59,829 nucleotides of DNA, from assembly GCA_040386275.1 (NCBI GenBank), contig JAZKFU010000003.1, positions 112,554-172,382 on the forward strand, in the 5' to 3' direction. The notes under the pieces are model-generated. The model saw only the letters and a program-made list of their open reading frames with translations, had not been told where the DNA came from and did no database searches. This document shows positions 1 to 59,829 of this stretch, one piece after another. A program made the translations under genes and the position numbers. The DNA comes from Patescibacteria group bacterium. Its GTDB lineage: Bacteria > Patescibacteriota > Minisyncoccia > Phycocordibacterales > UBA918. Positions within the stretch are counted from its first letter, which is position 1. Every line of letters starts with the position of its first letter.

Positions 1-2
1 GG

Positions 3-248
3 ACGCGCCAATACGCCACCAACTTTCTCAAGTACAAAGGGGGCGATCCGCTTTCCCCCACTTCCTGGACGATGGCCAGCAACCCTTTGTTCCGGTACAA
101 AAAAGGAATTGGGCACGGTATGATTATTGAGGACAAAAATAATTGGTACTACGTGGGTCACTATAAAACTCAACAGAAGAAAGGTTGGGAAGACCGTCGT
201 ATCTTTTTTAGCAAGCTGTCTCCTCACTACCGAAAGAAATTACATTAA
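3..248 (+). CDS. 3' fragment of a gene truncated by the window edge; possibly a GH43-like beta-propeller glycoside hydrolase C-terminus
   Basis: Frame 3 is open from the edge to TAA at 246-248 (TRQYATNFLKY...GIGHGMIIEDKNNWYYVGHY...). GxGH followed by W-Y-x-x-x-H resembles GH43 C-terminal blades. Not in the ORF track. Confidence 0.35.
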   Translation, partial: TRQYATNFLKYKGGDPLSPTSWTMASNPLFRYKKGIGHGMIIEDKNNWYYVGHYKTQQKKGWEDRRIFFSKLSPHYRKKLH

Positions 249-259
249 AAACTATCGTT

Positions 260-289
260 AAGGGCCCCATCACATGATGTGGCCCTTTT
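260..289. terminator. hairpin between convergent genes, likely intrinsic terminator
   Basis: AAGGGCC...GGCCCTT inverted repeat followed by a T-run. Confidence 0.55.
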
Positions 290-299
290 CCTTACCACT

Positions 300-1697
300 T
301 TAATTACGGGCGCGCGAACCTAATATATGTTTGGATAAAATTTTATAGGTATCGTAGTCAAAAGGTAGTTCAATCTCCTCTTCAGAATGTCCCTCCGGTG
401 TGTAGTTAATTATTTTTTTAATTTGCCACTGATCGACCAGATAGGCCACACCTTCTGACGCCTGTTCATCCTCAGGAATAGTCACGGGGCCTTTGTAGGG
501 CCAGGAACGCAATTTCATTTTTTTAAAAGCCGTATCAAATCGCAGATTGTAGACAGCGGCATCTTCTAACCCGATACAGGCTCCTTTACAGCGACCTAGC
601 TGAAACTGAAAGCACGCGCCTTTCCCTGACTCCAGCCCTAGTAATTTTGGACACAAGGAATGTTCTTTAATGAGCGTTTCAAGACGCGCCTTTCCCGCAC
701 TCATGGTTTTAAACACCCCGTTGATTGTTTCATCATAGGAAAAAGTATCGTTAGCTTGATACGAAAGCGTTCCTGATTTGTAACCGGCAGGAGTATCAAT
801 AACTTTGAACACCACTAAGCGCGAAGTTTTTCGGAGGCGTCGATTATATTCTGGGAGCATTTCCTTTATATATTTTGACTCTTTAAGTAACGCAGAAAGC
901 TCGCCACTGGTTACCTCATGTTCAACATACGCCACCTTAGAAGTAAGCGCGCGCTCTTTGGGGGTGGTATGTGACTGACCAAAATGAGATCGAACCCGAC
1001 TTTTTATATCAACGCTCTTGCCAATATATAACAACCTATCTTCAGCATCGTAAAAAAAATAGACACCTGGTTGATGCGGTAATGATTCAATAACTTTCTC
1101 ATCAACTGTATCAGGTAAAATATAATTTACGAGCGCGGAGGTAATTACTTCTTCAATCCGTTCACGTGTGTGGGATTGTTGTGCACTTTGCAAAAACAAT
1201 ACTAACGCTTCACAATCTGCATAGGCCCGGTGACGCGCAGTCACTACAAGTCCATGCGCTGCAATAATATTTTCTAAACTATGACTTTTTTGACGTGGAA
1301 ACAGTTGCCGTGAAATTTTCACCGTACATAATGTTTTGGCATTAAAGGTAATACCTAACCGTTTGAATTCAGTTTTAATAAACCCATAATCAAACCGTGC
1401 ATTGTGGGCTACAAAAATTGCCCCTTCAAGCAACTGTTTAATTTCTAAGGCCACCTCATCAAACGTTGGCTTATCGTGCACATCTGAATTGGAAATGCCA
1501 GTAATGGTTGTGATGAAAGGACTAATTGATACTCCAGGATTAATTAACGTTTCGTATCGATCCGTAATGACGCCGTCTTCAACGCGGATAATTCCAATTT
1601 CAATAATTTGACCATAGCGTGCATGTGAGCCGGTAGTTTCAACATCAACAAACACATAGGTATCACCAGTGAGACTTTCAACATCGCGAACAATCAT
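300..1697 (-). CDS. DEDDh 3'-5' exonuclease (DnaQ/PolIII epsilon-like) fused to a GIY-YIG UvrC/Cho-like nuclease domain
   Basis: VFVDVETTG, VAHNARFD, HRAYADC (Exo I-III); PGVY...LLYIGKS...RVRSHF (GIY-YIG); Cys cluster CFQFQLGRCKGAC. Confidence 0.9.
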   Translation of the reverse strand: MIVRDVESLTGDTYVFVDVETTGSHARYGQIIEIGIIRVEDGVITDRYETLINPGVSISPFITTITGISNSDVHDKPTFDEVALEIKQLLEGAIFVAHNARFDYGFIKTEFKRLGITFNAKTLCTVKISRQLFPRQKSHSLENIIAAHGLVVTARHRAYADCEALVLFLQSAQQSHTRERIEEVITSALVNYILPDTVDEKVIESLPHQPGVYFFYDAEDRLLYIGKSVDIKSRVRSHFGQSHTTPKERALTSKVAYVEHEVTSGELSALLKESKYIKEMLPEYNRRLRKTSRLVVFKVIDTPAGYKSGTLSYQANDTFSYDETINGVFKTMSAGKARLETLIKEHSLCPKLLGLESGKGACFQFQLGRCKGACIGLEDAAVYNLRFDTAFKKMKLRSWPYKGPVTIPEDEQASEGVAYLVDQWQIKKIINYTPEGHSEEEIELPFDYDTYKILSKHILGSRARN

Positions 1698-1919
1698 ATA
1701 CGGGTATAGTAATCTAATTTAAAAACATATCAATTTGCAATATTTTCATTTCAAAAAATTGACTTTTTTGTCATTTTTCGTAACTGAATATGTTACTAAA
1801 TTATAACATTATTTTTATATTTCCCTAAAAACCGTGATATTTTTGTCCACAAAACTTTACAAAAAATTAGTTTTACGGTATTGACATTCCCCCACTTAAT
1901 TGGAGGGTATACTGTAGCG

Positions 1920-3485
1920 GTGAATAAAGTTCTTTCAATTTTTATTGTTCCAAATAGTCTCGTATTAATAATAATAGCAGTGGCGAGTATATTTGCAGCA
2001 AACACTTCATTATCAATTTTTGGTATTCCGGTAAGTACATTTGATTTTTCAACCAAAGCAAATGCCACCACCCTCTCTACCACTTTAAATCAAGTTGCAC
2101 TTTTACCTACCGTTTCTACCAGCAGTTCATCTCTTTTGTTACAAAATTTTACGATTGCCTGGCCAACTCAAAATCAGCCCGATGCCAACCTTCATACCTT
2201 TGAAGGAAAAATTGGTACCGTTTCGGAATCGCAATATTTAATGTTTTGGCAAGTAGGAGGCGGGGTATATACCCGCATGACCCCCAAGCAAAGTGGAGCA
2301 ACCAGCGTGTTTGCCAGCATAAACTTTTCGAGCTGGAAATGGCTTGGCGACGGCCCCTATGACCTTTCCTTTATCGTGCAAGACAGAAGTGGTAAAGAAT
2401 TGTTTAGAAAAAAAATCGCCATCAAGCGCTACACCGTTAATGGACAAACCATTATGTCATTAGCCGGGTCACAACCAACAACTGCTACTCCTAGTACCTC
2501 TGCTCCCGCGCCTACTACTTCCACTCCCGCGCCTGCTCCGATAGCAATTGTTGCCACCACTACCAATACAACCCCAACACCTATCACTACTACAACAACC
2601 GGAAAACGATTTGCCGGCAAAACTCTCTACCTCCACCCAAATCAAGCAACGGTTCAAAAACAAATCTTTGATGCTAATAACAACATTACTCAAAGTGCTT
2701 TAATTAATGTCATTGCTAAACAACCCCAAGCCGTTTGGCTTACCCGAGGTAATGACCAGGACCTACAGTTGGTACGGGACATTATGGCTAAATCAACTAC
2801 CACTGCCATTCCGACATTTGTAATTTACGCTATCCCGAACCGAGACTGTAATTCATATTCTCGTGGTGGTTTAGGAAATGGCACACTGTATCTCGACTGG
2901 ATTAAAAAGCTAGCTGAAACCGTTAGTACTAAACCGTCCATTATAATCTTTGAACCTGATGCTCTTCCCCAAATTTCTTGCCTCACCACGAGCGATCAGA
3001 CAACTCGACTAGCACTCATAAAAGAATCCTTACGTGTCTTGGGGAGTAAAAGTGCGACCGCAGTCTACCTCGATATTGGACACCCCTTTTGGCTTTCTCC
3101 AACTGTAGCGGTTGACCGTTTACAAAAAGCTGGTGTGAGCTACGTGCGTGGGTTCTCATTAAATGTTTCCAATTTCTTTACTAATGCAGAAAACATTACC
3201 TACGGAGAACAAATCTCGGCCAAACTCAACGGCATGCCGTATGTGATTGACAGCAGTCGTAATGGTAAGGGCGCTACCCTCACTAAAGAGTGGTGTAACC
3301 CCGCTGGTCGCGCGTTAGGAACCACCCCTCAATTTGTCACCACCCATCCTCGGGTTGATGCCTATCTCTGGATTAAACACCCGGGCGAGTCTGACGGAAC
3401 CTGTAATGGTGGACCAAGAGCCGGCGCCTGGTGGTTAGAGAATGCACTTTCCTATGTACGGGAAACCCAGCGACTCACCAATTAA
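1920..3485 (+). CDS. secreted/anchored glycoside hydrolase family 6 (cellulase-like) with N-terminal accessory domain and Thr/Pro linker
   Basis: VIYAIPNRDC, IIFEPDAL, VYLDIGH, GFSLNVSNF, VIDSSRNG, WCNPAGRALG, WIKHPGESDGTC are GH6 motifs. Hydrophobic N-terminus. GTG at 1920 follows TATACT. Confidence 0.88.
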   Translation: MNKVLSIFIVPNSLVLIIIAVASIFAANTSLSIFGIPVSTFDFSTKANATTLSTTLNQVALLPTVSTSSSSLLLQNFTIAWPTQNQPDANLHTFEGKIGTVSESQYLMFWQVGGGVYTRMTPKQSGATSVFASINFSSWKWLGDGPYDLSFIVQDRSGKELFRKKIAIKRYTVNGQTIMSLAGSQPTTATPSTSAPAPTTSTPAPAPIAIVATTTNTTPTPITTTTTGKRFAGKTLYLHPNQATVQKQIFDANNNITQSALINVIAKQPQAVWLTRGNDQDLQLVRDIMAKSTTTAIPTFVIYAIPNRDCNSYSRGGLGNGTLYLDWIKKLAETVSTKPSIIIFEPDALPQISCLTTSDQTTRLALIKESLRVLGSKSATAVYLDIGHPFWLSPTVAVDRLQKAGVSYVRGFSLNVSNFFTNAENITYGEQISAKLNGMPYVIDSSRNGKGATLTKEWCNPAGRALGTTPQFVTTHPRVDAYLWIKHPGESDGTCNGGPRAGAWWLENALSYVRETQRLTN

Positions 3486-4963
3486 TTAGTCAAAGTATAG
3501 TCCATGTCGTACCGTAACCGGTAGACGTAGACATGCACATCACGAGAAAATTCTAGACTCTCTTCACGGTCAAAAGTAGCATCAAAATAACTTTTGATGG
3601 AATCTTCATACCCTTGATCATAACTTAACACTAAATATAATCGTTCATGCGTTCCGGCAATAGCCGCCACCTCATTGGGCAAATTATCGATATCAAAGTC
3701 AGGAATAATTTTTTCGGTATTACGATTCCATTGCGGTAAGGTGGTGATTTTTGCCGGGCCAGTGTAATAATATAAAATCGGATACACAATAAATGGTGCT
3801 GATACTACGACGATATCTTCTCCACCCACAGCCGAACTTAAATACGAACTAGCCGCACTATAGTTTTCCTTATTAGGCGTATCTGGAGATTTTAACTGCA
3901 CCACCAACCCTAGTGCCATACACAGAACTAAGGTTGTCTTGTAGAAAAATGCGGCGGTAGGTGCGTAGACATCTCCTAACCGAGCAATCAAAAGAAACAG
4001 GGGCGGTAACACAATAATCAAGTACCGACTTAAAAATAACGGTTGGTACAATACACTAATCAGATACGCGCATAGTAGCGGGACCAGTGTAGCTACCCAC
4101 AAAAATCGTGTCTCAGGTCGGGGGGCGCTTTTTTTATTAAGCCCTAAAAATAAGAGCACTAGAAGGATGGGCCAGCACGCCAAAATAATACTGTTAATAG
4201 CATCAACTTGAAAGCCAAAAAAGAAATTTGAAAATACGTTAAAAATATCAATACTCGTTGGTGGATTTAAAATTGGCTGTGACTCCTCCACCCCTTCCCC
4301 ACTAAACACTTTAAGTAACCAGGGCAAAAAAGCAGCAATCACTAAGAGTACAATTGCTAAAAACGGGAGCAGTTGTCCTTGTGTAAAATTTTTGCGCATC
4401 GTCCCAAAAAAGAATACAAAGTGTGAGAGTAAAACGAGAAAGAAAAAGTAGTGGGTATAAATTCCTAAAAGACAACACACCGCGTACGCCCACCACGTTA
4501 GCGTGGTTGGTTCACGCATGAGCCTGAGGTAGAAAAAATGAACGAGAATGGTTACTAAAATCAACATCGTGTACATTCTAATTTCGCTACTGAACCACAC
4601 CAAAAATGGTGAGATGCCGTACAGTGTCGTTGCAAAAAAGGCGGTATTCCGTCCGTAAATATATGCTCCCAGCCCATAAAAAACCGGCACCGAAATAAGA
4701 TAAAACACAAATGAGAACGCTCGACTAATGAAAATTGAATTATCAAACACTACTTGTACGCCATGCACTAACAAGTGATACAACGGCACGTGAACATTTT
4801 GTGAAAGTGAAATTAGTAGTTCTCGAATCGAGAAACTGGTTTGCCATAAACTTTGTGACTCATCAAGACGTATTGATAACGGCAGGCTGTAATTGATAAA
4901 TACCCACACCGCCAAAAGCTGCAGGAACATAATCCAGAGGTAATGTTTATCAAATGATTTCAT
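3482..4963 (-). CDS. GT-C fold membrane glycosyltransferase (GT39/PMT_2/ArnT-like)
   Basis: SIRLDESQS (DE motif in first loop), HVPLYH, SPFLVWFSSEIRMY, LGIYTHYFF, many TM helices. Confidence 0.85.
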   Translation of the reverse strand: MKSFDKHYLWIMFLQLLAVWVFINYSLPLSIRLDESQSLWQTSFSIRELLISLSQNVHVPLYHLLVHGVQVVFDNSIFISRAFSFVFYLISVPVFYGLGAYIYGRNTAFFATTLYGISPFLVWFSSEIRMYTMLILVTILVHFFYLRLMREPTTLTWWAYAVCCLLGIYTHYFFFLVLLSHFVFFFGTMRKNFTQGQLLPFLAIVLLVIAAFLPWLLKVFSGEGVEESQPILNPPTSIDIFNVFSNFFFGFQVDAINSIILACWPILLVLLFLGLNKKSAPRPETRFLWVATLVPLLCAYLISVLYQPLFLSRYLIIVLPPLFLLIARLGDVYAPTAAFFYKTTLVLCMALGLVVQLKSPDTPNKENYSAASSYLSSAVGGEDIVVVSAPFIVYPILYYYTGPAKITTLPQWNRNTEKIIPDFDIDNLPNEVAAIAGTHERLYLVLSYDQGYEDSIKSYFDATFDREESLEFSRDVHVYVYRLRYDMDYTLTN

Positions 4964-6507
4964 AGGTGGAACGATAATATTTGCGCTAATTTGTGTTTAA
5001 AACTGACTCGTTTTACTTTAAAATATTCTCTTCCCGGTAACGCCGCATACATAAACGGTGCGTAAATTGTTACATAGAGTAAACTCCAGGTAGCGTTGGT
5101 GGTAAGTGAAGGCGTAATCCCACTTTTACTGTAGGAATACAAAATTCCAATAACAGTTAAAATTATGTAATAGAGATGTGGTCGCACTAAGGAAAAAAAG
5201 TTACCTTCTACCTGGACTTTAGAAGTAATCGCAAAACCGGTTTTTTTACCACGCAGTACTTCGAAAAACGCGACTATATGAATCCACCAAGATGACATCG
5301 AGAACGATAGCGCTCGAAACGAGTACGTATAGTTACTCGCTGTCTGGAGATTAAAGAGCGTCAATATGATGTACGGCATAAAGGCAATAGCCAGGATCAT
5401 CGTTGAGGTTTTAAATGGTACCGCTCCCGTGTAGAAAAATATTAGTGGCAACAATGAATTAATAAATATAATTAACCCTGACAAATAATATCCAGCCGAG
5501 GCTAAATATTGGAATCGTTGCGACCACGCGAGTCCACGACGAAATAGTGGATTATAGTTTATAAACACTTCAAGACTGCCCTTAGTCCACCGCAACTGTT
5601 GCTTGTAATACGAAAGAAAATCTTCCGGGGCCAACCCTTCGGCGAGAACTTCTGGCACATACACTGATTTCCAACCTTTTTCATGCAAAAACATACCGGT
5701 GATAAAATCTTCGGCAATATTATCCGCGCACATTCCACCTACTTCAAGTAAGGCATCCCGTCTAATGACCATATTGGTACCCGCCATGGTCACTGAATTT
5801 AATCTATTTTTACCCATGCAGATAGTCCCAAAAAATATTTGTTGTTGATCCCAGGCTCCCCTCGTCACCGTATTTTTTTTATAATTTTTATAGTATTGAG
5901 GAGTCTGCACAAACCCAACATTTTCATCAACAAAATACCCGATGGTTTTGCGTAAAAAATCCTTTTTAGGAACGTGGTCCGCATCAAAAATTACCACAAA
6001 GGGTGAACGGGTAACGGTGAGCGCATGGTTAATATTCCCTGCCTTGGCCCCGCCAGGAATTCTGCGGGTAATCGGATTAGCACCTAACATGCGGGCCATA
6101 TTATTTATTTCAGGCCAATTATCTTTACCCGCCACGTAGCCATCGTTCAAAATATGCACTTTGAATTTTGGGTAATCCATATCCAACGCAGCAGAGACCG
6201 TTTGCGCCACCAACTCTACTGGTTCCCCCGCTACTGTAATGAACACATCAACCATCGGTAAAAAGCTGGCATCAGTTTGTGCCTGGTAGTTTGTTTCCCA
6301 TACCGTGTAGAGATGCGAGAAACATTGCCATAAATAAAACGCTTGTCCAAAAAGCAAAATTGCAAATAAATAGATATTACTAATTTCAAACCAGACCAAA
6401 ATGACGATAAAGTACACCAGTAACAAAATGCCGTTTACGATAATTAACCCCTTTGAGACGTGAGGATGTAAGAAAGCTTGCGCGTGATTGAGGGAGGTAT
6501 TTTTCAT
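4960..6507 (-). CDS. cellulose-synthase-like processive GT2 (BcsA/CesA-like, no PilZ domain)
   Basis: DVFITVAGEP, KAGNINHAL, IFDADH, VQTPQ, AEDF, QQLRW (D,D,D,QxxRW) plus flanking TM helices. Confidence 0.88.
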   Translation of the reverse strand: MKNTSLNHAQAFLHPHVSKGLIIVNGILLLVYFIVILVWFEISNIYLFAILLFGQAFYLWQCFSHLYTVWETNYQAQTDASFLPMVDVFITVAGEPVELVAQTVSAALDMDYPKFKVHILNDGYVAGKDNWPEINNMARMLGANPITRRIPGGAKAGNINHALTVTRSPFVVIFDADHVPKKDFLRKTIGYFVDENVGFVQTPQYYKNYKKNTVTRGAWDQQQIFFGTICMGKNRLNSVTMAGTNMVIRRDALLEVGGMCADNIAEDFITGMFLHEKGWKSVYVPEVLAEGLAPEDFLSYYKQQLRWTKGSLEVFINYNPLFRRGLAWSQRFQYLASAGYYLSGLIIFINSLLPLIFFYTGAVPFKTSTMILAIAFMPYIILTLFNLQTASNYTYSFRALSFSMSSWWIHIVAFFEVLRGKKTGFAITSKVQVEGNFFSLVRPHLYYIILTVIGILYSYSKSGITPSLTTNATWSLLYVTIYAPFMYAALPGREYFKVKRVSFKHKLAQILSFHL

Positions 6508-8057
6508 ATAGTAGTATCAGTTAAAAACCGTTCGGTGTAGTTCGGTAAGCGATTGTTATAAAACGCTATCCCAAACCAACCCCAGTTACTTCCGTAGTAG
6601 CCTGGATCAGTCACCCATAAAAATTTATTGCGATCGTACTGGTTGATTATTTTTGTATTGTAAATAGCTTCGGCAGTCTCCGGGTGCATAATCGCAAAAT
6701 ACGGTAATGTCCCCGCATACATTTCCATTTTTTCTTCGGCTTCAATAATTACCCCATCATGACTCACTACTGAGGGGAGATATCCATTTTCTAACCACAG
6801 TCGTTCCAAATACCAAAAGTCTCGCAGTGCGGTTAAGGCCCGTGGGTCCTTAAACCACTTATAATCAAGCGCAATTCTCCAGGGGGTTCGCAAAGCGTCA
6901 TACCCGAAATTTGTATTTAGATTGGGCTGTACCGCCGCTCTGATTTCGCCGGTATCACGATTTACTTCAATCCAATTAGGGGTCAGCCACACCGAGTGTG
7001 ATTTATCTAACGCCAAGCGTGCACTGCGCTCATATATTTCATATGAACTGTCGACCAGACCATCCCAATTATGGGTGGTATCAATTTGCGCAAAGACTTT
7101 AAAGGCGTAGGGCGCTAAATACGACGGGTTAATAATGAGCCACGGATCGGTAGAATCTTTTTCGCGGTTATTAGCCATTAAATACGGCACACCATCAATC
7201 TCTACTACTTCATTATCCCAAACACTATTTATAATGGCTCGACCTTCATTCAGATAAGTTTCATTTCCCCACCGGCCGTAGCCTAAAAATAATGCTAGAG
7301 CAATATCAATATCACTATCTGAGGCAGTATTTTCTCCCCCAATATTATTAAGGACGCCATAACTACCATCGGGTAATTGTCCGAACTTCCACGATAGCAA
7401 AAAGTCATCCCGTAATAAATTATCTTTGGTCCAATCCCACGTAAATTCAAACGTTTCGATATCGTCCATAAATACCGCGCGTAACATACTGTAACTTTGA
7501 CCTTCAGAAGTCGTAATATTTCCCTCCTCTTTGTCTAAAGTTCGACCTGAGGTAGGTTCGATATACACGACTTTGTATTCCGTCCACATTGCTTCCAAGG
7601 CATCAATCGCACTGTACAGCGGAGGTTGATAGACACGCTCTTTCGTGACGCTTAAGTACAGTACCGTACCGGCAATTCCTAAAAAAACTAATGTGGCCAG
7701 CAAAAAACTACGTTCGGGCCACAAGGATTTGGTGGGCGGTACAATTGCAGACTCTTCAAGCAGCGCCGCATTGGGTGCTTTGTAGTAAATAAATAAATTG
7801 CGAAGATAAATGAGTAAACTTAATCCTTGACCTACAATAAAAACAATATCTTGTTTATAGATAGCATAGATTAAAATCATCAACGCTCCGAGGATACTGA
7901 GGTACCAAAATGAAACCGGAATAGTGGTTCGTTTATTTTTTTCTGAAGCTAGTAGCTGCACGACAAACCGTAAAAAAAATATAAACTGGGCGGTGAAGCC
8001 AAAAATTACCCAGGGATTTGCCAGTGATTCAAATAACGGTATCAGGACATTAGACAT
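6504..8057 (-). CDS. fusion of lipid-A-biosynthesis N-terminal (LAB_N) membrane domain and glycoside hydrolase family 8 (BcsZ-like endoglucanase)
   Basis: N-term GFTAQFIFFLRFVVQLLASEK...IPVSFWYLSILG...DIVFIVGQ (LAB_N); C-term TTSEGQSY, ASDSDIDIALAL, INPSYLAP, GYDALRTPWR (GH8). Confidence 0.85.
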   Translation of the reverse strand: MSNVLIPLFESLANPWVIFGFTAQFIFFLRFVVQLLASEKNKRTTIPVSFWYLSILGALMILIYAIYKQDIVFIVGQGLSLLIYLRNLFIYYKAPNAALLEESAIVPPTKSLWPERSFLLATLVFLGIAGTVLYLSVTKERVYQPPLYSAIDALEAMWTEYKVVYIEPTSGRTLDKEEGNITTSEGQSYSMLRAVFMDDIETFEFTWDWTKDNLLRDDFLLSWKFGQLPDGSYGVLNNIGGENTASDSDIDIALALFLGYGRWGNETYLNEGRAIINSVWDNEVVEIDGVPYLMANNREKDSTDPWLIINPSYLAPYAFKVFAQIDTTHNWDGLVDSSYEIYERSARLALDKSHSVWLTPNWIEVNRDTGEIRAAVQPNLNTNFGYDALRTPWRIALDYKWFKDPRALTALRDFWYLERLWLENGYLPSVVSHDGVIIEAEEKMEMYAGTLPYFAIMHPETAEAIYNTKIINQYDRNKFLWVTDPGYYGSNWGWFGIAFYNNRLPNYTERFLTDTTI

Positions 8058-9003
8058 TTTCTTGGATGTTATGGACTGAGTAATTCATACGGTTATGGAC
8101 TTTGTAATACGTTTTGGCGAGCAAATCAGTCACAATACCAATGGTAAAAAATTGTATACCCGTGAGAACAAAGGTAACTGCAATTAAGGGCCATATTTTA
8201 TTAGCGAGACTGACATCAAAAAATAATCGCACGATAAACAGCGCAACCAGCAATACGGCACCGACAAAAATCAGCATCATGCCAAAACCCCCCAATATAT
8301 GGAGGGATCGGGCAGAATAGCGAGACCAAAATGAAACAAAAATCATATCAACGAGACTTTTAAAGCCCCGAATAATATTTCCGTATTTACTTGAACCGTA
8401 AATTCGCGGACGATGATTGACAATCACTTCGGTTATCTTAAATCCACGTTCGGCTAAAATTGCCGGTATAAAGCGATGCATTTCACCGTACAAATCTGCT
8501 TCTTCAAAACATTCTCGTCGATAGGCCTTTAGGGCACAGCCCGAATCATGAATGGTGTCGTTAAAGAAAAATTTACGTAACTGATTTGCTACTCGAGAAG
8601 TAATTTTTTTTGACCATGTATCCTGACGCTTTTTGCGCCAACCACACACTACGTCATACCCTTCTTCGATTTTTGCTAACAATTTTGGAATATCCGCTGG
8701 ATCATTTTGCAAATCTCCATCCATCGTCACAAAAATATCTCCGGCGGCATTTTTAAAGCCAGCATCAAACGCAGCTGTTTGTCCGTAATTTTTTCGTAAG
8801 GCAATTAATTTTAAAGGTCGTAACTCCTTACATTTTTTATACGTCGCATCAGTGGAACCATCATCAATAAAGACAATTTCCCACTGGTGCGGGAGGGGTG
8901 TTAACACCCGAACCAATTCTTGATGGAGCAAGGTAACATTTCCTGCTTCGTTATAGACAGGAACTATCACCGACAATGAAGGCAGAGAGTTTTTTTCAAA
9001 CAT
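8050..9003 (-). CDS. DPM1/ArnC-like polyprenol-phosphate glycosyltransferase (GT2) with two C-terminal TM helices
   Basis: SVIVPVYNE, FIDDGSTD, RKNYGQTAA, TMDGDLQNDP, DSGCALKAYR, GEMHRFIP. Confidence 0.92.
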   Translation of the reverse strand: MFEKNSLPSLSVIVPVYNEAGNVTLLHQELVRVLTPLPHQWEIVFIDDGSTDATYKKCKELRPLKLIALRKNYGQTAAFDAGFKNAAGDIFVTMDGDLQNDPADIPKLLAKIEEGYDVVCGWRKKRQDTWSKKITSRVANQLRKFFFNDTIHDSGCALKAYRRECFEEADLYGEMHRFIPAILAERGFKITEVIVNHRPRIYGSSKYGNIIRGFKSLVDMIFVSFWSRYSARSLHILGGFGMMLIFVGAVLLVALFIVRLFFDVSLANKIWPLIAVTFVLTGIQFFTIGIVTDLLAKTYYKVHNRMNYSVHNIQENV

Positions 9004-9137
9004 ACATTTTTTTTAGATTAATTTCTAACTCCTCCAGCAGGTGTTGCAGGTATCGTTATAGTCAAAATTGTATGACTCCCCACTACAAAAATATTTGAGA
9101 AGAAATTATCGCAACCAGGCAATTACTGCCACACTAG

Positions 9138-9653
9138 TTAGTTTGTGTATTGCTGAATTTCACGAGCATTTGTTTTTTCAAACACTTCTCGTGCATTAGG
9201 ATTATCAGTCCGAGCGGCCACTAAAATTTCCCCTTTTTCAATATATGATTGATACATGTTGGCATCAGTCTCTTGCACTCCCATATTTGTTAAAGCTCCA
9301 ATCAAACCTCCGGCTGCTGCTCCCGTTGCTGCTCCCGCTACAGTGGTAGCTGCCGCTCCGGTTAGACCTAATGCCGCTGCTAGCGGTCCCGCCACGAACA
9401 AAGATCCGAGACCCGGCAAAATTCCGTTTGCTACTACCAATCCGGCAATACCGCCAATAACTGCTCCAACAGTACCGCCATCAACGGCACCTTGAGCCAT
9501 GGATTCACCAGTAGTACCATCGGTCATTTCACCTTTTTTATCTGAATACACGTATGAAATATCGTCTTGTTGTATTCCTAGCGCAATAAGTTGTTTAATT
9601 GCTGATTCAGCTTCAGCGCGAGTCTGATAAACACCTAAGGTGACTGTGTTCAT
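9138..9653 (-). CDS. general stress protein / glycine-zipper membrane protein (YflT-like N-terminus)
   Basis: TLGVYQTRAEAESAIKQL, GAVIGGIAGL...IPGLGSLFVAGPLAAALG...GGLIGALTNMGV; likely start at 9653. Confidence 0.75.
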   Translation of the reverse strand: MNTVTLGVYQTRAEAESAIKQLIALGIQQDDISYVYSDKKGEMTDGTTGESMAQGAVDGGTVGAVIGGIAGLVVANGILPGLGSLFVAGPLAAALGLTGAAATTVAGAATGAAAGGLIGALTNMGVQETDANMYQSYIEKGEILVAARTDNPNAREVFEKTNAREIQQYTN

Positions 9654-9813
9654 ATTGTATTTGAAATTAACGTTGATTATAAGCTTCATTTCATTATAGC
9701 AAGCAGGGCTACCTGAGTCAATAAAAGTTATTAATTATTGTCAACATATTTTGCCAAGTAGTATTATGTATCTTATAACTTTTGAAAAACTAGTCCAGCA
9801 GAGGGCCTAACTA

Positions 9814-9843
9814 TTGACAATACGGCAATTATAGTGTTATAAT
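9814..9843 (+). promoter_or_regulatory. sigma70-type promoter
   Basis: TTGACA (9814-9819), 18 nt spacer, TG-n-TATAAT (9838-9843), upstream of the GH gene at 9972. Confidence 0.65.
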
Positions 9844-9971
9844 TTGGCATCATTACAGATTAATTTCCCTGTAATACATGACCGTGTTCACCGTCATTAC
9901 TATACGTGAACTCCCCTGCCACATATCAATGTGGGCTTTTATTTTCAAAACACTAAACCTCCCAATTACAT

Positions 9972-11027
9972 ATGTTTTCATTTCCAATCGTCCCCCCAAA
10001 ATATTTACTCACTTCTTTTTTAAAAACGGTGGTATTTTCTATTGTTATTTTATTACTCATTACCATTGGATTATTGGCTTGGATCAACACCTTGCGGGCT
10101 GATGCCAAAACCGTTTGGGGCGTAGATTATTCCGAGAGTCAGGCTATTTATCTGGGTCTAAACCCCGCTGAAACCTATTCAGCCATTATTGACGACCTCG
10201 GAGCTAAACATATTAAAATTCACATTAATTGGAATGCCACTGAACCAAATCGTAGTCAATTTGACTTCACCTCTCTTGATCGCATGGTAAAAGAAGCTGA
10301 ACAAAAAGATGTACAGTTAATTTTGGTAATTGGATTAAAAACGGGACGTTGGCCAGAATGTCATACCCCTTACTGGTTCAAACAAATTGCACCGGAAAAT
10401 CGTGAAGAAGAAATCATCCGCTACATTAGTACTATTGTAGGTCGATATAAAAATTCTGACGCAGTAGCCTTTTGGCAAGTTGAAAATGAAGCGTTAATTG
10501 AGTTTGGAACTTGTTCAGATTGGTACTACGATCAAGGAACTGATTTACTTAATGCTGAAGTGGCCGCGGTACGCGCCCTTGACCCTGAGCGAAAAATTAT
10601 TATTTCCGACTCAGGCGAACTCTCTACCTGGAGTGAGGTGGCAGAAATTGGTGACGTGGTGGGAGTAACGATGTACCGTAGTAGTTGGGATGCAACGGAA
10701 AAAACTTTTGGACTTAACCCGTACACATTCTTGTCTCCGGAATTCTATTCTGCCAAAGCTGCCTTTATCGAATCATATTACGGTAAACCAGTAATCAGCG
10801 TGGAATTACAAGCCGAACCCTGGGCCTCAAAAGGCCTCGCCGAAGCTAGTTTGCGCGAGCAAACCCTCTCTATGAACTCTGAACTCTTTTCAGAAAACGT
10901 GGAGTTCGCCAAACAAGCTGGTTTGGGAGCCTATTATTTCTGGGGAGCAGAATGGTGGTACTGGATGAAAACTAAACACAATCAACCCGAAATTTGGGAC
11001 AAAGCCACTCTATTATTCGCAGAATAA
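9972..11027 (+). CDS. membrane-anchored clan GH-A glycoside hydrolase (GH5/GH42-like TIM barrel)
   Basis: N-terminal TM; WNATEP, WQVENE (acid/base Glu), ISVELQAEPW (nucleophile), YFWGAEWW. Confidence 0.75.
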   Translation: MFSFPIVPPKYLLTSFLKTVVFSIVILLLITIGLLAWINTLRADAKTVWGVDYSESQAIYLGLNPAETYSAIIDDLGAKHIKIHINWNATEPNRSQFDFTSLDRMVKEAEQKDVQLILVIGLKTGRWPECHTPYWFKQIAPENREEEIIRYISTIVGRYKNSDAVAFWQVENEALIEFGTCSDWYYDQGTDLLNAEVAAVRALDPERKIIISDSGELSTWSEVAEIGDVVGVTMYRSSWDATEKTFGLNPYTFLSPEFYSAKAAFIESYYGKPVISVELQAEPWASKGLAEASLREQTLSMNSELFSENVEFAKQAGLGAYYFWGAEWWYWMKTKHNQPEIWDKATLLFAE

Positions 11028-11030
11028 GCC

Positions 11031-11061
11031 AAAAAAGAACCAGCCAGGCTGGTTCTTTTTT
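11031..11061. terminator. intrinsic terminator (A-run/T-run flanked)
   Basis: AAAAAAGAACCAGCC-A-GGCTGGTTCTTTTTT. Confidence 0.8.
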
Positions 11062-11136
11062 GTTATTTATTGACCGATGCATCAGCAGGGAGTAGCATTA
11101 TCATTAGATACAACTAGTTCAGAGAAAGGGACGACG

Positions 11137-11649
11137 ATGAAGGTTCTCGTGTATGCACTCCTTTCGATATGGATATTTTCTTCATCCATGGCCCAAGCCT
11201 TTACTCGCAATGAAGCACAAGCCTGTGCTCAGAAGCTTCTCGACGCATACAATACGAGAACGTATCCTCGGGATAACCTTGCTATTGATGCAATAGTCCA
11301 AAGTGCTTTTGGTCCAATCTTCCGGACATTTTCCGAGTCAGAAAAAACACTGGCCCTGGAGGTTGGCGAACAACATATTCAAGAGTCGTTTACTAAACCA
11401 AGTGGAAAATACCGCTACTGGGATCTCGAAGTTACTGCTGTCGAAAAAAGCAAAACGGGTTACCGAGTCATCGGGTATGTATCGGTACAAACTCCCAGCG
11501 CAAGCGGTCGTTACAACTTTTTGGCGCTTGTAGGAAAAAAGGGGTGCCAAATTCGTCAGGTACGAGTAGCGGATGTGGTGACACTAGTCGATCAGCTGAA
11601 GAATTACTTATCTTCAGACTCGCGAATCAACCACTTATTTAAATCATAG
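11137..11649 (+). CDS. secreted hypothetical protein, weak resemblance to MlaC/Ttg2D fold
   Basis: Signal peptide MKVLVYALLSIWIFSSSMAQA; C-term CQIRQVRVADVVTLVDQL reminiscent of MlaC WKIYDVxVEGVSL. Confidence 0.55.
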   Translation: MKVLVYALLSIWIFSSSMAQAFTRNEAQACAQKLLDAYNTRTYPRDNLAIDAIVQSAFGPIFRTFSESEKTLALEVGEQHIQESFTKPSGKYRYWDLEVTAVEKSKTGYRVIGYVSVQTPSASGRYNFLALVGKKGCQIRQVRVADVVTLVDQLKNYLSSDSRINHLFKS

Positions 11650-11685
11650 AAAAAACCCCGTGCGTACGCGCTCGGGGTTTCTTTT
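11650..11685 (+). terminator. intrinsic terminator
   Basis: AAACCCCG...CGGGGTTT followed by CTTTT. Confidence 0.7.
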
Positions 11686-11700
11686 GCTATACTTATACCT

Positions 11701-13293
11701 ATGAAAAAAATAACTCCCGCCACCCTTACTCGTCTGATGTATTTTATTACAGTTTTTCTCACCGGGGCGGCCGTACTCATATTTGAGGTAGCGGCCGTGC
11801 GCATGTTGGCTCCGTATTTTGGAAGCTCTTTATATGTGCTATCGAGCGTATTAACTACCATCTTGGCAGCGTTAAGTGTGGGTTATTACTTTGGTGGACG
11901 AATTGCTGATCGACTACCCCACCCTACTATTTTGTATCTCATCATTGGTAGTGCCGGTTTAATAATGCTCTTTTTACAAGTACTCGCGACATACACCCTA
12001 CCGCTATCCAATCAGATTTTTTCAATCACGACCGGACCGCTGGTACTTTCGCTCCTGCTGTTTTTTATTCCCGCGTTTTTACTAGGCATTGATTCACCAT
12101 TTGTTATTAAATTACTCACCCAAAATAATACTAACGCGGACCATAACGGTGCGCTGGTTGGATCTATATTTTTCTTTAGTACTATCGGAAGTATCGTGGG
12201 AAGTATCTCAGCGGGCTTCATTTTAATTCCGTACCTTGGATTAACCTTGACCATACTCCTCGTATCGGTTGTGTTAATTGCCTGGGCCTTGATTGCAGCT
12301 TATATAATTGCCCGCAGTAACCCCCAGCCACTCACTTCGTACAGTTTGCCTCTACCTTTACCGTTGCTTGTTATTGTCGGCATCGTGAGCGCTGGTTATT
12401 TTAGTTTTATAACGCTCACCGCGGACCCAATTAAAACCACTGATGTCACCCTTTACCAAGCTGATGGATACTACTCCAACCTTCATATTTTTGACCGCAC
12501 CATGAACGGAACGGTCTTTCGATTCCTAAAAAATGACGTGAACAACTCATCGGCAATTATTCCGGGTTCACCTGCGCCCGTGTTTATGTATACCCAACTT
12601 GCAAATTTATTTACTAGCCACAATAAAGACGCTCAGTCGTACCTGGTGTTAGGTGGTGGGTCATACACTATTCCCCGCTTTATTCATCACGAGCACCCCA
12701 CAATGAAAATTGATGTGGCTGAAATAGAGCCGAGTTTATACTCGCTCGCGCATACGTATTTTGAATTACCTACCACACCACTTATTTCTAGCTACGAGCA
12801 AGACGCTCGGGTTTTTTTACAATCAACCAGCACCCAGTATGACGTGATTTTTTCTGATGTGATGAACTCAGGATTATTTATACCTCCCCATGTAGCGACG
12901 GTAGAATTTTTTGAATCCTTTAAAGCGCGTTTAGCTCCTGATGGTATTGCCATTTTAAATTACATTGGCTCTCTTAACACCAGTTCAATGAGTCTCACTG
13001 GTTCTATGATCAATACTATTTCTACGGTATTTCCAAACTACCAACTTCTCGCACTACGAGGGGTTGATTATAAGGGCATGCAAAACATGATATTTATACT
13101 ACGCCACGATGGCCAGCCTATTACTATTCCAGACCAAGAAATAATTGATTACTTTAGTAGTACCACGAAATCTGCTCCTTCATTACTAGTCAACAAAAAT
13201 AGCTTACAGCTTAACAACCAAACACTTTTTACTGACAATAAATCAAATATCGAGCCACTGATTGTGCGAGAATTTTCAAAAGCTCGATTATAG
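11701..13293 (+). CDS. fused membrane domain / spermidine synthase-like methyltransferase
   Basis: GAAVLIFEVAAVRMLAPYFGSS TM block; LVLGGGSYTIP, DVAEIEP, DARVFL, YDVIFSD, TVEFF. Confidence 0.88.
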   Translation: MKKITPATLTRLMYFITVFLTGAAVLIFEVAAVRMLAPYFGSSLYVLSSVLTTILAALSVGYYFGGRIADRLPHPTILYLIIGSAGLIMLFLQVLATYTLPLSNQIFSITTGPLVLSLLLFFIPAFLLGIDSPFVIKLLTQNNTNADHNGALVGSIFFFSTIGSIVGSISAGFILIPYLGLTLTILLVSVVLIAWALIAAYIIARSNPQPLTSYSLPLPLPLLVIVGIVSAGYFSFITLTADPIKTTDVTLYQADGYYSNLHIFDRTMNGTVFRFLKNDVNNSSAIIPGSPAPVFMYTQLANLFTSHNKDAQSYLVLGGGSYTIPRFIHHEHPTMKIDVAEIEPSLYSLAHTYFELPTTPLISSYEQDARVFLQSTSTQYDVIFSDVMNSGLFIPPHVATVEFFESFKARLAPDGIAILNYIGSLNTSSMSLTGSMINTISTVFPNYQLLALRGVDYKGMQNMIFILRHDGQPITIPDQEIIDYFSSTTKSAPSLLVNKNSLQLNNQTLFTDNKSNIEPLIVREFSKARL

Positions 13294-13400
13294 GCAATAT
13301 CCCGACCAGATAAATAATGTACCCTGTTCGATATTGACAAAACGTATTTATTAACATATTGTACAGTCAAATAGAAATCTAGTTCCGAGGTGCTCACAAA

Positions 13401-13682
13401 ATGAACCCTGAATCGTTGCAATCTGTTTCTAACCGATTGCAAGCAATATTGTTTGCGATGTGCATGATAATTACCCTCAGCTTCTGGCTGGGATTCTATC
13501 GCGCAGAGTTTTGGATTGTCTATGGTTATTTTATGGTCCTGAGCTTCACGACCGCTAGTATTATTGGTCATCTAAACGAGAAGATATTCCAACTCAGTGT
13601 AGACAGCCAATTCTCAGAGGTGCATATCTTAGCTAGACCAGAAACGGGCTTGGCCAATACACCAGAATCCGTGGCAGCATAA
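13401..13682 (+). CDS. small membrane hypothetical protein
   Basis: SD-like GAGG upstream, two hydrophobic segments, own downstream terminator. Confidence 0.55.
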   Translation: MNPESLQSVSNRLQAILFAMCMIITLSFWLGFYRAEFWIVYGYFMVLSFTTASIIGHLNEKIFQLSVDSQFSEVHILARPETGLANTPESVAA

Positions 13683-13694
13683 TTCTAGCCATAG

Positions 13695-13780
13695 ACACCA
13701 CCCCATACATTTTGGGGTGGTGTGTTTTTAATGTCTTTCGCTCCACTAGCAAAAAACACTACCGTAGGGTAGTGTTTTTT
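13695..13780. terminator. two intrinsic terminator hairpins between convergent genes
   Basis: ACACCACCCC...GGGGTGGTGT and AAAAAACACTACC...GGTAGTGTTTTTT. Confidence 0.75.
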
Positions 13781-13783
13781 GTA

Positions 13784-16483
13784 TTACTTAACTGCAGTAA
13801 CGGCTTTAGTGGATTTCTTTTTAACCCCACTTAATCCGGCTCGGGCTCTTTTTTTTACTTCAAAGGTTAGTTCATCTTTTTTCATATCTACCCGCACGGT
13901 ACCTCCACGAAGCATACCTTCACCGACCATCATTGAAGCAACCGGGGTAAGAATTTTAGTTTGAATTACTCGCTTGAGTGGACGAGCACCAAATTTTGGA
14001 TCGTACCCTTCTTTTCCAATATAATCAAGTACACTGTCTGCGATAGATAATACAATCTCTTTATGACGAAGTCGTTTGATAACATCTTCAATTTGCAATG
14101 CAACAATACTGCGAATCGTAGCCGGTGAGAGAATGTCAAAAACAACAATTTCATCAAGTCGATTGAGGAATTCTGGTCTGAAAAAGCCTTTCAGACTATC
14201 CATCACTTTATCTTTAGCTTGCGTGTACTGCGCCACTTCCCCCTTGTCTGAGGTAAAGCCAAAGTTAGACATACGGTCGATATGTTCAGCCCCGATGTTT
14301 GAGGTCATGATAATCACTGTGTTGCGGAAGTTAATCTTTCGTCCCTTAGAATCGGTAAGGTGACCCGAATCAAGCACCTGAAGCAAAATGTTAAATACTT
14401 CCGGGTGCGCTTTTTCAATCTCATCGAGGAGAATCACTGAGTATGGTCGGTGACGTACTCGTTCAGCAAAGTTACTGCCCTCATCGTGTCCAACATACCC
14501 TGGCGGAGAACCAATAATTTTTGACACTGAGTGTTTCTCCATAAACTCAGACATGTCGATACGCAACAGTGCCTCGGGATCATTAAACATAAATTCCGCT
14601 ACTGCCCGTGACAGCTCAGTCTTACCTACACCAGTTGGCCCCAAGAATAAGAACGAACCAATCGGACGATTCGGATCAGCAATCCCAGCGCGTGATCGCT
14701 TGATAGCGCTCGATACTAAGTTAATAGCATTTTCTTGTCCCACCACTTTTGATTTAAGAATCTCTTCCATACGGGCCAATTTAGCCGCTTCAGCTTCAAG
14801 CATGCGCGATACCGGGATTCCAGTCCAACGAGAAACCACACTAGCAATTTCTTCTTCGGCCACTTCTTCTTTAAGCAACCGGCGACTGCGTTGCAGTTTC
14901 TTTAACCGTTTCATTTTAGCATCAAGCTCACGCTCTTTAGTCGGAATCGCGTCATATCGAATCTCGGCCGCTCGGGTAAGATCCGCTACCGCTTCAGCGC
15001 TATCCGCATCTTGACGTAGTTCTTCTAATTGTTTTTTCAGGAGACTAATATCATGAAGCGCTTCCTTTTCGTTATTCCATTTTGTTTCAAGAGCTGAGGT
15101 AGTTTCCTTAAGCTCACCAATTTCGTGAGTAATTTCCTTGAGCCGATCTTTAATTTTCTTTTTCTGATCGGTCATCGCTTCTTCTTTTTTGAGCGCTTCC
15201 CGCTCAATTTCTAAACGACGGATTTGTCGATCAGATTCCACCAATTCTTCCGGTTTATTCTCAAGAGAAATACGTAGAGCAGACGCAGCTTCGTCAATCA
15301 GGTCAATCGCCTTGTCAGGCAAGAAACGATCGGTGATGTAGCGAGCTGATAAATTAACCGCCGCCACAATCGCGTCATCAGTAATGCGCACACCGTGGTA
15401 CAACTCATATTTTTCAGCAATACCACGTAGGATAGACACCGCGTCATCAATACTCGGTTCGTTTACATACACCGGCTGGAACCGTCGTGTGAGAGCAGGG
15501 TCTCGTTCGATATGCTTTTGGTATTCTTTTAACGTAGTAGCACCAATCACCCGCATTTCACCACGCGCAAGCGCGGGCTTTAGCATATTAGACGCATCCA
15601 TTGATCCTTCAGCCGAACCAGCCCCGACAATTGTATGGAGCTCATCAATAAATAAAATAATTTGGCCAGCTGCGCCTTCAATCTCTTTCATGACCGCCTT
15701 AAGACGTTCTTCAAATTCACCGCGGAATTTAGTACCGGCAACCAGCAAGCCCAGATCAAGCGAAAGAATTTCTTTCCCCTTGATTGATTCTGGCACCTGT
15801 CCTTGTGCGATTTGTTGGGCGAGGCCTTCCGCGATAGCGGTTTTACCCACACCTGCTTCTCCGATGAGTACCGGGTTATTTTTAGTTCGTCGTGACAAAA
15901 TCTGAATCACCCGCTGCACTTCAGTATCTCGTCCAATCACCGGATCAAGTTTATTATCTTGAGCAAGTTTCGTAAGATTACGCGTGTATTTACTAAGCGC
16001 TCTAAATTTCTTTGGTCGTTCCGCGTCACTCACATGATGTTCGCGAATATCTTTAATGACACTCATCACTTTGTTTTTATCAAGACCAATGCGTTGCATG
16101 ATTTCAAGCGCCGGACCCGGGTGTTCTAGTGTCGCTAAAAAGAGGTGTTCAACCCCAACGTAGGAGTCACCCAGTTGCTCAGCTAAAATACCTGAATATT
16201 CAAGACCCTTGGCGAGTTCGGGTGTGAGGTAGAGTTGATACGATTGAGAAATATTTGAGGTCGTTTCTGATCCTTCGAGGGCTTCGAGCAATAAATCAGT
16301 GAACACGATAATATCGATATCCATTTTATCAAGTACAGAAATTACCATGCTCTCATCTTGCATGGAGAGCGCAGTGAGCAAATGTACGGGACTTACATGA
16401 TTTTGACCTCGCTCAATAGCGAGTTCATGTGCTTTTCGAATAGCCTCCTTTGCTTTAGTCGTGAAGTTGTGGAAATTTGGCAT
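13784..16483 (-). CDS. clpB: ATP-dependent chaperone ClpB
   Basis: Clp N domain, two AAA+ modules ([16 protein letters not shown]), coiled-coil middle domain (AEIRY). Confidence 0.95.
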
Positions 16484-16616
16484 AAGGCTTGGAAATTAAG
16501 GCGAACAAAACAGAATGACAGACACGTTGGGAATCTCAGCAATAACTCTAGTATACCATTACGTATGAGTGAGTTATAAACACAATATTACCATGAAATA
16601 AGGTCACTGTCAAAAA

Positions 16617-17963
16617 CTAATGGACATTGTTTTTAATAAATAACACAAGCGTATCAATAGTTTTTTGGATTTCTCGGGTGGTGGTGTTGAGTCCTAAACT
16701 AAACCTCAATGTCGTGTTCGCTCGGTCACTATCGTGGGTAATTGCGTGCACTACTGTACTTCCGCCCCCACCGGCACTACTACAGGCGCTTTTAGTACTC
16801 AGTGCAATACCCGCTACATCAAGCGACACTACCGCAAATTCACTATCAATTCCTGGAATAGAAATATTAATATTATTAGCCACCCGATACTCCCCTTGCA
16901 CTCCATTTACTACGGCTGTGGGAATAGTTTCTTTCAATTGAGCGAAAAAATAGTCTTGCAGCACTTTTACCGCTTGAGAATTTTCTGCCCAGTGGGTCTG
17001 TGCTAATTCAAACGCTTTTGCAAACCCGACGATTGACGCTACCGATTCTGTCCCAGGACGCAAACCCCCTTCTTGCCCACCACCATAACTACTATTTTTA
17101 AGAGGTGCTCGTTTTAAATGAATCAGTGCGCCCACTCCTTTTGGTCCTCCAAATTTACCCGCATCAAGCGAAAGCAGGTCACAGCCCAGCCGCGTCAGCT
17201 CACACGGAAGCCATAATGGTGCTTGAGCAGCATCCACATGCAAAAAGATTATAGCGTCATGCACCTTAGAGAACTTAGCGAGAACCCGACTAATTGCCCC
17301 CACATCTTGAATAACACCAATTTCACTATTTACATACGCTACTGAAACTAAAAGCGTGTTTGGCGTCAGGAGATTAGGTAGTTCCGATACAATAATTTGC
17401 CCTCCCTCGTCAACGGGAGCATAGGTAACTTTTACTCCGAGCGTTGCTAAGTACTCAAACGTTTTACTCGTTGCCGGATGTTCAATAGCGGTTGTGATAA
17501 TTTCTATCTGGTCGTACGGGACCCCACTTTCGTGACGTGCTTTAACTGCACCCAGTATCGCCAGATTGTTACTTTCAGTACCGCCACTCGTAAACGTCAC
17601 ACACTCCGGCTGTACCGAAAGTAAACGGGCGACATGTGTCCGCGCCTGCTCAAGCGCCGCTTTAGCTTGCTGTCCCTCCGTATGAATAGAGCTCGGGTTG
17701 CCATGGGATTCAGTCAAATACGGCATCATCGCTTCTAAAACTTCAGGGCGCAGGGGCGTGGCTGAAGCATGATCTAAATAAATCCGGCTAAAACTTTGTT
17801 CTAAAACCTCATCTGCTTTGTTGGCTGCGTCAGAAAAAACCTCATCGTACGAAATGTACGTTTCGGCATTTTCTTCCTTGCCGTCGCGCATCTGAGGCTT
17901 TATACCAAATTTTAGATTAGCTTCGATTAAATTTTTTAATTTCTTGGGAGAAAGTGTAAACAT
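16617..17963 (-). CDS. iscS: cysteine desulfurase (IscS/NifS family) with N-terminal extension
   Basis: IYLDHASATP, GNPSSIH, FTSGGTESNN, HVDAAQ, SLDAGKFGGPKGVG, STKSACSS; start uncertain (17963 or 17891). Confidence 0.9.
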   Translation of the reverse strand: MFTLSPKKLKNLIEANLKFGIKPQMRDGKEENAETYISYDEVFSDAANKADEVLEQSFSRIYLDHASATPLRPEVLEAMMPYLTESHGNPSSIHTEGQQAKAALEQARTHVARLLSVQPECVTFTSGGTESNNLAILGAVKARHESGVPYDQIEIITTAIEHPATSKTFEYLATLGVKVTYAPVDEGGQIIVSELPNLLTPNTLLVSVAYVNSEIGVIQDVGAISRVLAKFSKVHDAIIFLHVDAAQAPLWLPCELTRLGCDLLSLDAGKFGGPKGVGALIHLKRAPLKNSSYGGGQEGGLRPGTESVASIVGFAKAFELAQTHWAENSQAVKVLQDYFFAQLKETIPTAVVNGVQGEYRVANNINISIPGIDSEFAVVSLDVAGIALSTKSACSSAGGGGSTVVHAITHDSDRANTTLRFSLGLNTTTREIQKTIDTLVLFIKNNVH

Positions 17964-18075
17964 TTTTAAATCATGACACAGGGTGATATTTCTGTAAATA
18001 TCTGCTATACTCCCCATACTTATAAGGGTCAAAGGAGGCTCTCCGACCAATAATTAACAGCAACCACAATTTCAC

Positions 18076-19575
18076 ATGGCAAAAAATATCAAAAACTCAG
18101 CTCCCAAAATCACCAAACGTCCACCCATTGTGGTTGTAATGGGTCATATTGACCACGGTAAATCAACGCTTTTAGACTATATTCGCAAAAGTAATGTAGT
18201 AACGGGTGAAGCGGGCGGTATTACCCAGCACCTCTCTGCCTACGTGGTTGAGCACAAAACTAAAGACGGCGCCCACGAACACATCACGTTTTTAGACACT
18301 CCAGGACACGCTGCCTTCCAAAAGATGCGCTTGCGCGGAGCTGACGTTGCCGATATTGCTGTTTTGGTAGTTTCAGCCGAAGACGGGGTAAAACCACAAA
18401 CCCTAGAAGCCTTAGAATCCATTAAAGCCGCCGGCATCCCGATGATTGTGGCGATTAATAAAATTGATAAACCAGGCGCTGATATTCCACGAACACAAGC
18501 CAGTCTGATTGAACACGAAATTTATATTGAAGGCATGGGAGGAGATATCCCGTGGGCACCGATTTCAGCCAAGGCTGGTACAGGCATTAGTGACCTCCTT
18601 GATCTCATCATTCTCGCTGCCGATGTTGCTGAACTCACCGGTGACACCAACGCTCCGGCAACGGGAACTATCATCGACGGGAAAATGGATGCCAAACGAG
18701 GCAACACCGCCACCCTTATCATTAAAAACGGAACCTTGAAGTCGGGACAGTTTGTGGTTTCTGGTCATTCCTTTGCACCCGTCCGCATTATGGAAGACTC
18801 ATATGGAAAGACTCTCAAAGAGGCTACCCTCTCGATGCCCGTTGGTATCGTTGGCTTTACGACTATCCCGAAAGCCGGGAGTGAATTTTATACTGTCAGT
18901 AGCAAAAAAGAAGCTGAGCTCGCATTACTCAACACTGAAACTCCCGAAGTCATTGCGCACAAAAAAACTAACCTGCCAACTATTCCCATTCTTATTAAGG
19001 CCGACATGCTAGGCACTATTGATGCCATTGAACACGAACTGAATAACTTTGTCTCAGACCGAATCAGTGTGCGCATTATTGATACCGGGGTGGGTGCAAT
19101 TTCAGAAAGTGACGTGCGAAACGTGAGCGCGACGCCTGACGCTATTATCGTAGGATTTAACGTAGCGGTTGAACGCGCGGCAGCTGACTTAGCCACTATC
19201 CGCGGGGTAGAAATCGATACGTTCTCTATCATTTACGAACTATCAGATTGGCTAAACAACGCCCTTAAAAACCGAACTCCGAAAAAAGAAGAACGGGTAG
19301 TGATTGGTCACGCTAAAATCATCAAACATTTTAGTACCCAGAAAAACACCCACGTATTAGGAGGACGGATTGAAGATGGCATGATGAAATTAGGCGCTCA
19401 AGTCCAAATCTTGCGTCGTGACATTGATATGGGACGAGGCGTTGTCAAAAACCTGCAACAGCAAAAATCTGACGTCAAACAAGTGGACGAAGGAGAATTT
19501 GGTATGCAAATTGATTCCCGCGTAGAAATTGCCCCCGGCGACGTACTAGAATGCTTCGAAATGGTAATTTCATAA
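18076..19575 (+). CDS. infB: translation initiation factor IF-2 (short form)
   Basis: RPPIVVVMGHIDHGKSTLLD, EAGGITQH, DTPGHAAF, NKID. Confidence 0.97.
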   Translation: MAKNIKNSAPKITKRPPIVVVMGHIDHGKSTLLDYIRKSNVVTGEAGGITQHLSAYVVEHKTKDGAHEHITFLDTPGHAAFQKMRLRGADVADIAVLVVSAEDGVKPQTLEALESIKAAGIPMIVAINKIDKPGADIPRTQASLIEHEIYIEGMGGDIPWAPISAKAGTGISDLLDLIILAADVAELTGDTNAPATGTIIDGKMDAKRGNTATLIIKNGTLKSGQFVVSGHSFAPVRIMEDSYGKTLKEATLSMPVGIVGFTTIPKAGSEFYTVSSKKEAELALLNTETPEVIAHKKTNLPTIPILIKADMLGTIDAIEHELNNFVSDRISVRIIDTGVGAISESDVRNVSATPDAIIVGFNVAVERAAADLATIRGVEIDTFSIIYELSDWLNNALKNRTPKKEERVVIGHAKIIKHFSTQKNTHVLGGRIEDGMMKLGAQVQILRRDIDMGRGVVKNLQQQKSDVKQVDEGEFGMQIDSRVEIAPGDVLECFEMVIS

Positions 19576-19577
19576 TT

Positions 19578-20006
19578 ATGGCAGCACCCTCATCATTTGA
19601 CCGCCATGACCGCGCCGCGTCTTTATTAAAAGAAGTCGTCGCCAAGTTCATCCAACTCGAAGCCAACACCAACCCGATGATTACGGTGACGCATGTAACT
19701 GTGTCTCCTGACTATCGCAAAGTAACGGTGTATGTGACGACCATCCCTGACGGACGTGAAGCTGATGCCTTAATTTTCTTAAAACGTTCAGCGAGCGAAA
19801 TGCGGGGCTACGTAAAAAAACGAACCAACCTAAAGATTATCCCCCACCTTGAATTTGCCTACGACTACGGCGAGAAGCACCGCCAACACATCGACGAGAT
19901 AGCCCGTGATATCGACGAAACCAGTCACAAAACAAGCGAAGAAGTAGTAGATGAATTATTGGATTCTGGAAAAGAATCAAATAAAGAAATAACAGACAAT
20001 CAGTAA
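19578..20006 (+). CDS. rbfA: ribosome-binding factor A
   Basis: ITVTHVTVSPD..KV.VYV, LKIIPHLEFAYD; follows infB. Confidence 0.9.
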   Translation: MAAPSSFDRHDRAASLLKEVVAKFIQLEANTNPMITVTHVTVSPDYRKVTVYVTTIPDGREADALIFLKRSASEMRGYVKKRTNLKIIPHLEFAYDYGEKHRQHIDEIARDIDETSHKTSEEVVDELLDSGKESNKEITDNQ

Positions 20007-20046
20007 ATATAAAAACCTTTCAGTTAACTGAAAGGTTTTTATATTT
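20005..20046. terminator. perfect 42-bp palindrome, bidirectional terminator
   Basis: AAATATAAAAACCTTTCAGTT|AACTGAAAGGTTTTTATATTT. Confidence 0.8.
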
Positions 20047-20172
20047 GAGACCGAGGCGGGATTCGAAACTTACAGTTTCAGTACAGGTTGTCGCTACTTT
20101 TGAAAAGTAGCTGGCAACCTTTTCGAATCCCGCCACCAAAATAAAAACACCCGAGACGGGTGTTTTTATTTT
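20044..20172 (-). repeat. tRNA-Cys trailer element (terminator, inverted T-arm copy, module B, 24-bp direct repeat of tRNA 3' end)
   Basis: TTTGAGACCGAGGCGGGATTCGAA at 20044-20067 and 20170-20193; TTCGAATCCCGCC inverted copy at 20122-20134. Confidence 0.85.
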
Positions 20173-20173
20173 G

Positions 20174-20246
20174 AGACCGAGGCGGGATTCGAACCCGCGA
20201 ATGGCGGTTTTGCAAACCGCAGCGTTAGCCCCTTCGCCACCCGGTC
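20174..20246 (-). tRNA. tRNA-Cys(GCA)
   Basis: Reverse complement GACCGGGTGGCGAAGGGGCTAACGCTGCGGTTTGCAAAACCGCCATTCGCGGGTTCGAATCCCGCCTCGGTCT folds into a cloverleaf. Confidence 0.95.
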
Positions 20247-20338
20247 AAGACCACTACTCTATCACCATTCAATGACTTTATAAACCCTAATTGTTGTGGA
20301 ATACTTATATGAAGTACTAAACTTTCATCTTTACCATC

Positions 20339-29039: not shown

Positions 29040-31526
29040 TTAGCTTTGGGCTTCTACGAAGACGATGGATGCGATGCTATCCCCTGCCCGCATCTTCATC
29101 ACCCTCACCCCTTGGGTCTGACGACCCAATGTTGGCACGTCTTTAAGTGGCAGTTTAATTACCTGACCTTTCTTACTCATAATCACGAGCTCGCCTTCAA
29201 TCCGCTGTTCGCCTCCGACCACCGTTCCGCCGACAATCGTACCGGTCTTATCGGTTACTTTAGCGGTTTTAATACCTGATCCACCACGCTTTTGGACTTT
29301 GTATTCTTTAATTGGCGTAGTTTTACCGTAGCCATGTTCAGTTACAATCAAAATTTCCATGTCCTTGGCGCCTTTTTTGATGACGTCAGCCGAGACGATA
29401 AAGTCTCCTTTACCAAGTTTCATCGCGGCTACACCAGTCGCTATACGTCCCATTTCGCGCACATCACTTTCTTTGAAGCGGATGGCTTGACCCTTATAGG
29501 TCACGAGTGACAATTCGTCTCCTTTGCCAACAAAGCGAGCTGAGATTAATGAGTCGTCATCACGTAAGGTAATGGCAATCAAACCACTGCGACGGACATC
29601 CTTGAAGGCAATTGCGTCTGATTTTTTGGCCACTCCGTTTTTAGTTACCATCATCAAACTCCATTCTCCTTGCCACTCTTCTTTTCGAACAGCAAGCACT
29701 GATGTCACACGCTCTTCCGCGCTCATTGAGAGGAAGTTCATGATTGATTTTCCTTTAGTCGCCCGGCGACCTTCAGGAATTTCATACATCTTACTTTGGT
29801 ACACCTTACCTTTATCAGTAAAGAAGAGGAGGTCTGAGTGAGCCGAAGTAGTAATCAAACTAGTAACCACGTCTTCTTCTTTGGTATTGAGGTCAATCAC
29901 GCCGACGCCACCCCGCTTTTGGACGCGGTATTCGTCAGGATTAGTCCGTTTTACATACCCGCCAGCGGTCAGCACTAACACACTTTCGTCATCGGGAATG
30001 AGGTCTTCTTGACTCATCATTTTTACCCCACCTTTGACAATTTTTGTACGTCTGTCATCACCATATTTTTCGGCAATTTCGAGCAATTCACTTTTAACGA
30101 GCCCAAGCATTTTTGCCTTACTCTTTAAGATTGCTTCCAAGGCTTTGATTAATTTTTGCACTTCAGCCAACTCTTCTTCAATTTTCTTGCGTTCAAGTCC
30201 TGCAAGTTTTTGCAGACGCATATCAAGAATTGCTTGGGCTTGAATGGCGGAGAATTTAAACTCCTTCATCAACGCCGCGTGTGCGGTCGGCACATCCTTA
30301 CTCGCGCGGATTAATTTAATAATCGCATCAATGTGATCAAGCGCTTTTTTGAGACCAAGCAAGATGTGTTCACGATCTTGTGCTTTAGTTAAATCGTACT
30401 GGGTTCGACGACGGACCACTTCAGCCCGGTGTTTTACGTATTCTTCGAGAATTAATTTAAGTGATACCGTTTGCGGAATCCCATCAACCAAAGCCACCAT
30501 GTTGTAGTGGAAGGTGTCTTCCAGTTGGGTGTGTTTGTATAACTTATTTAAAACTGTTTGTGGTTGGGCGCCTGATTTTAGTTCGATAACCACCCGGATG
30601 TCATTGGTGGACTCATCACGCATTTCACGAATTCCTTCGATTTTCTTTTCGCGCACTAAATCAGCAATCTTTTCCTGCATGTCCGCCTTGTTTACCCGGA
30701 ACGGAATCGAGGTAATAATAATCGCAAAGGCGCCTTTTTTATCTTCCACAATCTCCGCTTCACCACGCACCACGACACCACCACGCCCGTGTGTATAGGC
30801 GTGTTGAATGTCCTTTTGGTTAAACGCTACCGCTCCCAAAGGAAAATCGGGACCTTTTACAAATTTAAGCAGATCATCCGTCGTGGCGTCAGGATTATCA
30901 ATTAGATATTCAACGGCCAGTGAAATCTCACGCAAGTTGTGTGGTGGAATATTGGTCGCCATTCCCACCGCAATACCGAGTGTTCCCATGAGTAACAGGT
31001 TTGGTACAGCCGCCGGTAAGACAATTGGTTCTTGTTTCGTGCCGTCAAAGTTTGGTCGCCAATCAACGGTATCTTTTTCTAGATCACGCAACATTTCTTC
31101 CGCCAGGCGAGACATTTTTGCTTCGGTATAACGATAGGCAGCGGCTGAGTCACCGTCAATAGAACCAAAGTTTCCTTGTCCTAATACTAGTGGGTAGCGG
31201 GTAGCAAACGGTTGCACCAACTTTACCATCGATTCATACACTGCAGCGTCTCCGTGTGGGTGAAAGTTACCGAGCACGTCTCCTACGACCGTCGCTGATT
31301 TTTTGAACTTGCCACTGGCATTAAGCCCATTTAACCGCATCGAGTATAAAATACGGCGGTGCACAGGCTTGAGACCATCACGAATATCCGGGAGGGCCCG
31401 GGAGGTGATTACCGACATCGCATAGTCGAGATAGGAAGTCTCCATCTCACCAGTGATACTTTGTGCCACAATACCGCGTTCAGGCATCGGGGCAGCGGCT
31501 TCGGGAGCAATTGTCTTCTTCGGCAT
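29040..31526 (-). CDS. gyrA: DNA gyrase subunit A
   Basis: [21 protein letters not shown] catalytic Tyr, GyrA-box QKRGGVG. Confidence 0.97.
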
Positions 31527-31583
31527 AACAGAAATTACAAACTATTGATAAGAATTCGTGGCGCTAGTATACCACGAAAAAAA

Positions 31584-32069
31584 CTAGCGGGCAGTCCCCG
31601 ACGCGGTAGCGGCTGAGGTTGTTCCAATCAAAATGGGTTTTGGTTGCGTGGCTGACGTGCCAGTAGCCTGCATACCTCCATATTGAAATTCAGTACTCGA
31701 GGCCGTGACTTCATTGTCTTTAATTTGTTCCATATTTTCAGGTGTAATTTGCATCTCAAGCGCCGCCTCGGTACTAGAAGCAACTGAGAGAGGGCCGGTG
31801 GTAGAAGCAGTTTTGAGTTCTTCTACCCCTTGTTTAACCGAGGTAAATTGTTGCTTGAGTTGGGTAAAAAAGTTACTAAAGGGCGCGGTATTAGAGGAAG
31901 TAGCTGCTCCAGCCACTTGGGTTTCGCTCGCAAACCTTGCTGGCAAGGAGAGCGACCACACGCCGCCAATAGCGACCGTACAAAACACAGCAATCCCGAG
32001 CGCATACTGTTCACGCACGTGTTTTGGTTTACTACGTATTTGATCTAAGAATTTAAATAACATAAGCAT
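31584..32069 (-). CDS. hypothetical single-TM protein
   Basis: LDQIRSKPKHVREQYALG + TM helix + Ser/Thr-rich tail. Confidence 0.7.
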   Translation of the reverse strand: MLMLFKFLDQIRSKPKHVREQYALGIAVFCTVAIGGVWSLSLPARFASETQVAGAATSSNTAPFSNFFTQLKQQFTSVKQGVEELKTASTTGPLSVASSTEAALEMQITPENMEQIKDNEVTASSTEFQYGGMQATGTSATQPKPILIGTTSAATASGTAR

Positions 32070-32125
32070 CTTCCCTCGCTCTTTCCTTTATCCTATCCTC
32101 TATTCCATCTTCTCTATTCCATATC

Positions 32126-32746
32126 TTATACTACTGCCAACACCGCCACTTCCCCTTCCATTTCGTTAACATCCTTGCGTTTGAGGGTTATTTTATCTAC
32201 TGCCCCGACACTGGTTCCCATTTCTTTGAGAAATGCAGTCAAGGCTGTTTTATCGTAGTGCATCGGAATGACAAGCTTGGCTTCAAGCTTTAGGGCGAGT
32301 TTGGCTGCTTGCGGCACTTCGAGCACATCTCCACCCCCGACTGGGACAAATAATATATCAACATCCCCAAATTCGCCGAGAATTTTTGGGTCAATATCAG
32401 GAGAACTGATTGCTCCAAGGAACACCATGTTCATGTCTTCGAGCTTTACTTGATAGATAGTGTTGAATCGTTCAACTTTGTCGTAGGTAGTTTTTACCCC
32501 GTATCCGCGCGCCACCACATCGCCAATTTCATATTCACCCGGTCCGGCTACTACAAAAGGTTGCTTGCTACTATGCGCTACTTGGTCAGCCCCGTTAAAA
32601 TCGGGGTGATTCATAGAAATAAAGGCGACATCGGAACCAAATTTGGTAGAACTAAGCTTTGATTGTTTGCTAACGGGGTCAAAGGCCAGAGTGGTATTTC
32701 CAAAAGAAACTTTAAAACTCTGCCCGCCGTGATGTGTGATAACCAT
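32126..32746 (-). CDS. metallo-beta-lactamase fold hydrolase (Lactamase_B_3-like)
   Basis: ITHHGGQSF, AFDP, SMNHPDFN, GPGEYEI, DILFVPVGG, VIPMHY. Confidence 0.85.
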   Translation of the reverse strand: MVITHHGGQSFKVSFGNTTLAFDPVSKQSKLSSTKFGSDVAFISMNHPDFNGADQVAHSSKQPFVVAGPGEYEIGDVVARGYGVKTTYDKVERFNTIYQVKLEDMNMVFLGAISSPDIDPKILGEFGDVDILFVPVGGGDVLEVPQAAKLALKLEAKLVIPMHYDKTALTAFLKEMGTSVGAVDKITLKRKDVNEMEGEVAVLAVV

Positions 32747-33202
32747 AATGGCAGTAGTATAACTTGAATAGAGAATAATGAATAGAGAACATTAAAGAGA
32801 AAACTATACAACTTTTTTATATCATATAATGTATTACTAAATGGAAGGAGTGACCAACATGTTTGATCTTTTGTTCATCATCTTCAATACCAAACGGTGA
32901 CTTCGCGACCATCCCGCTATCGCCCACGAACTCGGTCTTGAACTCGACTAACCCATTTATGGATACTTACGTATCCCCCATTCTTAGGGAGTATCTTCCT
33001 AAGAACAACCAACCCATTGCCAGCATTTTCAAAATGCTGGCTTTTTTCTGGACAATGTACTGTTTTTATACTATTATTGCGCCACTTCGTAAGAAGATTA
33101 TTAGTTTCCTAGCGGCACACGTTAACCCTGCATTGATGCTTACGGCCACGAGATATGGCAATGCAGACGCGTGTCGTCGGAATAAACACATATATAAGTA
33201 AT

Positions 33203-34300
33203 ATGTCTGAAGTACAAACTGAAGGCGCCTCAACAATTATGTCAGCGTATGCTGCATCACTTCCTGAAGCGCCAAAAGAAGGATCATTAGTAGAAGGAAC
33301 AGTGTCCGCTATCGGACGCGCTCGGGTGTATGTTGATTTGCCACCATTTGGGACTGGTCTCATTTTTGGTCGTGAATATCTAAACGCTCGTGATATTTTG
33401 CGCAAAGTCAGTGTTGGCGACACGATTGCTGCCAAGGTGGTCGATGTAACTAACGAAGACGGATACATTGAATTATCTCTTAAAGAAGCTCGTCAAGCGC
33501 TCATTTGGGCTGATGCTGATGAAGCCGTTAAGAAAGGTACTGTGCTTAGTCTCGAAGTTAAGGAAGCTAACAAAGGTGGACTTATTATTGAATGGCAAGG
33601 TATCCAAGGATTCCTTCCAGCTTCACAACTCGGCGCTGACAATTACCCACGGGTTGATAATGGTGACAAAGACAAGATTCTTTCAGCCCTTAACTCACTC
33701 ATTGGTAAGCACTTAAGTGTAGTAATGATTACTGCGGACCAAAAAGAACACAAACTTATCTTCTCAGAAAAGGGACCACAAGAAAAAGAAGAGAAGGAAG
33801 TGAAGGTTGGTAAGTACGAAGTGGGAGAAATCCTTAACGGTGAAGTTACTGGTGCGGTGGACTTTGGTATCTTTGTTAAAATTGAACAAGGTCTCGAAGG
33901 ACTCGTGCACATTTCTGAACTTGATTGGGGTCTCGTGGATGACACGCGCGCTCTGTACAAAGTAGGCGACAAGGTAAAAGTGAAAGTTATTGAAGTGAAG
34001 GATGACAAGATTTCACTTTCTATCAAGCAACTCCGTGAAAACCCATGGACTGAAGCCGCTGCTAAATTCAAGAAAGATCAAGTGGTACCGGGAGTTGTTA
34101 TCAAATACAACAAACACGGAGCCCTTGCTTCAATCCAAGAAGGTGTAGCTGGACTCGTACACATTTCTGAATTCGAAACCGAAGAAAAGATGAAAGCCAC
34201 CCTTTCTCTTGGAAACGTCTACCAATTCAAGATTGCTCTGTTTGAACCAAGCGAACAACGTATGACCCTCTCATACAAAGACGCCCAAGCTGCTGCGTAA
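33203..34300 (+). CDS. rpsA: 30S ribosomal protein S1 (four S1 domains)
   Basis: Repeated S1 motifs (GEVTGAVDFGIFV, EGLVHISEL, ISLSIKQL). Confidence 0.9.
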   Translation: MSEVQTEGASTIMSAYAASLPEAPKEGSLVEGTVSAIGRARVYVDLPPFGTGLIFGREYLNARDILRKVSVGDTIAAKVVDVTNEDGYIELSLKEARQALIWADADEAVKKGTVLSLEVKEANKGGLIIEWQGIQGFLPASQLGADNYPRVDNGDKDKILSALNSLIGKHLSVVMITADQKEHKLIFSEKGPQEKEEKEVKVGKYEVGEILNGEVTGAVDFGIFVKIEQGLEGLVHISELDWGLVDDTRALYKVGDKVKVKVIEVKDDKISLSIKQLRENPWTEAAAKFKKDQVVPGVVIKYNKHGALASIQEGVAGLVHISEFETEEKMKATLSLGNVYQFKIALFEPSEQRMTLSYKDAQAAA

Positions 34301-34311
34301 GCAACTTAGAA

Positions 34312-34350
34312 TACAAAAAAACTGCAGGCATGGCCTGCAGTTTTTTTGTA
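34312..34350. terminator. intrinsic terminator after rpsA
   Basis: AAAAAAACTGCAGGC-AT-GGCCTGCAGTTTTTTT. Confidence 0.8.
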
Positions 34351-34417
34351 GTAATGCTATCTATGAAAATAAAGAGGAAATTGCTAAAATGGTAACAGTA
34401 CCCTAAAGGAGATACCG

Positions 34418-34651
34418 ATGCAGGTTCGAAAGAAAAAGAATCCCCCGTTATTTTTTTGGTTATTAGTGGCGGGACTTTCGTTCTTTGGGTTTGGCGCACT
34501 CTGTTTTATTATTGGTATGAACTATACCTACTATGGAACAGTACTCCCCCAAGAAACTATTTACCAAAAAATTGGAGTGATAATTGGATTCCTGAGCCCA
34601 ATCTACGTGATGTTTACCGCCATCCTAAAACTAATAGCCTACCGCCCCTAA
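34418..34651 (+). CDS. small two-TM hypothetical protein
   Basis: SD AAGGAG, two hydrophobic helices, downstream hairpin 34653-34682. Confidence 0.6.
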   Translation: MQVRKKKNPPLFFWLLVAGLSFFGFGALCFIIGMNYTYYGTVLPQETIYQKIGVIIGFLSPIYVMFTAILKLIAYRP

Positions 34652-34820
34652 CCCCACCGCCTCCCGAATCAGGGTGGCGGTATTTTTTGTCCTAAAATTT
34701 TAAATTTACTAGGCATGTCTAAAACTTATAAAAACGAGTGAAGTTTTATATGAAAACTGGTCAATACAGTAAGAACTTTCAAAAATAAATGAAATTTATA
34801 GATGATTTTAGAAGTTAGAT

Positions 34821-35060
34821 AAATGAGTACAGTTCTAGTCGCACAAATAAAATAAGATGAGCCGTACTTTTTGTACGGTGAATTTTATTTTATGCAGGGC
34901 ACCAACGAAATGTGCCATCTTTGGAAGTCCGACTAATTTTTAAAACGCTCAGAATCGAGTGCAGTGCTAGGAGCGCAAGGACATTTTCTGTAGACGTACG
35001 GCTGTACGGCGGAAGAAAATGTACCGCAGTAGCGACAACGCAATGTGCCGATTGTGTGCG
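34821..35060 (+). repeat. family-C palindromic repeats, copies 2 and 3 (tandem)
   Basis: GAGCCGTACTTTTTGTACGGTGA at 34859-34881; degenerate AGACGTACGGCTGTACGGCGG at 34992-35012 flanked by GCGCAAGGACATTTT/AAAATGTACCGCAG. Confidence 0.75.
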
Positions 35061-35062
35061 TT

Positions 35063-35656
35063 TTAGTTGAAGCGGTTCATGGCGGTGGTGTATCCATATT
35101 GTAGTACCACCGTCAACACCTCCTCCACTTGCTTCTGCACTTCTTCTAAATGTTTTTTCTCAAACGTAGAAATTTTCCCTAACACAAAGCGCTCGAGCGC
35201 TGGCCCAACAGGTCTTTTTATCACTTCTTGTTGCCACGGCCAAAATGTTTTTTTAGCAATCCCAATTCTGATGCGAATAAAATCTTTGGTGCTGGTTTTA
35301 TCAATGATGGATTTTATACCATTATGTCCCCCATCACCGCGCCCATGCGAGATACGTACTACTCCAAGCGGAAGATCAATATCATCATAGAGCACAATCA
35401 ATTTATTAAAATCTTCTGGAGGTACAAATTTTACAACGGCACTTCCCGAGTTATTCATAAACGTTTCGGGATACAACACGCTCACATCTACCCCTCCGAT
35501 TCTCCCGGAACTGACTCGCCCACTCACACCCCTGTCTAAAATAGCTGTCGGTACATGAAATTTTGTACAAATATAATCAAGCACAATCCACCCCATATTA
35601 TGGCGGGTGTTTGCATATTCAGCTCCGGGATTGCCCAATCCAACAAGGTAGTACAT
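35063..35656 (-). CDS. pth: peptidyl-tRNA hydrolase
   Basis: LVGLGNPG.EYANTRHNMG, PETFMNNSG, VLYDDIDL, GGHNGIKSI. Confidence 0.96.
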   Translation of the reverse strand: MYYLVGLGNPGAEYANTRHNMGWIVLDYICTKFHVPTAILDRGVSGRVSSGRIGGVDVSVLYPETFMNNSGSAVVKFVPPEDFNKLIVLYDDIDLPLGVVRISHGRGDGGHNGIKSIIDKTSTKDFIRIRIGIAKKTFWPWQQEVIKRPVGPALERFVLGKISTFEKKHLEEVQKQVEEVLTVVLQYGYTTAMNRFN

Positions 35657-35753
35657 ATGTATAATGATGGTAGTATACCAGCCTTTTCCAATCTATTGTA
35701 TATCGCACCCTTAGCATATATAGTAGCCCTAGAAACCGTAGAAAGGATACGCC

Positions 35754-36080
35754 GTGGATCGGTTAACCCAATTACTGTGGAATGAAACAAGTATCTGGCC
35801 CTGGAACTTACAAAATCAAGGACCAGACGTACACCGCATTGAAATTTCCAACAAAAAATTTCATCTCGAAGTCCGGGTATACTCTACCCGATTGGAAATT
35901 GAGCGCCTAATCATTCCCTCTCGCTACCGTGGCCGGAAATTGGGCACAGCGATAGTCACCGCACTTAAAAAATTTGCCGACGAGGAAAAACTCAACACGC
36001 AAGTTAATTACCCGTTGGCGCAATCAGTAAAATTTTGGGAAAAAATGCGCGTTGAAAAAAATATTCTTGTGTATAGATGA
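35754..36080 (+). CDS. small GNAT-like protein
   Basis: LIIPSRYRGRKLGTAIV resembles the acetyl-CoA binding motif (Q/RxxGxG). Confidence 0.55.
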   Translation: MDRLTQLLWNETSIWPWNLQNQGPDVHRIEISNKKFHLEVRVYSTRLEIERLIIPSRYRGRKLGTAIVTALKKFADEEKLNTQVNYPLAQSVKFWEKMRVEKNILVYR

Positions 36081-36183
36081 CCAAAAAAGCCATAGCTCGC
36101 GCACCGCGCGAGCTATTTTAAATTTAAAATTCGAAAATTTGCATCACACTTTTTTCTCGAGTATACTGTTGTTACTTTTGTCT

Positions 36184-36831
36184 ATGTCTCTGTTCTCTTC
36201 ACGTAAAAAAACTCATAGTGACGCGGTTATTATCCCCGCTACTGAAGTTACGTTAGCGCCAGAACCAAAAAAAGAAAATGCTCTCCTCGATATTGTTCGC
36301 TTCTCCCTGATTGCTCTGATTATTGTCATTCCAATTCGTACATTTATCGCGCAACCGTTTATCGTATCGGGCGCCTCCATGGAAAACACCTTTTACACGG
36401 GTGAATATTTAATTGTCGATCAACTTTCATACGAACTACACTCTCCAAAACGAGGCGAGGTGATTGTATTTCGATACCCTAAGGACCCTTCTAAATTTTT
36501 CATCAAACGCGTCATCGGTCTCCCCGGGGAAACGCTCAGTATTGAAGGCAGTACCGTCCGCATTAGTAATCCGCAATACCCCAACGGTTTTATTTTAGAT
36601 GAACCCTACATTAAAAGTATGGAAAACGGGACTGAATTGACCGAGGAATTAGGCGACCGGGAATACTTTGTCATGGGTGATAACCGTGACCAAAGTTCCG
36701 ATTCTCGCTACTGGGGCGTTCTCCAAGAAGAACGGATTGTCGGCAGAGCGTTTGTTCGTCTGTTTCCCCCGAGCCAGATGGATTATTTGCCCGGAGCCGT
36801 GACCACAGACACCATTACTAGTACACCGTAA
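36184..36831 (+). CDS. lepB: signal peptidase I
   Basis: IVSGASMENT, FIKRVIGLPGE, YFVMGDNRDQSSDSRYWG. Confidence 0.95.
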   Translation: MSLFSSRKKTHSDAVIIPATEVTLAPEPKKENALLDIVRFSLIALIIVIPIRTFIAQPFIVSGASMENTFYTGEYLIVDQLSYELHSPKRGEVIVFRYPKDPSKFFIKRVIGLPGETLSIEGSTVRISNPQYPNGFILDEPYIKSMENGTELTEELGDREYFVMGDNRDQSSDSRYWGVLQEERIVGRAFVRLFPPSQMDYLPGAVTTDTITSTP

Positions 36832-36842
36832 CCAATACACCT

Positions 36843-38015
36843 ATGCGCACCGAAACCAGCCCAACCGAGTTCCTCCGCATTGCAGCTCATACTGCGGAAC
36901 ATTTTGGATTTAAAACGGTCGAGAGTTTAAGTAAAGATCCGGTTTGCAAAAACTGCGCTACCTCACTGCCACATTCTATTTCGGATAGTGACCGTGACCT
37001 TGATGCGGTATCAGGACTTTTAACAAGTGGCCTGGCTCGGTACTGTGACGAACGACTACACGCGTTTCCTGGACCAGTACTTCTCTATTCAATTGAAACG
37101 CAACCTAACAGTAACGAAACCGCTGTTGCCTTTCATATTTTTAACGTGCAAAAAAGTATTGCCGAGGCGATTTTAATTCAAACCAGTCGGGCCTTGGCAA
37201 CTGAACTCGGATACAACGAACACACCGTGCGTATTAACTCACTAGGAGACACTGATTCAATTACCCGGTATGGCCGCGAACTCACCAACTTTTTACGCAA
37301 GCGTCTTGATCTCATGCCCGACAGCGCGCGAGAACTCATGAAGACTCACTCTCTCTTAGCATTGCAGGACTTAGTTACGCTCGACCACGATTTAGCGTAT
37401 AAAAGTCCAAACCCACTTGAATATTTAAGTGACCAAAGTCGCAAACATTTCCGCGATATTATTGAGTACCTCGACATGAGTGAAACTCCCTACGAAATTG
37501 ATTCAAAAATGCTCGGACACCATGAATATTACTCTGATGCACTGTTTGCCATTGATTTACCAAAGCTAGAAAGCGGATTAGATAATCCTCTCCACATTCG
37601 CGGCGGACGATTTGATGCCTTTGTAGAACGTAAAACCAAAAAGAAAACAGCGGCAACTGGTGCAGTAGCTATTTTGCGAGAACGACCAGCCCCCGCCCGT
37701 ACCCCACGCTTTAAACTCGACACTCCGGCTGTTTCCATTATTCAATTAGGTTTTGGTCCAAAAATCCGGAGTTTGATGATTGTGGACGAATTACGCAAAG
37801 CCGGTGTCTCGGTCTACCAAGACCTCGCTAACGACTCTCTATCCGCCCAATTACGCGATGCTGAGGCCCGTGGGGTGAAGCATGTAGTGATTATCGGCCA
37901 AAAGGAGTTTGTTGACGGCACCGTCATTTTGCGTGATATGGAAGCTCGCAAACAAGAACCGATACCACATGATATGTTAGTGCGCCGGCTGAAACGAGGC
38001 GTGGTAATGGCATAA
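36843..38015 (+). CDS. degenerate histidyl-tRNA synthetase paralog with class II anticodon-binding domain
   Basis: FGFKTVE, EYYSDALFAI, RGGRFD, C-term GVKHVVIIGQKE..DGTVILRDM; canonical motif-2 and motif-3 signatures not recognisable. Confidence 0.75.
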   Translation: MRTETSPTEFLRIAAHTAEHFGFKTVESLSKDPVCKNCATSLPHSISDSDRDLDAVSGLLTSGLARYCDERLHAFPGPVLLYSIETQPNSNETAVAFHIFNVQKSIAEAILIQTSRALATELGYNEHTVRINSLGDTDSITRYGRELTNFLRKRLDLMPDSARELMKTHSLLALQDLVTLDHDLAYKSPNPLEYLSDQSRKHFRDIIEYLDMSETPYEIDSKMLGHHEYYSDALFAIDLPKLESGLDNPLHIRGGRFDAFVERKTKKKTAATGAVAILRERPAPARTPRFKLDTPAVSIIQLGFGPKIRSLMIVDELRKAGVSVYQDLANDSLSAQLRDAEARGVKHVVIIGQKEFVDGTVILRDMEARKQEPIPHDMLVRRLKRGVVMA

Positions 38016-38022
38016 CACCAGT

Positions 38023-38060
38023 ATAAAAGGACCAGAAGCTAACGCTTCTGGTCCTTTTTA
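38023..38060. terminator. intrinsic terminator
   Basis: TAAAAGGACCAGAAGC-TAAC-GCTTCTGGTCCTTTTTA. Confidence 0.8.
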
Positions 38061-38118
38061 CATTTTAATCAGAATTTCTTGCACAATTAGGTGATAAATG
38101 TTATTGTTCTGCCCACAT

Positions 38119-38364
38119 ATGGCAATAAATGTAGAAGTTGTAAAAAACAATAACGAGAGCAGTGCGAACGTAATTCGCCGTTTTCAGAAGCGCGTACAAG
38201 GTGCAGGTATTATTCGTAAAGTTCGTGACGGTCGTTACCGAACACGTGTCAAAAGTGACAACGTTCAACGGTTTGCAAAACTCAAAAAGTTAACAAAAAA
38301 AGTTACGTACGAGAAAATGCTTAAACTTGGAAAAGTTCAAGAACGAACAACTGGACGACGATAA
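38119..38364 (+). CDS. rpsU: 30S ribosomal protein S21
   Basis: VEVVKNNNESSANVIRRFQKRVQGAGII..VRDGRYRTR.KS. Confidence 0.8.
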   Translation: MAINVEVVKNNNESSANVIRRFQKRVQGAGIIRKVRDGRYRTRVKSDNVQRFAKLKKLTKKVTYEKMLKLGKVQERTTGRR

Positions 38365-38496
38365 TCTCCAAAGAAATATACAAAAAGCGCCTTCGGGCGC
38401 ATTTTGTATTATTGAGTGACTAAGTAAAAAATTGACATTTTGAATAATCGTTATACAATGCTAAACAGTTAGAAAACCAAAACAACCGAGGTGCCC

Positions 38497-38730
38497 ATGC
38501 CTGTATCGGAAAAAAACAAAGCCGAGAAAGTGCCTACCTGCTATAACGATGGAAAGATAGAGGTGTTTACGAATTCCCAGGGAGAAGTCTTTGTAGTTGA
38601 CCTTGTAACAAAGACAACGCTGCGTATCAAGCAGCACGTCAGGGGCGGACTGGCATTTACTACCAAGGGACGAGTTGAACTCGAGCCGGTTGCTGACATC
38701 CTCAAAGGACGCATCACAAAACGCAGCTAA
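38497..38730 (+). CDS. small hypothetical protein
   Basis: TTGACA/TACAAT promoter (38432-38459), SD GAGG, downstream hairpin 38737-38768. Confidence 0.55.
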   Translation: MPVSEKNKAEKVPTCYNDGKIEVFTNSQGEVFVVDLVTKTTLRIKQHVRGGLAFTTKGRVELEPVADILKGRITKRS

Positions 38731-38853
38731 ACCAACTACCGCCTCCCCAACATATCGGGGTGGCGGTTAATTTTTTGCAACTACTACCCGCTCACAGGAG
38801 CGGGGTTATTTTGTACAACAAATTGTGTCATAATGACGTAACGCCTTATTTAT

Positions 38854-39249
38854 ATGCCTCCCTTCTCTATTGCTCAAAAAGTTAAATCTATTCCCGTTTT
38901 TCCGTATGAGACTATTAAAAATGACATTTTGGGTAAAAAGTACTCACTCTCTGTATCATTTGTGGGACCCACACGCGCTCAAAAATTAAATGAGCAATAT
39001 CGCAAAAAAACGTATACCCCGAATGTACTATCGTTTCCGTTAGATTCAGCCACTGGTGAAATCGTTATTTGCCCTGCTATCGCTCGCAAAGAACACAAAG
39101 AATATCAACTCACGCACAATGGATACATTGGATTTTTATTTATTCATGGACTCCTCCATCTTAAAGGGCACGATCATCATAACGACGAGGAAACTATTGC
39201 GATGGAAAAACTGGAAAAACGATACATGCAAAAGTATTCTATTGTATAA
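38854..39249 (+). CDS. ybeY: rRNA maturation endoribonuclease YbeY
   Basis: LNEQYRKK.YTPNVLSFP, GEIVIC, IHGLLHLKGHDH. Confidence 0.93.
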   Translation: MPPFSIAQKVKSIPVFPYETIKNDILGKKYSLSVSFVGPTRAQKLNEQYRKKTYTPNVLSFPLDSATGEIVICPAIARKEHKEYQLTHNGYIGFLFIHGLLHLKGHDHHNDEETIAMEKLEKRYMQKYSIV

Positions 39250-39264
39250 TCGTCATCACTAACT

Positions 39265-40434
39265 ATGTCTGAACACATCATCACCGGTATCGACGTCGGC
39301 ACCTACCAAATTAAGGTAGCGATTGTTCGTGTACCGAAAAATCGTGATGAACGAGCCCTGCCACAAATTATTGGTACCGGCTTTGCTGAAAGTCGCGGTC
39401 TTCGCAATGGGTACATTATTAATGAAGCAGATGTCGTACGCAGTATTCGCAGTGCGGTCGCTCAAGCAGAGAAAGCAGCGGGCGTAAACGTTAAAAAAGC
39501 GTATCTCTCGATTGGAAGTATCGGACTTGATGAAATGGTTTCCACCGGTGAAATTATCACCTCGCGCGCTGATTCAGAGATTACTCAAATTGATATTGAA
39601 AAAGCGACCGCTGATAGTGAAGAGCGTATTGTTGATCATATTCCGAATCGTAAAATCATTCACGCTATTCCCCTGCGGTACCGCATTGATGGTGAAGAAG
39701 TGCTAGGCAAGCCCCAAGGCATGAAAGGCACCAAGCTCGAAGTTGATACGTTATTCATCACCACCTTCGAACAGCACTTAAACGATCTCATCGGCGCTGT
39801 TGAACGTACGGGAGTGTACGTTGAAGATGTGATGGCTTCCCCACTGGCAGCCAGTTTTGTCATCCTCTCCAAAACCCAACGACGAGCCGGCTGCATCATG
39901 GCCAACATTGGAGCCGAGACGGTATCAGTGGTCGTGTTTGAAGACCTCACCCCAATCTCCCTTAAGGTCTTCCCGATTGGCGCTAATGATATAACCAATG
40001 ACATTGCCCTCGGCTTAAAAATTACGCTTGAGGAGGCCGAAAAAATTAAACGAGGTGGTATTACCGGTACGACCTTCCCCAAAAAGAAACTGGAAGAAAT
40101 CATCAATGCACGACTTTCAGACATCTTTGAACTTATTGACTTACACCTCAAGAAAATCAAAAAAGACGGACTCCTGCCTGCCGGAATTATTTTAACTGGT
40201 GGCGGATCAACCACCCTTGGTATCCAGGATTTAGCCCGTACCGCCCTCAATCTTCCTGCTCGTATTGCCACCTTGGAAGTTGGTAAAAATACCAAAGTCC
40301 GCGATGCCTCCTGGGCCGTAGCGTATGGCCTCTGTATGATCGGAGCAAGCGACGAAGCTGATACGTCACCGATAGGGATAGCAAAAGCGACTAAACGCAC
40401 TGTACTCGAATGGTTAAGCCAATTCCTCCCCTAG
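39265..40434 (+). CDS. ftsA: cell division protein FtsA
   Basis: GIDVGTYQIK, SRGLRNG, ANIGAETV, ITNDIA, AEKIK, ILTGGGS. Confidence 0.93.
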   Translation: MSEHIITGIDVGTYQIKVAIVRVPKNRDERALPQIIGTGFAESRGLRNGYIINEADVVRSIRSAVAQAEKAAGVNVKKAYLSIGSIGLDEMVSTGEIITSRADSEITQIDIEKATADSEERIVDHIPNRKIIHAIPLRYRIDGEEVLGKPQGMKGTKLEVDTLFITTFEQHLNDLIGAVERTGVYVEDVMASPLAASFVILSKTQRRAGCIMANIGAETVSVVVFEDLTPISLKVFPIGANDITNDIALGLKITLEEAEKIKRGGITGTTFPKKKLEEIINARLSDIFELIDLHLKKIKKDGLLPAGIILTGGGSTTLGIQDLARTALNLPARIATLEVGKNTKVRDASWAVAYGLCMIGASDEADTSPIGIAKATKRTVLEWLSQFLP

Positions 40435-40440
40435 AGCTTC

Positions 40441-40546
40441 CAGAAATGGCGAATTTCTGCGTTGCGCTGCGGTAAATTTTTACTCACCGTACCGATGTAC
40501 GGCTCGCAATAATTTTCTTGCGCGCCTTGAACTTCATCCCTTTCTG
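40441..40546 (-). repeat. family-C palindromic repeat, copy 4
   Basis: Reverse complement CAGAAAGGGATGAAGTTC...GAGCCGTACATCGGTACGGTGAG...AGAAATTCGCCATTTCTG. Confidence 0.8.
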
Positions 40547-40750
40547 AAAGCTCTAAACTATATCGATTTAACTTTGTATTTAAATAATTTTAGATTTTGA
40601 TTTAAACAAAGTAACATAGATAGTAGTTTGTCAAAGACACACTTGTCACGTTCGTCAATATAGTGACAGGATTTTTTATTACCTGTATGATACAAGTACG
40701 TAACAGTTTGGTGACCCTTACTTACGGAGGTAATTTATATATTTTTATTT

Positions 40751-42001
40751 ATGGAACAAATTAAATCAGACGTAGAATCTTTTGCGCGCATCCGCGTTGT
40801 CGGTGCCGGAGGTTCTGGAAACAATGCCGTCAACTACATGGTTGGCGCCAAAGTGAAGGGTGTCGAGTTCATCGCCATCAACAGTGATGCGCAAGATTTG
40901 CATCACTCACTCGCTAAGAAGAAAATTCACATCGGGAAAAACTTAACCCGCGGTCTTGGTGCTGGGGGAAACCCCGACATGGGACGACGAGCTGCTGAAG
41001 AAACTCGTGAAGAAATTAATAACGCAATCAAAGGATCAGACATGATCTTTATTACCTGTGGTATGGGTGGCGGTACCGGAACTGGTGCTGCTCCCGTGAT
41101 TGCAAAAATTGCTCGCGATAGTGGAGCATTAACTGTTGGCGTCGTCACCAAGCCATTTCTGTTTGAAGGTCAAGAACGAATGCGTTTAGCATTACAAGGT
41201 ATTGAAGAACTCAAGAAAGAAGTTGATGCCTTGATCATCATTCCTAACGATCGCTTACTTGCTATCGTTGATAAAGAAACTACTGTTCAAAATGCGTTCC
41301 AACAATGTGACAATGTTTTGAAACAAGCGGTTGAAGGTATCTCTGACTTAATCACCATGCCCGGTATCATCAACGTCGACTTCGCCGACATCCGTTCCGT
41401 CATGGAAAATGCCGGATCAGCGTTAATGGGTGTAGGAGTATCAACTGGTGAAAAGCGGGCGGAAGAAGCAGCACAAGCCGCCATCAATTCCCCACTTCTA
41501 GAAGTATCAATCACCGGAGCAAAAGGTGTACTGTTTGCAATCGCTGGTGGTGATGATCTAGGAATGCTCGAGATTCAAGATGCCGCTCGAGTAATCACCG
41601 AATCAATTGACCCTCAAGCCCGCGTAATATTCGGAGCTATCAAAGATGAGAAGCTCAAGAAAAATGAAATCAAGGTAACAGTGATTGCCACTGGCTTCCC
41701 GGAAGAAATGGGATCACACAACGCCACCATTTCTCGTCGTGCTCCCGTAGCCCAACCTGAACCAATGGTGATGGAAGAAGAACGAGTACCAGAATCACGT
41801 GGACGCATCTTCAATTCTCTCGGCGGACCACGTCGCGCTGAAGTAGAAGAGGTAGCCGTAAGTGCCCCTCCCCGAGTAGAAACCATGGAACCAAAACCCG
41901 AACTCCCAAGACGCGACCCTAAACCAGTAGATGTGATTGATGAAGAAGAGGACGACTGGGGTGCCGTACCAGCTTTTTTGCGACGATCAAAATTGAAATA
42001 A
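40751..42001 (+). CDS. ftsZ: cell division protein FtsZ
   Basis: GGGTGTG tubulin motif, INVDFAD, C-terminal VPAFLRR. Confidence 0.98.
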
Positions 42002-42020
42002 TTTTGTTCGTACAAAATAA

Positions 42021-42155
42021 GCTGGTACGGCAAGACGGATCGATGTGAGTCGCCCCTTTCCTAGGGCGACGAAGCAGACCGTCGGGGTCGCGAACACTTA
42101 GTAGATTATGAGTATAACGAAATAATATACTTAGTGATTCGTGACCAGTGCCAGC
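42021..42155 (+). repeat. module-A structured element downstream of ftsZ
   Basis: AGACGGA..ATGT...GTCGGGGTCG..AACACTTAGTA...ATACTTAGTGATTCGTGACC, flanked by GCTGGTAC/GTGCCAGC. Confidence 0.8.
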
Positions 42156-42282
42156 ATTCTCTAAAACTAACTAACATTTCCACCTTTAAAACCCCGGCTT
42201 CGGCCGGGTTTTTTGTTGGGTATAACCCCCCTATTCAAAACATGGTAAACTACTCATCACTTAGCAATTTTCAGTTTTTGAT

Positions 42283-43206
42283 ATGTACGATTTGATTATT
42301 ATCGGAGGAGGACCAGCCGGAGTATCCGCTGGTGTATACGCTGCTCGCAAACGCCTCAAGACATTATTTATAACAGCCGACTGGGGCGGACAAAGTATCG
42401 TCTCAACTGATATTCAAAACTGGATTGGTACTCCCTCTATTGCCGGCAATAAGTTGGCTGAAGACCTACGTACTCACCTCGAATCATACGCTTCCGACAC
42501 ACTGACTGTTCTCTCAGGTAAAACTGCGACCGGGTTAACAAAACTTCCTGATGGAACATTTGAAGCAACAGTAAGTGACGACTCAAAGCACAACGCACGC
42601 GCTATTTTAATTGCCAGCGGTTCAGGTCGTCGCCAGCTCGATGTACCAGGAGCCGCCGAATTTGAACACAAAGGAGTGACCTACTGTGCCAGTTGTGACG
42701 GACCGATGTTTTCTGGTACTGACGTTGTAGTGATTGGTGGCGGTAACGCTGGCTTTGAAAGCGCCGCGCAACTTTTAGCGTACTGTAAGTCAGTGACACT
42801 GATTCACCGACACGATACGTTTAAAGCTGACGCCATCACCGTTGAAAAAGTACTCGCCCACCCAAACATGCGCGTGATAACAAACTCCTCCCCTACAAAA
42901 ATTGAAGGAGAAAAATTTGTTAAAAGTATTACCTATAAAAACGCTCAAGGTGAAGAAACCACATTACCCGTATCAGGTATCTTTGTAGAAATCGGAATGA
43001 TACCAAATACTTCATACGCTAAAGACGCTGTGTCCCTCGATGACTATGGGCGCGTTACCATTGACCCCTGGACCCAAGCCACTACAACTTCAGGTATTTG
43101 GGCTGCTGGAGATTGTACCAACGTAAAATACCATCAAAACAATATAGCAGCCGGAGATGCAGTTCGCGCTTTAGAAGATATATACGTTCATCTGAAGACA
43201 CGTTAG
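42283..43206 (+). CDS. trxB: thioredoxin reductase-like FAD-dependent disulfide oxidoreductase
   Basis: GGGPAG, YCASCDG, VIGGGNAG, WAAGD. Confidence 0.88.
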   Translation: MYDLIIIGGGPAGVSAGVYAARKRLKTLFITADWGGQSIVSTDIQNWIGTPSIAGNKLAEDLRTHLESYASDTLTVLSGKTATGLTKLPDGTFEATVSDDSKHNARAILIASGSGRRQLDVPGAAEFEHKGVTYCASCDGPMFSGTDVVVIGGGNAGFESAAQLLAYCKSVTLIHRHDTFKADAITVEKVLAHPNMRVITNSSPTKIEGEKFVKSITYKNAQGEETTLPVSGIFVEIGMIPNTSYAKDAVSLDDYGRVTIDPWTQATTTSGIWAAGDCTNVKYHQNNIAAGDAVRALEDIYVHLKTR

Positions 43207-43222
43207 ACCTTATTCTAATGAT

Positions 43223-43834
43223 ATGAAAGAAATAGAAACAACTCGAAAGTACTATGACAAGTATGGTGACCTATGGATAAATACCAAAACTAATTCCTTT
43301 GCCCACGAAAAACCATTTCATAAGCTAGTATCTCTGTGGCCTCAAAAAGCTCGTATTATTGATATTGGATGTGCGGGTGGGATTCATGTACCACTCTTTT
43401 TAGGTATTGGCCGGAAGTTAAAATACCAAGGGATTGATATTAGTAAATTATTTATTAAGACAGCAACTCGTCGCTACCCACAACTTAATTTTTTACTTGG
43501 CAACGTGGCTGATAGTACTACTTTACCAAAAACAAAATTTGATGGCTTTTACGCCTCAGCAATTTTAATGCATATTCCATTCGAGCGTTGGGATACAATG
43601 TTTAGCAATATTGAAAACATTAACAAGCCTGGTAGTTTTGGATACATCACACTTCCCATTACTCATCCGAGCGCTGTTAAAAATGAAAATGATGTTCGCC
43701 ACTTCACGATACTCACAGAAGCAGAACAGGTTGCATATCTTAAAAAAAGAAACTGGAAGATTAAAAGCAAGGGTACACTCGACGGTACCAGCACCGCCAA
43801 TGTTTGGAAATACTACATAGTTCAACTGCCGTAA
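43223..43834 (+). CDS. class I SAM-dependent methyltransferase
   Basis: IIDIGCAGG, YQGIDIS, FDGFYASAILMH. Confidence 0.85.
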   Translation: MKEIETTRKYYDKYGDLWINTKTNSFAHEKPFHKLVSLWPQKARIIDIGCAGGIHVPLFLGIGRKLKYQGIDISKLFIKTATRRYPQLNFLLGNVADSTTLPKTKFDGFYASAILMHIPFERWDTMFSNIENINKPGSFGYITLPITHPSAVKNENDVRHFTILTEAEQVAYLKKRNWKIKSKGTLDGTSTANVWKYYIVQLP

Positions 43835-44027
43835 TATCATAAAAGCAAAAGGCATCCTTGCGGATGCCTTTTGCTTTTGTACAACGTAGAGAATTAGATT
43901 TGCGTGCCCCAAAACCTTGAAAGGTTTTTAATATGGAGAAAATCACCACCACGCAAACCTAATACAAGCTTCTCATATATGAGTACGCAATAAAAGAAAA
44001 TTAAATACCCTTATTTTTCAATCACGC

Positions 44028-44059
44028 TGTGCATAACCCGTGGATAAGCCGGTGGGTAA
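44028..44059. promoter_or_regulatory. three phased DnaA-box-like 9-mers
   Basis: TGTGCATAA (44028), CGTGGATAA (44039), GGTGGGTAA (44051) versus consensus TGTGNATAA. Confidence 0.45.
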
Positions 44060-44185
44060 ACCAGGGCAAAACTAAGTACATAAATGGGTGCGTAAGTGCC
44101 AAAGATAAGTTAGTGAACTTTTGATTGATTCTACCCTTTCTGAATCTCAATTTAAGGAATGGTATACTCAAGCTCTCGAACTTTC

Positions 44186-44272
44186 GGAAACGTGTCTGAG
44201 TGGTTGAAGGTACCGGTTTCGAAAACCGGCAGGGGCGAAAGCTCCTCGGGAGTTCGAATCTCCCCGTTTCCG
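44186..44272 (+). tRNA. tRNA-Ser(CGA)
   Basis: GGAAACG...CCGGT TTCGAAA ACCGG long variable arm GGGAG TTCGAAT CTCCC CGTTTCC G. Confidence 0.95.
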
Positions 44273-44278
44273 CTTTTT

Positions 44279-44442
44279 AAAATACCATCCAAGATGGTTA
44301 TTTTATTATGCGGAACGGGAGTCAGTGATTCAGTATCACTGACGTGAGATTCGAAGCTGTTGCCAGCTCTATTGGGAGTTAACGAATCAATAGAGCGACA
44401 ACGGGTACTGAAGCTGTAGGCTTCGAATCTCACCGTTTCCGC
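44279..44442 (+). repeat. tRNA-Ser trailer element (terminator, inverted 3'-strand copy split by 26-nt hairpin, module B, direct copy)
   Basis: GCGGAACGGG[44320-44345]GAGATTCGAAG ... CTTCGAATCTCACCGTTTCCGC (44421-44442). Confidence 0.88.
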
Positions 44443-44570
44443 AGTAAATAGCCCAACCCTTTACCCACTAGCTATTTTTAGCTTTTTTGGTATGATGGGG
44501 CGCACCAACAGTTCAGGAGTGACCCCTATGAAATAGGCTCTGAACCAAGGAACAAACAGACCATAAAATT

Positions 44571-44642
44571 GGTCCCATCGTCTAACGGTTAGGACATCAG
44601 GTTTTCATCCTGAAAATCGGAGTTCGATTCTCCGTGGGATCA
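44571..44642 (+). tRNA. tRNA-Glu(TTC)
   Basis: GGTCCCA TC GTC TAACGGTTAG GAC A TCAGG TTTTCAT CCTGA AAAT CGGAG TTCGATT CTCCG TGGGATC A. Confidence 0.95.
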
Positions 44643-44845
44643 CAGAGGCAAAACAAAAATACACCCCTTAGTTAAGGGGTGTATTTTTGTTTTAGAAAGC
44701 AAAGAGTTTTGCTTTCGGCCTCTGTGATAGACGGAGTCATGTTTTTCCTCTCCCTGGAGAAAAAACAGACGAGTCGGGGTCGAGAACACTTAGTATAATT
44801 TGTACGAAGTGCAATATTATACTTAGTGATTCGTGACCACACAGA
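44643..44845 (+). repeat. tRNA-Glu trailer element (long palindrome, 24-nt bulged hairpin, module A)
   Basis: Hairpin 44694-44717; module A 44729-44838. Confidence 0.85.
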
Positions 44846-45000
44846 CACATATGCAAAGTTCGTTTAGAACTTTTCAATTTGATCCCACAAGCAACAGTAT
44901 TACTACACCGTTACGTAAAAATCAACACCTAATTAGGACCACGGCATTATACTTTGATACTCCGCCAACTACCCTTAGCAGACTTTGATATACTGGTACC

Positions 45001-45543
45001 ATGCAAGAAAAATACGGAAAAATAATTTTCCTCAATGGCGCAAGTAGTTCAGGTAAAACCTCAATTGCCACCTTACTCCAACAGAAAATTGAACTACCCT
45101 TTTGGCATATTTCAATTGATCATTTAAGAGATGCCGGGGTACTACCATTAGAACGCATCAGAAGTGGAGAGTTTAATTGGCAAGAATTACGAGAATCATT
45201 TTTCTCTGGTTTTCATCACTCACTTCCCCAATATGCTAAAGCGGGAAATAATTTAATTATTGAACATATTATTGAAACCCAAGAATGGAAGCAGTTACTG
45301 ACCGAATTACTAAAACCGTTTGATGTGTTTTATGTCTGTCTACACTGCGAACTAGGAGAATTGGAACGTCGTGAAAACCATAGATCTGACAGACCTATCG
45401 GTGATGCACGAAAGGATTTTGAAGTTCTTCAAACTCTACCTATGCATTACGATTTAGAAGTTAACGCCGAATTGCCGGTGGAAGAAAATGTTGATGTGAT
45501 ACTTTCTCAGTGGCGACTACGAAGTAAACCTGAACTTTTATAG
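45001..45543 (+). CDS. chloramphenicol phosphotransferase (CPT)-like P-loop kinase
   Basis: IIFLNGASSSGKTS, FWHISID, GNNLIIEH, ERRENHRSDR, YDLEV. Confidence 0.85.
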   Translation: MQEKYGKIIFLNGASSSGKTSIATLLQQKIELPFWHISIDHLRDAGVLPLERIRSGEFNWQELRESFFSGFHHSLPQYAKAGNNLIIEHIIETQEWKQLLTELLKPFDVFYVCLHCELGELERRENHRSDRPIGDARKDFEVLQTLPMHYDLEVNAELPVEENVDVILSQWRLRSKPELL

Positions 45544-45671
45544 GGCCTGACTAACGTGATTTCATTGTAATAAATTTTTTGACTCACCGCAAAATTTATG
45601 GTTAAATAAATTTAGAACTACAAATACCAAACCCCGGGCAATGTGCCCTAGATCATTGAAATGAGGACAAG

Positions 45672-46568
45672 ATGAAAATCAACACCGCAAAAGCAGAAAT
45701 CGGAACCACCCTGAAAACTGAAATTTTGGTTTTGGAAAGTCAAAAAAAGAAACTGAAAAAAGAACTCGCTAAACTGACAAAGGAATTTGAAAAAATCCGT
45801 ACTAAGTTGGGAGTTGAATACAAGAAAGTTCCTGCTTTAGCCAAGGAACTTAGAGCCATTAAAGTTCATGGTACAAAGAAAGAGTTGGCTCTTCATAAGA
45901 AATTAGATGACTGCGTGGAAAGTAATGAAAAACTTCAAGTTGTCCGTGAAGAGTATACGACCAAGATTGAGAAGTTGAAGGAAGAACTTACCAATCTTGA
46001 GTTGAAATTGATGGTGCTTAAAGAAAGAGAGCTCAGTAAGATTGATGCTAACGATGAAATGATTACCCAGGTTTTTGCACTCAACGATGCAATGGTGCAG
46101 GCCTCTACAGCACGTGAACAGTTTCTCAAACGACATGTGTTTCCTTTCTTGATTGATGAGAATGGAAACATGCGGAGCCAGATAACACACACAACCTCAG
46201 ACGAACTAAGGAAAATGGTAGTGATGGTTAACACCTTAACTATCATGAAACCGGATTTGGCTGCTGAAGCCCAACGTGAAGTCCAAAGTTTCTTTGATCG
46301 TTTTGAGAAGCCCTCCCTGGCAGACCCGTATGTCGAAGCAATGTTCACCATAACACGTCAGCTCCTCGTAGAGAAAACCACAGTTAAAGTTGGGCCAAAT
46401 CTTTCACGGTTTATCTCGATGGAACTTGATGGTGAAATATTTCCTGAATTGGCTCGAGCACAGCTTCTCTACAAACAAAGCATCTGGTCGAAGAAAACTA
46501 ACTCGTACATCCGACTTTATGCACGTCAAAGTAAGCATGACAAATTTGAAGTCGTCCCGCAATCCTAG
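45672..46568 (+). CDS. coiled-coil hypothetical protein
   Basis: Heptad-rich N-terminal half, SD GAGG, downstream hairpin 46585-46620. Confidence 0.7.
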   Translation: MKINTAKAEIGTTLKTEILVLESQKKKLKKELAKLTKEFEKIRTKLGVEYKKVPALAKELRAIKVHGTKKELALHKKLDDCVESNEKLQVVREEYTTKIEKLKEELTNLELKLMVLKERELSKIDANDEMITQVFALNDAMVQASTAREQFLKRHVFPFLIDENGNMRSQITHTTSDELRKMVVMVNTLTIMKPDLAAEAQREVQSFFDRFEKPSLADPYVEAMFTITRQLLVEKTTVKVGPNLSRFISMELDGEIFPELARAQLLYKQSIWSKKTNSYIRLYARQSKHDKFEVVPQS

Positions 46569-46690
46569 GTTCTATGCCCTACAAACTTCCCGCCATGTCC
46601 TTTGGACCGTGGCGGGAATTTTTTTATTACTGACTATACTGAAATAAAATAGTCGCTATTATTTAGTATTTTTGCTAGGATGCTGGAACT

Positions 46691-47257
46691 ATGAACATCA
46701 CGTCCGCTAAATTTATAAAAGGAATTATGGGTACTGACCCGATTCTCGAAGACGAGCTACCCCAAATAGCGTTTATTGGTCGTTCTAATGCGGGCAAATC
46801 AAGCCTACTCAATTCGCTTACCAATACTAAAAATCTAGCCATCACCAGTGACACTCCAGGTCGAACGCGACAGCTTAATATTTTTTTAATTAATGAGTCA
46901 CACTATTTTGTAGACCTACCGGGCTATGGCTATGCCAAAGCCGGATTTCAGACGCTCGAAAAACTAGAGAAACTCATTTCTTGGTATTTACTTGATTCAC
47001 ACTATAATCCTGCTGTAGTGCTTTTAATTGATTCGCTCGTGGGTCCTACCAGAGATGATTTGGCGATGCTCAAAGAACTAGAACGAGCGGGCAGGAATAT
47101 CATTGTCGTAGCAAATAAAGTAGACAAGATACCAAAATCACAATACCAACATCAACTAAAAAAGCTGGCAACGTTAATTCGCGGTCATAAAATTTACCCC
47201 TATTCCTCAAAAACTAAAGTGGGTATTCCTGAGTTAACAAATGTTTTGTTACACTAA
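46691..47257 (+). CDS. engB: ribosome biogenesis GTP-binding protein YihA/YsxC
   Basis: GRSNAGKSS, TPGRTRQLN, VDLPGYGY, NKVD. Confidence 0.95.
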   Translation: MNITSAKFIKGIMGTDPILEDELPQIAFIGRSNAGKSSLLNSLTNTKNLAITSDTPGRTRQLNIFLINESHYFVDLPGYGYAKAGFQTLEKLEKLISWYLLDSHYNPAVVLLIDSLVGPTRDDLAMLKELERAGRNIIVVANKVDKIPKSQYQHQLKKLATLIRGHKIYPYSSKTKVGIPELTNVLLH

Positions 47258-47746
47258 AGCAAGGGCTGCTTTCTTCGCTTCTTTTTGTAAGACCTTTATA
47301 TCCTTAAGTAATTCTAACGCGTGATTGGCCGGGTCAACATTCGGATAGGCTTTGGCGATTTTTCCTTCGGGGTTAATGAGGTAGGATATACGATTAGTCC
47401 CCCGTACTGTTTTTCCATACATTTGTTTTTCTACAAAGGCTCCGTACTTATCCATCATTTCCATAGTTGGGTCAGACAATAAGGTAAACGGGAGGGTGTA
47501 TTTTTCGGCAAATTTTTTGTGAGATTTGGGCGTATCTTTACTTACCCCAATCACGGACACTTTCATCTTTTTAAAATCATTGTAGACGTCGGCTATCATA
47601 CAGGCTTCTTTGGTACAGCCTGGAGTATCGTCTTTTGGGTAAAAATAAAGCAACGTCCACTTTCCCACATAATGCTTGAGAGTATGCATAACAGAGTCCT
47701 GGTCAAGTAATGAAAATGCTGGTGCTTTACGGCCGATTTTTAACAT
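47249..47746 (-). CDS. bcp: thioredoxin-dependent peroxiredoxin BCP
   Basis: YFYPKDDTPGCTKEAC, GVSKD, FTLLSD. Confidence 0.93.
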   Translation of the reverse strand: MLKIGRKAPAFSLLDQDSVMHTLKHYVGKWTLLYFYPKDDTPGCTKEACMIADVYNDFKKMKVSVIGVSKDTPKSHKKFAEKYTLPFTLLSDPTMEMMDKYGAFVEKQMYGKTVRGTNRISYLINPEGKIAKAYPNVDPANHALELLKDIKVLQKEAKKAALALV

Positions 47747-47867
47747 ACAAAATATAGATTAGAATTCCAGTATACCAAAGTGATATTGCGCTTTAGGTAC
47801 TCTTCTGTTCAAAAAGTAATCCCCATTAAATGTATCAAGCACGTATGATACACTACGAGCCATACCT

Positions 47868-48617
47868 ATGCTGAAACTGATTTCTGTAAATATGGAGGGT
47901 GAAAAGCATTTCCCGCGCATTCTCAATCTGATTGCTACCGAAAACCCTGATGTTATTTGTCTCCAGGAATGTACTGAGGAATTCCTCCGTATTTTACAAA
48001 AGCATGGCTTCACCACCACATTTTGTGTGATGCGCTGGCAAATCCAAAATGACGTTGCGTACCAAGAAGGCAACGCAATAGCGACCAAAGTTCCGCACAC
48101 CGCAATAAGCAAACATTTCTATCGTCCTGATCATACACTGCCGACCACAGTACCAACGCCAAACGACTTAAAGCACCATAATATTATTATTGCCCAGGTA
48201 CCTGATAGTGACGGTACTGTCTACACTATCGCCACCACGCACGGTATCTACACCAATAATGGCCTGCCCGACGAACATCAGCGAGAAGGCATTAAAAAAA
48301 TGTTAAGTTTGATGACTGCAGAAAAATCACATATTTTATGTGGTGACTTTAACATTCCTCGCGGCATCAATAACCTCTACGAAGAAATAACCAAGCACTA
48401 TACGGACACTATTCCCCCCGACTATACCAGCAGCCTCGACCGTACCTGGCACGTACATGGAAAAAATCCAAATCTGACTGAACCAATCTTTGATTCCTAC
48501 ATGGTTGACTACCTCTTTACCAAGCCAGAATATACGGTCAGTGACGTCCGCCTCCATTTTGGTGTTTCCGATCATGCTGCTGTAGTAGCACATATCGAGA
48601 AAGCCCACATAAACTAG
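47868..48617 (+). CDS. endonuclease/exonuclease/phosphatase family protein
   Basis: ISVN, DVICLQE, ILCGDFN, VDYLF, SDHAAV. Confidence 0.88.
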   Translation: MLKLISVNMEGEKHFPRILNLIATENPDVICLQECTEEFLRILQKHGFTTTFCVMRWQIQNDVAYQEGNAIATKVPHTAISKHFYRPDHTLPTTVPTPNDLKHHNIIIAQVPDSDGTVYTIATTHGIYTNNGLPDEHQREGIKKMLSLMTAEKSHILCGDFNIPRGINNLYEEITKHYTDTIPPDYTSSLDRTWHVHGKNPNLTEPIFDSYMVDYLFTKPEYTVSDVRLHFGVSDHAAVVAHIEKAHIN

Positions 48618-48655
48618 AAAAAGTAAAAAGACCAACTCCTAAGTGCGGAGCTGGT

Positions 48656-48898
48656 CTAAATGAGGATGGGGTCACCACCATAAAAGTAGTATTTAATCCC
48701 ATCAATTTTGATGTCATACTGAAACCAGTAGCTCATCGAGGCATTATCGTGAATCACGTATCCATCATCGTCTTCGGGCCACTTTTGCAGAGAAACATAA
48801 AGGTTGCCGAGATCAACAATTTGACGAAGTTCACCCATCCCCAACGGTTTTACAATCGCTTCACGAATCTTTTCAATCGCCATCTCAGTTATTTTCAT
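48656..48898 (-). CDS. small hypothetical protein translationally coupled to the kinase
   Basis: ATGA overlap with the upstream kinase stop; 80 aa. Confidence 0.5.
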   Translation of the reverse strand: MKITEMAIEKIREAIVKPLGMGELRQIVDLGNLYVSLQKWPEDDDGYVIHDNASMSYWFQYDIKIDGIKYYFYGGDPILI

Positions 48899-49809
48899 GA
48901 TATTTCCCTGGCTATAAGACGTAACAATGAGGATCGTACTTCTTCTATTCTACCATAATCATCGGCATATGTAAAGGTCCCCCGGCTGTCTGAGGATTTA
49001 TATGGCTCTAACCCCTCTTGCCCGACTGCAGAGACCCCAAAATCAATAATATATCCCAAAATAGGGGTAGGGGTGGGAGATTGAGTAAACATTAAATTCC
49101 CCAGATGTAAGTCTCGATGATACAAACCTTTTGCGTGGCAATAGTCCAAGGACTTTTTTATATCAGCACAAAAAGTATTTACAGTCTCTTCAGTAACCCA
49201 AGCTGGCATACTCCCAAACCCACGCAGTAAATCATCAACACTTCTTGCCTTTAGTCGTTCCATGGCTATCATTTTATGTGACGTAAATTCACAGTAATAA
49301 TATGGTTCAGGAACTTTTACCGAAGAATCAAAATTTTTTAAAGCTTTATAAAAATCAACATGTAGATCTAGCTCCTGCTCTAATGAGTTACGCCCGAGGT
49401 TTTTACCAATCTGTTTTGCAAATTTATAACACAGCGCAGTAGTACCATTCGTTAATTCCGACTCTGCGATATATACAAACGCATCACCTCCCTCTCCAAT
49501 TGATTGCTTATTGTTAAGTATTCTATTAAATACTTTTTTAAAACCCTGGAATGAAATCTCACCTTGTTCAACCCCTTCTACATCTTCAATTTTCTTTAAT
49601 ACAAAGGTTCTGCGTTCCCGTTCTTCAATTTTTGAATTTACAAAGTGCAACGCCTCAATAGCAGTAGCAGCTTCATTAATTATTTCAACGTTTTTGGGAA
49701 TAGTTACTAAAAAACTATATTCCGGGTTAGATAATATTTCATCTAATTTTTCTTCAGCCTGCCTTTCTGTCATTTTATTAGAAGCAGGTTTGAACGTCTC
49801 AGGATTCAT
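48895..49809 (-). CDS. protein kinase-like (Hanks/RIO-like) protein
   Basis: IGEGGDAFVY (Gly loop), CYK, IAMERL, HRDLHLGN, IIDFG. Confidence 0.85.
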   Translation of the reverse strand: MNPETFKPASNKMTERQAEEKLDEILSNPEYSFLVTIPKNVEIINEAATAIEALHFVNSKIEERERRTFVLKKIEDVEGVEQGEISFQGFKKVFNRILNNKQSIGEGGDAFVYIAESELTNGTTALCYKFAKQIGKNLGRNSLEQELDLHVDFYKALKNFDSSVKVPEPYYYCEFTSHKMIAMERLKARSVDDLLRGFGSMPAWVTEETVNTFCADIKKSLDYCHAKGLYHRDLHLGNLMFTQSPTPTPILGYIIDFGVSAVGQEGLEPYKSSDSRGTFTYADDYGRIEEVRSSLLRLIAREIS

Positions 49810-49979
49810 GGAGTAAAATTACTAATGGTAAAAGTATATCTATTGTACCATCTTAAAATAAAATGATTTACGAAGATAATGTCTCCTACTTTAATAAGCA
49901 GTGGCAATTCAGCGAAAATTAGTATATATTGCTAAGCACTTTTGCATCCTTTAAAATTCAAAAGTACAATTACAACGTT

Positions 49980-50052
49980 GCGAGATTAGCTCAGCTGGTA
50001 GAGCGCCCGCATGACATGCGGTAGGTCACAGGTTCGAGCCCTGTATTTCGCA
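49980..50052 (+). tRNA. tRNA-Val(GAC)
   Basis: GCGAGAT TA GCTC AGCTGGTA GAGC G CCCGC ATGACAT GCGGT AGGTC ACAGG TTCGAGC CCTGT ATTTCGC A. Confidence 0.93.
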
Positions 50053-50244
50053 CAAAATTAAAACGCCCCTAAAGGGCGTTTTAATTTTGTGCGAAATAAG
50101 TATTGTGCCTGCGCACAATACGTCGGGGCTCGAAAAGCGGAGCGATGTTTTGGCTATTCCTAATGCCAAAACCGCGAGCTGTGTCCCGCGGCACTTATGA
50201 GCGTCAGCGAATTTGTGACCGTCAGGACAAGTCCTGTACTCTAC
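50053..50244 (+). repeat. tRNA-Val trailer element (25-bp-arm palindrome, 25-nt hairpin, inverted T-arm copy, variant module A)
   Basis: Arms 50044-50068/50074-50098; hairpin 50099-50123; CGGGGCTCGAA 50124-50134. Confidence 0.85.
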
Positions 50245-51119
50245 CCCACTACCTTCTCTACCGCCTTAATCACTCCCTCCTTACTCCCAGCCACAAAAAT
50301 AAATCCAGCTTTGTGACAAAATACAGCATCACTAATTCCTGAAATTTCGGCGAGTTCACCGTTAGTTAAACCTAACCATTCTTTTGGAAAGTTAACTCGC
50401 CCTTCAAAAGCTGCTTTTCCCGTAGTTACGGTTTTGGCTATCCAGTTATTATTTGATAATGGGTCATCAGGTTGCACCACTAGTAATACTTCTGGGTAAT
50501 CAGTACATACATTTGTCGAAACACCAATATCAAAAACGAGCACTCTTTTATCAGAAGTATTATTATAGACCTCGCGAACAAGCTCTTTCATTTTTTGTTC
50601 AGCTTGCTTTTTTACTATTATTCTCTTCAATAGTGCTCGAGCAAATTCTACCGCTTCACTAAAAGCTACATCATTATGTTTATTACTACCCCACTCAGGC
50701 AAAAATGATCGGGTGATTTGGTACAGTTCAAAGGGAGGAATATCCGGATTTTTAAGATCATAGAGCGATACTCCTTGATCGCCAGCATCAACCGCGAGAA
50801 CCATACTGCGTTCAATGTCATCAGCATTTTCTTTACTCCCGGCCACAGACTCCCCATACTCTTTCCAAACCAATCCAAACGCGGCGTACGGAATGCCGTT
50901 ATCACGAACCGGCCCACCAATTTGATGATGATCAAAACGCTTGGTCGCTACATCATAGACTCCGCCCACATCCACTACGATATCAGCGGACGCCAATAGC
51001 GACTCATCACGAGTGCGAATTATTTCGACATTCTCAACTCCATGCACCAGCTGCAGGGTTGCTACCGCAAACACATCATCCGTATGAAATCCCCCACTAT
51101 GAGTAGCTATTTTTATCAT
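50241..51119 (-). CDS. MYG1 family 3'-5' exonuclease (DHH-like)
   Basis: ATHSGGFHTDDVFA, VVDVGG.YD..TKRFDHHQ, AVFCHKAGFI. Confidence 0.92.
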   Translation of the reverse strand: MIKIATHSGGFHTDDVFAVATLQLVHGVENVEIIRTRDESLLASADIVVDVGGVYDVATKRFDHHQIGGPVRDNGIPYAAFGLVWKEYGESVAGSKENADDIERSMVLAVDAGDQGVSLYDLKNPDIPPFELYQITRSFLPEWGSNKHNDVAFSEAVEFARALLKRIIVKKQAEQKMKELVREVYNNTSDKRVLVFDIGVSTNVCTDYPEVLLVVQPDDPLSNNNWIAKTVTTGKAAFEGRVNFPKEWLGLTNGELAEISGISDAVFCHKAGFIFVAGSKEGVIKAVEKVVG

Positions 51120-51189
51120 GCAAATTATTATATGTCATTTTAGTAAAAAACTCGCATCCTTGCATATTATTTAGTATAGTGACCGATAC

Positions 51190-51323
51190 GAGATCTAGCG
51201 GAATAGGTAGACGCGCGAATAAGGGTTAACAGTAGTATTGCGTCTGAGTAACCCCGAAAAACCCGGGTAACCAGCCCCAGCTCATAAGCGCAATAGTGTA
51301 GGGTGCAAATCCCTACCATCTCA
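51190..51323 (+). ncRNA. tRNA-like structured RNA (acceptor-like stem, Leu-type D loop, TGCAAAT T loop, expanded central domain with CTCATAA)
   Basis: GAGAT/ATCTC ends; GCGGAATAGGTAGACGC; TATTGCG/CGCAATA helix; GTAGGG-TGCAAAT-CCCTAC; ends 7 nt before the tsaD ATG. Confidence 0.6.
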
Positions 51324-51330
51324 TAAAATT

Positions 51331-52503
51331 ATGCGAATACTCTCAATCGAAACGTCATGTGACGAAACAGCCATTAGCCTCATTGAGGCACTAGGCGATT
51401 TTCCTACGGCTACCTACGAAATCCTGGGAAACGCCCTGCATTCGCAGATTGATATTCACGCCGAATTTGGTGGTGTGTTCCCGCAAGTCGCTAAACGTGA
51501 ACATGCACTTGCACTCGTGCCGATGTTAATCAAAGCTTTAACCGAAGCAGAATTATTAACGGAAACTCCAACCGCTCTTGGCGACGACCTGACAGAGAAG
51601 ATTACGACGTTACTCTCACGGGAAGACGGACTCGCTCCGTTTTTATTAGAGTTTTTTAGTAAATACTCTTTACCAGAAATTGACTTAATTGCCGTTACCT
51701 CTGGTCCGGGACTGGAGCCTGCACTATGGGTTGGAATTAGTTTTGCTAAAGCTCTTAATGCGGTCCTTGGTTGTCCCGTAGTGCCCGTCAATCATATGGA
51801 GGGACATGTGCTTGCTTCTCTCTATGATGTGGAAATAGATAACGCCATTGCACCGATATCGTTCCCCGCTATTGCGTTGCTTATTTCTGGCGGACATACG
51901 GAACTTGTATTGATGAAAGATTGGGGCAACTATGAAAAAATTGGTGAGACACGAGATGATGCCGTGGGCGAAGCGTTTGATAAAGTAGCACGTATGATGA
52001 AATTACCGTACCCAGGAGGACCAGAAATTGGTCGCCGAGCTGAGATTGCGCGCAAAGCAAATGTAGCGCCCTACAAGGAGGTCTTGCCTCGTCCGATGAT
52101 ACACAGTGATGATTTTGATTTTTCTTTTTCTGGACTTAAGACGGCCGTGCGATATGCTATTGATGATACAGAATTAACTGACGAACAAAAAAATGCTTTG
52201 GCGCGCGATTTTGAAGATGCCGCTATTGAAGTCTTATTAAAGAAAACGAAAAAAGCGATTGACCACTATAATGCAAAGACGCTTATTATTGGCGGTGGCG
52301 TGAGTGCGAATAATTACTTACGTCAGACCTTTACCGAATCACTTTTGGCGTCACATCCAGATGTAGAGATTTATCTGCCCCACCGTAACCTCTCTACCGA
52401 CAACAGCGTCATGATTGCCTTGGCCGGCCACGCCCAACTCACCACCTCCCGCTCCGCTGGCGCCGTAGCCTACATTACCGCCTCCGGTAACCGCTCGTTG
52501 TAA
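51331..52503 (+). CDS. tsaD: tRNA N6-threonylcarbamoyladenosine biosynthesis protein TsaD
   Basis: ILSIETSCDET, GGVFPQVAKREH, VNHMEGH, ISGGHTEL, DDAVGEAFDK, FSFSGLKT, TDNSVMIA. Confidence 0.96.
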   Translation: MRILSIETSCDETAISLIEALGDFPTATYEILGNALHSQIDIHAEFGGVFPQVAKREHALALVPMLIKALTEAELLTETPTALGDDLTEKITTLLSREDGLAPFLLEFFSKYSLPEIDLIAVTSGPGLEPALWVGISFAKALNAVLGCPVVPVNHMEGHVLASLYDVEIDNAIAPISFPAIALLISGGHTELVLMKDWGNYEKIGETRDDAVGEAFDKVARMMKLPYPGGPEIGRRAEIARKANVAPYKEVLPRPMIHSDDFDFSFSGLKTAVRYAIDDTELTDEQKNALARDFEDAAIEVLLKKTKKAIDHYNAKTLIIGGGVSANNYLRQTFTESLLASHPDVEIYLPHRNLSTDNSVMIALAGHAQLTTSRSAGAVAYITASGNRSL

Positions 52504-52617
52504 AATTACACCACACTTTTTCCAAGGAGGAGGCAAGGGCTCCTCCTTTTAAGTACGAGGTTAAACCTCGTACTTTTTCTTTTCGAGCCTTGTTTTTCAT
52601 GATACTCTAGCAATACT

Positions 52618-54786
52618 ATGAGCGAGCAAAATAATTCGGTAACTACCAGCACCCCTGAGATATTCCTTAAACCCTATAACCCTATAGAGCACGAGGCATC
52701 AATTTATAAAATGTGGGAGGAATCAGGGTATTTTAATCCTGATAATTTACCGGGAGAACGAACCGAGCCGTTCTCTATTGTAATGCCACCACCTAACGCC
52801 AACGGGTCGCTTCATGCGGGACACGCGTTATTTGTGACAGTACAAGATATTATGATGCGCTTTAAACGGATGCAGGGATATAAGGCACTGTGGTTACCGG
52901 GCGCCGACCATGCTGGATTTGAGACACAAGTAGTATATGAAAAGAAACTTGAGAAAGAAGGCCGGTCACGATTTGGCATGGATCCAAAAGAACTCTACGG
53001 AGAGATCATGGATTTTACCCTCACCAATAAATCGTTTATGGAAAATCAAATCCGTGAACTCGGTGCGTCATGTGATTGGTCTCGTTCCCTCTTTACCTTA
53101 GACGAACGGGTGATTAAAACCGTAAACCAAACATTTAAACAACTTGAAACTGATAACTTATTGTATCGTGGAGCCCGTATTGTTAACTGGTGTTCCAAGC
53201 ACCAGACTTCCCTCTCAAATCTTGAGACTGAACACATTGAACGTAAAGATAAATTTTACTACTTCCAATACGGACCGTTTGTGATTGGTACCGCCAGGCC
53301 GGAAACTAAATTTGGTGATAAATACGTGGTCATGCATCCAAACGACACCCGCTATGCTGAATTTACGCACGGCCAACAAATTGAAGTTGAATGGATTAAC
53401 GGACCAATTACGGCGACCGTGATTAAAGACGAAGCCAGTGATCCAGAAATGGGATCGGGAGTGATGACGATTACGCCGTGGCACTCGGGAGTAGACTTTG
53501 AAATTGCAAAACGTCACAACCTCGACTATGAGCAAATCATTAACTGGCAAGGAAAGCTCCTTCCGATTGCGCAAGAATTTGCCGGACTCTCAATCAAAGA
53601 TGCCCGGGAAAAGATTGTCGAGAAACTGCAGAGTAAGGGGTTGGTTGTAAAAATTGATGAAGAGTACATTCACTCAGTACCCTGCTGTTATAAATGTGAC
53701 CGCGAGATTGAACCACAAATTCGCGAACAGTGGTTTGTTAAAACAAAACCACTCGCTGAAAAGGCGCTGGCGGCAGTTGATAGTCAAGAACTTACGTTTA
53801 CTACTGATCGTGATGAACGGGTATTTCGTGACTGGATGGAAAAAATTGAGGATTGGAATATTTCTCGCCAAGTGGTATGGGGAATTCCGATTCCGGCAAA
53901 AGTCTGTACCGAGTGCGGTCACGGTATGGTTGATTTAGAAAATACGATTACGACCTGTACCAAGTGCAACGGCGCTGTGGTGCACGACCCCGATACGTTT
54001 GATACCTGGTTTAGTAGTGGACAGTGGCCACTCGCGACTACCGATTACCCTAATGGTAATGATTTCAAAACCTACTACCCCACGAGTGTTATGGAAACTG
54101 GGAAAGACATCATCTTTTTCTGGGTAGCCCGGATGGTAATGCTAGGAATTTATCGTACTGGAAAGACTCCGTTTAAAACAGTGTACCTCCACGGGATGGT
54201 GCGTGATAAACACGGCAAAAAAATGAGTAAGAGTAAGGGGAACGTGATTGCACCCAGTGAGATTCAAGAAAAATATGGTACTGACGCGTTGCGTATGGGA
54301 CTGATGGTAAACAATGCTCCGGGTACTGACATGAATCTTGATCCTGATAAAGTAAATGCCTATAAAAAGTTTGCGAACAAACTGTGGAATATCACGCGCT
54401 TTGTTTTGGATAACACCCACGACTATGTACCAGGTGTACCGCATACCGAATCAGATACACAATTTGAAAAAGAATTTTTGTATCCAGCGATTGTTGAAAT
54501 CACTGCCAATATGGAAAATAATCGTTTTGATTTAGCGTCAGAAAAAATTTACCATTTCATTTGGGATCATTTCGCCAGCCAAGTCATCGAAGAATCTAAA
54601 CCCCTCCTTGAACAAGGTGGTGCTATACGTGCCTCACGACAACGCCTGCTCGCACACTATTTAGTTACCTCAGTAAAACTACTGCATCCCTACATGCCCT
54701 TTGTGACCGAAACAATCTGGCAAGAACTACCTAAAGAAATCAAAGATGCGGACATGCTTATCGTAGCTCCGTGGCCCACAGTCTAA
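52618..54786 (+). CDS. valS: valine--tRNA ligase (no C-terminal coiled coil)
   Basis: PPPNANGSLHAGH, PGADHAG, WNISRQVVWG, KMSKSKGN. Confidence 0.95.
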   Translation: MSEQNNSVTTSTPEIFLKPYNPIEHEASIYKMWEESGYFNPDNLPGERTEPFSIVMPPPNANGSLHAGHALFVTVQDIMMRFKRMQGYKALWLPGADHAGFETQVVYEKKLEKEGRSRFGMDPKELYGEIMDFTLTNKSFMENQIRELGASCDWSRSLFTLDERVIKTVNQTFKQLETDNLLYRGARIVNWCSKHQTSLSNLETEHIERKDKFYYFQYGPFVIGTARPETKFGDKYVVMHPNDTRYAEFTHGQQIEVEWINGPITATVIKDEASDPEMGSGVMTITPWHSGVDFEIAKRHNLDYEQIINWQGKLLPIAQEFAGLSIKDAREKIVEKLQSKGLVVKIDEEYIHSVPCCYKCDREIEPQIREQWFVKTKPLAEKALAAVDSQELTFTTDRDERVFRDWMEKIEDWNISRQVVWGIPIPAKVCTECGHGMVDLENTITTCTKCNGAVVHDPDTFDTWFSSGQWPLATTDYPNGNDFKTYYPTSVMETGKDIIFFWVARMVMLGIYRTGKTPFKTVYLHGMVRDKHGKKMSKSKGNVIAPSEIQEKYGTDALRMGLMVNNAPGTDMNLDPDKVNAYKKFANKLWNITRFVLDNTHDYVPGVPHTESDTQFEKEFLYPAIVEITANMENNRFDLASEKIYHFIWDHFASQVIEESKPLLEQGGAIRASRQRLLAHYLVTSVKLLHPYMPFVTETIWQELPKEIKDADMLIVAPWPTV

Positions 54787-54857
54787 CCATTCCCTCTCCC
54801 CAAAGAAACAATATCCTTAAGTAAGCCAGATTGTTTTGCTGTTACAATAGAATCAAT

Positions 54858-54962
54858 CAGAAATGAGTGAAGTTCGCGGCGGACGAGTAATGTAGTCCGA
54901 GCCGTACTTTTTGTACGGTGAGGAATACATTGCGAAGGACAACAAAGAAATTCGCCATTTGT
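54858..54962 (+). repeat. family-C palindromic repeat, copy 5
   Basis: CAGAAATGAGTGAAGTTC...GAGCCGTACTTTTTGTACGGTGAG...AGAAATTCGCCATTT. Confidence 0.8.
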
Positions 54963-54973
54963 ATTTGATTCTT

Positions 54974-55663
54974 ATGGAAAGTATTAATTTTTCTATCGCC
55001 TTCCTCTGCGGTCTCATCCCCGCCCTTTTTTGGTTGTGGTTTTGGCTTCGAGAAGATAAAGCCAAGCCTGAACCTTTATTGTTGATTGCCATTACCTTTA
55101 TTGCTGGCATGGCTGTGGTACCCCTTGCATTACCTCTGCAAAAACTTGCTATTGATATGTACCACGGGACTGAACTGGTGTTGGTCTGGGTCGTCATTGA
55201 AGAAGTGCTTAAATACGCCGTGGCGTTAGCGATTATTCTTTGGAATCGCGCCGTTGATGAACCAATTGATATGGTTATATACATGGTGACGCTCGCTTTA
55301 GGGTTTGCGGCGTTAGAAAATGCGCTGTTTGTACTTAATCCACTTGCTGTGGGTGACTATCTCAACTCGGCCTTAACGGGTTCATTTAGGTTTTTAGGCG
55401 CTACACTCTTGCATGTTCTTGCTTCAGGAACTGTGGGCGTATTCCTCGCCTTTACCTTTTATAAAAGCACGGCGGTTAAATTAATGTCTGGATGCCTTGG
55501 GTTATGCCTGGCTATCGTGTTGCATGCTCTCTTTAACTTTTTTATAATGAATGCAAGTGGAGAAACCATCCTCGTGGTATTTCTCTTCGTCTGGTTCGGA
55601 ATTATTATCTTGTTTTTGCTTTTTGAAAAAATTAAACTGATTCAAAAACGCTTGACCTATTAA
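54974..55663 (+). CDS. PrsW family intramembrane metalloprotease
   Basis: REDK..PEP, VIEEVLK, FDEP-like VDEPID, LGFAALEN, HALFN. Confidence 0.9.
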   Translation: MESINFSIAFLCGLIPALFWLWFWLREDKAKPEPLLLIAITFIAGMAVVPLALPLQKLAIDMYHGTELVLVWVVIEEVLKYAVALAIILWNRAVDEPIDMVIYMVTLALGFAALENALFVLNPLAVGDYLNSALTGSFRFLGATLLHVLASGTVGVFLAFTFYKSTAVKLMSGCLGLCLAIVLHALFNFFIMNASGETILVVFLFVWFGIIILFLLFEKIKLIQKRLTY

Positions 55664-55671
55664 CACACATT

Positions 55672-56187
55672 ATGAAAAAACCCTCTTTCTTAGAACGTCT
55701 CACCGGTGCGCAAAACGCAAGCGAATATGATCGTATACTTGATGACGAACATGAATTTGGATCAGATGACCGCAAACAAGAAACCTACCACGACGACGAT
55801 ACTGAATCCTGGCAAGATGATGCACACGACGCGGGCACTCCTCAAGAGGGAGAGCTCCCCGTTGATATGTACCAAACCAGTGACGCTATTGTTATTCGCG
55901 CGTTAGTAGCGGGAGTAAGCCCTAACGACCTAGATATCGCAATTACTCGCGATATGGTAACTATCCGTGGTATGCGTGAAGAATACCAAGAATCTTCAGA
56001 TGATAGTTACTTCCACCGCGAATTATTCTGGGGTTCGTTCTCTCGCACGCTCCTTCTCCCTGAAGAAGTCATCATTGACGAAGCCGATGCCCAGGAGAAA
56101 CACGGCATGTTGGAAATTCGTTTGCCTAAACTTGATAAGAATCGCAGTACGCAGCTGCGAGTAAAATCACAAGTCCATAAGGCGTAA
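55672..56187 (+). CDS. Hsp20/alpha-crystallin small heat shock protein
   Basis: LPVDMYQT, TIRGMR, ELFWGSFSRTLLLP, GMLEIRLPK. Confidence 0.92.
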   Translation: MKKPSFLERLTGAQNASEYDRILDDEHEFGSDDRKQETYHDDDTESWQDDAHDAGTPQEGELPVDMYQTSDAIVIRALVAGVSPNDLDIAITRDMVTIRGMREEYQESSDDSYFHRELFWGSFSRTLLLPEEVIIDEADAQEKHGMLEIRLPKLDKNRSTQLRVKSQVHKA

Positions 56188-56263
56188 AGAATATTCAATA
56201 GAGAAAAGTGAATAGTAAAAGATAAAGGCGGTTCCAATTGGAACCGCCTTTTGATTGTGTTCA

Positions 56264-56620
56264 TCACCAAATCCTGTCGGACGGTAGAAGAGCCATATAG
56301 TTTGCAGGAACAGTGATTAACAACTGCCGCTTCTCACCCAAGAACTCTTCAGCGTACGTAATGGTGAGAATGTTATGAGAGGCTACGCACGAGCGGTAGT
56401 GATATCCTGTCTCACGAACCCAACGTCGCACACAGTCTTGTACAACAGCAAACTCTTCTAGCCGTTCGAGGGCTTCGGTGATAAGCGTCCCGAGTTCGCT
56501 GGTTTTGCCAGCATCGGGCGAGCTTTCTTTTTCTGACCCTGACGACCGAGCACCATGCACAAATTCGCATGTTTGCTCATTATTGAAAGAACGAGTACCA
56601 TCCATTGATTCCTCCTTCAT
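56264..56620 (-). CDS. hypothetical protein
   Basis: Strong SD (AAGGAGG) and downstream hairpin 56222-56252. Confidence 0.55.
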   Translation of the reverse strand: MKEESMDGTRSFNNEQTCEFVHGARSSGSEKESSPDAGKTSELGTLITEALERLEEFAVVQDCVRRWVRETGYHYRSCVASHNILTITYAEEFLGEKRQLLITVPANYMALLPSDRIW

Positions 56621-56849
56621 TGTGAATTATAACTCCTACTGATCTTTCCTAAAGCAGAAATCCGCCTCAGGAGGCGGATTTCAAGTAGACAGTAAAGTAT
56701 CACTATCTTAAAATCCCCCGCCTAGTGCGGATGAGATTGAAAGCGAGCAGAAGCTACTCCAGGTCGTGATGGTTGCTGTGTTCATCATAGTGAGATTATT
56801 GTAGCAGGATTAAAATGTATGTCTATAACCCATATGGTATTTTTGTATT

Positions 56850-57551
56850 TTAACTTGTTGTAGTTTGAGCTGCATTTAAAGATTTTGATTGAGTCATGAC
56901 ATTAGAAATATGTTCATGGGGCGAAATTTCAACGGTTTGACAAAGGTAAGATAATTTTCCAATTGCCATGAGCAGACGTTGCTGACTGATAACAGGAGTA
57001 CCATAGGACTTTATATTTTCTACCAGCTCATGAGCATATACTACATTTTTAATCCTCTCTGTTTTAAAAACACCTGAGCCGGTAAATACTACCAAGTTAA
57101 TAAAATTTTCCTCTACAAACGGCATTAATTTTTTTAAAGTTTCAACGTGCCCATAATTTTGCCACAACGGATTTCTTAAAATAAATTTCTTTCCGGTTAA
57201 ATACCTTGCTGTCCACTTTTCATTACTTTTACTTCCAAAAATCCAACCTGAACTGTCTTTGGTTTCTATCACAAAAATACCAAATCGTGACACTACTACA
57301 TGATCTATTTCGGTTGAGGTTGAATGGGATGATGGCAATATCAAATTATTATAAATAAAATATTCATTATGATTTAAACCTTCAGCCAATATCCTCACCA
57401 CCCTTCTTTCTGAGTCGTTTAAATTTTCAGCATAGCATCTATGTCCATGACCGGAATATATAGTACGTTTTGTAAAAAAAATATTTTTATTAGCACTTTT
57501 AACAAGTAGGTAGAGGGAAAGAATGATTATTAAACTAACAACAATATTCAT
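56850..57551 (-). CDS. NERD (nuclease-related) domain protein with N-terminal TM
   Basis: TEIDHVVVSRFGIFVIETKD.SGWIFG, RNPLWQNYGHV. Confidence 0.9.
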   Translation of the reverse strand: MNIVVSLIIILSLYLLVKSANKNIFFTKRTIYSGHGHRCYAENLNDSERRVVRILAEGLNHNEYFIYNNLILPSSHSTSTEIDHVVVSRFGIFVIETKDSSGWIFGSKSNEKWTARYLTGKKFILRNPLWQNYGHVETLKKLMPFVEENFINLVVFTGSGVFKTERIKNVVYAHELVENIKSYGTPVISQQRLLMAIGKLSYLCQTVEISPHEHISNVMTQSKSLNAAQTTTS

Positions 57552-57603
57552 ATATTTAATATGATAGCAGTGGATGGAGATGATCTGGTGTATTTGTGTA
57601 CAC

Positions 57604-57937
57604 GGTCGGGTGCTTGAGGGCAGGCTCGGTCACGAGTTACTAAGTATATTTGTGCATTGCGTGCAAATTCTACTAGGTGTTCTCGACCCGAGAAACAGTG
57701 CCTAAACACTGTTTCTCCCGCTGTTTCGGCTCTAGGAAGAGCCAAAACATGCCTGTGCCTTTCGTTTCTTACAGAAACTGTATACCTTGTCGCTACTTTT
57801 ACATTTCATTCCAAAGTAGCTGGCAAGGTCTTGCAGAGTGACATTGGGTCACTCTTCACCCGCACGTAACTGACATTGGTCAGTTGCTCCCCAAGCACCG
57901 GGTACAGAAATAGCCCCTTGCGGGGCTTTCTGTACGC
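57604..57937 (-). repeat. tRNA-Phe trailer element containing the 25-nt hairpin, module B and module A plus a distal direct copy of the tRNA 3' end
   Basis: Hairpin 57864-57888; module B 57761-57830; module A 57628-57760; GGTGCTTGAGGGCAGGCTC (57609-57627) versus tRNA GGTGCTTGGGGGCGGGCTC (17/19). Confidence 0.88.
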
Positions 57938-58012
57938 GGTGCTTGGGGGCGGGCTCGAACCGCCGACCCCTTCCTCTTCAGGGAAATGCTCTACCAACTG
58001 AGCTACCCAAGC
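57938..58012 (-). tRNA. tRNA-Phe(GAA)
   Basis: Reverse complement GCTTGGGTAGCTCAGTTGGTAGAGCATTTCCCTGAAGAGGAAGGGGTCGGCGGTTCGAGCCCGCCCCCAAGCACC. Confidence 0.95.
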
Positions 58013-58109
58013 GTGCTGTGGCGGACTATGATGGCTTTTGACCTTCTTAGAACGTACCCGCCATTGTACCTGTTTCTTGATTTATTTCAACCAAATATCA
58101 AGGCATGTT

Positions 58110-58403
58110 CTACTGCTGTCCCTGATAGATTTTTAACGCTTCCTGGAGAAGTTCGTAGTTACTCGTACTTTGGGTCTCAGTGCCTCCAAAATTGCTCATA
58201 AAGGCATTGTAGAGGTAATAGTAGGCAAAGAGTGGTAAGCCGAGCAATACCACGTACCAGGCGATTTTAAACCAAAATTGCCGAATCTCCCTGCGGTCAA
58301 TTTTTTGTAATAATTCGTGATTAGCTACGAGCAACTCATGGTTTGCCTTGGTAAGCTCTAGAATGGTTTCTGCCTCTTGTTTTTCCGGTAATTCTGGATT
58401 CAT
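58110..58403 (-). CDS. small single-TM hypothetical protein
   Basis: ILELTKANHELL..I.RR...WFKIAWYVVLLGLP. Confidence 0.7.
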   Translation of the reverse strand: MNPELPEKQEAETILELTKANHELLVANHELLQKIDRREIRQFWFKIAWYVVLLGLPLFAYYYLYNAFMSNFGGTETQSTSNYELLQEALKIYQGQQ

Positions 58404-58449
58404 ATCAATACAGTATAGCAGAGGAAATTATGCTAAAATGCCCGCACTT

Positions 58450-58521
58450 GCCCACATAGCTCAATGGATAGAGCTACTCCGTCCTAAGGAGAGGATCCTG
58501 GTTCGATTCCGGGTGCGGGCA
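58450..58521 (+). tRNA. tRNA-Arg(CCT)
   Basis: GCCCACA TA GCTC AATGGATA GAGC T ACTCC GTCCTAA GGAGA GGAT CCTGG TTCGATT CCGGG TGCGGGC A; A5.C68 mismatch. Confidence 0.9.
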
Positions 58522-58704
58522 CATTGATGCAAACTAATAAACACTCTTCAAAAAGAAGAGTGTTTATTAGTTTAGCAAGCAACCTGCGTTGCTTGCGGGC
58601 ATCAATGTGAGACGGAGTCATGTTTTCTCCTCCTTCCTAGAGGAGGAAACAGACGAGTCCGGTGAGGAAGTTCTTATGAGTGTCAGCGAATTAGAAACTT
58701 GACC
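58522..58704 (+). repeat. tRNA-Arg trailer element (long palindrome, 25-nt hairpin, module A variant)
   Basis: Hairpin 58574-58598; AGACGGAGTCATGT at 58610; TTATGAGTGTCAGCGAATT shared with the Val element. Confidence 0.85.
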
Positions 58705-58723
58705 CCAAATTCGAATGTTCTAG

Positions 58724-58960
58724 CTACGCTGCCAACAACTCTTTAACCTTTGCTTCGTCAAACCCCACTACAAGGTCATCACCAATACGGATTACTGGTA
58801 CGCCCATTTGACCACTGAGGTCTACCATTTCGGCTCGCTTATCCATGTCACTGGCTACATCATGCTCAGTAAAAGCAATATTATTTTCTGCAAAAAAATC
58901 CTTTGCCATATGACAGAAGTGGCAGACGGGAGTGCTGTAGATGGTTACTGTTTTGTCCAT
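58724..58960 (-). CDS. glutaredoxin-like (NrdH/YruB family) redoxin
   Basis: VTIYSTPVCHFC, GQMGVPVI. Confidence 0.92.
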   Translation of the reverse strand: MDKTVTIYSTPVCHFCHMAKDFFAENNIAFTEHDVASDMDKRAEMVDLSGQMGVPVIRIGDDLVVGFDEAKVKELLAA

Positions 58961-58999
58961 AAAATTGTATTAACTAGTTAAGTTGCTATAGTATATCAC

Positions 59000-59371
59000 T
59001 CACCAAAATTTGTACCAAGGTTTGTCGTCGACCGTCGGCGTCAATGGTTCAATATCAGGCTTTTTTTCTTCATCTAGAATAATCACCACCTGTTCTCCGG
59101 GTCGGGCGACATCAAAGTTACGACGCATTTCGGCTTCAATTCCCCGTTCGTTACTTAAATACTGCACTTTCTTTTCTAGTTCGGCTCGTCTGTCCTCTAG
59201 TTGTTGTAATTGCACCGCTGCTTCCATCCGTCTGGCGACCATATCCTGCTCTATTGAGTAGCGTTGATACACAACCGACATCATAAACAGGATAATAATA
59301 GCTAATATTCCTAACGCTAACGGAGAATGGAGCCAGGCACGCAGGGTACGCTTTTGGTAAAATTGCAGCAT
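59000..59371 (-). CDS. septum formation initiator (FtsB/DivIC-like)
   Basis: TM helix + coiled coil + GIEAEMRRNFDVARPGEQVVII. Confidence 0.8.
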   Translation of the reverse strand: MLQFYQKRTLRAWLHSPLALGILAIIILFMMSVVYQRYSIEQDMVARRMEAAVQLQQLEDRRAELEKKVQYLSNERGIEAEMRRNFDVARPGEQVVIILDEEKKPDIEPLTPTVDDKPWYKFW

Positions 59372-59400
59372 ATGGTAATATTGTACCATCAATTTAATAT

Positions 59401-59510
59401 ATGAGTCCCGTTAGAAATAATGGACTTGCATATTATTTAAGTCGGCATTTATCAGATATTAATCTTGGGAAGCAAACCTTGGTTTGCAACCCATTTCTAA
59501 CGGGATGAGT
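59401..59510. mobile_element. MITE-like 98-bp element with 12-bp terminal inverted repeats and 6-bp flanking direct repeat
   Basis: ATGAGT[CCCGTTAGAAAT (59407-59418) ... ATTTCTAACGGG (59493-59504)]ATGAGT. Confidence 0.55.
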
Positions 59511-59618
59511 TTCCTATATCACAAAAACACCAAACGAGCGATAAAGTATGTCTGGATCGTAGTAGCATCATTGATAATCCTAAGTATGTTATTCGCATAT
59601 TCAGGCGGAATGGGCTAA
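59505..59618 (+). CDS. 37-aa single-TM small protein
   Basis: MSFLYHKNTKRAIKYVWIVVASLIILSMLFAYSGGMG; basic N-terminus plus TM helix; below the ORF-track cutoff. Confidence 0.6.
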   Translation: MSFLYHKNTKRAIKYVWIVVASLIILSMLFAYSGGMG

Positions 59619-59760
59619 ATCGAACAAATTTTACTTCGTCTACTTTGTCGCGATGCAAGAAATAATAGTCATCGTATAGACATACGCCTCCCATTATTTC
59701 TCTTCCGCTTCGCGTATCCAAAGCAAAATATGTCCGATTTAAAAATTAAAATTTATTTAG

Positions 59761-59800
59761 AAAAACAAAACCAGTCACGTGTGTGACTGGTTTTGTTTTT
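59761..59800. terminator. intrinsic terminator hairpin
   Basis: AAAACAAAACCAGTCAC...GTGACTGGTTTTGTTTT. Confidence 0.7.
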
Positions 59801-59829
59801 GCTGCATCAAATCAAAAGTGATTTATTTT

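Follow-up and report, generated by a model that had tools for sequence, protein, structure and literature searches.

The window, i.e. the whole 59.8-kb stretch of DNA analysed, carries four minus-strand genes whose ORFs overlap by 8, 4 and 4 nt (Table 1), with the junction sequences read directly as ATGTCTAA (8 nt), ATGA (4 nt) and ATGA (4 nt). Both this arrangement, described in a first-pass annotation as overlaps of 4-8 nt, and the domains assigned there to the four products were borne out, the former by the ORFs and junctions, the latter by domain searches. A convergent GH6 cellulase gene, missed in that annotation, meets the GT-C gene stop to stop with a 4-nt overlap, while a YflT-like gene lies directly upstream of the GT2 gene on the same strand. 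According to TM prediction, every glycosidase of the window has a membrane anchor instead of being secreted. A run search found the locus sequence only in DNA metagenome runs.

Table 1. Features of the locus, with positions given in the window.
Feature	Position	Strand	Remarks
Membrane-anchored GH6 endoglucanase, convergent	1881..3485	+	534 aa
ArnT-like GT-C glycosyltransferase	3482..4963	-	493 aa
Short BcsA-like synthase-translocase without PilZ	4960..6507	-	515 aa
LAB_N-GH8 fusion	6504..8057	-	517 aa
Fourth TM helix (aa 117-137) and extracytoplasmic GH8 domain (aa ~150-505) of the fusion	6504..7709	-	
LAB_N domain, three TM helices, SemiSWEET-like bundle	7773..8015	-	aa ~15-95 of the fusion
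ArnC/GtrB-class GT2	8050..9003	-	317 aa
YflT-like small protein, glycine-zipper TM region	9138..9689	-	PF11181, 3e-7
Membrane-anchored clan GH-A hydrolase (GH10/PslG-like), divergent	9972..11027	+	351 aa; PF00331, 5e-13

As for the individual products, the 317-aa GT2 matches PF00535 (1e-33), the PgfS model (3e-43) and the ArnC model (1e-55, although under the NCBIfam equivalog cut-off, 189 vs. 529 bits), and aligns over its full length to the structures of ArnC (9hwj, 7e-49) and GtrB (5ekp, 1e-33). With a predicted GT-A domain in the cytoplasm, followed by two TM helices at the C-terminus (aa 240-258 and 273-291), it is a putative polyprenyl-phosphate sugar synthase.

In the 517-aa fusion, LAB_N (PF07578, aa 20-88, 5e-27) precedes GH8 (PF01270, aa 157-431, 3e-36). 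The GH8 domain also matches the BcsZ model (1e-38, under its equivalog cut-off) and, in the PDB, CelA (1cem, 2e-21) and BcsZ (3qxf, 3e-19). Its catalytic motifs SEG (184), DSDID (247) and YDALR (386) are kept; it is a predicted extracytoplasmic endoglucanase, analogous to BcsZ, and the fourth TM helix is probably its former signal anchor. Concerning LAB_N, SemiSWEETs make up six of the nine PDB matches of the family profile (A4), the best being a weak, full-length match to 4x5m (E=0.0086). The family exists in one-repeat and two-repeat forms, the latter being fused elsewhere to PMT_2/PMT and GT87 GT-C enzymes, which backs the earlier suggestion that LAB_N is tied to GT-C lipid-sugar pathways. 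We know of no flippase activity for LAB_N, which is a candidate here for flipping or delivering the lipid-linked sugar. An assembly error as the source of the fusion was ruled out, since the same fused ORF recurs in five clusters (77-98% identity) among NCBI, ENA and Logan records.

The 515-aa synthase matches the CelA model TIGR03030 (6e-82, likewise under the equivalog cut-off) and the BcsA structures 4hg6 and 7lby (1e-55 over aa 46-461), in an alignment that runs through the BcsA channel and the gating-loop motif. The NDG, DxD, ED, QxxRW (QQLRW, residues 303-307) and FxxTxK motifs are kept, and N121 D122 G123, K155-N158, D175 D177 H178, E266 D267, Q303 Q304 R306 W307 and F425 T428 K430 are invariant among 24 homologues, while this family has T-M-C/A-G-T-N where BcsA has its FFCGS acceptor motif. 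In a tree built with BcsA and BgsA-like enzymes, the members of the family form a clade of their own (monophyletic, 100/100), whose sister group is made up of BcsA and the BgsA-like enzymes together. BcsA and the rhizobial BgsA-like enzymes are equally far from the family (25-27% identity), so that the linkage of the glucan is not fixed by phylogeny. The earlier view of a processive, BcsA-type enzyme, as opposed to a non-processive GT2, is borne out by the motifs, the aligned channel and this sister position. As that view also held, PilZ, BcsB and BcsC are absent: the domain search gave no PilZ match in the synthase, and searches of the entire window and of 85 related loci turned up neither a BcsB nor a BcsC homologue at E<=0.01. 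A riboswitch search of the window found none either, and it is solely from the missing PilZ and the missing riboswitch in the window that the synthase would be taken as c-di-GMP independent. Its polymer is most likely a beta-1,4-linked glucan, as hinted by a GH8 that is always there, a GH6 at about 50% of the loci and, once, a GH5 cellulase instead.

The 493-aa GT-C has a PMT_2 match (1e-6; 29.4 bits vs. a cut-off of 26.1 bits) and no PF02366 (PMT) match in the domain search. Its AF2 model (pLDDT 88.4, pTM 0.88) has ArnT (5f15) as best Foldseek match (E 2.4e-8, TM 0.62), followed by ALG12/ALG9, STT3, Pmt4 and PglB. Some 10-11 TM helices precede a C-terminal alpha/beta domain (aa ~360-493), which is extracytoplasmic and has many invariant Tyr and Trp residues. 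Across 36-42 sequences, with 31-76% identity to the GT-C of the window, the loop after TM1 has invariant R32 L33 D34 E35 and Q37 (R-L-D-E-x-Q), other invariants being R313 Y314, Y398-400, W412 and Y448/Q450/G451 of the YDQGY stretch. This invariant loop and the ArnT-like fold argue for a probably catalytic, ArnT-like enzyme.

Wherever a related locus lies on a contig of sufficient length (76 of 76 loci), the genes for GH8, synthase and GT-C adjoin one another, an arrangement far beyond chance. Two gene orders exist, the synthase and GT-C genes adjoining in both; reverse look-ups from two GT-C homologues agree with this linkage. The three proteins are correlated in their pairwise distances (Spearman 0.69-0.71), and their trees agree on the actinobacterial clade. 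Standalone GH8 orthologues (~400 aa, ~47% identity) adjoin the synthase in all the related loci. The conserved unit is thus GH8, short BcsA-like synthase and GT-C. Its carriers are Patescibacteria as well as some cultivated Actinobacteria, including Klenkia, Geodermatophilus and Quadrisphaera, and are thus not limited to ultrasmall bacteria.

In 38 of 82 loci, DPM1-class GT2 genes are found no more than 2.5 kb from the trio, at a density of 0.108/kb vs. 0.004/kb further out (~25-fold, p = 5e-12); at about half of the loci, a lipid-P-sugar synthase gene is missing from the neighbourhood. These GT2s are of three non-orthologous types (ArnC-like, DPMS with GtrA-TM, and ~250-aa proteins), a pattern that shows repeated recruitment of lipid-P-sugar synthases beside the trio in different lineages. 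Orthologues of the ArnC-like GT2 adjoin the trio only in loci L001, L002 and L006, all close relatives of the window, and apart from L091 LAB_N is likewise confined to these. In the metagenome contig L091 the order GT2, LAB_N, GH8 is unfused: LAB_N is a standalone 97-aa gene ending in TAG, and the GH8, with its own signal anchor, starts about 10 nt past that stop. From this restricted and, in L091, unfused occurrence, the ArnC-like GT2 and LAB_N are seen as a recent, lineage-specific addition to the core. In the lineage of the window, these donor-supply genes would have been inserted upstream of GH8, the LAB_N stop codon then being lost and LAB_N fused to GH8. While the co-conservation (surveyed here as synteny), the domains and the processive synthase of the first-pass annotation stand, its picture of cellulose genes embedded in a polyprenol-P-sugar/GT-C module is therefore reversed: as GT-C belongs to the core (76/76) and GT2 and LAB_N came later, there was no pre-existing sugar module around the cellulose genes.

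Among the neighbours, GH6 is a frequent accessory of the cassette, found within 3.5 kb in 28 of the 56 loci with enough flank, and a GH5 cellulase takes its place at one locus. In the window it consists of an N-terminal TM helix (aa 17-35), an unannotated ~200-aa domain, a Pro/Thr linker and a catalytic domain (PF01341, 6e-56) that matches best, among PDB structures, the GH6 cellulase entry 1uoz/1up0 (8e-65), presumably M. tuberculosis Cel6. An S/T/P-rich bitopic protein, with a signal peptide and a C-terminal TM helix, is encoded immediately ahead of GH8 at ~25 of ~70 loci (~35%), and none was found in the window. The YflT-like protein is conserved upstream in L001 and L006 only, with a weak match in L014. 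A promoter-like site (9721-9693; 11/12, extended -10) precedes its gene, in a region where the counts of such sites do not exceed those of shuffled sequences; the gene may be the first of the transcription unit, its membership being uncertain. The 351-aa GH-A hydrolase (best PDB matches: GH10 xylanases, 1e-11, and PslG, 5e-10), conserved in L001, L006 and L033, is a possible accessory of uncertain relevance. GH113 (which we take to be a mannanase family) and GH10/PslG-like hydrolases adjoin some of the loci.

Taken together, the trio can be read, with a probability of about 0.45, as a synthase-dependent system in which GT-C would add a lipid-carried sugar outside the membrane, giving a decorated cellulose-like polymer. 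The BcsA-like enzyme would polymerise a beta-glucan from UDP-sugar at the cytoplasmic face and extrude it through its own TM channel, without PilZ gate or BcsB. GH8, held at the outer face by its TM anchor (plus LAB_N in the lineage of the window), would trim or release the chain as BcsZ does, probably assisted by the neighbouring membrane-anchored GH6. In the cytoplasm, the ArnC/GtrB-class GT2 would load a monosaccharide onto polyprenyl phosphate, the SemiSWEET-like LAB_N module would flip or hand over the lipid-linked sugar, and GT-C, with its invariant Asp34-Glu35, would transfer it on the outer face, most probably onto the emerging glucan. The glucan linkage, the lipid-linked sugar, the flippase role of LAB_N and the GT-C acceptor, hence decoration of the glucan by GT-C, are what we infer from sequence. 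No description of the GH8, short BcsA-like synthase and GT-C arrangement was found in the literature searched, and the trio seems to represent an undescribed route to a cellulose-like surface polymer that is probably also decorated with sugar.

Since the Pfam family of GT-C is PMT_2 and its structural neighbours include Pmt4, STT3 and PglB, it might instead be a protein O-glycosyltransferase, acting via polyprenyl-P-sugar on Ser/Thr-rich envelope proteins rather than on the glucan; the S/T/P-rich protein upstream of GH8 and the long Pro/Thr linker of GH6 are plausible targets. This is rather unlikely: ArnT and then ALG9/12, which have lipid-linked acceptors, are closer in fold than the PMTs, the PMT family itself is not matched, the window has no S/T/P-rich small protein, and GT-C strictly accompanies the synthase, whereas GH6 and the S/T/P-rich protein are optional. 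Doubtful, and compatible with any reading of GT-C, is a polymer that would not be cellulose-like (mixed-linkage, beta-1,3, hetero-glucan or mannan-containing), the glycosidases serving other purposes, e.g. feeding on environmental cellulose. The separate, equidistant clade of the synthase, its replaced acceptor motif and the GH113 and GH10/PslG-like neighbours are consistent with it. However, every locus that extends to the GH8 side has GH8 adjacent, just like BcsZ in bcs operons, the commonest accessory is GH6, to our knowledge a strictly beta-1,4-glucanase family, with a GH5 cellulase as its one substitute, and the glycosidases of the window are anchored.

GT-C is also obligate with a synthase lacking BcsB and BcsC in lineages which we take to be monoderm, without outer membrane, as would suit an enzyme that caps, primes or anchors the glucan ends (e.g. 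to a lipid or wall acceptor) and keeps the polymer cell-attached. Such a role is improbable, as the known donors of GT-C enzymes are lipid-P(-P)-sugars and we know of no such enzyme with a synthase-made polymer as donor; the recruited GT2s being monosaccharide-loading enzymes, decoration fits better than anchoring. Lipid-linked intermediates have, in favour of anchoring, been proposed before for cellulose synthesis (review PMC8892547). It is still less probable that GT-C is a non-catalytic stand-in for BcsB, which would stabilise or activate the synthase and guide the chain, the lipid-P-sugar genes being unrelated neighbours. Canonical BcsA requires the TM anchor of the BcsB missing here, and the synthase and GT-C genes of the window overlap; against this stand the invariance of the catalytic-type Asp-Glu and other loop residues, the enrichment of lipid-P-sugar synthase genes beside the trio and the LAB_N/GT-C fusions elsewhere.

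Compared with known systems, the decorated-polymer reading resembles the BcsA-BcsB-BcsZ-BcsC cellulose secretion systems (types I-III; review PMC8892547) in several respects: the processive GT2 is of BcsA type, carries the D,D,D,QxxRW motifs and the FxxTxK gating-loop motif and has a TM channel of its own, a GH8 endoglucanase gene lies beside the synthase gene, and polymerisation is coupled to export. In contrast, the trio system lacks PilZ, BcsB, BcsC and BcsQ/E/F/G, its GH8 is membrane-tethered, its synthase is of a separate clade (26-27% identity to E. coli and C. sphaeroides BcsA), and its invariable ArnT-like neighbour is part of no described bcs operon type. With the apical glucan system CslA-GlxA-CslZ of Streptomyces (PMC11022532, PMC9040799) it shares, by description, a BcsA-like synthase, a Gram-positive type envelope, the absence of BcsB/BcsC, an endoglucanase and a dedicated extracytoplasmic partner. 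That partner is the copper radical oxidase GlxA in Streptomyces and a GT-C here.

Three-component periplasmic glycosylation systems (GtrA/GtrB/GtrC, ArnC/ArnEF/ArnT, CsbB/GtcA/YfhO, GacI/J/K/L) likewise combine a polyprenyl-P-monosaccharide GT2, a small flipping membrane protein and an outward-acting GT-C, and the GT2 and GT-C of the window resemble ArnC/GtrB over the full length and ArnT in fold, respectively. Here, however, the small component would be a SemiSWEET-like LAB_N, fused to a glycoside hydrolase, instead of GtrA, ArnE/F or a Wzx-type protein, the acceptor would be a synthase-made glucan instead of O-antigen, lipid A, teichoic acid or rhamnan, and GT-C is tied to the synthase even without a nearby GT2. 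Post-synthetic modification of cellulose, as pEtN-cellulose by BcsG or acetylated cellulose by WssFGHI/CcsHI, also relies on operon-encoded extracytoplasmic enzymes that modify the nascent chain with a lipid-derived or membrane-delivered donor; the modification here would be a glycosylation by a GT-C enzyme, of which, for bacterial cellulose, we know of no case and found no description in the literature searched. Finally, the tunicate CesA and GH6 genes of bacterial origin (PMC10986139) likewise combine cellulose synthase and GH6 cellulase; those are eukaryotic genes obtained by horizontal transfer, whereas the GH6 of the present locus is a separate, convergent gene.

Four overlapping genes on the minus strand, encoding a DPM1-like GT2, a LAB_N-GH8 protein, a CesA-like GT2 and a GT39/ArnT-like protein, had been proposed in the first-pass annotation, and both the run and its domain calls hold: the ORF listing and a direct reading of the junctions give successive stop/start overlaps of ATGTCTAA (8 nt), ATGA and ATGA, and Pfam and NCBIfam confirm each of the four domains. 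A fifth gene, convergent with the run and coding for a GH6 protein, had been overlooked; its stop codon overlaps that of the GT-C gene by 4 nt. Promoter and terminator consensus counts in the region were no greater than in shuffled sequence, Rfam returned only tRNAs and no c-di-GMP riboswitch, and a search for RNA runs carrying the window sequence found none. The DNA occurs in watershed and groundwater metagenomes, and the nearest public relative (locus L006), at 98% amino-acid identity, is a MAG contig labelled 'Patescibacteria group bacterium'.

Positions of the genes and other features discussed in the text, in the window unless a related locus (L number) is named
Feature	Position	Strand	Basis or remark
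DnaQ-type exonuclease + GIY-YIG fusion	300-1697	-	
GH6 gene, convergent	1881-3485	+	PF01341 6e-56; PDB GH6 cellulase entry 1uoz 8e-65
GH6 protein, first 240 aa, with unannotated region at aa ~40-235	1881-2600	+	no Pfam match
GT-C, 493 aa	3482-4963	-	ORF listing; PMT_2 just over threshold
BcsA-like synthase, 515 aa	4960-6507	-	ORF listing; CelA/BcsA models; QQLRW
LAB_N-GH8 fusion, 517 aa	6504-8057	-	ORF listing; LAB_N (aa 20-88), GH8 (aa 157-431)
ArnC-like GT2, 317 aa	8050-9003	-	ORF listing; PF00535
YflT-like stress protein	9138-9689	-	
Promoter-like site before the YflT-like gene	9721-9693		
Sigma-70-type consensus ahead of the GH-A hydrolase gene	9814-9843		12/12, extended -10
Clan GH-A hydrolase (GH10/PslG-like)	9972-11027	+	
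MFS transporter/spermidine synthase fusion	11701-13293	+	NF037959, 1e-67
GT2 + GtrA/DPMS TM + cytidylyltransferase-like triple fusion (Paceibacteria)	L012:4932-6509		
Genes for large proteins close to the cassette, and for a GH5 cellulase, in which the unannotated GH6 region recurs weakly	L007:1047-2795; L014:2247-4118; L075:11145-12662 (GH5 cellulase)		
Ser/Thr/Pro-rich protein, examples	L003:9494-9973; L172:3639-4241; L173:3503-4177; L009:368-1012; L075:6300-6824; L080:6207-6824		no Pfam match

The conservation of the arrangement was followed by scanning one genome per GTDB species with a synthase profile; at least 566 stretches matched, of which the best 80 were kept, two further loci from contig look-ups were added, and six-frame ORFs were annotated with the window proteins. 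As a whole, the GH8, synthase and GT-C genes (hereafter the trio) are adjacent on one strand in 76 of the 76 loci long enough, the six remaining loci without a full trio all being cut by contig ends. Of the 76, 66 read GH8-synthase-GT-C and nine read GH8-GT-C-synthase, and the last one has its GT-C called in two pieces; look-ups from two GT-C homologues recover the same neighbourhood. Since this adjacency extends across all the loci long enough, the GT-C is part of a cellulose-type core. The co-conservation sought by a synteny survey is thus borne out for the trio, and the idea that cellulose genes had been inserted into a separate GT-C module is abandoned.

The synthase aligns over aa 46-461 with the R. 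sphaeroides and E. coli BcsA structures (1e-55; including 4hg6 and 5ej1), a stretch that spans the GT domain, the interface helices and the TM channel. Its NDG (N121-D122-G123), FDADH (D175-A-D177), AED (A265-E266-D267), QQLRW (Q303-Q-L-R-W307) and gating-loop motif FAITSK (425-430) stand opposite DDG, FDADH, TED, QRGRW and FAVTAK of BcsA. Neither the GT2 catalytic motifs nor F425, T428 and K430 of the gating loop vary among 24 homologues that are 53-74% identical to the window protein. The CelA and BcsA models match at 6e-82 and 1e-61, with scores under the equivalog cut-offs (TIGR03030, 275.9 vs. 699.1 bits; PRK11498, 208.6 vs. 992), and identity to BcsA is 26-27% over 481-487 aligned columns. 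As the motifs are kept and the alignment runs through the TM channel, the protein is, judging by its sequence, a processive BcsA-type enzyme, in agreement with the first-pass view of a polymer-making rather than a non-processive GT2; that it makes a beta-glucan is very probable. With no PilZ, such scores and such low identity, it is not a canonical BcsA. A cellulose-degradation locus was rejected because these catalytic and channel motifs are intact.

Also upheld is the reported absence of PilZ, BcsB and BcsC. Neither Pfam nor NCBIfam finds a PilZ domain in the synthase, which ends about 55 aa past the last predicted TM helix, and E. coli plasmid BcsB and BcsC used as phmmer queries gave no match at E<=0.01 in the window and 85 related loci. 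All 120 homologues among the matches listed measure 468-549 aa. In a neighbour-joining tree with BcsA and BgsA-like references, the family is monophyletic (100/100) and sister to a clade (100/100) that unites BcsA with rhizobial, HlyD-associated BgsA-like enzymes, the latter named by context only (an S. meliloti pSymB-type replicon, and A. fabrum pAt beside an HlyD-family gene). The linkage is therefore not fixed by phylogeny; with GH8, GH6 and GH5 enzymes as company, it is probably beta-1,4. GH6 genes lie within 3.5 kb of the trio in half (28/56) of the loci having enough flank, and a GH5 cellulase takes this place in one locus, L075.

Concerning the GH8 domain, PF01270 matches at 3e-36 and the BcsZ model at 1e-38 (132.8 bits, vs. 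an equivalog cut-off of 299). The catalytic motifs known from CelA and BcsZ (SEG, DxD, YDA) are kept: SEG (E185), DSDID (247-251) and YDALR (D387) align with SEG, DADED and YDATR of C. thermocellum CelA (1cem). Because a fourth TM helix (aa 117-137) stands before it, the domain is predicted to face outwards, in all likelihood as a glucanase. As for the unannotated part of the GH6 protein, which extends from the TM anchor to a Pro/Thr linker, it may represent, as far as the sequence tells, an undescribed carbohydrate-binding or wall-spanning domain.

The GT-C scores only 29.4 bits with PMT_2 (cut-off 26.1), and PDB sequence searches with the single sequence and with a profile returned no match. 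An AF2 model built from 42 homologues (pLDDT 88.4, pTM 0.88) was informative: Foldseek placed ArnT (5f15) first (E 2.4e-8, TM 0.62), followed by ALG12/ALG9, STT3, Pmt4, PglB and the mycobacterial arabinosyltransferases, with 26 GT-C structures in total at E<=1e-3. Directly after TM1, in the first extracytoplasmic loop, lies R32-L33-D34-E35-x-Q37; L33, D34, E35 and Q37 are invariant in the 36 locus-derived sequences, with R32 nearly so, and in 42 database homologues the stretch R32 through Q37 does not vary. GT-C enzymes such as ArnT, PMT and PglB have their catalytic acid(s) at this position. Many invariant Tyr and Trp residues are spread over the C-terminal extracytoplasmic domain (aa ~360-493). 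Altogether, a catalytic GT-C with a lipid-linked donor is predicted with good, slightly lesser confidence than the glucanase. No domain fusion of the Rosetta-stone kind was found in the longer homologues P0284, P0317 and P0251, and apparent synthase/GT-C fusions in high-GC actinobacterial loci proved to be artefacts of longest-ORF calling.

The window GT2 (PF00535, 1e-33) matches the ArnC model at 1e-55 and PgfS at 3e-43, both below the equivalog cut-offs; with 188.7 bits vs. 529 for ArnC, it is not ArnC itself. Residues 1-313 align with residues 1-313 of ArnC 9hwj (7e-49) and also with GtrB 5ekp (1e-33), both C-terminal TM helices included, these two helices falling within aa 240-291. ArnC and GtrB load a sugar onto undecaprenyl phosphate, and the window protein is very probably likewise a lipid-P-sugar synthase, of the ArnC/GtrB/DPMS class.

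Orthologues of this ArnC-like GT2 adjoin the trio only in L001, L002 and L006. A DPM1-class GT2 of one kind or another is nevertheless found within 2.5 kb of the trio in 38 of the 82 loci, vs. two in the zone further out, i.e. a density of 0.108 vs. 0.004 per kb (binomial p = 5e-12). Three non-orthologous kinds are involved: a DPMS-type enzyme fused to a GtrA/DPMS TM domain (19 loci), a protein of about 250 aa whose best structural relatives are GtrB, DPMS and ArnC (16 loci, the actinobacterial ones included) and the ArnC-like form (3 loci). Such independent recruitment of different GT2s provides the strongest, if indirect, evidence of a polyprenyl-P-monosaccharide donor for the GT-C in the setting of this synthase. 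One paceibacterial locus (L012) has a triple fusion of GT2, GtrA/DPMS TM and cytidylyltransferase-like domains between GH8 and GT-C.

LAB_N, fused to GH8 in the window (PF07578, 94.4 bits vs. a cut-off of 26.7), is a widespread domain, matched by 2034 representative clusters at E<=1e-3, for which a literature search returned no paper discussing it. It occurs as a single repeat (~95-150 aa), as a tandem repeat (~205-240 aa) and as the N-terminal module of larger proteins. Among the PDB matches of the family profile, six of nine are SemiSWEET transporters; the best of these alignments is weak (E = 0.0086) and end-to-end, and the single/tandem-repeat pattern parallels SemiSWEET vs. SWEET. Within one set of proteins (P0366, P0368, P0436, P0382, P0395, P0480, P0424/P0460), the fusion partners of tandem LAB_N are GT-C enzymes (PMT_2/PMT, GT87) and an LpxL-like lipid A acyltransferase, those of single-repeat LAB_N tyrosine-phosphatase-like and SdiA-regulated-like domains. 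LAB_N gives the impression of a small module of general use for membrane transport of lipid-linked substrates. Flipping or presenting of a lipid-linked sugar is plausible, given the SemiSWEET-like profile and the GT-C fusions, and the domain is tentatively regarded as a flippase or delivery module, at somewhat less than even odds. This gives LAB_N a testable role, that of a SemiSWEET-like partner of GT-C enzymes.

Next to the trio, LAB_N is restricted to L001, L002 and L006, the close relatives of the window. A search near distant homologues of the ArnC-like GT2 (80 metagenome loci recovered with the window GT2) and, using a broad LAB_N HMM, in other trio loci found it only in the window lineage and in L091, one of these 80 loci. 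There, a GT2 (59% identical) is followed by a standalone 97-aa LAB_N ending in TAG and, about 10 nt on, by a GH8 with its own signal anchor. This unfused order shows the ancestral state of the window fusion, which therefore arose through loss of the LAB_N stop codon, the former GH8 signal anchor persisting as TM4.

From these predictions, a model in five steps can be proposed. The short synthase would polymerise and extrude a beta-glucan, probably beta-1,4, which GH8 would trim at the outer face; the ArnC-like GT2 would produce a polyprenyl-P-sugar, LAB_N would assist its passage across the membrane, and the GT-C would transfer the sugar on the outside, with the nascent glucan as the most likely acceptor. 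This is the best-supported reading of the locus as a whole, with a probability of about 0.45. Its last step is no firmer: the glucan is a putative acceptor, favoured with reserve.

The main rival is that the GT-C is a protein O-glycosyltransferase. It draws on the Pro/Thr linker of the window GH6 and on a low-complexity protein of 150-250 aa, encoded just ahead of GH8 in roughly one locus in three (~25/70) and absent from the window, which consists of a signal peptide, a Ser/Thr/Pro-rich spacer, a weakly conserved aromatic stretch and a C-terminal TM anchor. This protein could be an O-glycosylation target, or else a BcsB-like TM partner. Both it and GH6 are optional, in contrast to the absolute pairing of synthase and GT-C, which argues against protein as the acceptor. 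A purely structural, BcsB-like GT-C is unlikely with a catalytic loop that is invariant. Finally, the GT-C might, with low probability, cap or anchor the ends of the glucan. Transfer onto the growing glucan is the reading we retain. Taken further, it would yield a glycosylated (branched) cellulose made by coupled synthase and lipid-carrier routes, a new architecture of cellulose-type secretion and, considering that the cassette has been exchanged with the phylum of the known hosts, a possible episymbiont attachment polymer; this fuller version is, for now, rather unlikely.

Several neighbouring genes recur with the cassette. A membrane-anchored clan GH-A hydrolase, divergent from the operon, is kept beside it in L001, L006 and L033, with a GH113 gene in the equivalent neighbourhood of L173; the sigma-70-type site ahead of the hydrolase gene matches the consensus fully, in a region where shuffling the sequence yields as many such sites. 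On the other side, past the GH6 gene, L001 and L006 share the DnaQ/GIY-YIG fusion as a conserved neighbour, and L016 and L063 have it at a few kb from the cassette. The GT2 gene is directly preceded, on the same strand, by that of a YflT-like stress protein with a long Gly/Ala-rich glycine-zipper membrane segment. A strong promoter-like site, of a type no more frequent than in shuffled sequence, stands before this YflT-like gene, which may be co-transcribed with the four-gene run. Beyond the hydrolase gene lies the MFS transporter/spermidine synthase fusion.

The cassette is carried by MAGs of Saccharimonadales, Paceibacteria, Doudna-, Levyi-, Davies-, Blackburn- and Gracilibacteria. Seven loci are from isolate genomes: Klenkia (2), Geodermatophilus (3), Quadrisphaera (1) and a strain labelled 'Streptomyces sp. 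NP160'. In the actinobacterial loci (L052, L054, L056, L057, L059, L061 and L064), the trio is often accompanied by GH6 and the ~250-aa GT2. Pairwise distances of the trio proteins correlate (Spearman 0.69-0.71), and separate trees of the three proteins each unite the actinobacterial sequences in a single clade, whose sister is the Saccharimonadales locus L055 (together with L046 for the GT-C). Hence the cassette travels as a whole. The pattern suggests horizontal transfer at cassette level between Saccharibacteria and Actinobacteria, the latter being the phylum of known Saccharibacteria hosts.

An obligate GT-C neighbour of a cellulose-type synthase would be unexpected for the cellulose or EPS field. 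To our knowledge, the described bacterial cellulose modifications (phosphoethanolamine, acetyl) and accessory subunits (BcsB/C/Z, GlxA) are all unlike a GT-C partner, and the envelopes and attachment mechanisms of Patescibacteria are almost unknown. If the GT-C decorates the glucan, the product would be a new chemical class of bacterial cellulose, the locus a new junction of the two main envelope glycan routes, synthase-dependent and lipid-carrier-dependent, and the cassette a concrete, conserved surface-polymer system for Patescibacteria. Its presence in cultivable Geodermatophilus, Klenkia and Quadrisphaera opens the GT-C question to ordinary genetics and carbohydrate chemistry. In the accessible parts of the literature, most subscription journals lying outside the search, no description was found of a cellulose synthase/GT-C partnership (including by word searches of the bcs review PMC8892547 and the EPS-operon survey PMC7112194) or of cellulose synthesis in Patescibacteria.

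Compared with known systems, the whole resembles a bcs system (synthase and GH8) joined to a three-component glycosylation system of the Gtr/Arn type. It departs from the former in that the window synthase, unlike canonical BcsA, has neither PilZ nor BcsB, scores below the equivalog level and falls outside the BcsA clade. With regard to the latter, which comprises a GT2, a flippase and a GT-C, the window has the GT2 and the GT-C without a classical flippase: no GtrA, ArnE/F or Wzx-type protein was found alongside them, and LAB_N is the candidate third component.

Follow-up and report, generated by a model that had tools for sequence, protein, structure and literature searches.

A compact structured element, proposed to be an insertion, in the 3' flank of tRNA-Cys in a Patescibacteria group bacterium

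The tRNA-Cys locus and its repeats

In the window (the whole stretch of 59,829 nucleotides that was analysed), the gene for tRNA-Cys(GCA) is located on the minus strand at 20173/4-20246, as called by ARAGORN and by Rfam (RF00005 tRNA, 57.7 bits), and its 3' flank, on the side of the convergent rbfA gene (ORF 19551-20006; PF02033), carries a non-coding insert of 126 bp. Despite this insert the tRNA gene stays intact, a complete gene being called by both programs. The parts of the locus, from the tRNA towards rbfA, are as follows:

20173-20246, minus strand: tRNA-Cys(GCA), intact, with discriminator U73 followed by C and CCA not encoded (ARAGORN, Rfam)
20170-20193, minus strand: proximal copy of the direct repeat (S_L), 24 nt, from T-loop position 54 through the tRNA 3' end plus 3 nt
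20137-20173, unstranded: inner hairpin ('terminator 2'), an inverted repeat with a 17-bp stem, a GC core and an A tract plus T tract
20135-20137, unstranded: 3-nt linker, GGT on the tRNA-sense strand and ACC on the plus strand, which with A20138 gives 'ACCA'
20121-20134, minus strand: inverted copy of the T loop and of the 3' strand of the T stem ('anti-T'), reading GGCGGGATTCGAA(A) on the tRNA-sense strand; from inverted repeats
20068-20121, minus strand: module B cassette, 54 nt, from covariation and a covariance-model match of 100.2 bits at 20055-20134
20085-20120, minus strand: P2 of the Cys module B, AGGTTG-[CCA/GA internal loop]-GCTACTTTT c AAAAGTAGC-CAACCT
20080-20084, minus strand: joiner GTACT of the Cys module B
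20065-20079, minus strand: P3 of the Cys module B, GAAACT-GTA-AGTTTC, which borrows the TTC of the distal repeat
20044-20067, minus strand: distal copy of the direct repeat (S_R), 24 nt, a pseudo 3' end of tRNA-Cys
20005-20046, unstranded: outer hairpin ('terminator 1'), an inverted repeat of 21 bp, perfectly palindromic and starting from the stop codon of rbfA

The exact 24-bp duplication of the tRNA 3' end that the preliminary description had reported, with its two copies 126 bp apart and enclosing module B, is borne out by repeat searches and shuffles: TTTGAGACCGAGGCGGGATTCGAA has two exact occurrences (20044-20067 and 20170-20193, spacing 126 bp), the expected count of the 24-mer being 0 in 100 dinucleotide-preserving shuffles even when 3 mismatches are allowed, and the direct repeat can be extended to 31 nt at 90% identity. 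S_L belongs to the working tRNA-Cys, while S_R repeats, with no mismatch, the final 21 nt of the tRNA together with 3 nt of the trailer; the att-like character attributed to the repeat also holds, the duplication running from the T loop to 3 nt past the gene as in attachment-site duplication. The segment GGCGGGATTCGAA occurs three times in the window (twice on the plus strand and once on the minus strand, at 20122-20134) against 0.03 expected, and the inverted arms at 20055-20068 and 20121-20134 are 14 nt long, 100% complementary and 52 nt apart, anti-T being predicted to pair with either copy of the direct repeat.

The plus strand reads TTCGAATCCCGCC, then ACCA (20135-20138), then the 17-bp hairpin (20137-20153/20157-20173) and a T run, so that the inverted T-arm copy followed by ACCA and a hairpin with a T run is present in the sequence as first described. 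On the tRNA-sense strand the order is tRNA-Cys, hairpin (20173-20137), GGT, anti-T (20134-20121), module B (20121-20068), S_R (20067-20044) and palindrome (20046-20005). By its sequence, terminator 2 looks like a bidirectional intrinsic terminator; terminator 1 is common to the element side of tRNA-Cys and to the convergent rbfA. The unitigs of two metagenome runs are identical to positions 20017-20463, with zero differences, and because they reproduce this region exactly the Cys locus is not misassembled. The organism is present in the watershed metagenomes X1 and X2.

An HNH_3 endonuclease gene (20339-20821, plus strand) lies between tRNA-Cys and tRNA-Leu(TAA), with a 13-nt overlap with the start of the latter; the same gene is found in the equivalent position in the related loci L324 and L326, and a similar ORF follows tRNA-Cys in L073. 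All nine tRNA genes of the window have the discriminator and a single C (CC in tRNA-Phe), and since none of them encodes CCA their 3' ends need post-transcriptional completion.

Fold and strand polarity of module B

On the tRNA-sense strand, module B is modelled as a three-way junction (P1/P2/P3), in which P1 is the inverted arm paired with the distal repeat, P2 is NNN-TTG-[CCA/GA internal loop]-GCT, a variable hairpin and AGC-CAA-N'N'N', and P3 is GAA-NNN-GTA-N'N'N'-TTC, its last three pairs being formed with the TTC of the distal repeat. In an alignment of 28 sequences, 93.3% of the cells are paired, compared to 79.6% in shuffles, none of 500 shuffles reaching the observed value; changes on both sides are seen in 20 of the 30 pairs, and the covariation score is 0.387, against 0.133 in shuffles and at most 0.10 in slid controls. 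Conserved unpaired nucleotides are found alongside this covariation. The covariation of P1 is partly trivial, because each of its arms is itself a copy of the target. P2 and P3 lie inside the cassette: the closing triplet of P2 covaries (AGG/CCT 54, ACC/GGT 14, CCG/CGG 6, CTG/CGG 5 and others), and in 70 of 92 copies every position of P3 is paired, four kinds of Watson-Crick pair occurring at most of its positions.

A covariance model (R1) built from the same alignment and searched against 872 kb gave 33 matches, 29 of them located 0-300 nt behind a tRNA of the same orientation, where 4.6% would be expected. The highest-scoring match is the Cys copy (100.2 bits, 20055-20134), with all junction pairs formed and with the CCA/GA loop, the GTAC joiner and the GTA loop all present.

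In 34 of 39 elements the more stable fold is that of the tRNA-sense strand and not that of its complement (Wilcoxon p = 3e-7), with a mean difference of -6.9 kcal/mol, and the 39 elements have 118 G.U pairs on the sense strand against 64 on the complement; likewise, the base wobbles of P2 on the sense strand are 8 G.T and 0 A.C. Because sense-strand folds are so favoured, the single-stranded form under selection would have the polarity of the tRNA. In the Cys copy, which contains no wobble pair, the two strands are about equal in folding. Two mutually exclusive pairings are predicted for the anti-T of this copy, one with the distal repeat and the other with the tRNA's own 3' half.

As to transcription, a scan of 19800-21300 found no promoter-like site in the element; the same promoter/terminator scan missed obvious hairpins, terminator 2 included, because their stems include the T tract. 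Of the sequencing runs matched to the locus, DNA runs alone contain it, and no transcript was seen; the one RNA-labelled run covers parts of the tRNA only, and contigs from RNA-labelled libraries cover a related B cassette at low depth and with no strand information.

The family in the window, in related loci and in metagenomes

Seven of the nine tRNA trailers in the window are built on a common plan, which in its 5' part comprises a terminator-like hairpin, an antisense segment of the acceptor 3' strand and a side hairpin of about 23 nt, and in its 3' part an antisense segment of the T arm (or of the tRNA end plus trailer), a structured cassette and, in several cases, a sense copy of the tRNA 3' end. 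Two types of cassette are found: 'B' behind tRNA-Cys, tRNA-Ser and tRNA-Phe, and 'A' behind tRNA-Leu(TAA), tRNA-Glu, tRNA-Val, tRNA-Arg and tRNA-Phe. The Cys copy has no acceptor antisense segment, no side hairpin and no acceptor-like helix whatever, and it is indeed, as had been suggested, a minimal version of the element found behind other tRNAs of the window. The statement that it is the only tRNA trailer without the hairpin stands as far as the element-bearing trailers of the window are concerned, but not for all trailers, since tRNA-Lys and tRNA-Leu(TAG) are element-free; in relatives, further copies without the side hairpin occur in L001, L004, L056 and L077. Some details vary within the window: the inverted arm of the Ser element agrees with the distal repeat, and not with the tRNA, at two positions, and in the Arg and Glu elements the antisense segment lies over the end of the tRNA and the trailer, and not over the T arm. 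The distal repeat is decayed in several copies though the tRNA is intact.

The A-type elements are located as follows:

20894-21110: behind tRNA-Leu(TAA)
44644-44870: behind tRNA-Glu
50054-50240: behind tRNA-Val
57560-57760, minus strand: behind tRNA-Phe
58523-58720: behind tRNA-Arg

Their cassette follows the pattern A-NNN-GGA-hairpin-GA-N'N'N'-GGGGTCG-long hairpin-GTGACC, the triplets NNN/N'N'N' covarying across genomes (GAC/GTC, GCC/GGC, GGC/GCC, GTC/GAC), and it has no match in Rfam; hammerhead, hairpin and twister ribozymes were compared to it by eye and rejected, their core nucleotides not fitting, in agreement with Rfam. A genome-specific hairpin is common to the three long-form A copies of the window, and the A-type elements have the greatest folding advantage of the sense strand. 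The trailer of tRNA-Phe (57754-57937, minus strand) is composite, with an antisense acceptor segment, a side hairpin, a GTGA-hairpin-GCAAGA unit, module B and then module A in tandem; just downstream of the Phe element a NERD nuclease-related protein is encoded (56850-57551, minus strand). Elsewhere in the window, an RNase_T exonuclease fused to a GIY-YIG domain is encoded at 300-1697 (minus strand), and four consecutive small genes at 25149-26894 (minus strand) each have a T4SS_pilin domain.

The IF2 of the window is 84% identical to that of L001 and 74% to that of L002, which places it among the Paceibacteria (Kaiserbacteria/Nomurabacteria-like Patescibacteria). A survey of the window and 80 related loci covered 266 tRNAs, 255 of them with enough downstream sequence: an inverted 10-mer or longer of the tRNA's own 3' end lies within 450 nt downstream in 56 of the 255, and a direct 12-mer or longer, 70-320 nt downstream and outside other tRNAs, in 41. 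In this set the extra copies of at least 14 nt are all direct and all 70-720 nt downstream. Each inverted arm copies the tRNA beside it and differs from target to target; the compact architecture of 90-320 nt is repeated at dozens of tRNAs, with duplications from 17 to more than 45 nt, the direct repeat taking in the whole terminator in L062, L072, L037 and L042, and tandem arrays occur in L019, L072 and L329. In tRNA contexts the spacing between side hairpin and cassette is roughly constant (13-14 nt), and some elements (L060, L066) have no terminator between the tRNA and the anti segment. The loop of the side hairpin is often G-rich (CTGGGAG, CGGGG or TGGGA; L203, L206, L218, L221, L223, L231 and others).

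A pattern scan found module B in at least 120 metagenome contigs, downstream of at least 22 tRNA species, and among the module B matches listed the continuation TAC-N7-GTA is present in 97 of 123; the metagenome depth of the module is 5-30 times that of its flanks. An identical cassette of 59 nt is shared by a tRNA-Ser(GCT) and a tRNA-Leu(TAG) with unrelated side hairpins, arms and flanks (L211, L202). With gathering as well as permissive thresholds, Rfam 15 gave only tRNAs, rRNAs and generic hairpins for the window and 13 metagenome loci; gathering scores were reached by tRNAs alone, generic miRNA-type hairpins being added at E up to 10, and no described RNA family of that release (ribozymes, tmRNA, Y-RNA-like RNAs, riboswitches and others) matches the element; nor was a description of such tRNA-trailing elements found in full-text searches of the literature. 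Apparently, this widespread family of folded tRNA-trailing elements is undescribed. Viral contigs (IMG/VR) contained no genuine copy: the side-hairpin motif gave one chance match, in a coding region, and the module B pattern only random matches, none of which continues TAC-N7-GTA.

Orthologous rbfA-tRNA-Cys loci were reached via RbfA homologues, an exact-sequence look-up of the window RbfA having given no match, and structures homologous to the Cys element were found at other Cys loci, namely L322, L324, L326, L329, L330, L004 and L331. The comparison to the window, where 'flanks' stands for distal repeat, inverted arm and inner terminator taken together, is as follows:

Window: the reference; cassette B; plus-strand linker ACC
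L322: RbfA 99%, flanks 96-97%; same element, cassette 100% identical; linker ACC
L329: RbfA 92%, flanks 93-96%; cassette B' (56% identical); linker ACC
L330: RbfA 89%, flanks 93-96%; B variant (64%); linker ATC
L326: RbfA 92%, flanks 89-90%; B variant (85%); linker TTGTC
L324: RbfA 92%, flanks 89-93%; cassette B' (57%); linker TTGTC

Across these five loci the terminator 2 block is 89-97% identical, and S_R is decaying in L326 (2-3 mismatches). Over the orthologous loci the flanks are 89-97% identical, whereas the cassettes that differ are only 56-85% identical, B' differing from B in P2. Judging by these alignments the cassette is exchangeable, the orthologues keeping both repeats, anti-T and the inner terminator and yet differing in their cassettes. 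B' is found with both ACC and TTGTC linkers; because cassette type does not track linker type, the cassette between the inverted TTCGAA halves has been exchanged independently of its flanks. Behind the inverted T-arm, ACC is shared by the window, L322 and L329 alone, L330 having ATC there and L324 and L326 having TTGTC (RbfA 89-92%); other minimal copies have TGGGGC, TAGGCC or AAGTAA at the position of ACCA, and NCCA is absent in L001, L004 and L019. The 'AC' of ACCA is the reverse complement of a GT linker common to the family, and the remainder is one G plus the A tract of the terminator.

Close relatives differ in whether an orthologous tRNA has the element and in the type of its cassette. 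With respect to rbfA, the gene for tRNA-Cys has the flipped orientation in L323 (no element), L331 (B element) and L332 (full A-type element), and the element-free tRNA-Cys genes, in L001, L002 and L323, are all in flipped orientation. As a side observation, the gene is flipped in L323, L331, L332 and L001-L003 relative to the window, L322, L324, L326, L330, L004, L005 and L010, and such flips occur among close relatives (RbfA 85-93% identical); in L328 a tRNA-Leu(TAG)/tRNA-Lys pair stands beside rbfA in place of tRNA-Cys, and the rbfA-tRNA-Cys region is a hot spot of small inversions and rearrangements.

Mobility, host function and known systems

The interpretation that we tentatively prefer is that the Cys element would be a non-autonomous modular insertion in the 3' flank of tRNA-Cys, a minimal copy of a Paceibacteria family, moved in trans via a folded single-stranded intermediate of sense polarity. 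What the sequences show is the repeats, the fold with its covariation, the spread of the family over many targets, the exchange of cassettes at the orthologous locus, the strand bias and the lack of coding capacity; how integration takes place, what the intermediate is and which enzyme acts we infer in the following terms. The family would target the T-loop-to-3'-end segment of tRNA genes; the 126-bp inserted unit would consist of the inner terminator, the 3-nt linker, the inverted T-arm copy and the 54-nt B cassette, bounded by two tRNA 3' segments, one of which would complete the working tRNA, the other being a pseudo end. On the sense strand, the inverted arm and the distal repeat would form P1, closing a three-way junction with the cassette hairpins P2 and P3, or, alternatively, the inverted arm may reach over the terminator and pair with the 3' half of the tRNA itself. 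Integration would have come about by recombination within the T-loop-to-3'-end segment and have left the duplication as its footprint, and the cassette between the inverted TTCGAA T-loop halves would be the exchangeable unit, moved in trans by an enzyme encoded elsewhere; the intermediate, folded, single-stranded and of sense polarity, may be either ssDNA or an RNA read through from the tRNA promoter. A folded single-stranded intermediate is suggested because a 126-bp double-stranded circle is physically implausible and because the fold is strand-specific; read-through RNA may be scarce, given the terminator-like hairpin ahead of the element.

Classical integrases that target tRNA genes do not account for the inverted copy, and no recombinase/integrase, transposase, reverse-transcriptase or HUH domain was found in the 50 ORFs scanned in the 60-kb window, nor an autonomous version of the element in any fetched locus. 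Metagenome contigs aligned to the Cys locus contained no empty site, same-orientation or other, and no circle, excised form or excision product. As to the point of crossover, the Ser arm, which matches the distal repeat, would fit better with a self-contained hairpin unit or a crossover at the extreme 3' end than with one in the T loop, and the Arg and Glu antisense segments over the tRNA end plus trailer complicate a simple T-loop crossover. Larger copies with cargo genes show the same repeat signature as the compact elements: an insert behind tRNA-Gly (L076, 7759-8090), with a small ORF resembling by eye a GIY-YIG nuclease, and one behind tRNA-Trp (L078, 279-1020), with a 229-aa gene resembling by eye an Asp/Glu racemase, are both bounded by direct repeats of the tRNA 3' end.

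The main rival, which we consider unlikely, is that the element is a cis-acting RNA of the host that controls or assists tRNA maturation and is not itself mobile: in a read-through transcript the 'anti' segment would trap the 3' half of the tRNA, the decoy S_R would release it, and the apical cassette would be a folding, processing or ligand-sensing module. Such a function would account for the sense-specific folding with its G.U bias, for the conserved unpaired nucleotides that accompany the covariation, for the two mutually exclusive pairings of the inverted arm and for the near-constant distance of 13-14 nt between side hairpin and cassette, and it is consistent with the elements of L060 and L066, in which no terminator separates the tRNA from the anti segment, and with the low-depth, strandless coverage of a B cassette in contigs from RNA-labelled libraries. 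It is harder to reconcile with the position of most copies, that of Cys included, after a strong terminator-like hairpin, with a patchy distribution in which presence and cassette type vary between orthologous tRNAs and some tRNAs have none, with the decay of the distal repeat beside intact tRNAs, and with the occurrence of the module away from tRNAs, beside duplicated 5' ends of protein genes.

A further proposal, decidedly unlikely in our judgement, is that the inverted tRNA copy is a true guide, and the family a guide-directed mobile system of CPR bacteria acting via RNA or single-stranded DNA. Full-length copies would then have two guide segments around the side hairpin, at a fixed distance of 13-14 nt from the cassette; non-coding cassettes would be placed at the T loop of the guide-matched tRNA gene, the guide being re-templated from each new target, and the Cys copy, having a single guide arm and a single cassette, would represent the minimum that still works.

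That the element is an inert scar, left by internal deletion of a larger integrase-bearing island or prophage once resident in tRNA-Cys, is very unlikely: a direct repeat of this extent, from the T loop to the 3' end, is what integration into tRNA genes classically leaves, and larger inserts with this signature do exist (L076, L078), but a scar leaves unexplained a compact plan of 90-320 nt with conserved cassettes that recurs behind dozens of tRNAs and in 120 or more metagenome contigs, the covariation-preserving selection on cassette structure, and the exchange of cassettes at the rbfA-tRNA-Cys locus itself. Hardly credible is the suggestion of the preliminary description that an antisense (plus-strand) transcript could be a CCA-ended tRNA mimic; its end would be a 13-14-bp minihelix followed by ACCA. 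Although the Cys plus strand does fold into a 14-bp helix with a single-stranded ACCA (dG -44.6 kcal/mol, z = -8.5) and a hairpin with a T run follows, the orthologous locus reads ATCA or TTGTCA, other minimal copies also differ, the structure favours the tRNA-sense strand family-wide (34 of 39 elements; 8 G.T and 0 A.C wobbles in P2) and the scan found no promoter-like site. The value of the Cys finding lies in the corrected reading, in which the insertion footprint is real and the CCA-ended antisense tRNA mimic is not supported.

Elements that integrate into tRNA genes, such as tyrosine-integrase islands and prophages, duplicate the 3' part of the tRNA as attL and attR, and CIMEs (cis-mobilizable elements) are their gene-less derivatives; the present elements resemble both in the T-loop-to-3'-end repeat, the intact tRNA, the pseudo 3' end and tandem accretion, but the Cys insert is only 126 bp long and no integrase was found in the window. 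Moreover, the target is present in them in inverted form as well, beside a structured cassette that is conserved; neither is known as a feature of att sites. With REP/BIME/REPIN, BOX, ERIC, Correia and MITE-like repeats they share being short, non-coding, multi-copy and intergenic, with interchangeable stem-loops and a position beside terminators; unlike these, their arms copy the 3' end of the neighbouring tRNA instead of being element-specific terminal repeats, the duplication is long, and they are tied to one position of tRNA genes. A MITE was rejected, the arms being target-matched and not element-specific, the duplication of 17 to more than 45 nt not being short, and no parent element having been found.

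The strand-specific fold, the rebuilding of a target-like duplex and the cassette-like exchange recall integron attC sites and the attP hairpin of CTX phage (XerCD), but here the target is a tRNA gene, an integron platform is lacking and a part played by IntI or Xer would be conjecture. In element-encoded guides (IS110 bridge RNA, TnpB/IscB omega RNA, group I/II introns) an internal segment is likewise complementary to the flanking target, and the full-length copies carry two such segments around a hairpin at a fixed distance from a structured scaffold; the differences are that no recombinase or nuclease gene in the window is adjacent, that both segments pair with the same target strand, that any intron is far larger than the element and that nothing is found in Rfam. 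Finally, the acceptor-stem plus T-stem look-alike beside the 3' end of a gene, seen in full-length copies, resembles the t-elements of plant mitochondria and mascRNA, except that an extended helix and cassette replace the T loop and that the Cys copy has no acceptor-like helix. Because the defining tests of each named family fail, the element is filed as a non-autonomous insertion element outside any of them.

CPR genomes are otherwise poor in recognised mobile DNA. If the preferred interpretation, a modular insertion moved in trans, is true, CPR bacteria carry a large family of tiny structured tRNA-homing cassettes, each copy of which carries sense and antisense versions of its own target; it would also be a case of natural target-matched insertion with no enzyme gene nearby, and would prompt a search for a trans-acting protein. 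In practical terms, the elements break metagenome assemblies at tRNA loci, their pseudo 3' ends can mislead the annotation of tRNAs and att sites, and local inversions by which the tRNA genes of close relatives differ coincide with them.

Some further observations concern individual copies. In L018, L020, L040, L004 (Leu), L077 and L066 CA comes after the pseudo 3' end and makes it a complete NCCA, though the tRNA gene has no CCA; an origin of the distal repeat from mature tRNA was considered and rejected, CA being present in 6 of about 28 repeats that stop at the tRNA end, a weak signal absent in the metagenome set. A 'B-long' form, composed of GTGAGAA-hairpin-CGCAAGA plus module B, with the side hairpin 5 nt (GCAAG) upstream of the cassette, is found away from tRNA 3' ends; examples are:

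L204, 3100-3560: B-long copy
L236, 800-1250: B-long copy
L225, about 8090, minus strand: B-long copy

These copies adjoin a duplicated, diverged 5' end of the downstream gene, as seen for msrA (MQNYKKAVLAGGCFW, then the full gene MYKKIVLAGGCFWG...) and for rnhB (...GVDEAG, then the full gene), and in one example the 5' part of a tRNA-Lys stands ahead of a complete tRNA-Lys. The P3 of the B-long form is CTCCT/AGGAG, which in the modelled fold would mask a Shine-Dalgarno-like sequence, and with respect to neighbouring ORFs the non-tRNA copies have a modest orientation bias, 23 against 10 being upstream.

Follow-up and report, generated by a model that had tools for sequence, protein, structure and literature searches.

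A miniature non-coding, probably integrative element at the T-loop of a tRNA-Ser gene and its relatives across Patescibacteria

The stretch of DNA analysed here (59,829 nucleotides, hereafter the window) is a segment of a bacterial chromosome that carries ftsA, ftsZ, a thioredoxin-reductase-like gene, tsaD and nine tRNA genes. The locus in focus lies at and behind the gene for tRNA-Ser(CGA), in the neighbourhood of a methyltransferase gene, tRNA-Glu and a CPT-like kinase gene. Its features, all on the forward strand, are as follows.

44186–44273, + strand: functional gene for tRNA-Ser(CGA) (ARAGORN; Rfam tRNA model at 44186–44272, 48.8 bits)
44253–44273, + strand: X_E, the proximal copy of the duplicated segment, i.e. 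the last 21 nt of tRNA-Ser from T54 to the 3' end (direct repeat D10)
44284–44298, with tail 44284–44308, + strand: small A/T-rich terminator-like hairpin, ACCATC-CAA-GATGGT, with a T-rich tail (terminator scan, sequence)
44310–44319, + strand: a', GCGGAACGGG, inverted acceptor 3' strand with the discriminator and one further base (sequence, fold, analysis of a' blocks)
44320–44344, + strand: hp2, an A, a 9-bp hairpin GTCAGTGAT/ATCACTGAC with the 5-nt loop TCAGT, and a G (fold)
44344–44357, + strand: t', GTGAGATTCGAAGC, inverted T-loop and T-stem 3' strand (inverted repeat I20, 14 nt, 100% complementary)
44356–44424, + strand: module B, a conserved three-helix unit (covariance model R1, 75.4 bits, E = 6e-17; covariation on 103 copies)
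44357–44362 with 44399–44404, + strand: helix P1 of module B, with the CCA/GA internal loop
44366–44373 with 44389–44396, + strand: helix P2 of module B, with the linker GTACT
44410–44415 with 44419–44424, + strand: helix P3 of module B, with a GTA loop
44422–44442, + strand: X_H, TTCGAATCTCACCGTTTCCGC, displaced distal repeat of the tRNA 3' end, in direct orientation and starting at T54 (20/21 match)

The 21-nt pattern of the tRNA end occurs twice in the window, against 0.01 occurrences expected by chance. The two copies are 169 nt apart, and their non-coding interior contains neither an integrase or recombinase nor cargo genes. A protein-coding reading of the element was rejected, as the overlapping open reading frames (44152–44433 on the reverse strand and 44159–44347 on the forward strand) are not conserved and the frame differs between copies. 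According to the terminator scan, the terminator-like hairpin is placed between tRNA-Ser and the element body; scanning for terminators and promoters revealed no promoter for the trailer element at the tRNA-Ser locus. The repeats differ at a single position: X_E has CTCCC, which fits GGGAG of the tRNA, and X_H has CTCAC, which fits GTGAG of t', so that the sole difference between them restores the pairing with t'. Such a split would be expected under recombination inside the repeated segment, or under selection on the stem itself.

The initial annotation had described a tRNA-shaped three-way junction behind tRNA-Ser. Sequence check and RNA folding confirmed this architecture, with every piece lying where it had been placed. 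The junction is the favoured structure of 44311–44442, with a predicted energy of –58.4 kcal/mol (z = –6.38) that none of 200 shuffled sequences reached. Over the distal 21 nt, the sequence agrees with the tRNA 3' end except for the one mismatch that had been noticed, and this part does pair with the inverted copy, as seen both in the fold and in the full complementarity of the 14-nt arms (44344–44357 against 44420–44433, 14/14). Taken together, the 20/21 repeat, the 14/14 arms and the z-score of –6.4 indicate that the tRNA-shaped observation was correct and is not due to chance. The notion of a tRNA-derived scaffold is also well founded at this locus, since the 3' strand repeats the cognate tRNA directly, starting at T54 and reaching its 3' end, and the 5' strand is an inverted copy of the same segment. 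Two details had to be amended. The side hairpin, situated at the acceptor/T-stem boundary of the inverted copy, exists and measures 25 nt (44320–44344), not 26 nt; the acceptor-like stem exists as well, and contains a one-base bulge (a' being one base too short) and a paired discriminator and following base. As a consequence of this pairing, there is no free end of the NCCA type. The T-loop of the tRNA-like fold is closed, i.e. fully paired within a long helix. A substrate of RNase P, RNase Z or the CCA-adding enzyme would be expected to offer a coaxial acceptor/T minihelix of about 12 bp and an unpaired discriminator; the fold here has a helix made of acceptor-like and T-like segments, with the discriminator paired. 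In a model of the read-through transcript, a' is predicted to capture the 3' end of the real tRNA. Folding as single-stranded DNA was equally good on both strands (–38.3 and –38.1 kcal/mol, z = –8.5 and –9.7).

Module B was defined by helix P1 (nnCTTG/CAAGnn), a CCA/GA internal loop, the P2 hairpin, a GTACWG linker and helix P3 closed by CU-GUA-AG, and the segment 44356–44424 fits this definition (R1, 75.4 bits). Its core, TGCCAGC...GCGACA, is found three times in the window compared to 0.02 occurrences expected, in the trailers of tRNA-Ser, tRNA-Cys and tRNA-Phe and always on the tRNA strand; the covariance model of the module returned exactly those three copies, with 73–75 bits. A pattern scan over one genome per species detected at least 121 copies in at least 111 genome loci. 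Among the matches listed, all hosts were Patescibacteria-type metagenome-assembled genomes (MAGs), namely Paceibacteria, Kaiserbacteria, Nomurabacteria, Parcubacteria and MAGs labelled as Saccharibacteria, and a search of 2.9 million viral contigs yielded no copy of the module.

In 103 distinct copies, the three helices were paired at 92.6% of positions versus 75.1% in shuffled controls, and 14 of the 22 base pairs had changed on both sides. The covariation score was 0.417 versus 0.118; none of 500 shuffles attained 0.417, and controls with slid pairing stayed at or below 0.13. Strongly conserved unpaired nucleotides were those of the CCA/GA internal loop, the GUACWG linker and the CU-GUA-AG tip, a conservation that is in part forced by the search pattern. 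On the tRNA strand, 65 G-U pairs were counted versus 34 A-C pairs. This excess favours the tRNA strand as the one that folds, without separating RNA from a folded DNA strand; in combination with the conserved loop nucleotides it would be equally compatible with a functional RNA and with a single DNA strand that folds.

Among the 121 listed copies, 45 are located less than 400 nt downstream of a tRNA gene on the same strand, and 26 anticodons are represented; only four of the approximately 49 tRNA-adjacent copies listed have other arrangements. In tRNA-linked copies, the direct copy of the cognate tRNA begins 3 nt past module B. On the left, the copied segment nearly always begins at T54, the first T-loop base; on the right, its boundary varies, from the tRNA 3' end to at least 20 nt beyond. 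An echo of the last 21 nt was detected downstream of 48 of 95 tRNAs and upstream of none (0/95) in the listed loci and the window, with the reservation that the 8-kb loci were gathered by a search for module B and such frequencies are consequently biased upward. Seventeen of these 48 tRNAs have no strict module B and carry, at the same T-loop position, sister modules: the variant B2, C-D (AGACGGAG...GAGTCGGGGTCG.GAACACTT...GTGACC) and C-F. Trailers of the sister-module type follow tRNA-Leu, tRNA-Glu, tRNA-Arg, tRNA-Val and tRNA-Phe in the window.

Upstream of module B, the inverted T-loop and T-stem (t') were present in 34 of 37 close tRNA-linked copies. In approximately 14 of the 37, a' was also present and was parted from t' by a hairpin of 9–11 bp, which falls no more than 1 nt from the T-stem/acceptor boundary and occurs with at least seven different tRNA species. 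Hairpins equivalent to hp2 were seen in loci L008, L021, L056, L058, L063, L071, L079, L082, L092, L099 and L110. Given the hairpin with a' and t' in about 14/37 copies, the tRNA-shaped junction is a recurrent sub-architecture and not a peculiarity of the tRNA-Ser locus. The "grammar" proposed in the initial annotation is in line with this, the design being common to other tRNA trailers of the window and recurring in other genomes. It should be added that some tRNA trailers of the window contain near-perfect palindromes of 22–28 bp that include the tRNA 3' end (20885–20944, 50044–50098 and 57889–57948). The tRNA-specific inverted copy may perhaps be nothing more than the 3' arm of a terminator, of a type that in these genomes extends over gene ends.

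As a general account of the module, a tRNA scaffold fails: about 60% of the listed copies of module B have no tRNA-like flank at all, and some of them lie within protein-gene 5' ends. Where tRNA-like flanks are missing, the copies start with ...GG|TGAG-hairpin-GCAAG-B. In 16 of 45 such copies, a segment of 10–43 nt that ends at the GG|TGAG boundary is repeated 22–150 nt downstream of B, and the downstream repeat is the start of an intact gene. Among the targets, as confirmed with Pfam, were msrA (after GGCFWG), a GH1 glycosidase (after FxWG) and a P-loop kinase (after GxGKG); the 5' strand of the initiator tRNA (tRNA-fMet) is a further target with a duplicated end. The inverted arm is missing altogether from the copies in protein-gene 5' ends. 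Many copies are antisense to both neighbouring genes, and in L090 one copy lies antisense in the T-arm of tRNA-Glu. A mirror image of the protein-gene 5'-end copies is provided by ftsZ, where a C-D element splits off a duplicated C-terminus at the 3' end of the gene (41962–42175 in the window, and L010); the end of ftsZ is in addition overlapped by its own inverted repeat. The displaced ftsZ copy in L010 still codes for 11 residues and the stop, with 10 synonymous codon changes.

Over eight pairs of duplicated gene ends, 29 synonymous and 6 nonsynonymous codon differences were counted (p = 6e-15), and random change would be expected to yield approximately 21% synonymous differences. The synonymous excess indicates that each of the two gene-end copies has been evolving within a functional gene. 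Across the element itself no reading frame is conserved, which marks it as non-coding. By analogy, this gene-end pattern is that of an integrating element with a replacement gene end.

Several loci bear signs of gain, loss and exchange. B elements occur nested in C-D modules at GGGG|TCGAG, and tandem units are present in L057, L065 and L080. Identical tRNA-Cys genes with identical terminators are followed by different B variants, set apart by three compensatory changes in P1. The tRNA that precedes B varies within the syntenic Cys-Leu-Lys-Leu cluster: it is Cys in the window, Leu(tag) in L027 and Leu(taa) in L079. In a related species, identified through a neighbouring methyltransferase of 75% identity, both flanks of the tRNA-Ser locus are kept and the element is missing; its tRNA-Ser(CGA) is on the opposite strand and approximately 65% identical, so this locus has been remodelled and is not a clean empty site. 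In the search with the methyltransferase, no strain-level empty site or excised form was seen, and the only close contig match was identical to the window; the exact tRNA-Ser pattern had no match in metagenome contigs. No transposase, integrase or reverse transcriptase was found in or beside any copy in the listed loci, and tRNA-end repeats more than 450 nt apart were absent from the 8-kb loci, with the exception of one inverted case. Nor do the copies have a recombinase or endonuclease gene linked to them. No autonomous version was thus found, as judged by the lack of recombinase genes and of long-range repeats.

Known families were compared with the element as follows. Searching the whole window with the 4227 covariance models of Rfam 15 at the gathering score returned only tRNAs. 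With cmscan over 44100–45000 at E ≤ 10, only two true tRNAs and nothing meaningful over 44310–44442 were obtained, and at E ≤ 1 over seven element-carrying loci the output consisted of tRNAs and chance matches. Assignment to tRNA or tRNA-like RNAs (RF00005, clan CL00001; mascRNA, RF01684), for which a cloverleaf with D-arm, anticodon arm and open 7-nt T-loop would be expected, was rejected, as neither matched 44310–44442 at E ≤ 10; the mascRNA model recognised only the true tRNA-Glu. The element does share with mascRNA/MALAT1, viral tRNA-like structures and the tRNA-like domain of bacterial Y RNA an acceptor-like helix on a T-like helix and a hairpin at the junction, and differs from them in the long helix in place of the T-loop, the paired discriminator and the lack of a family match. 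Hammerhead, twister, hatchet, pistol and HDV-like ribozymes, as commonly described, were dismissed because their conserved nucleotides do not fit and no model supported them; the same applies to T-box, tmRNA, retron RNA and group II domain V. A retron msr-msd, for which flanking a1/a2 inverted repeats and a reverse transcriptase gene alongside would be expected, was rejected also on genomic grounds: inverted ends are present, and the neighbours include no reverse transcriptase. Phage origin was rejected, with no megablast match of 43000–46000 in the phage collection and no module B in viral contigs.

Rickettsia palindromic elements sit inside genes, RNA genes included. Together with MITEs, REP/BIME, pneumococcal BOX, RUP, SPRITE and Correia elements, they resemble the present family in being short, non-coding, folding, modular and multi-copy, and these small bacterial repeats are likewise nested or in tandem, intergenic or genic, and co-transcribed with their neighbours (PMC10969869, PMC2229807, PMC3049150). 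In contrast to MITE, REP and BOX elements, ours have no terminal inverted repeats of their own: the flanking stem is target sequence, with inverted arms that copy the local tRNA end and differ from site to site. Their duplication is not short and of constant length: it spans from 10 to over 40 nt, one of its boundaries being fixed and the other variable, and their sites are conserved motifs near gene termini. For these reasons a MITE was rejected; no parent insertion sequence was found for the element. Unlike near-identical repeats of recent origin, the module is conserved with compensatory changes across whole classes of the phylum.

Folded single-strand recombination sites are known from integrons (attC) and from CTX phage, whose attP(+) hairpin is used by XerCD. 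Shared with these are an imperfect palindrome with a bulged base, a structure conserved over sequence, a crossover-like junction after G and before TT, and a folded stem that mimics the target duplex. An integron attC was nevertheless rejected: the bulged palindrome is present, but its core reads ATTCGAA...TTCGAAT in place of the consensus RYYYAAC/GTTRRRY, neither an integron integrase nor an attI context exists, and the stem differs from one target gene to the next. Near the tRNA-Ser element, neither a cassette array nor an integrase open reading frame was found.

Close parallels in layout are found in islands. A direct repeat of the 3' part of a tRNA from the T-loop onwards is a hallmark of integration into tRNA genes (Williams 2002, as cited in PMC9897764), and such a repeat flanks the insert here (20/21) and behind 48 of the 95 tRNAs in related loci. 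Islands, prophages and ICEs whose integration sites are tRNA, icd or dusA genes (PMC9897764, PMC4482086) share with our family a repeat that begins in the T-loop and extends at least as far as the 3' end. With protein genes as targets, the common trait is a replacement gene end that keeps the frame and differs mainly at synonymous sites. Unlike those islands, our elements are small (approximately 60–170 nt, with inserted DNA of only about 100–200 nt, and about 150 nt at tRNA-Ser), encode no integrase or any other protein, consist of a conserved, covarying, hairpin-rich module, have many targets and stand behind about half of the tRNAs sampled in loci that were chosen via module B.

On these grounds, we regard 44274–44442 as probably a miniature non-coding insertion or integrative element at the T-loop of tRNA-Ser and a member of a Patescibacteria-wide family. 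The family is widespread in Patescibacteria, apparently undescribed, and situated at conserved sites close to gene ends, beside a second copy of the gene end; the literature searched contained no description of such elements in this phylum. The junction of the element would lie at the first T-loop base (G53|T54) in the 3' part of the tRNA-Ser gene. As the 3' part of the tRNA is present twice, an intact tRNA gene persists. The proximal copy (44253–44273) and the small terminator would keep tRNA-Ser working, and the distal copy (44422–44442) would represent the displaced fragment that abuts the conserved 3' end of the element body. The blocks a' and t', split by the 9-bp hairpin, would pair with the displaced copy and in this way enclose module B in a long stem. 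The tRNA-like three-way junction then arises because target-derived inverted and direct copies pair around a conserved body. We infer that the elements are or were mobile. They may carry along a replacement gene end, as do islands that restore tRNA, icd or dusA, and could spread by Campbell-type recombination within the carried homologous gene end. Alternatively, spread might proceed through homing-type repair after cleavage of the conserved motifs, or through a single-strand intermediate whose fold mimics the target; natural transformation possibly aids it. The conserved fold may serve as a handle for an enzyme acting in trans, or may be needed as RNA. The initial annotation had offered, as its alternative, a folded single-stranded DNA recombination substrate, and this comes closer to the evidence for an insertion element than the release of a small RNA.

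Its other suggestion corresponds to a gene for a tRNA-like non-coding RNA, from which RNase P, RNase Z or a CCA-adding enzyme would release a cellular RNA of approximately 133 nt with module B inside. We consider this unlikely. It would agree with the thermodynamic preference for the three-way junction, with the recurrence of the hairpin at the acceptor/T boundary on several tRNAs, with the RNA-like covariation of module B, with its surplus of G-U over A-C pairs on the tRNA strand and with the placement of 45 of the approximately 49 listed tRNA-adjacent copies downstream on the tRNA strand. However, the element is set apart from the tRNA by a terminator-like hairpin, the scan revealed no promoter, no tRNA or tRNA-like Rfam model matched at E ≤ 10, T-loop and discriminator are paired, and in a read-through transcript a' is predicted to seize the end of the real tRNA; moreover, a tRNA scaffold leaves unexplained the roughly 60% of copies that lack a tRNA-like flank, many of them antisense to both neighbours or within protein-gene 5' ends beside a duplicated gene end. 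A cis-acting device for tRNA expression that arose by local duplication and never moved (an extended terminator, an RNase III-type platform or a protection of the 3' end) has a similarly small chance of being the right explanation. Mobility-independent origins of this kind would leave unexplained the module in 5' ends of protein genes and in nested, tandem and antisense settings, the differences in occupancy between related genomes with B variants swapped behind identical tRNAs, and the coding capacity kept by displaced gene ends. They would fit the palindromes of 22–28 bp in which other tRNAs of the window end, the ftsZ end with its own inverted repeat, and the orientation, which is consistently that of the tRNA.

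The remaining explanation, a scar of a large island or prophage that used the tRNA-Ser T-loop as its att site and lost its interior, so that attL and attR came to lie 169 nt apart, is largely refuted and in our view highly improbable. The direct repeat of a tRNA 3' part starting at the T-loop is the classic signature of integration (Williams 2002, as cited in PMC9897764), yet the same order of terminator, a', hairpin, t', module and displaced copy is repeated behind dozens of tRNAs in many genomes, and an ordered architecture of this recurrence is ill suited to random deletion scars. The interior is also a conserved, covarying module and not decayed phage DNA, module B was not detected in the 2.9 million viral contigs, and no long-range repeats were seen in the loci.

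Extending the preferred reading of a miniature integrative element to the whole family, we tentatively propose, with less confidence than the assignment of the tRNA-Ser locus, a new class of mobile elements: protein-less, RNA-like mini-elements (B, C-D, C-F) that would invade conserved motifs near the termini of essential genes, be rendered harmless by a replacement gene end that brings a terminator or ribosome-binding site of its own, and spread in a homing- or Campbell-like manner, perhaps with natural transformation or a tRNA-mimicking RNA or ssDNA intermediate. If true, this would point to a pervasive parasitic or symbiotic sequence in the smallest known bacterial genomes, behind about half of the tRNA genes sampled through module B and within the termini of ftsZ, msrA and other genes, unreported by gene callers and RNA databases. 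The conserved fold would imply a protein or ribozyme partner and therefore offer a lead to new chemistry of recombination or RNA processing. For the annotation of MAGs, the elements would account for false partial tRNAs, upstream mini-ORFs and apparent duplications of gene ends, and they could be used as markers of gene flow among uncultured Patescibacteria.

With homing elements (group I introns, inteins and free-standing homing endonucleases) the family shares the targeting of the most conserved motifs, in our case the tRNA T-loop, the GCFWG motif of msrA, the P-loop, FxWG of GH1 and the C-terminal peptide of FtsZ. The flanks of our elements likewise look co-converted or recoded, and a gene for an HNH_3 endonuclease is located next to trailer-bearing tRNAs; its tRNA neighbours are Leu and Cys in the window, and Cys in L002. 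Unlike homing introns and inteins, the element is not spliced out and it is the duplicated gene end that keeps the function; a spare gene end brought along would appear to be a third way of holding a conserved site, next to the splicing of introns and inteins. In comparison with group I and group II introns, the element is far too small and no model matched it. A true group I intron does occur in tRNA-Met of a related genome (L099), where it occupies the anticodon loop, apart from any trailer module.

The plan of the tRNA-Ser trailer recurred at other genes of the window, with module B, a conserved three-helix non-coding unit, or with modules of other types. The tRNA-Cys trailer followed the same plan, but without the acceptor arm and without hp2, the 9-bp hairpin that splits the inverted copy of the tRNA 3' end behind tRNA-Ser. 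The tRNA was followed by a terminator, an inverted copy of the T-arm, module B, a direct copy and, last, the original bidirectional terminator. The direct copy comprised 31 nt of tRNA 3' end and flank (20037-20067 vs 20163-20193). Behind tRNA-Leu(taa), Glu, Val, Phe and Arg, the trailers harboured conserved modules other than B. These modules, preceded by a terminator and by the tRNA end or trailer copied in inverted orientation, were of type C (AGACGGAGTCATG-hairpin-CAGACGAG), type D (GGGGTCGAGAACACTTAGTA...GTGACC) and type F (...GAAGTTCTTATGAG.GTCAGCGAATTAGAAACTTGACC). The trailers and the module-bearing end of ftsZ were located in the window as follows:

20037-20246, minus strand: tRNA-Cys trailer
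20065-20121, minus strand: module B in the tRNA-Cys trailer
20894-21090, 44644-44890, 49980-50240, 57600-57937 (minus strand) and 58523-58700: trailers with C, D or F modules
41962-42175: 3' end of ftsZ with an inserted C-D type module
42033-42146: this C-D type module itself, after the inverted copy of the gene end

At ftsZ, the last 40 nt, which are coding, were followed by an inverted copy of 33 nt with 85% complementarity, and a second, decayed gene end (GTGCCAGCATTC..., translated as VPAF...) was present 3' of the module. The same arrangement was found at ftsZ of another locus, L010, where the second copy of the gene end was intact and synonymously recoded. It should be added that the final 10 nt of tRNA-Glu reappear as their reverse complement, TGATCCCACA, at 44880-44889, approx. 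240 nt downstream of this tRNA and 3' of its C-D module.

A homing-endonuclease ORF and an intron were identified next to, or within, tRNAs:

window 20339-20821: ORF of 160 aa between tRNA-Cys and tRNA-Leu(taa), with a homing-endonuclease domain of the HNH_3 type
locus L099 4658-4883, minus strand: group I intron (Rfam RF00028, 56.9 bits)

The ORF overlapped the start of tRNA-Leu(taa) and was missing in the syntenic tRNA clusters of loci L027 and L079. In locus L002, a homolog adjoined tRNA-Cys, with 59% identity across the 39 aa contained in that locus. The intron interrupted a tRNA-Met(CAU) within its anticodon loop; this tRNA was not called by ARAGORN, and its trailer included C, B and D modules.

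In a related species (locus L113, 2085-2172), the tRNA-Ser(CGA) at the same locus was encoded on the other strand and shared only about 65% identity with that of the window (44186-44273); both flanks of the locus were conserved. This suggests that the tRNA gene was replaced or inverted. The terminator arm AAAATACCATC of the window resembles sequence at the 5' flank of the L113 tRNA. Extended -10-like motifs were seen 18 nt upstream of tRNA-Ser (TGGTATACT, 44160-44168) and 66 nt upstream of tRNA-Glu (TGGTATGAT, 44497-44505); because neither was called in the consensus promoter scan, transcription in these organisms probably starts from promoters that lack a -35 element.

Perfect or near-perfect palindromes of 22-28 bp were also observed (20885-20944, 50044-50098 and 57889-57948), their 5' arms being the 3' acceptor strands of tRNA-Leu, tRNA-Val and tRNA-Phe. 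In a read-through transcript, such hairpins would be predicted to compete with the acceptor stem. On direct reading of the sequence, at least the tRNA-Leu hairpin was followed by no T-run. Furthermore, a 98-nt repeat pair with 71% identity (34821-34918 and 54861-54958) was centred on a short hairpin, GAGCCGTAC-TTTTT-GTACGGTGA, which is similar to the basal part of group II intron domain V and was also present 3' of module B in loci L042, L043, L104 and L108.

What the first reader, a model, noticed from the sequence alone, without database searches (positions are those of the whole stretch)
51190..51330. tRNA-like RNA with a CAU loop directly upstream of tsaD: possible tRNA-mimic regulator or split tRNA
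Seen: a 134-nt element with paired ends (GAGAT/ATCTC+A), a Leu-type D region (GCGGAATAGGTAGACGC) and a T arm with non-canonical loop TGCAAAT. The enlarged centre contains a TATTGCG/CGCAATA helix and CTCATAA (51281-51287), the Met/Ile2 anticodon-loop sequence. It ends 7 nt before the tsaD start. Established: TsaD makes t6A37 on tRNAs reading ANN codons (36-UAA-38 context, present here), and tRNA mimicry in leaders is known for E. coli thrS. Inference: a feedback leader sensing t6A machinery, an intron-containing or degenerate tRNA(CAU), or a new tRNA-like ncRNA.
Basis: partly seen in the sequence, partly recalled or inferred. Interest (0 to 1): 0.8.

Follow-up and report, generated by a model that had tools for sequence, protein, structure and literature searches.

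The report
tRNA-shaped RNA carrying a new phage motif
The sequence upstream of tsaD is a real, conserved small RNA: a degenerate tRNA-like shell whose anticodon arm is replaced by a 79-nt pseudoknotted module that also occurs, unannotated, in the tRNA clusters of many large phages. It is neither a normal or intron-containing tRNA nor, most likely, a tsaD-specific sensor.

Summary
Compensatory changes support the acceptor, D, T and central helices.

- CAU is not conserved (CGU in relatives, CUU in phages). It lies in a helix strand plus internal loop, not in an anticodon loop.
- ARAGORN (default settings) and Rfam 15 find no tRNA or any other family here.
- One homologue has its own terminator before tsaD.
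- Close relatives have deleted the element and left D-arm remnants.

The new result is that the invariant centre, window 51216-51295, is a separate module. Its strands are (C/G)GAAUAAGGGUU-NNN-AGUA, GAGUAACCCCGAAA-N-ACCC and GCUC-N-UAR. The same module occurs without any tRNA shell in about 50-60 cultured phages (T4-like Mosigvirus, T5-like, RaK2-like, Rhizobium phages and others) and in viral contigs. There it usually sits inside tRNA arrays, and some copies are circularly permuted. One phage copy sits in a genuine tRNA scaffold.

My best reading is a stable, probably trans-acting RNA of an uncatalogued family. It would be made from the tsaD promoter and trimmed by tRNA-processing enzymes, which would also restore a near-leaderless tsaD mRNA. 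What the module binds or does is unknown; a ribozyme or an anticodon-loop mimic is not excluded.

The parts
51175..51180 (+). -10 box TATAGT. It drives the element and, by read-through, tsaD.
   Evidence: TATAGT or TATAAC is conserved in all loci. It lies 7-9 nt before the element's first G, or 6-13 nt before the tsaD ATG in loci that lack the element. The consensus promoter scan did not call it because there is no good -35 box; this is inference from conservation.
51190..51195 (+). Acceptor-like stem, 5' strand (GAGAUC).
   Evidence: Pairs with 51317-51322. One pair covaries (AU 10, UA 3, GU 2). The innermost pair is C-C in the window and G-C in 14 other sequences.
51198..51214 (+). Class-II (Leu-type) D arm: 3-bp stem GCG/CGC and an 11-nt loop with GG.
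   Evidence: The first stem pair covaries (AU 7, GC 6, GU 1). It resembles the D arms of the window's own tRNA-Leu genes.
51216..51235 (+). S1 hairpin loop: C-GAAUAAGGGUUAACAGUA-G. It is closed by the covarying pair C51216:G51235. GAA and AGUA flank the closing pair (loop-E-like; inference). GGGUU (51223-51227) is the 5' strand of the pseudoknot.
   Evidence: Closing pair is CG 27, GC 9, UA 1, unpaired 1. GAAUAAGGGUU and AGUA are invariant in 24 of 24 sequences.
51236..51243 (+). Helix H1, 5' strand (UAUUGCGU).
   Evidence: Pairs with 51288-51295. There are 21 distinct H1 helices, with a mean of 6.8 bp with their own partner against 2.7 bp with another sequence's partner. Every modelled pair has 4-6 pair types.
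51246..51264 (+). S2 strand GAGUAACCCCGAAAAACCC. GAGU is the 5' strand of P4; AACCC (51250-51254) is the 3' strand of the pseudoknot; an A-rich CGAAAAACCC segment follows.
   Evidence: Nearly invariant in 39 of 39 family members. RNAalifold independently predicts GGGUU:AACCC (39 of 39 kept; one U-A to U-G change in L004).
51265..51278 (+). P5 mini-hairpin GGG-UAACCAG-CCCC. This is the variable position of the module.
   Evidence: Other copies have a 2-bp version, long hairpins (L010, L112, L119) or, in permuted copies, the outer helix at this position. It was not tested by covariation.
51280..51287 (+). S3 strand GCUC-AUAA: the 3' strand of P4 plus a 4-nt internal loop.
   Evidence: GAG:CUC is invariant (GC 35-36, AU 35). 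Loop variants are AUAA, GUAA, AUAG, AUAC, UUAG and UUAU.
51288..51295 (+). Helix H1, 3' strand (GCGCAAUA).
   Evidence: As for the 5' strand of H1.
51298..51316 (+). T-like arm: 6-bp stem GUAGGG/CCCUAC and loop UGCAAAU (G at the position of U55).
   Evidence: Three stem pairs have compensatory changes. The loop is nearly invariant in the clade (UGCAAUU in L001).
51317..51323 (+). Acceptor-like stem, 3' strand (CAUCUC), plus an unpaired A in the discriminator position. No CCA is encoded.
   Evidence: The window's nine tRNA genes do not encode CCA either.
51324..51330 (+). A/U-rich 7-nt spacer with no Shine-Dalgarno sequence.
   Evidence: The spacer is 5-10 nt and A/U-rich in all homologues except L026.
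51331..52503 (+). tsaD. It is co-transcribed with the element and is leaderless in relatives that lack the element.
   Evidence: TIGR03723, 340.9 bits.

Best explanation
The element is a gene for a stable structured small RNA. It is neither a tRNA nor a tsaD-specific sensor, and it has two layers.

(a) A degenerate class-II-tRNA-like shell. It has a 6-bp acceptor, a Leu-type D arm and a 6-bp T arm. The 12-bp acceptor/T stack and the D-loop GG / T-loop C elbow are kept.

(b) In place of the anticodon and variable arms, a 79-80-nt module (51216-51295). An S1 hairpin loop pairs through GGGUU with AACCC in the loop of a long H1+P4 hairpin. This module belongs to an uncatalogued RNA family that large virulent phages carry in their tRNA clusters.

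How it most likely works:
1. Transcription starts at the tsaD -10 box, within about 2 nt of the first G (inferred from spacing).
2. The tRNA-like shell gives stability and lets tRNA 3'-end enzymes (RNase Z type) cut after A51323 (inferred).
3. That cut releases the small RNA. It also leaves a tsaD mRNA with a 7-nt leader, which restores the near-leaderless state seen in relatives (inferred).
4. The module then acts in trans on a partner conserved across bacteria (unknown; inferred from its near-identical sequence in phages of Enterobacteria, Rhizobium and Pseudomonas and in a CPR bacterium).

The position next to tsaD is inherited within one clade and is dispensable.
For: Shown:
- The element is conserved, and compensatory changes occur in all variable helices.
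- There is exactly one copy in the window (covariance model R1, 85.2 bits, 51216-51294). Every tsaD locus that lacks the element has none.
- The same module lies in 21 viral contigs and 6 non-tsaD metagenome contigs.
- It also lies in about 50-60 cultured phage records, nearly all unannotated at that spot.
- In phages it lies between or next to tRNA genes: L083 between Asn and Met; L095 before Trp; the T5-like phage IME260 right after Asp; the T4-like phage mogra between Met and Arg.
- Copies with their ends in a different helix keep the same junction connectivity, i.e. they are circular permutations.
- A second, independent tRNA-embedded copy in phage contig L114 passes Rfam's tRNA model (34.1 bits, above the gathering score of 29). 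In it 69 nt replace the anticodon arm.
- L026/L089 has an intrinsic terminator between the element and tsaD.
- Loci without the element have the -10 box 6-13 nt from the ATG, so tsaD is leaderless there.
- L002, L005 and L009 keep 7-10 nt of the D-arm 5' part right after the -10 box, so the element was lost by deletion.
- The element is restricted to one TsaD clade, where its presence is patchy.
- No protein gene is a conserved neighbour among the phage loci.
Against: - No expression or processing data exist. The transcription start site, the RNase Z cut and the stability of the RNA are all inferred.
- The tRNA-like shell is weak. With a perfect Leu anticodon arm grafted in, ARAGORN detects it only at a 90% threshold. 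Rfam's tRNA model does not hit the window at all.
- All 15 tRNA-shelled Kaiserbacteria-type copies lie next to tsaD. That could reflect function rather than inheritance.
- The partner and activity of the module are unknown.
- The pseudoknot and P4 are invariant, so covariation cannot test them.
Confidence: 0.55

Rival explanations
1. The module is a new class of small self-cleaving (or otherwise catalytic) RNA. It would help process tRNA-array transcripts in phages and, here, the element-tsaD co-transcript.
For: - It is a compact pseudoknotted core of about 75 nt with about 35 nearly invariant nucleotides.
- Its ends can lie in either of two helices, as in hammerhead and twister ribozymes.
- It is enriched in phages, next to tRNAs, like the HDV-like theta ribozymes (PMC10879173).
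- It has no fixed protein-gene neighbour.
Against: - It matches no Rfam ribozyme family even at E<=10.
- Its topology (a single pseudoknot) differs from the HDV-like and twister folds. The first C of S1 covaries with a partner, so it is not an invariant catalytic residue.
- There is one copy per genome.
- In tRNA arrays, RNase P and 3'-end enzymes can already release it.
- No cleavage data exist.
Confidence: 0.15
2. The element is a cis-acting tRNA-mimic leader that senses the t6A machinery (TsaD/TsaB/TsaE) or t6A status and tunes tsaD expression.
For: - All 15 distinct tRNA-shelled copies lie directly upstream of tsaD.
- The S3 strand always reads C-U-C-N-U-A-R followed by a helix strand. It therefore shows the U36-A37 context that t6A enzymes require (established knowledge of t6A determinants).
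- The acceptor 5' strand GAGA can alternatively pair with the UCUC of tsaD codons 4-5 in the minimum-free-energy fold.
Against: - The module, including U-A-R, is just as conserved in phage copies that have no tsaD nearby.
- L026 terminates the RNA before tsaD and has a separate -10 box for tsaD.
- At least three relatives deleted the element, so tsaD does not need it.
- There is no SD sequence to sequester and no terminator/antiterminator pair in the window.
- The UCUC in tsaD is fixed by the conserved ILS codons and is present in loci without the element too.
Confidence: 0.1
3. It is a selfish or decaying insertion: a phage-derived RNA gene that landed between the tsaD promoter and its start codon. 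It is tolerated because tRNA-like processing preserves tsaD expression, and it has no function for the host.
For: - The distribution in the clade is patchy: six gains or six losses on the TsaD tree.
- It has been lost repeatedly by deletion.
- The module family is mainly in phages.
- The window copy has a C-C mismatch in the acceptor stem.
Against: - The core is almost invariant, and the helices keep pairing through compensatory changes. This holds across genomes whose TsaD proteins are only 60-88% identical, which indicates purifying selection on the RNA.
- There is only one copy per locus and per window.
- There are no target-site duplications or terminal repeats.
Confidence: 0.12
4. It is a functional tRNA(CAU) (Met or Ile2) gene interrupted by one or two unconventional introns that are removed to give a decoding tRNA.
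For: - ARAGORN at an 80% threshold calls tRNA-Met(cat) with a 64-nt intron.
- Deleting both conserved strands in silico gives a sequence that ARAGORN calls tRNA-Met at a 90% threshold.
- H1 followed by CUCAUAA looks like an anticodon stem-loop.
Against: - There is no call at default thresholds or from Rfam.
- The anticodon is not conserved: CAU, CGU or CUU.
- H1 is 5-8 bp (12 at the longest extension), not 5 bp.
- Two segments, at positions 26/27 and 31/32, would have to be removed, and bacteria have no known machinery for that.
- The T loop lacks U55, and the arms are 6/6 rather than 7/5.
- Permuted and shell-less copies cannot yield a tRNA.
- The 'intron' is far more conserved than the 'exons', the opposite of spliced spacers.
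Confidence: 0.04

Closest known systems
Phage T4 species 1 and species 2 stable RNAs (rnaC, rnaD)
   Same: - Both are small stable RNAs of unknown function encoded inside a phage tRNA cluster and matured with the tRNAs.
- T4 rnaC ends in a tRNA-like T arm (CCGGGUUCGAAUCCCGG) and acceptor-like stem (read from the sequence).
- In the T4-like Mosigvirus 'mogra', the module found here lies between tRNA-Met and tRNA-Arg in the tRNA cluster. T4's rnaC and rnaD lie beside tRNA-Arg in its tRNA cluster.
   Different: The covariance model of the module does not match T4 rnaC or rnaD (best 10.6 bits, E = 0.28, elsewhere in the locus). None of the S1/S2/S3 strands is present. So this is an analogue in context, not a homologue on current evidence.
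GOLLD and ROOL RNAs
   Same: They are phage- or prophage-associated structured RNAs, often next to tRNA genes. Their function is unknown and they have no consistent protein-gene partner (PMC5737381).
   Different: They are 500-800 nt and form large multimeric assemblies. This module is about 75 nt. There is no Rfam hit to either.
tRNA-like domains fused to another functional domain: tmRNA, bacterial Y-RNA-like YrlA, plant-virus tRNA-like structures
   Same: A tRNA 'top half' (acceptor/T stack with an elbow) is combined with a non-tRNA module. The tRNA-like part is used by tRNA-processing enzymes. This comparison rests on my own knowledge of these families.
   Different: - ARAGORN finds no tmRNA, and there is no tag reading frame.
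- There is no Rfam match to tmRNA or YrlA. The only match to a viral tRNA-like structure is 10.5 bits over the T arm (gathering score 40, E = 9.4).
- Here the ends form the acceptor stem and the module replaces the anticodon arm. That is the reverse of YrlA.
HDV-like theta ribozymes next to phage tRNAs (PMC10879173)
   Same: They are small pseudoknotted RNAs placed within a few nucleotides of phage tRNA genes, often in recoding phages. L095 carries a CUA-anticodon tRNA.
   Different: - The topology differs: a single pseudoknot, against the nested double pseudoknot of HDV-like ribozymes.
- There is no invariant catalytic C at the expected position, because the first C of S1 covaries.
- No Rfam HDV-family hit was found.
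E. coli thrS operator (tRNA anticodon-arm mimic in a leader)
   Same: It is a tRNA-resembling structure upstream of a gene for a tRNA-acting enzyme.
   Different: - The thrS operator overlaps the ribosome-binding site and mimics the anticodon arm with a conserved anticodon.
- Here the anticodon-like triplet varies, no SD sequence is involved, and the RNA can be terminated before the gene (L026).
- The module also occurs without the gene.

Membership tests
Canonical tRNA, including intron-containing tRNA(CAU) | Detected by tRNA-specific models at their normal thresholds. | tested here: not met
   ARAGORN at default settings and in intron mode finds nothing. Rfam RF00005 gives no hit at the gathering score or at E<=10. 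ARAGORN calls it only at -ps80.
Canonical tRNA, including intron-containing tRNA(CAU) | 7-bp acceptor, 5-bp T stem and a T loop with U54-U55-C56. | tested here: not met
   Acceptor 6 bp and T stem 6 bp. The loop is UGCAAAU, with G at position 55. The seventh acceptor pair is unpaired in 12 of 15 sequences.
Canonical tRNA, including intron-containing tRNA(CAU) | 5-bp anticodon stem with a 7-nt loop and an anticodon conserved among orthologues. | tested here: not met
   H1 is 5-8 bp (12 at the longest extension). CAU is CGU in five relatives and CUU in phages. CUC is paired with GAG.
Canonical tRNA, including intron-containing tRNA(CAU) | An intron of a known bacterial type (group I in the anticodon loop). 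| tested here: not met
   The inserted parts are 20 nt and about 45 nt, at positions 26/27 and 31/32. No Rfam intron family was hit.
Cis-regulatory leader, riboswitch or tRNA-mimic operator of tsaD | Homologues stay in the 5' UTR of the regulated gene. | tested here: inconclusive
   The tRNA-shelled form is upstream of tsaD in 15 of 15 distinct sequences. The module itself is in tRNA arrays and other places in phages.
Cis-regulatory leader, riboswitch or tRNA-mimic operator of tsaD | An expression platform: a terminator/antiterminator pair, or occlusion of the SD sequence or start codon. | tested here: not met
   The + strand of the window has no terminator and no SD sequence. L026 has a constitutive-looking terminator and then a separate -10 box for tsaD.
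Known small self-cleaving ribozymes (hammerhead, twister, twister-sister, pistol, hatchet, hairpin, HDV-like) | A match to the family's covariance model or core consensus. | tested here: not met
   No Rfam 15 hit at E<=10 on the window element, on shell-less copies or on permuted copies.
Known small self-cleaving ribozymes (hammerhead, twister, twister-sister, pistol, hatchet, hairpin, HDV-like) | Site-specific self-cleavage. | not testable with these tools
   This needs in vitro transcription and cleavage assays.
tmRNA | A tRNA-Ala-like domain plus a tag reading frame, as detected by ARAGORN -m. | tested here: not met
   ARAGORN -m finds nothing, and there is no Rfam tmRNA hit.
T4 rnaC/rnaD stable RNAs | Sequence or structure homology to T4 species 1 or species 2 RNA. 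| tested here: not met
   Model R1, run with filters off on the T4 tRNA region, gives no hit on rnaC or rnaD.
The uncatalogued module family defined here (S1/S2/S3 pseudoknot module) | The S1, S2 and S3 strands: (C/G)GAAUAAGGGUU-NNN-AGUA, GAGUAACCCCGAAA-N-AC(C/A)C and (G)CUC-N-UA-R. | tested here: met
   Window 51216-51294 scores 85.2 bits (E = 5e-17) with model R1. All three strands are present.
The uncatalogued module family defined here (S1/S2/S3 pseudoknot module) | A covarying helix H1 enclosing S2 through S3, and a covarying closing pair of the S1 loop. | tested here: met
   In the window, H1 is 8 bp and the closing pair is C51216:G51235.
The uncatalogued module family defined here (S1/S2/S3 pseudoknot module) | GGGUU:AACCC loop-loop (pseudoknot) pairing. 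| tested here: inconclusive
   Both strands are invariant, so no covariation is possible. The pairing is kept in 39 of 39 sequences and is predicted independently by RNAalifold. One U-A to U-G change in L004 is compatible with it.

The most novel reading that the evidence does not exclude
The 75-80-nt module may be a new functional RNA class with an activity of its own. One possibility is a new small ribozyme. The other is an anticodon-stem-loop mimic: H1 plus the invariant C-U-C-N-U-A-R strand shows a U36-A37-like bulge. Such a mimic could engage enzymes that act on the anticodon loops of ANN-decoding tRNAs, such as the t6A machinery or anticodon nucleases used in phage defence.

On this reading phages deliver the module from their tRNA arrays. 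In Kaiserbacteria and one phage it is mounted in a natural tRNA scaffold, the same design that RNA engineers use to express aptamers.
Probability: 0.2. Interest if true: 0.9.

Novelty: new variant of a known kind. Interest (0 to 1): 0.7.

Why it matters
- **A missing RNA family.** It occurs in well-studied, experimentally tractable phages (T4-like Mosigvirus on E. coli K-12, T5-like Klebsiella, Proteus and Pectobacterium phages, RaK2-like jumbo phages) and in a CPR bacterium, yet it is missing from Rfam 15. In the phage records retrieved the spot is nearly always unannotated.
- **An old open question.** Its place in tRNA clusters recalls the role of the T4 species 1 and 2 RNAs, unexplained since the 1970s. 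It gives that question a conserved, structured and testable object.
- **A natural tRNA scaffold.** The tRNA-embedded versions are natural examples of a functional RNA module carried in a tRNA scaffold.
- **A possible punctuation mechanism.** The arrangement suggests how a leaderless gene can tolerate an RNA gene inserted at its transcription start: tRNA-type processing would act as punctuation.
- **Annotation.** This is not a tRNA(CAU) gene and should not be called as one.

Tried and rejected
- **Normal or intron-containing tRNA.** Rejected; see the membership tests.
- **Any Rfam 15 family.** No hit at the gathering score or at E<=10 on the window element, six shell-less copies, and class-B and permuted copies. 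Weak sequence resemblances to TPP and SAM-I riboswitch strands, to RNase P P15-P17 and to the hairpin-ribozyme loop B rested on my memory of those sequences. No Rfam model supported them, so I dropped them.
- **HDV-like/theta fold.** The helix order does not fit, and the candidate catalytic C covaries with a partner.
- **Hammerhead core.** Fitted by hand: the essential G5 and G8 equivalents are absent.
- **Homology to T4 rnaC/rnaD.** No match to the model.
- **Conserved protein partner.** All-against-all BLAST of ORFs within 4 kb of 40 copies found none beyond closely related phages.
- **Extra copies.** None in the window or in tsaD loci that lack the element. None in 5,426 E. coli genomes.
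- **More tRNA-embedded phage copies with a canonical T loop.** Only L114 was found.
- **Literature.** Eight full-text searches, including the conserved strands as literal strings, found no description.
- **Failed steps.** A regular expression for extracting the elements returned nothing and was replaced by nhmmer coordinates. MAFFT put H1 in inconsistent registers, so I re-aligned with the covariance model before counting pairs.
Full report
**1. What is in the window**

The intergenic region 51120-51330 lies between a minus-strand ORF (50241-51119; no NCBIfam match) and a plus-strand ORF, 51331-52503. The plus-strand ORF is TsaD (TIGR03723, 340.9 bits against a cut-off of 296.1).

- paired ends, 51190-51195 with 51317-51322, then A51323;
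- a Leu-type D region, 51198-51214;
- a T-like arm with loop UGCAAAU, 51298-51316;
- the helix UAUUGCGU/GCGCAAUA, 51236-51243 with 51288-51295;
- CUCAUAA, 51281-51287;
- a 7-nt spacer before the ATG.

**2. It is not a tRNA by any standard test**

- ARAGORN finds nine ordinary tRNAs in the window but nothing here, with or without intron mode. Only at an 80% score threshold does it force a tRNA-Met(cat) with a 64-nt 'intron' at position 27/28.
- Rfam 15 gives no hit at gathering thresholds. At E<=10 on a 301-nt slice the only plus-strand match is a 10.5-bit one to a plant-virus tRNA-like element over the T arm.
- Grafting a perfect tRNA-Leu anticodon arm into the shell does not rescue it. ARAGORN then calls it only at a 90% threshold.
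- The single-sequence folding energy is unremarkable (z = -1.79).

**3. It is nevertheless real and conserved**

The organism is a CPR bacterium of the Kaiserbacteria/Paceibacteria type.
- Of 80 species-level genomes retrieved through TsaD, five carry the element just upstream of tsaD.
- A metagenome pattern scan added eleven more such contigs.
- Together with the window this gives 15 distinct sequences.

Pair counts on their alignment (A2):
- The acceptor is 6 bp. One pair is AU 10, UA 3, GU 2.
- The D stem has one pair at AU 7, GC 6, GU 1.
- The T stem is 6 bp, and three of its pairs show changes on both sides.
- Covariation score is 0.283, against 0.124 in shuffles (0 of 500 reach it) and at most 0.115 when partners are slid.
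- A seventh acceptor pair is not supported.
- The window copy has a C-C mismatch at the innermost acceptor pair.

G-U pairs show that the + strand is the functional one.

**4. The centre is a separate, far more conserved module**

Between the D and T arms lie three almost invariant strands:
- S1: (C/G)GAAUAAGGGUU-NNN-AGUA
- S2: GAGUAACCCCGAAA-N-ACCC
- S3: GCUC-N-UAR

They are joined by a helix H1 whose sequence differs in nearly every lineage but always pairs.
- There are 21 distinct H1 helices. They average 6.8 bp with their own partner and 2.7 bp with another sequence's partner.
- I built a covariance model (R1) of this module and re-aligned 39 members with it.
- Each of the six modelled H1 pairs then has 4-6 pair types.
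- The pair that closes the S1 loop is CG 27, GC 9, UA 1.
- Covariation score is 0.636 against 0.158 in shuffles (0 of 500) and at most 0.086 slid.
- GAG of S2 pairs with CUC of S3 (helix P4). This pairing is invariant, so it is compatible with the model but untested.
- RNAalifold independently proposes GGGUU (S1) pairing with AACCC (S2), kept in 39 of 39 sequences. One U-A to U-G change in L004 fits it.

The resulting model is an H-type pseudoknot, or loop-loop contact, between an S1 hairpin and the loop of a long H1+P4 hairpin. An A-rich strand, CGAAA-N-ACCC, follows, and a variable hairpin (P5) sits at one position. The GAA...AGUA flanks of the S1 closing pair resemble a loop-E/bulged-G motif; this is inference from sequence only.

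**5. The 'CAU anticodon loop' is not an anticodon loop**

- CUCAUAA is the 3' strand of P4 (CUC) plus a 4-nt internal loop.
- The middle base varies: CAU in the window, CGU in L004, L082, L086, L088 and L093, CUU in most phage copies.
- H1 is 5-8 bp (12 at the longest extension) rather than 5 bp.
- Twenty conserved nucleotides separate H1 from the D arm.
- In permuted copies the strand lies 5' of H1.

**6. The module exists outside tRNA shells and away from tsaD**

Six metagenome contigs and 21 viral contigs carry it with only a plain closing helix. It often sits inside tRNA arrays:
- between tRNA-Asn and tRNA-Met in L083;
- just before tRNA-Trp in L095, whose array also has a CUA-anticodon tRNA.

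BLAST against 50,697 phage records finds it in about 50-60 of them, nearly always with no annotated feature:
- T5-like Klebsiella, Pectobacterium and Proteus phages. In IME260 it starts 8 nt after the CCA of tRNA-Asp.
- T4-like Mosigvirus phages of E. coli. In 'mogra' it lies between tRNA-Met and tRNA-Arg.
- RaK2/K64-1 jumbo phages, Erwinia Hena1-like phages, and Pseudomonas and Rhizobium phages.

No version matches any Rfam family. The module is absent from 5,426 complete E. coli genomes. Eight literature searches, including the strands as literal strings, found no description.

**7. Circular permutation and a second tRNA-embedded copy**

In the T4-like and T5-like versions and several others, the order is: outer helix, GCUC-NUAR, H1, linker, S1, H1', GAGUAACCCCGAAA-N-ACCC, outer helix. 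The junction connections are the same as in the window (GCUC to NUAR to H1; H1' to GAGU; S1 to H1'). The ends, however, lie in the P5 position and H1 is closed. This is a circular permutation.

Phage contig L114 carries the module in a bona fide tRNA scaffold. It has a 7/5 acceptor/T arrangement, U8, T loop UUCGAAU, a Leu-type D arm and A73. It passes Rfam's tRNA model at 34.1 bits, with 69 nt replacing the anticodon arm. A targeted scan found no further such phage copies.

The module is therefore the constant part and the carrier varies.

**8. Relation to tsaD**

In loci that lack the element, a conserved -10 box (TATAGT or TATAAC) lies 6-13 nt from the tsaD ATG. In this clade tsaD is therefore leaderless or nearly so (inference from spacing).

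In loci with the element:
- the same box lies 7-9 nt before the element's first G;
- the element ends 5-10 A/U-rich nucleotides before the ATG, with no Shine-Dalgarno sequence;
- L026 (identical to L089) is the exception. A 14-bp hairpin with a T run follows the element, and a further -10-like box precedes tsaD. There the RNA is an independent transcription unit.

On a TsaD tree the element is confined to one clade and is patchy within it. Parsimony needs six changes either way. Three loci that lack the element keep 7-10 nt of the D-arm 5' part directly after the -10 box:
- L002: TATAGTGGCGGAATT|ATG
- L005: TATAGTGGCGGATACC...
- L009: TATAGTGACGACT|ATG

A deletion between the AGTG of TATAGTG and the AGTG of GAGAAGTG explains the 5' junction. 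The element was therefore ancestral in the clade and has been lost repeatedly. tsaD does not need it. R1 finds no second copy in the window or in any tsaD locus.

**9. Best explanation (confidence about 0.55)**

This is a stable small RNA of an uncatalogued, mainly phage-borne family, here mounted in a degenerate tRNA-like shell.

Shown:
- conservation, and the helices;
- the modularity of the centre;
- the phage tRNA-array context;
- permutation of the ends;
- an independent terminator in one homologue;
- loss by deletion;
- the leaderless arrangement of tsaD in relatives.

Inferred:
- transcription starts at about the first G;
- the 12-bp acceptor/T stack and elbow allow RNase Z-type 3' cleavage after A51323 (and CCA addition, since the window's tRNAs also lack encoded CCA);
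- this cleavage releases both the RNA and a tsaD mRNA with a 7-nt leader;
- the module acts in trans on something common to very different bacteria.

**10. Rivals**

- A new self-cleaving or catalytic RNA: 0.15. It fits the size, the invariant core, the permutation and the phage/tRNA context, but it has no match to known classes and no data.
- A phage-derived, largely selfish insertion: 0.12. Strong purifying selection on sequence and pairing argues against it.
Only the tsaD linkage and the invariant U-A-R bulge speak for it. The phage copies, the L026 terminator and the repeated loss speak against it.
- An intron-containing tRNA(CAU): 0.04.

**11. Comparison with known systems**

- In context it is closest to the T4 species 1 and 2 RNAs (rnaC, rnaD) and to GOLLD and ROOL. 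These are RNAs of unknown function that travel with phage tRNA genes. It is not homologous to them on current tests.
- In design it resembles tmRNA, YrlA and viral tRNA-like structures, which join a tRNA top half to another module. It matches none of them.

I therefore rate it a new variant of a known kind: a structured RNA associated with tRNA clusters, with a tRNA-like shell. The module itself is a new family.

**12. Limits**

- Only one scan each of the genome and metagenome collections was allowed, and both used exact patterns or TsaD. Diverged members, and copies elsewhere in the genomes that lack the element upstream of tsaD, would have been missed.
- The pseudoknot, P4 and the loop-E-like motif rest on invariant nucleotides.
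- No expression, processing or activity data exist.

Noticed in passing
window 51175-51180 and the tsaD loci L002-L017: In this Kaiserbacteria-like clade the tsaD -10 box (TATAGT or TATAAC) lies only 6-13 nt from the ATG. tsaD therefore appears to be a leaderless or near-leaderless mRNA.
   Followed up: partly
L095 755-908 (-): An Rfam tRNA hit (43.4 bits) spans 154 nt, i.e. a tRNA gene with an insertion of about 80 nt. It lies in a phage-like tRNA array that also holds a CUA-anticodon (amber-reading) tRNA, which ARAGORN labels tRNA-Pyl. The insertion does not contain the module described here.
   Followed up: no
L119 1490-1625 (Rhizobium phage RHEph12, MW980064.1): This shell-less copy keeps AAUAGGAAGAAGCG before S1 and CCUUCCUCUCAUUUU after H1. 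These resemble the Kaiserbacteria D loop and acceptor 3' strand, so it may be a decayed tRNA scaffold. It also has the variant GAGAAACCCC.
   Followed up: no
L122 2909-3172 (-) (phage T4 rnaC and rnaD) and L121 1463-1563 (phage mogra): T4's stable RNAs of unknown function lie beside tRNA-Arg in the phage tRNA cluster. In the T4-like phage mogra the new module lies between tRNA-Met and tRNA-Arg. T4 rnaC ends in a canonical T arm. The module model does not match rnaC or rnaD.
   Followed up: partly
alignment A4, columns 14-15 with 42-43 (window 51229-51230 with 51248-51249): RNAalifold extends the GGGUU:AACCC pairing by two pairs onto the G-U of GAGU. That would compete with the GAG:CUC helix, so an alternative conformation is possible. 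It is untestable by covariation because GAGU is invariant.
   Followed up: no
window, all nine tRNA genes (for example 49980-50053): None of the window's tRNA genes encodes the 3' CCA, so this organism must add it after transcription.
   Followed up: partly
window 50241-51119 (-): The 292-aa ORF that diverges from the element matches no NCBIfam model at E<=1e-5. In several related loci the gene upstream of the element is a different one, on the other strand.
   Followed up: no
L120 1696-1780 (+) (Klebsiella phage IME260 tRNA region): A sub-threshold tRNA-Sec-like hit (35.7 bits; gathering score 47), or a weak tRNA hit (29.5 bits), lies about 130 nt downstream of the module. It is unannotated in the record.
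   Followed up: no

Follow-up and report, generated by a model that had tools for sequence, protein, structure and literature searches.

The 330 bases that follow the tRNA-Phe gene in the 59,829-nt stretch of DNA analyzed here (the window) are probably a nested or serial composite of insertion elements that belong to one large family. The members of this family, which sit at the ends of tRNA, tmRNA, and ftsZ genes in the ultra-small Patescibacteria, are small, gene-less, and tightly folded, and they have apparently not been described before; a full-text literature search that included literal sequences retrieved no description of them. Comparison across loci showed that each unit consists of a fresh copy of the 3' end of the target gene (X1), a hairpin loop, an inverted copy of X1 (X'), and a conserved module, followed by the displaced old gene end (X3), which decays. 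X1 starts at a fixed point (for type A1, between T-loop nucleotides 55 and 56) and ends shortly beyond the gene, and X' is usually split by a 25-nt AG..GT hairpin located 8-10 nt before the module. Module A is a three-way junction: P1 is formed by X' and X, P2 contains a G-N-A/G-A internal loop, and P3 is long and has an invariant ACUUAGU/ACUUAGU region. Module B is a long hairpin plus an N5-TGTAA-N5' hairpin. The same comparison showed that new units enter beside the gene and older ones are pushed outward, and that modules nest in or replace each other.

The tRNA-Phe trailer contains all of these parts, read on the minus strand. The tRNA-Phe(GAA) gene (57938-58012; detected by ARAGORN and, at 67.6 bits, by the Rfam tRNA model) is preceded by a promoter-like TTGAAA-16-TACAAT (58090-58063), and its last 20 nt, from T-loop C56 to the 3' end (CGAGCCCGCCCCCAAGCACC, 57938-57957), are X1, the functional copy of the duplicated segment. 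Beyond it lies a terminator-like palindrome, GTACAGAAAGCCCC/GCAA/GGGGCTATTTCTGTAC (57902-57935), which forms the center of the long X1/X' inverted repeat and which a terminator scan returned as AGCCCCGCAAGGGGCT plus ATTTCTGT. The first part of X' (X'a; CCGGTGCTTGGGG, 57889-57901) repeats the acceptor 3' strand in inverted orientation; together with the palindrome, it makes a 22-nt inverted repeat, 95% complementary to 57927-57948, that extends into the tRNA gene. X' is then interrupted, 8-10 nt ahead of the module, by the 25-nt hairpin AGCAACTGAC-CAAT-GTCAGTTACGT (57864-57888), which can be written as AG-CAACTGAC-CAAT-GTCAGTTAC-GT. Homologous AG..GT hairpins, often with a CTGC loop, occupy the same position in the Leu, Ser, and Val elements and at many other loci, and that of the related locus L124 differs by one change. 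A GCGGG remnant (57859-57863) is the inverted copy of the T-stem 3' strand (X'b), the remainder of which (CTCG) has been displaced by module B, as seen by comparison with L065 (GTGCGGGCTTG joined to AAAGG) and L134 (GTGCGGTCTCG joined to AAAGA).

Module B is present in its long form (57764-57858; nhmmer E = 3.8e-12) and comprises a 5' extension with the hairpin AGAGTGAC-CCAAT-GTCACTCT (57827-57858), a core, TTGCCAGC..GCGACAA (57787-57826), and a 3' part with a GTTTC-TGTAA-GAAAC hairpin (57764-57786); a pattern search for the core found three copies in the window versus 0.00 expected. It is followed by an A1-type module A (57629-57763), made up of J1/2 plus P2a (GAAAGGCACAGGCATG, 57748-57763), the P2 hairpin (57723-57747), an extra hairpin, GGAGAAACAGTG..CACTGTTTCTC (arms GAGAAACAGTG/CACTGTTTCTC, 57690-57718), and the long P3 hairpin, which ends in TACTTAGTAACTCGTGAC (57629-57689). 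The trailer closes with a direct copy of the segment from T-loop to 3' end (CGAGCCTGCCCTCAAGCACC, 57609-57628), which is X3, the displaced old gene end. Every part in the order given by the initial annotation (palindrome, antisense acceptor copy, 25-nt hairpin, GCGGG, hairpin, B, A with a hairpin, direct copy) was thus located, with some corrections. The direct copy matches the tRNA-Phe end at 18/20 positions rather than 17/19. What had been called a second related hairpin is there, but instead of a separate insertion, it is the hairpin position of the longer form of module B, the 5' extension being homologous to those of L032 and L119; similarly, the extra hairpin in module A, first taken as an insertion, is better regarded as a subfamily trait, since L006 has one too. 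Two observations speak against a chimeric assembly: 57200-58007 is matched with 0 differences by an independent 4717-nt Logan contig, and the related metagenome contig L124 carries the same B-containing arrangement at ~95% identity.

The orthologous site in relatives revealed how such a trailer grows. Among 46 related contigs with the HSP20-linked tRNA-Phe locus, copies of X were absent from 13 (empty sites or remnants), while 24/46 had one downstream direct copy, ~160-200 nt away, and five had two. Empty sites with ordinary terminators were seen in L150, L164, L158, L172, L191, L198, and L201, and remnants that record loss without replacement in L168, L200, and L125. The longest arrays measured ~460 nt, and orthologous trailers of 390-460 nt restrict the description of the window's trailer as the longest form to the window itself. 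At the syntenic loci L065 and L134, the A unit is of the same kind but module B is missing, while L124 has the composite plus a further element, which bears out the proposed nested growth by addition. Repeated insertion, the first of two origins that had been suggested, is likewise supported, because empty sites, single elements, and arrays coexist at the one site and because L124 has module B, whereas L134 does not. In L124, the identity with the window collapses exactly where module A starts, the A module is unlike that of the window, and the further unit is inserted adjoining the tRNA. The terminator of the window's tRNA-Phe recurs in both L124 and L134, and the order of the W-type and K-type units is reversed between these two loci; units travel together with their own terminators. 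For the window, these comparisons showed that an older W-type A1 unit took up module B within X'b, in its antisense T-loop.

The borders of a unit are clearest at ftsZ, where the window and L099 share flanks that are 96-98% identical, and the X1-loop-X'-module segment alone falls to ~75%. Within it, X1 carries nine synonymous differences that leave the peptide the same, these differences are mirrored in X', and the high identity returns at GTGACC/X3. That X1 diverged while X3 stayed conserved rules out a unit composed of terminator, X', module, and X that is inserted after the gene. Across the family, the pairing of X' tracks X1 rather than X3 (12 cases versus 1), which also rules out, as a general rule, that X3 is retained as the pairing partner of X'; the tRNA-Ser unit is one such compensatory pair, as its X'b GTGAG pairs with the CTCAC of X3 and not with the tRNA's CTCCC. 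The insertion point is set by the type of module (B before T54, A1 before C56, and A2 one or two nucleotides further), while the bases 5' of it vary (GGTT, GGAT, GGTG, CTC, GCG), and the duplicated segment, which starts at the insertion point and runs past the end of the gene, measures 10-45 nt. The module ends, AAAG.. and ..GTGAC, form no inverted repeat.

Module A is backed by covariation. A covariance model (R1), built from 62 copies (60 from other genomes and two from the window) with the Phe copy excluded, recovered the Phe copy (45.8 bits, E = 1e-9), whose P2 contains an insertion of 75 nt. Double compensatory changes were found at 19/28 pairs, 93% of cells were paired, as opposed to 71% in shuffles (0/500) and 32-39% with the partners slid, and the covariation score was 0.56 versus 0.17 in shuffles; as the aligned copies were all picked by an exact 19-mer, the apparent conservation of that stretch is inflated. 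In P2 and P3, G-U pairs outnumber A-C mismatches (18 versus 6), and this excess points to the tRNA-sense strand as the one that folds. Compensatory changes support a fold of one strand, be it RNA or DNA alike. The Phe trailer as a whole also folds far more stably than shuffled sequence (z = -11.5 for the tRNA strand and -14.2 for the opposite strand). That the opposite strand of the Phe copy folds slightly better than the tRNA strand counts against the explanation we favor.

A structured scaffold flanked by target-matching segments is also what TnpB/IscB omega-RNA, IS110 bridge RNA, and TIGR-Tas present. By analogy, the module might be a guide-type RNA, with X' (and possibly X3) as a programmable segment that directs a trans-encoded nuclease or recombinase, resulting in the RNA-guided homing of an ORF-less passenger. 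Specifically, the conserved, covarying scaffold is immediately preceded on its 5' side by 8-13 nt complementary to the target and immediately followed on its 3' side by sequence identical to the target; the internal loop of P2 is of the tandem-GA type, a kind that binds proteins; each type of module has its own fixed insertion point; and RNA-guided systems have been reported from CPR bacteria (PMC12045711). We nevertheless consider this reading unlikely, given that TnpB, IscB, IS110, and Tas genes are absent beside ~170 copies and from the window, that X' is sequestered by X1 in a long hairpin, and that X3 decays and is therefore not retained as a guide. The module has no recognizable promoter and lies downstream of a terminator-like hairpin; a role as RNA would therefore need read-through. 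The public RNA runs contained tRNA words only, or nothing. The units further differ from RNA-guided systems and introns in having no protein gene and no Rfam match to the omega-RNA, HEARO, or intron models, and in that their guide-like segment complements sequence carried by the element itself, while those systems lack the direct target repeat. Mobile group II class C introns resemble the units in settling just after terminator hairpins and in using intron-exon pairing. TIGR-Tas, which consists of arrays with an adjacent Tas gene (PMC12045711), is ruled out as an identity by this difference in architecture. Across the whole window, Rfam 15 (including the hammerhead, hairpin, twister, pistol, hatchet, HDV, group I/II intron, IS605-orfB/omega-RNA, and HEARO models) placed only the nine tRNAs above gathering score, and with E up to 10 on 57400-58800, it gave weak chance matches only; a resemblance to hammerhead or hairpin ribozymes noted by eye was dismissed, as the core bases differ.

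The family architecture follows 7/9 of the window's tRNAs and also occurs in ftsZ, giving seven further copies besides the Phe trailer, six after tRNAs and one in ftsZ. On the minus strand, a B-type unit after tRNA-Cys (20047-20172) has a perfect 22-nt X3 (22/22), and the second terminator beyond it is probably the original one. The others lie on the plus strand: an A1-type unit in the T-loop of tRNA-Leu(TAA) (20894-21091; R1 122.5 bits); the ftsZ unit, with an A1 module, within the last 11 codons (41964-42157; R1 100.9 bits); a B-type unit after tRNA-Ser (44274-44442; direct repeat 21/22); an A1-type unit at the 3' end of tRNA-Glu, before C72-A73-C (44644-44850; R1 112.9 bits); an A2-type unit after tRNA-Val (50054-50241; 3' domain CTTATGAGCGTCAGCGAATT..GTGACCGTCAGGAC; R1 26.3 bits, E = 9e-5); and an A2-type unit at the 3' end of tRNA-Arg(CCT) (58523-58719; R1 24.6 bits, E = 2e-4). 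In the ftsZ unit, X1 is the coding 3' end, X' is a 33-nt inverted copy, and X3 has decayed; the same site is occupied in L006, L057, L071, L097, and L099. L006 also holds a diverged ortholog of the Ser unit and, at tRNA-Glu, the orthologous unit plus a newer one in the T-loop.

Such persistence raises the question of whether these are host-beneficial 3' gene modules (terminators, insulators, processing or stability signals, or decoys of tRNA 3' ends) that are vertically inherited and shuffled by ordinary recombination. The X1/X' hairpin is plausible as an intrinsic terminator, the window and L006 have kept orthologous units even though their flanks are 70-78% identical, old copies keep their conserved cores intact, and seven of the nine tRNAs in the window carry one. 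Against this stand the commonness of empty orthologous sites with ordinary terminators, the remnants in which loss was not followed by replacement, array orders that differ between relatives, the occurrence of three module types at the same position, and the presence of the same module in ftsZ codons. On balance, we judge a host-function origin to be improbable, somewhat more so than a guide RNA.

Beyond the window, a 19-mer marker (TACTTAGTRAYTSGTGACC) found at least 118 matching stretches, nearly all in Patescibacteria metagenome-assembled genomes. Among the matches listed, 79/122 copies sit 105-510 nt downstream of a co-oriented tRNA, with 34 anticodons represented, and the remaining module copies include sites after tmRNA or ftsZ. 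Modules A and B, which the initial annotation had found physically linked in the one trailer, are joined in composites at no fewer than nine other loci (at least L004, L022, L032, L062, L063, L093, L101, L107, and L119). Their junctions vary: B may precede the 5' part of A, lie inside P2, or lie between J2/3 and P3, or the two may form separate serial units. As the junction differs among loci, the composites arose independently. This variation, the absence of an ORF from the copies, and the far greater frequency of A alone and B alone speak against the second suggested origin, a full-length progenitor of the shorter elements. Among 122 motif-selected copies and 46 tRNA-Phe trailers, no ORF was found within or next to a unit, nor was a distant 5' partner, so the anticipated longer, ORF-bearing version that would identify an autonomous element did not materialize; a search for the complement of each X3 up to 4 kb upstream of the copies yielded random distant matches only. 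Two or three units stand in series in L006, L021, L050, L069, L074, and L091. In L050 and L091, the tandem units share a near-identical X1-terminator-X' and have different modules, which is easier to reconcile with local copying or module swapping than with whole units having moved. Unit size is uniform across phyla, at 120-190 nt.

The closest parallels among known systems include the integrative elements of tRNA and tmRNA genes (tyrosine-integrase islands and CIMEs), which also insert in the T-loop or at the 3' end, supply a replacement 3' end, leave the old end as a direct repeat, and form tandem arrays. The units could accordingly be decayed, att-flanked relics of integrase-borne islands that integrated repeatedly at such att sites, with the module as an attP arm. 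As in these elements, direct repeats of the tRNA segment from T-loop to 3' end flank the inserts on both sides (Phe 18/20, Cys 22/22, Ser 21/22), tandem accretion is seen, and both sublocations are classical for tyrosine integrases. Still, this origin appears very unlikely. No copy contains an integrase or any other ORF, intact or broken; the single 120-190 nt size holds across phyla; covariation of a three-way junction would be unexpected for attP arms; duplex att recombination assigns no role to the inverted copy X', which is obligatory here; and more than 34 targets would demand as many attP variants. The units also differ from islands and CIMEs in having dozens of targets per genome, the protein gene ftsZ included, and in that no integrase was found nearby. 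Specifically, no integrase gene or remnant occurs within the units, no integrase, recombinase, transposase, or reverse transcriptase appears in the Pfam annotation of the window, and no module was found on integrase-bearing islands or phages in IMG/VR or in the phage and plasmid collections. A phage or plasmid origin was not borne out by the same collections, with three chance matches to a collagen-like ORF in IMG/VR and none in the other two. An HNH endonuclease ORF (20339-20821) was rejected as a mobilizer, as the only other locus where it neighbors an element belongs to a syntenic relative.

A second group, IS200/IS605 with its ORF-less derivatives (PATEs, REP/REPIN), the ssDNA attP of CTX-phage and IMEX, and integron attC sites, is alike in that strand-specific folded hairpins are functional, in that element-internal bases may pair with the target and the folded strand can mimic a duplex site, and in being non-autonomous and mobilized in trans. 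These systems differ from the units in having no long target duplication, no copy of a gene end, and guides of ~4 nt as opposed to 10-45 nt, and module sequence and structure are unrelated to theirs. Further, PATE and REP elements have a short conserved target word and no target duplication, whereas young copies of the units always come with a long direct repeat. The window showed no Y1 (HUH) transposase. Bacterial MITEs and intergenic repeats (Correia, ERIC, RUP, BOX, and Rickettsia palindromic elements) are likewise small and structured, lack ORFs, occur in multiple copies, often serve as terminators (as is predicted for the units), and break assemblies. The units, by contrast, have no conserved terminal inverted repeats, as the X'/X repeat changes with each target gene, and their flanks are target-derived and gene-specific. 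Their target duplication is 10-45 nt instead of short and of fixed length, and no parent insertion sequence was found among the 122 and 46 copies or in IMG/VR and the phage and plasmid collections. Cyanobacterial small dispersed repeats and a group I intron context were set aside, given that FtsA and FtsZ are encoded in the window and that all relatives are Patescibacteria.

How the insertion elements move can only be proposed tentatively. The candidate we put forward, a possibility rather than an expectation, is an ORF-less homing element in which a three-way junction (ribozyme-like or protein-recruiting) is combined with a self-carried sense/antisense copy of the target, such that the folded RNA or ssDNA would present a duplex replica of the insertion site and program insertion into the ends of essential genes (tRNA, tmRNA, ftsZ), and the element would become indispensable by replacing the 3' end and terminator. 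The X1/X' hairpin, which matches the terminator consensus, is probably the terminator of the gene. The unit may move as a folded single strand, a notion that we hold with similar reserve, in the form of a dumbbell or circle in which the 3' end of the module, GTGAC, abuts X1. In this folded form, X' would pair with X1 and so restore the target site as a duplex adjoining the conserved junction, and a putative trans-acting enzyme would then recombine the rebuilt site with the identical X of a naive gene; the assembled contigs that were covered showed no such enzyme, excised form, or junction read. With a gene end and a terminator supplied by the unit itself, the target gene would stay functional, and once X3 has decayed, the unit could presumably no longer be lost. 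Natural transformation and homologous recombination, with the tRNA body and X3 as arms, probably aid spread between strains. Counting against the proposed insertion, homologous recombination at conserved segments, as opposed to site-specific cutting, could have produced the mosaic boundaries.

Genomes of Patescibacteria are ~1 Mb in size, with little spare DNA, and despite this, most tRNA genes in the window carry at least one unit. If mobile, the units would constitute a major, so far unannotated component of CPR genomes, one that breaks assemblies at tRNA, tmRNA, and ftsZ loci, supplies the terminators of essential genes, and rewrites the last codons of ftsZ. The module is a candidate programmable recognition module, and the family could be used as a marker for strain-level recombination in uncultured CPR populations. 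The combination of a conserved junction, a sense/antisense copy of the target, and the replacement of the gene end is an unusual design and suggests a way for an element without any ORF to be both site-specific and hard to lose.

The trailer of tRNA-Phe(GAA) (57938-58012, minus strand) carries, in series and on the same strand, a palindrome resembling a terminator (57902-57935), the acceptor 3' strand as an inverted copy (57889-57901), a hairpin of 25 nt (57864-57888), GCGGG followed by a second hairpin, the core of module B (57787-57826), module A with an inserted hairpin (57629-57763), and a direct repeat of the 20-nt tRNA 3' end (18/20; 57609-57628). Every part listed in the initial annotation, which had read this trailer as a composite of modules A and B (here taken as the conserved ORF-less cores of an insertion-element family), is present downstream of the tRNA. 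It folds better than shuffled sequence by 11-14 standard deviations on both strands, and the motif searches had 0.00-0.07 matches expected by chance. An independent Logan contig matches 57200-58007 with zero differences. Further, L124, the closest relative at this locus (91% HSP20 identity), has a B-containing composite too, which argues that the arrangement was inherited and is not an assembly chimera. The "second related hairpin" does exist, albeit as a part of module B rather than as a separate insertion, its position being that of the hairpin in the 5' extension of longer B modules (GGGTGAGAA-hairpin-TTCGCAAGAGG; L032 and L119). The extra hairpin of module A recurs in the tRNA-Glu unit of L006.

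The same layout stands behind seven of the nine tRNA genes in the window (Cys, Leu-TAA, Ser, Glu, Val, Phe, and Arg), and an eighth copy lies within the final codons of ftsZ. Specifically, X, the target gene's own 3' segment measured from a fixed point, is followed by a hairpin loop, the inverted copy X', module A or B, and X again as a direct repeat (X1 being the gene-proximal and X3 the distal copy). X, loop, and X' make up one long terminator-like palindrome, and X' is usually split into X'a and X'b, 8-10 nt ahead of its end, by a 25-nt hairpin, hp2 (AG..GT). These hp2 hairpins (AG-stem-loop-stem-GT; e.g., window 20945-20967 and 58574-58595, and many loci) are kept across phyla, with a strong preference for CTGC in the sense-strand loop and an identical loop in some main palindromes. 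A covariance model of module A, built from 62 copies (60 from other genomes plus the window Leu and Glu copies), found six copies in the window, every one on the tRNA-sense strand: Leu (122.5 bits) and Glu (112.9 bits), which score high partly because both are in the model, ftsZ (100.9 bits), Phe (45.8 bits), Val (26.3 bits), and Arg (24.6 bits). Module B lies behind the Cys, Ser, and Phe tRNAs. The tRNA-Leu(UAA) gene (20809-20893) is intron-free; between it and the tRNA-Cys element, and overlapping its start by 13 nt, is a 160-aa ORF (20339-20821, plus strand) with an HNH_3 endonuclease domain, which resembles a free-standing homing-type endonuclease and stands beside an element at only one other locus, the syntenic relative L086. 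None of the nine window tRNA genes encodes CCA (3' ends ..A-C), in agreement with the CCA-binding motif reported missing in many CPR RNase P RNAs (PMC8172020).

Module A folds as a three-way junction in the 62-copy alignment, which was seeded with an exact 19-mer, so that the conservation of that stretch is due to selection of the copies. Stem P1 is X' paired with the X downstream of the module, joints J1/2 and J2/3 are AAA and GGG(G), P2 comprises GNC, an internal loop (G-N-A versus G-A), and NNN plus a variable hairpin, and P3 is a long irregular hairpin with an invariant, nearly self-complementary ACUUAGUA / UACUUAGU and the 3' end UCGUGAC. Double compensatory changes occur at 19 of the 28 pairs; 93% of cells are paired, versus 71% in column shuffles (0/500 as high) and 32-39% with slid partners, and the covariation score is 0.56 versus 0.17. 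The excess of G-U pairs (18) over A-C mismatches (6) in P2 and P3 indicates that the folding strand is the tRNA-sense one, whether as RNA or as single-stranded DNA. With its scaffold-plus-guide geometry, the fold would suit a guide RNA in which X' is the programmable segment for a trans nuclease or recombinase, but this reading is opposed by the lack of an associated gene, promoter, or Rfam match; no promoter-like site was found for the module, which is positioned downstream of a terminator-like hairpin.

A1-type modules run from AAAG.. to ..GTGAC and, since X' ends in ..TTCG and X starts with CGAATCC, their insertion point lies between T-loop positions 55 and 56. X starts two nt earlier in B units and one or two nt later in A2-type units, and a second insertion class targets the tRNA 3' end, ahead of C72-A73-C (window Glu and Arg). 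At locus L107 (2230-2800, minus strand), the complete tRNA is preceded by a truncated duplicate of its 5' two-thirds, whose T-loop holds a B unit; the 5' rather than the 3' part of the gene is duplicated there, at odds with the usual layout.

The ftsZ copy, a module A unit in the last 11 codons (41964-42157), gives the clearest indication of what moves. The insertion point is ..W-G-A|V-P-A-F-L-R-R.., the final 11 codons are duplicated, the conserved FtsZ C-terminal peptide is encoded by the element-borne copy, and the mRNA end is predicted to form a 33-bp hairpin across the stop codon. Such ftsZ-end units also occur in L006, L057, L071, L097, and L099, the carriers being several Kaiserbacteria and Nomurabacteria-like genomes. 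Relative to L099, the window is 96-98% identical on both sides, and the X1-loop-X'-module block alone is ~75% identical, with identity restored at GTGACC|X3. X1 carries nine synonymous differences within ten codons, leaving the peptide unchanged, and X' has compensatory changes that match them. Hence, the exchangeable unit is X1-loop-X'-module, and X3 represents the former gene end that was displaced. The gene 3' end is replaced, and a terminator-like hairpin comes with the replacement. Among family members, X1 is the better pairing partner of X' in 12 cases and X3 in one (seven ties), and X3 is frequently degenerate. Separately, L099 has ~660 extra bases (4211-4874 versus window 38017-38062) with a small opposite-strand ORF absent from the window, an indel bearing no relation to the element family.

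The orthologous tRNA-Phe sites, 46 of which were syntenic among 80 metagenome loci retrieved via the adjoining HSP20 gene, are polymorphic in both the presence and the array of units. There are empty sites with an ordinary terminator (e.g., L150, L164, L158, L172, L191, L198, and L201) and stubs (L168, L200, and L125); 24 of the 46 have one downstream direct X copy, ~160-200 nt beyond the tRNA end, and five have two. Spacings reach ~460 nt. Terminators stay with their units at whatever array position: L124 and L134 both have the window "W" unit (terminator ACAGAAAGCCCCGCAAGGGGCTATTTCTGT), and about ten loci have a "K" unit (terminator AAATAGCCGAC..GTTGCTATTT, X' unsplit). The order is tRNA-W-K-X3 in L134 and tRNA-K-W-X3 in L124, implying independent insertions that entered beside the gene and shifted older units outward, which also explains L006 (tRNA-Glu), L022, L050 (tmRNA), L091, and L021. 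A host function of the elements, as terminator or processing modules, is weakened by these empty sites and stubs, as well as by the variable array order, the interchangeability of the three module types, and the ftsZ copies.

These relatives also bear on whether the composite arose by repeated insertion or represents a full-length progenitor, as the initial annotation had proposed. The W unit of L134 has a complete X'b (GTGCGGTCTCG|AAAGACGG..) and no module B, syntenic L065 has A1 only, and the window module B interrupts the antisense T-loop of X'b, with GTGCGGG on one side and G|AAAGG on the other. L124 shares ~95% identity with the window over a stretch that starts at the right arm of the terminator, takes in X'a, hp2, GCGGG, and the entire module B, and runs to ..CTGTAAGAAACGAAAG. 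Identity drops sharply exactly where module A starts; L124 has another P2 there and an A2-type 3' domain versus A1 plus the extra hairpin. Thus, B was an addition onto an older A unit, and the A module behind B was swapped as a cassette. A and B share at least nine other trailers, with unlike junctions: serial units (L022 and L004), B inside P2 (L032), B between J2/3 and P3 (L119), and comparable fusions (L062, L063, and L093). Such variation counts against one full-length progenitor; likewise, no family copy holds an ORF.

The 19-mer of the module A 3' end has at least 118 matching stretches among reference genomes, those listed being nearly throughout in Patescibacteria MAGs (Saccharibacteria, Paceibacterota, Kaiser-, Yonath-, Nomura-, and Lloydbacteria, and Minisyncoccia); all carriers of family copies are MAGs or metagenome contigs. 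Of 122 copies, 79 sit 105-510 nt downstream of a co-oriented tRNA, representing 34 anticodons, and the remainder include some behind tmRNA or the ftsZ stop codon and many clipped at contig ends. MAG contigs often stop inside an element or within ~300 nt of one (L001, L099, L004, L018, L026, L027, L055, L062, and others), such that the repeats evidently fragment short-read assemblies at tRNA, tmRNA, and ftsZ loci. L010, from a MAG labelled Patiriisocius sp. (Flavobacterium-family), has tandem elements typical of CPR and is probably a mis-binned contig. By Pfam annotation, the window is ordinary chromosome (FtsA/FtsZ, gyrase, IF-2, aminoacyl-tRNA synthetases, and TsaD) and holds no integrase, transposase, or reverse transcriptase; three neighboring small ORFs (25149-26894, minus strand), adjoined by a solute-binding protein gene, match a type IV secretion system pilin family (PF18895). 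A reading of the elements as remnants of ordinary integrase islands would leave unexplained why they are uniformly tiny, have a covarying junction and an inverted copy, and use >34 targets.

We classify the family as non-autonomous, site-specific insertion elements. It has no match in Rfam, the phage and plasmid collections, or IMG/VR, yielded no description in searches of the open-access literature (literal sequence included), and falls outside MITEs, integrase islands/CIMEs, PATE/REP elements, omega- or bridge-RNAs, and any Rfam family. It resembles tRNA-targeting integrative elements with accretion in 3'-end restoration, direct repeat, and array growth, and single-stranded DNA elements (IS200/IS605 derivatives, CTX-type folded attP, and attC) in its folded strand and base pairing with the site; a categorically new mechanism is a genuine possibility, though less likely than not.

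We propose that the unit travels in single-stranded form, folded such that the module 3' end (GTGAC) would abut the X1 start. X'/X1 pairing would complete P1 and yield a dumbbell, with a stem that replicates the target site as a duplex beside the conserved junction, and a putative trans-acting enzyme would recombine it with the X of identical sequence in a naive gene to give X1-loop-X'-module-X3. This would account for the obligatory inverted copy and single-gene specificity, for the need of X1 or a fresh X3 to complete P1, and for the fixed insertion offset of each module type; it leaves unexplained adjacent units in L050 and L091 with near-identical X1-terminator-X' and different modules. 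As far as the left arm of the old terminator, X1 plus its extension is similar to the original downstream flank (Cys, L022, and L091), so that a unit may first gain X1 and X' for a new target through fold-back copying at the terminator. Because each unit is flanked by the tRNA body and X3, natural transformation with homologous recombination can also carry units from strain to strain and produce the mosaics observed, and, once X3 has decayed, loss of the unit would destroy the gene.
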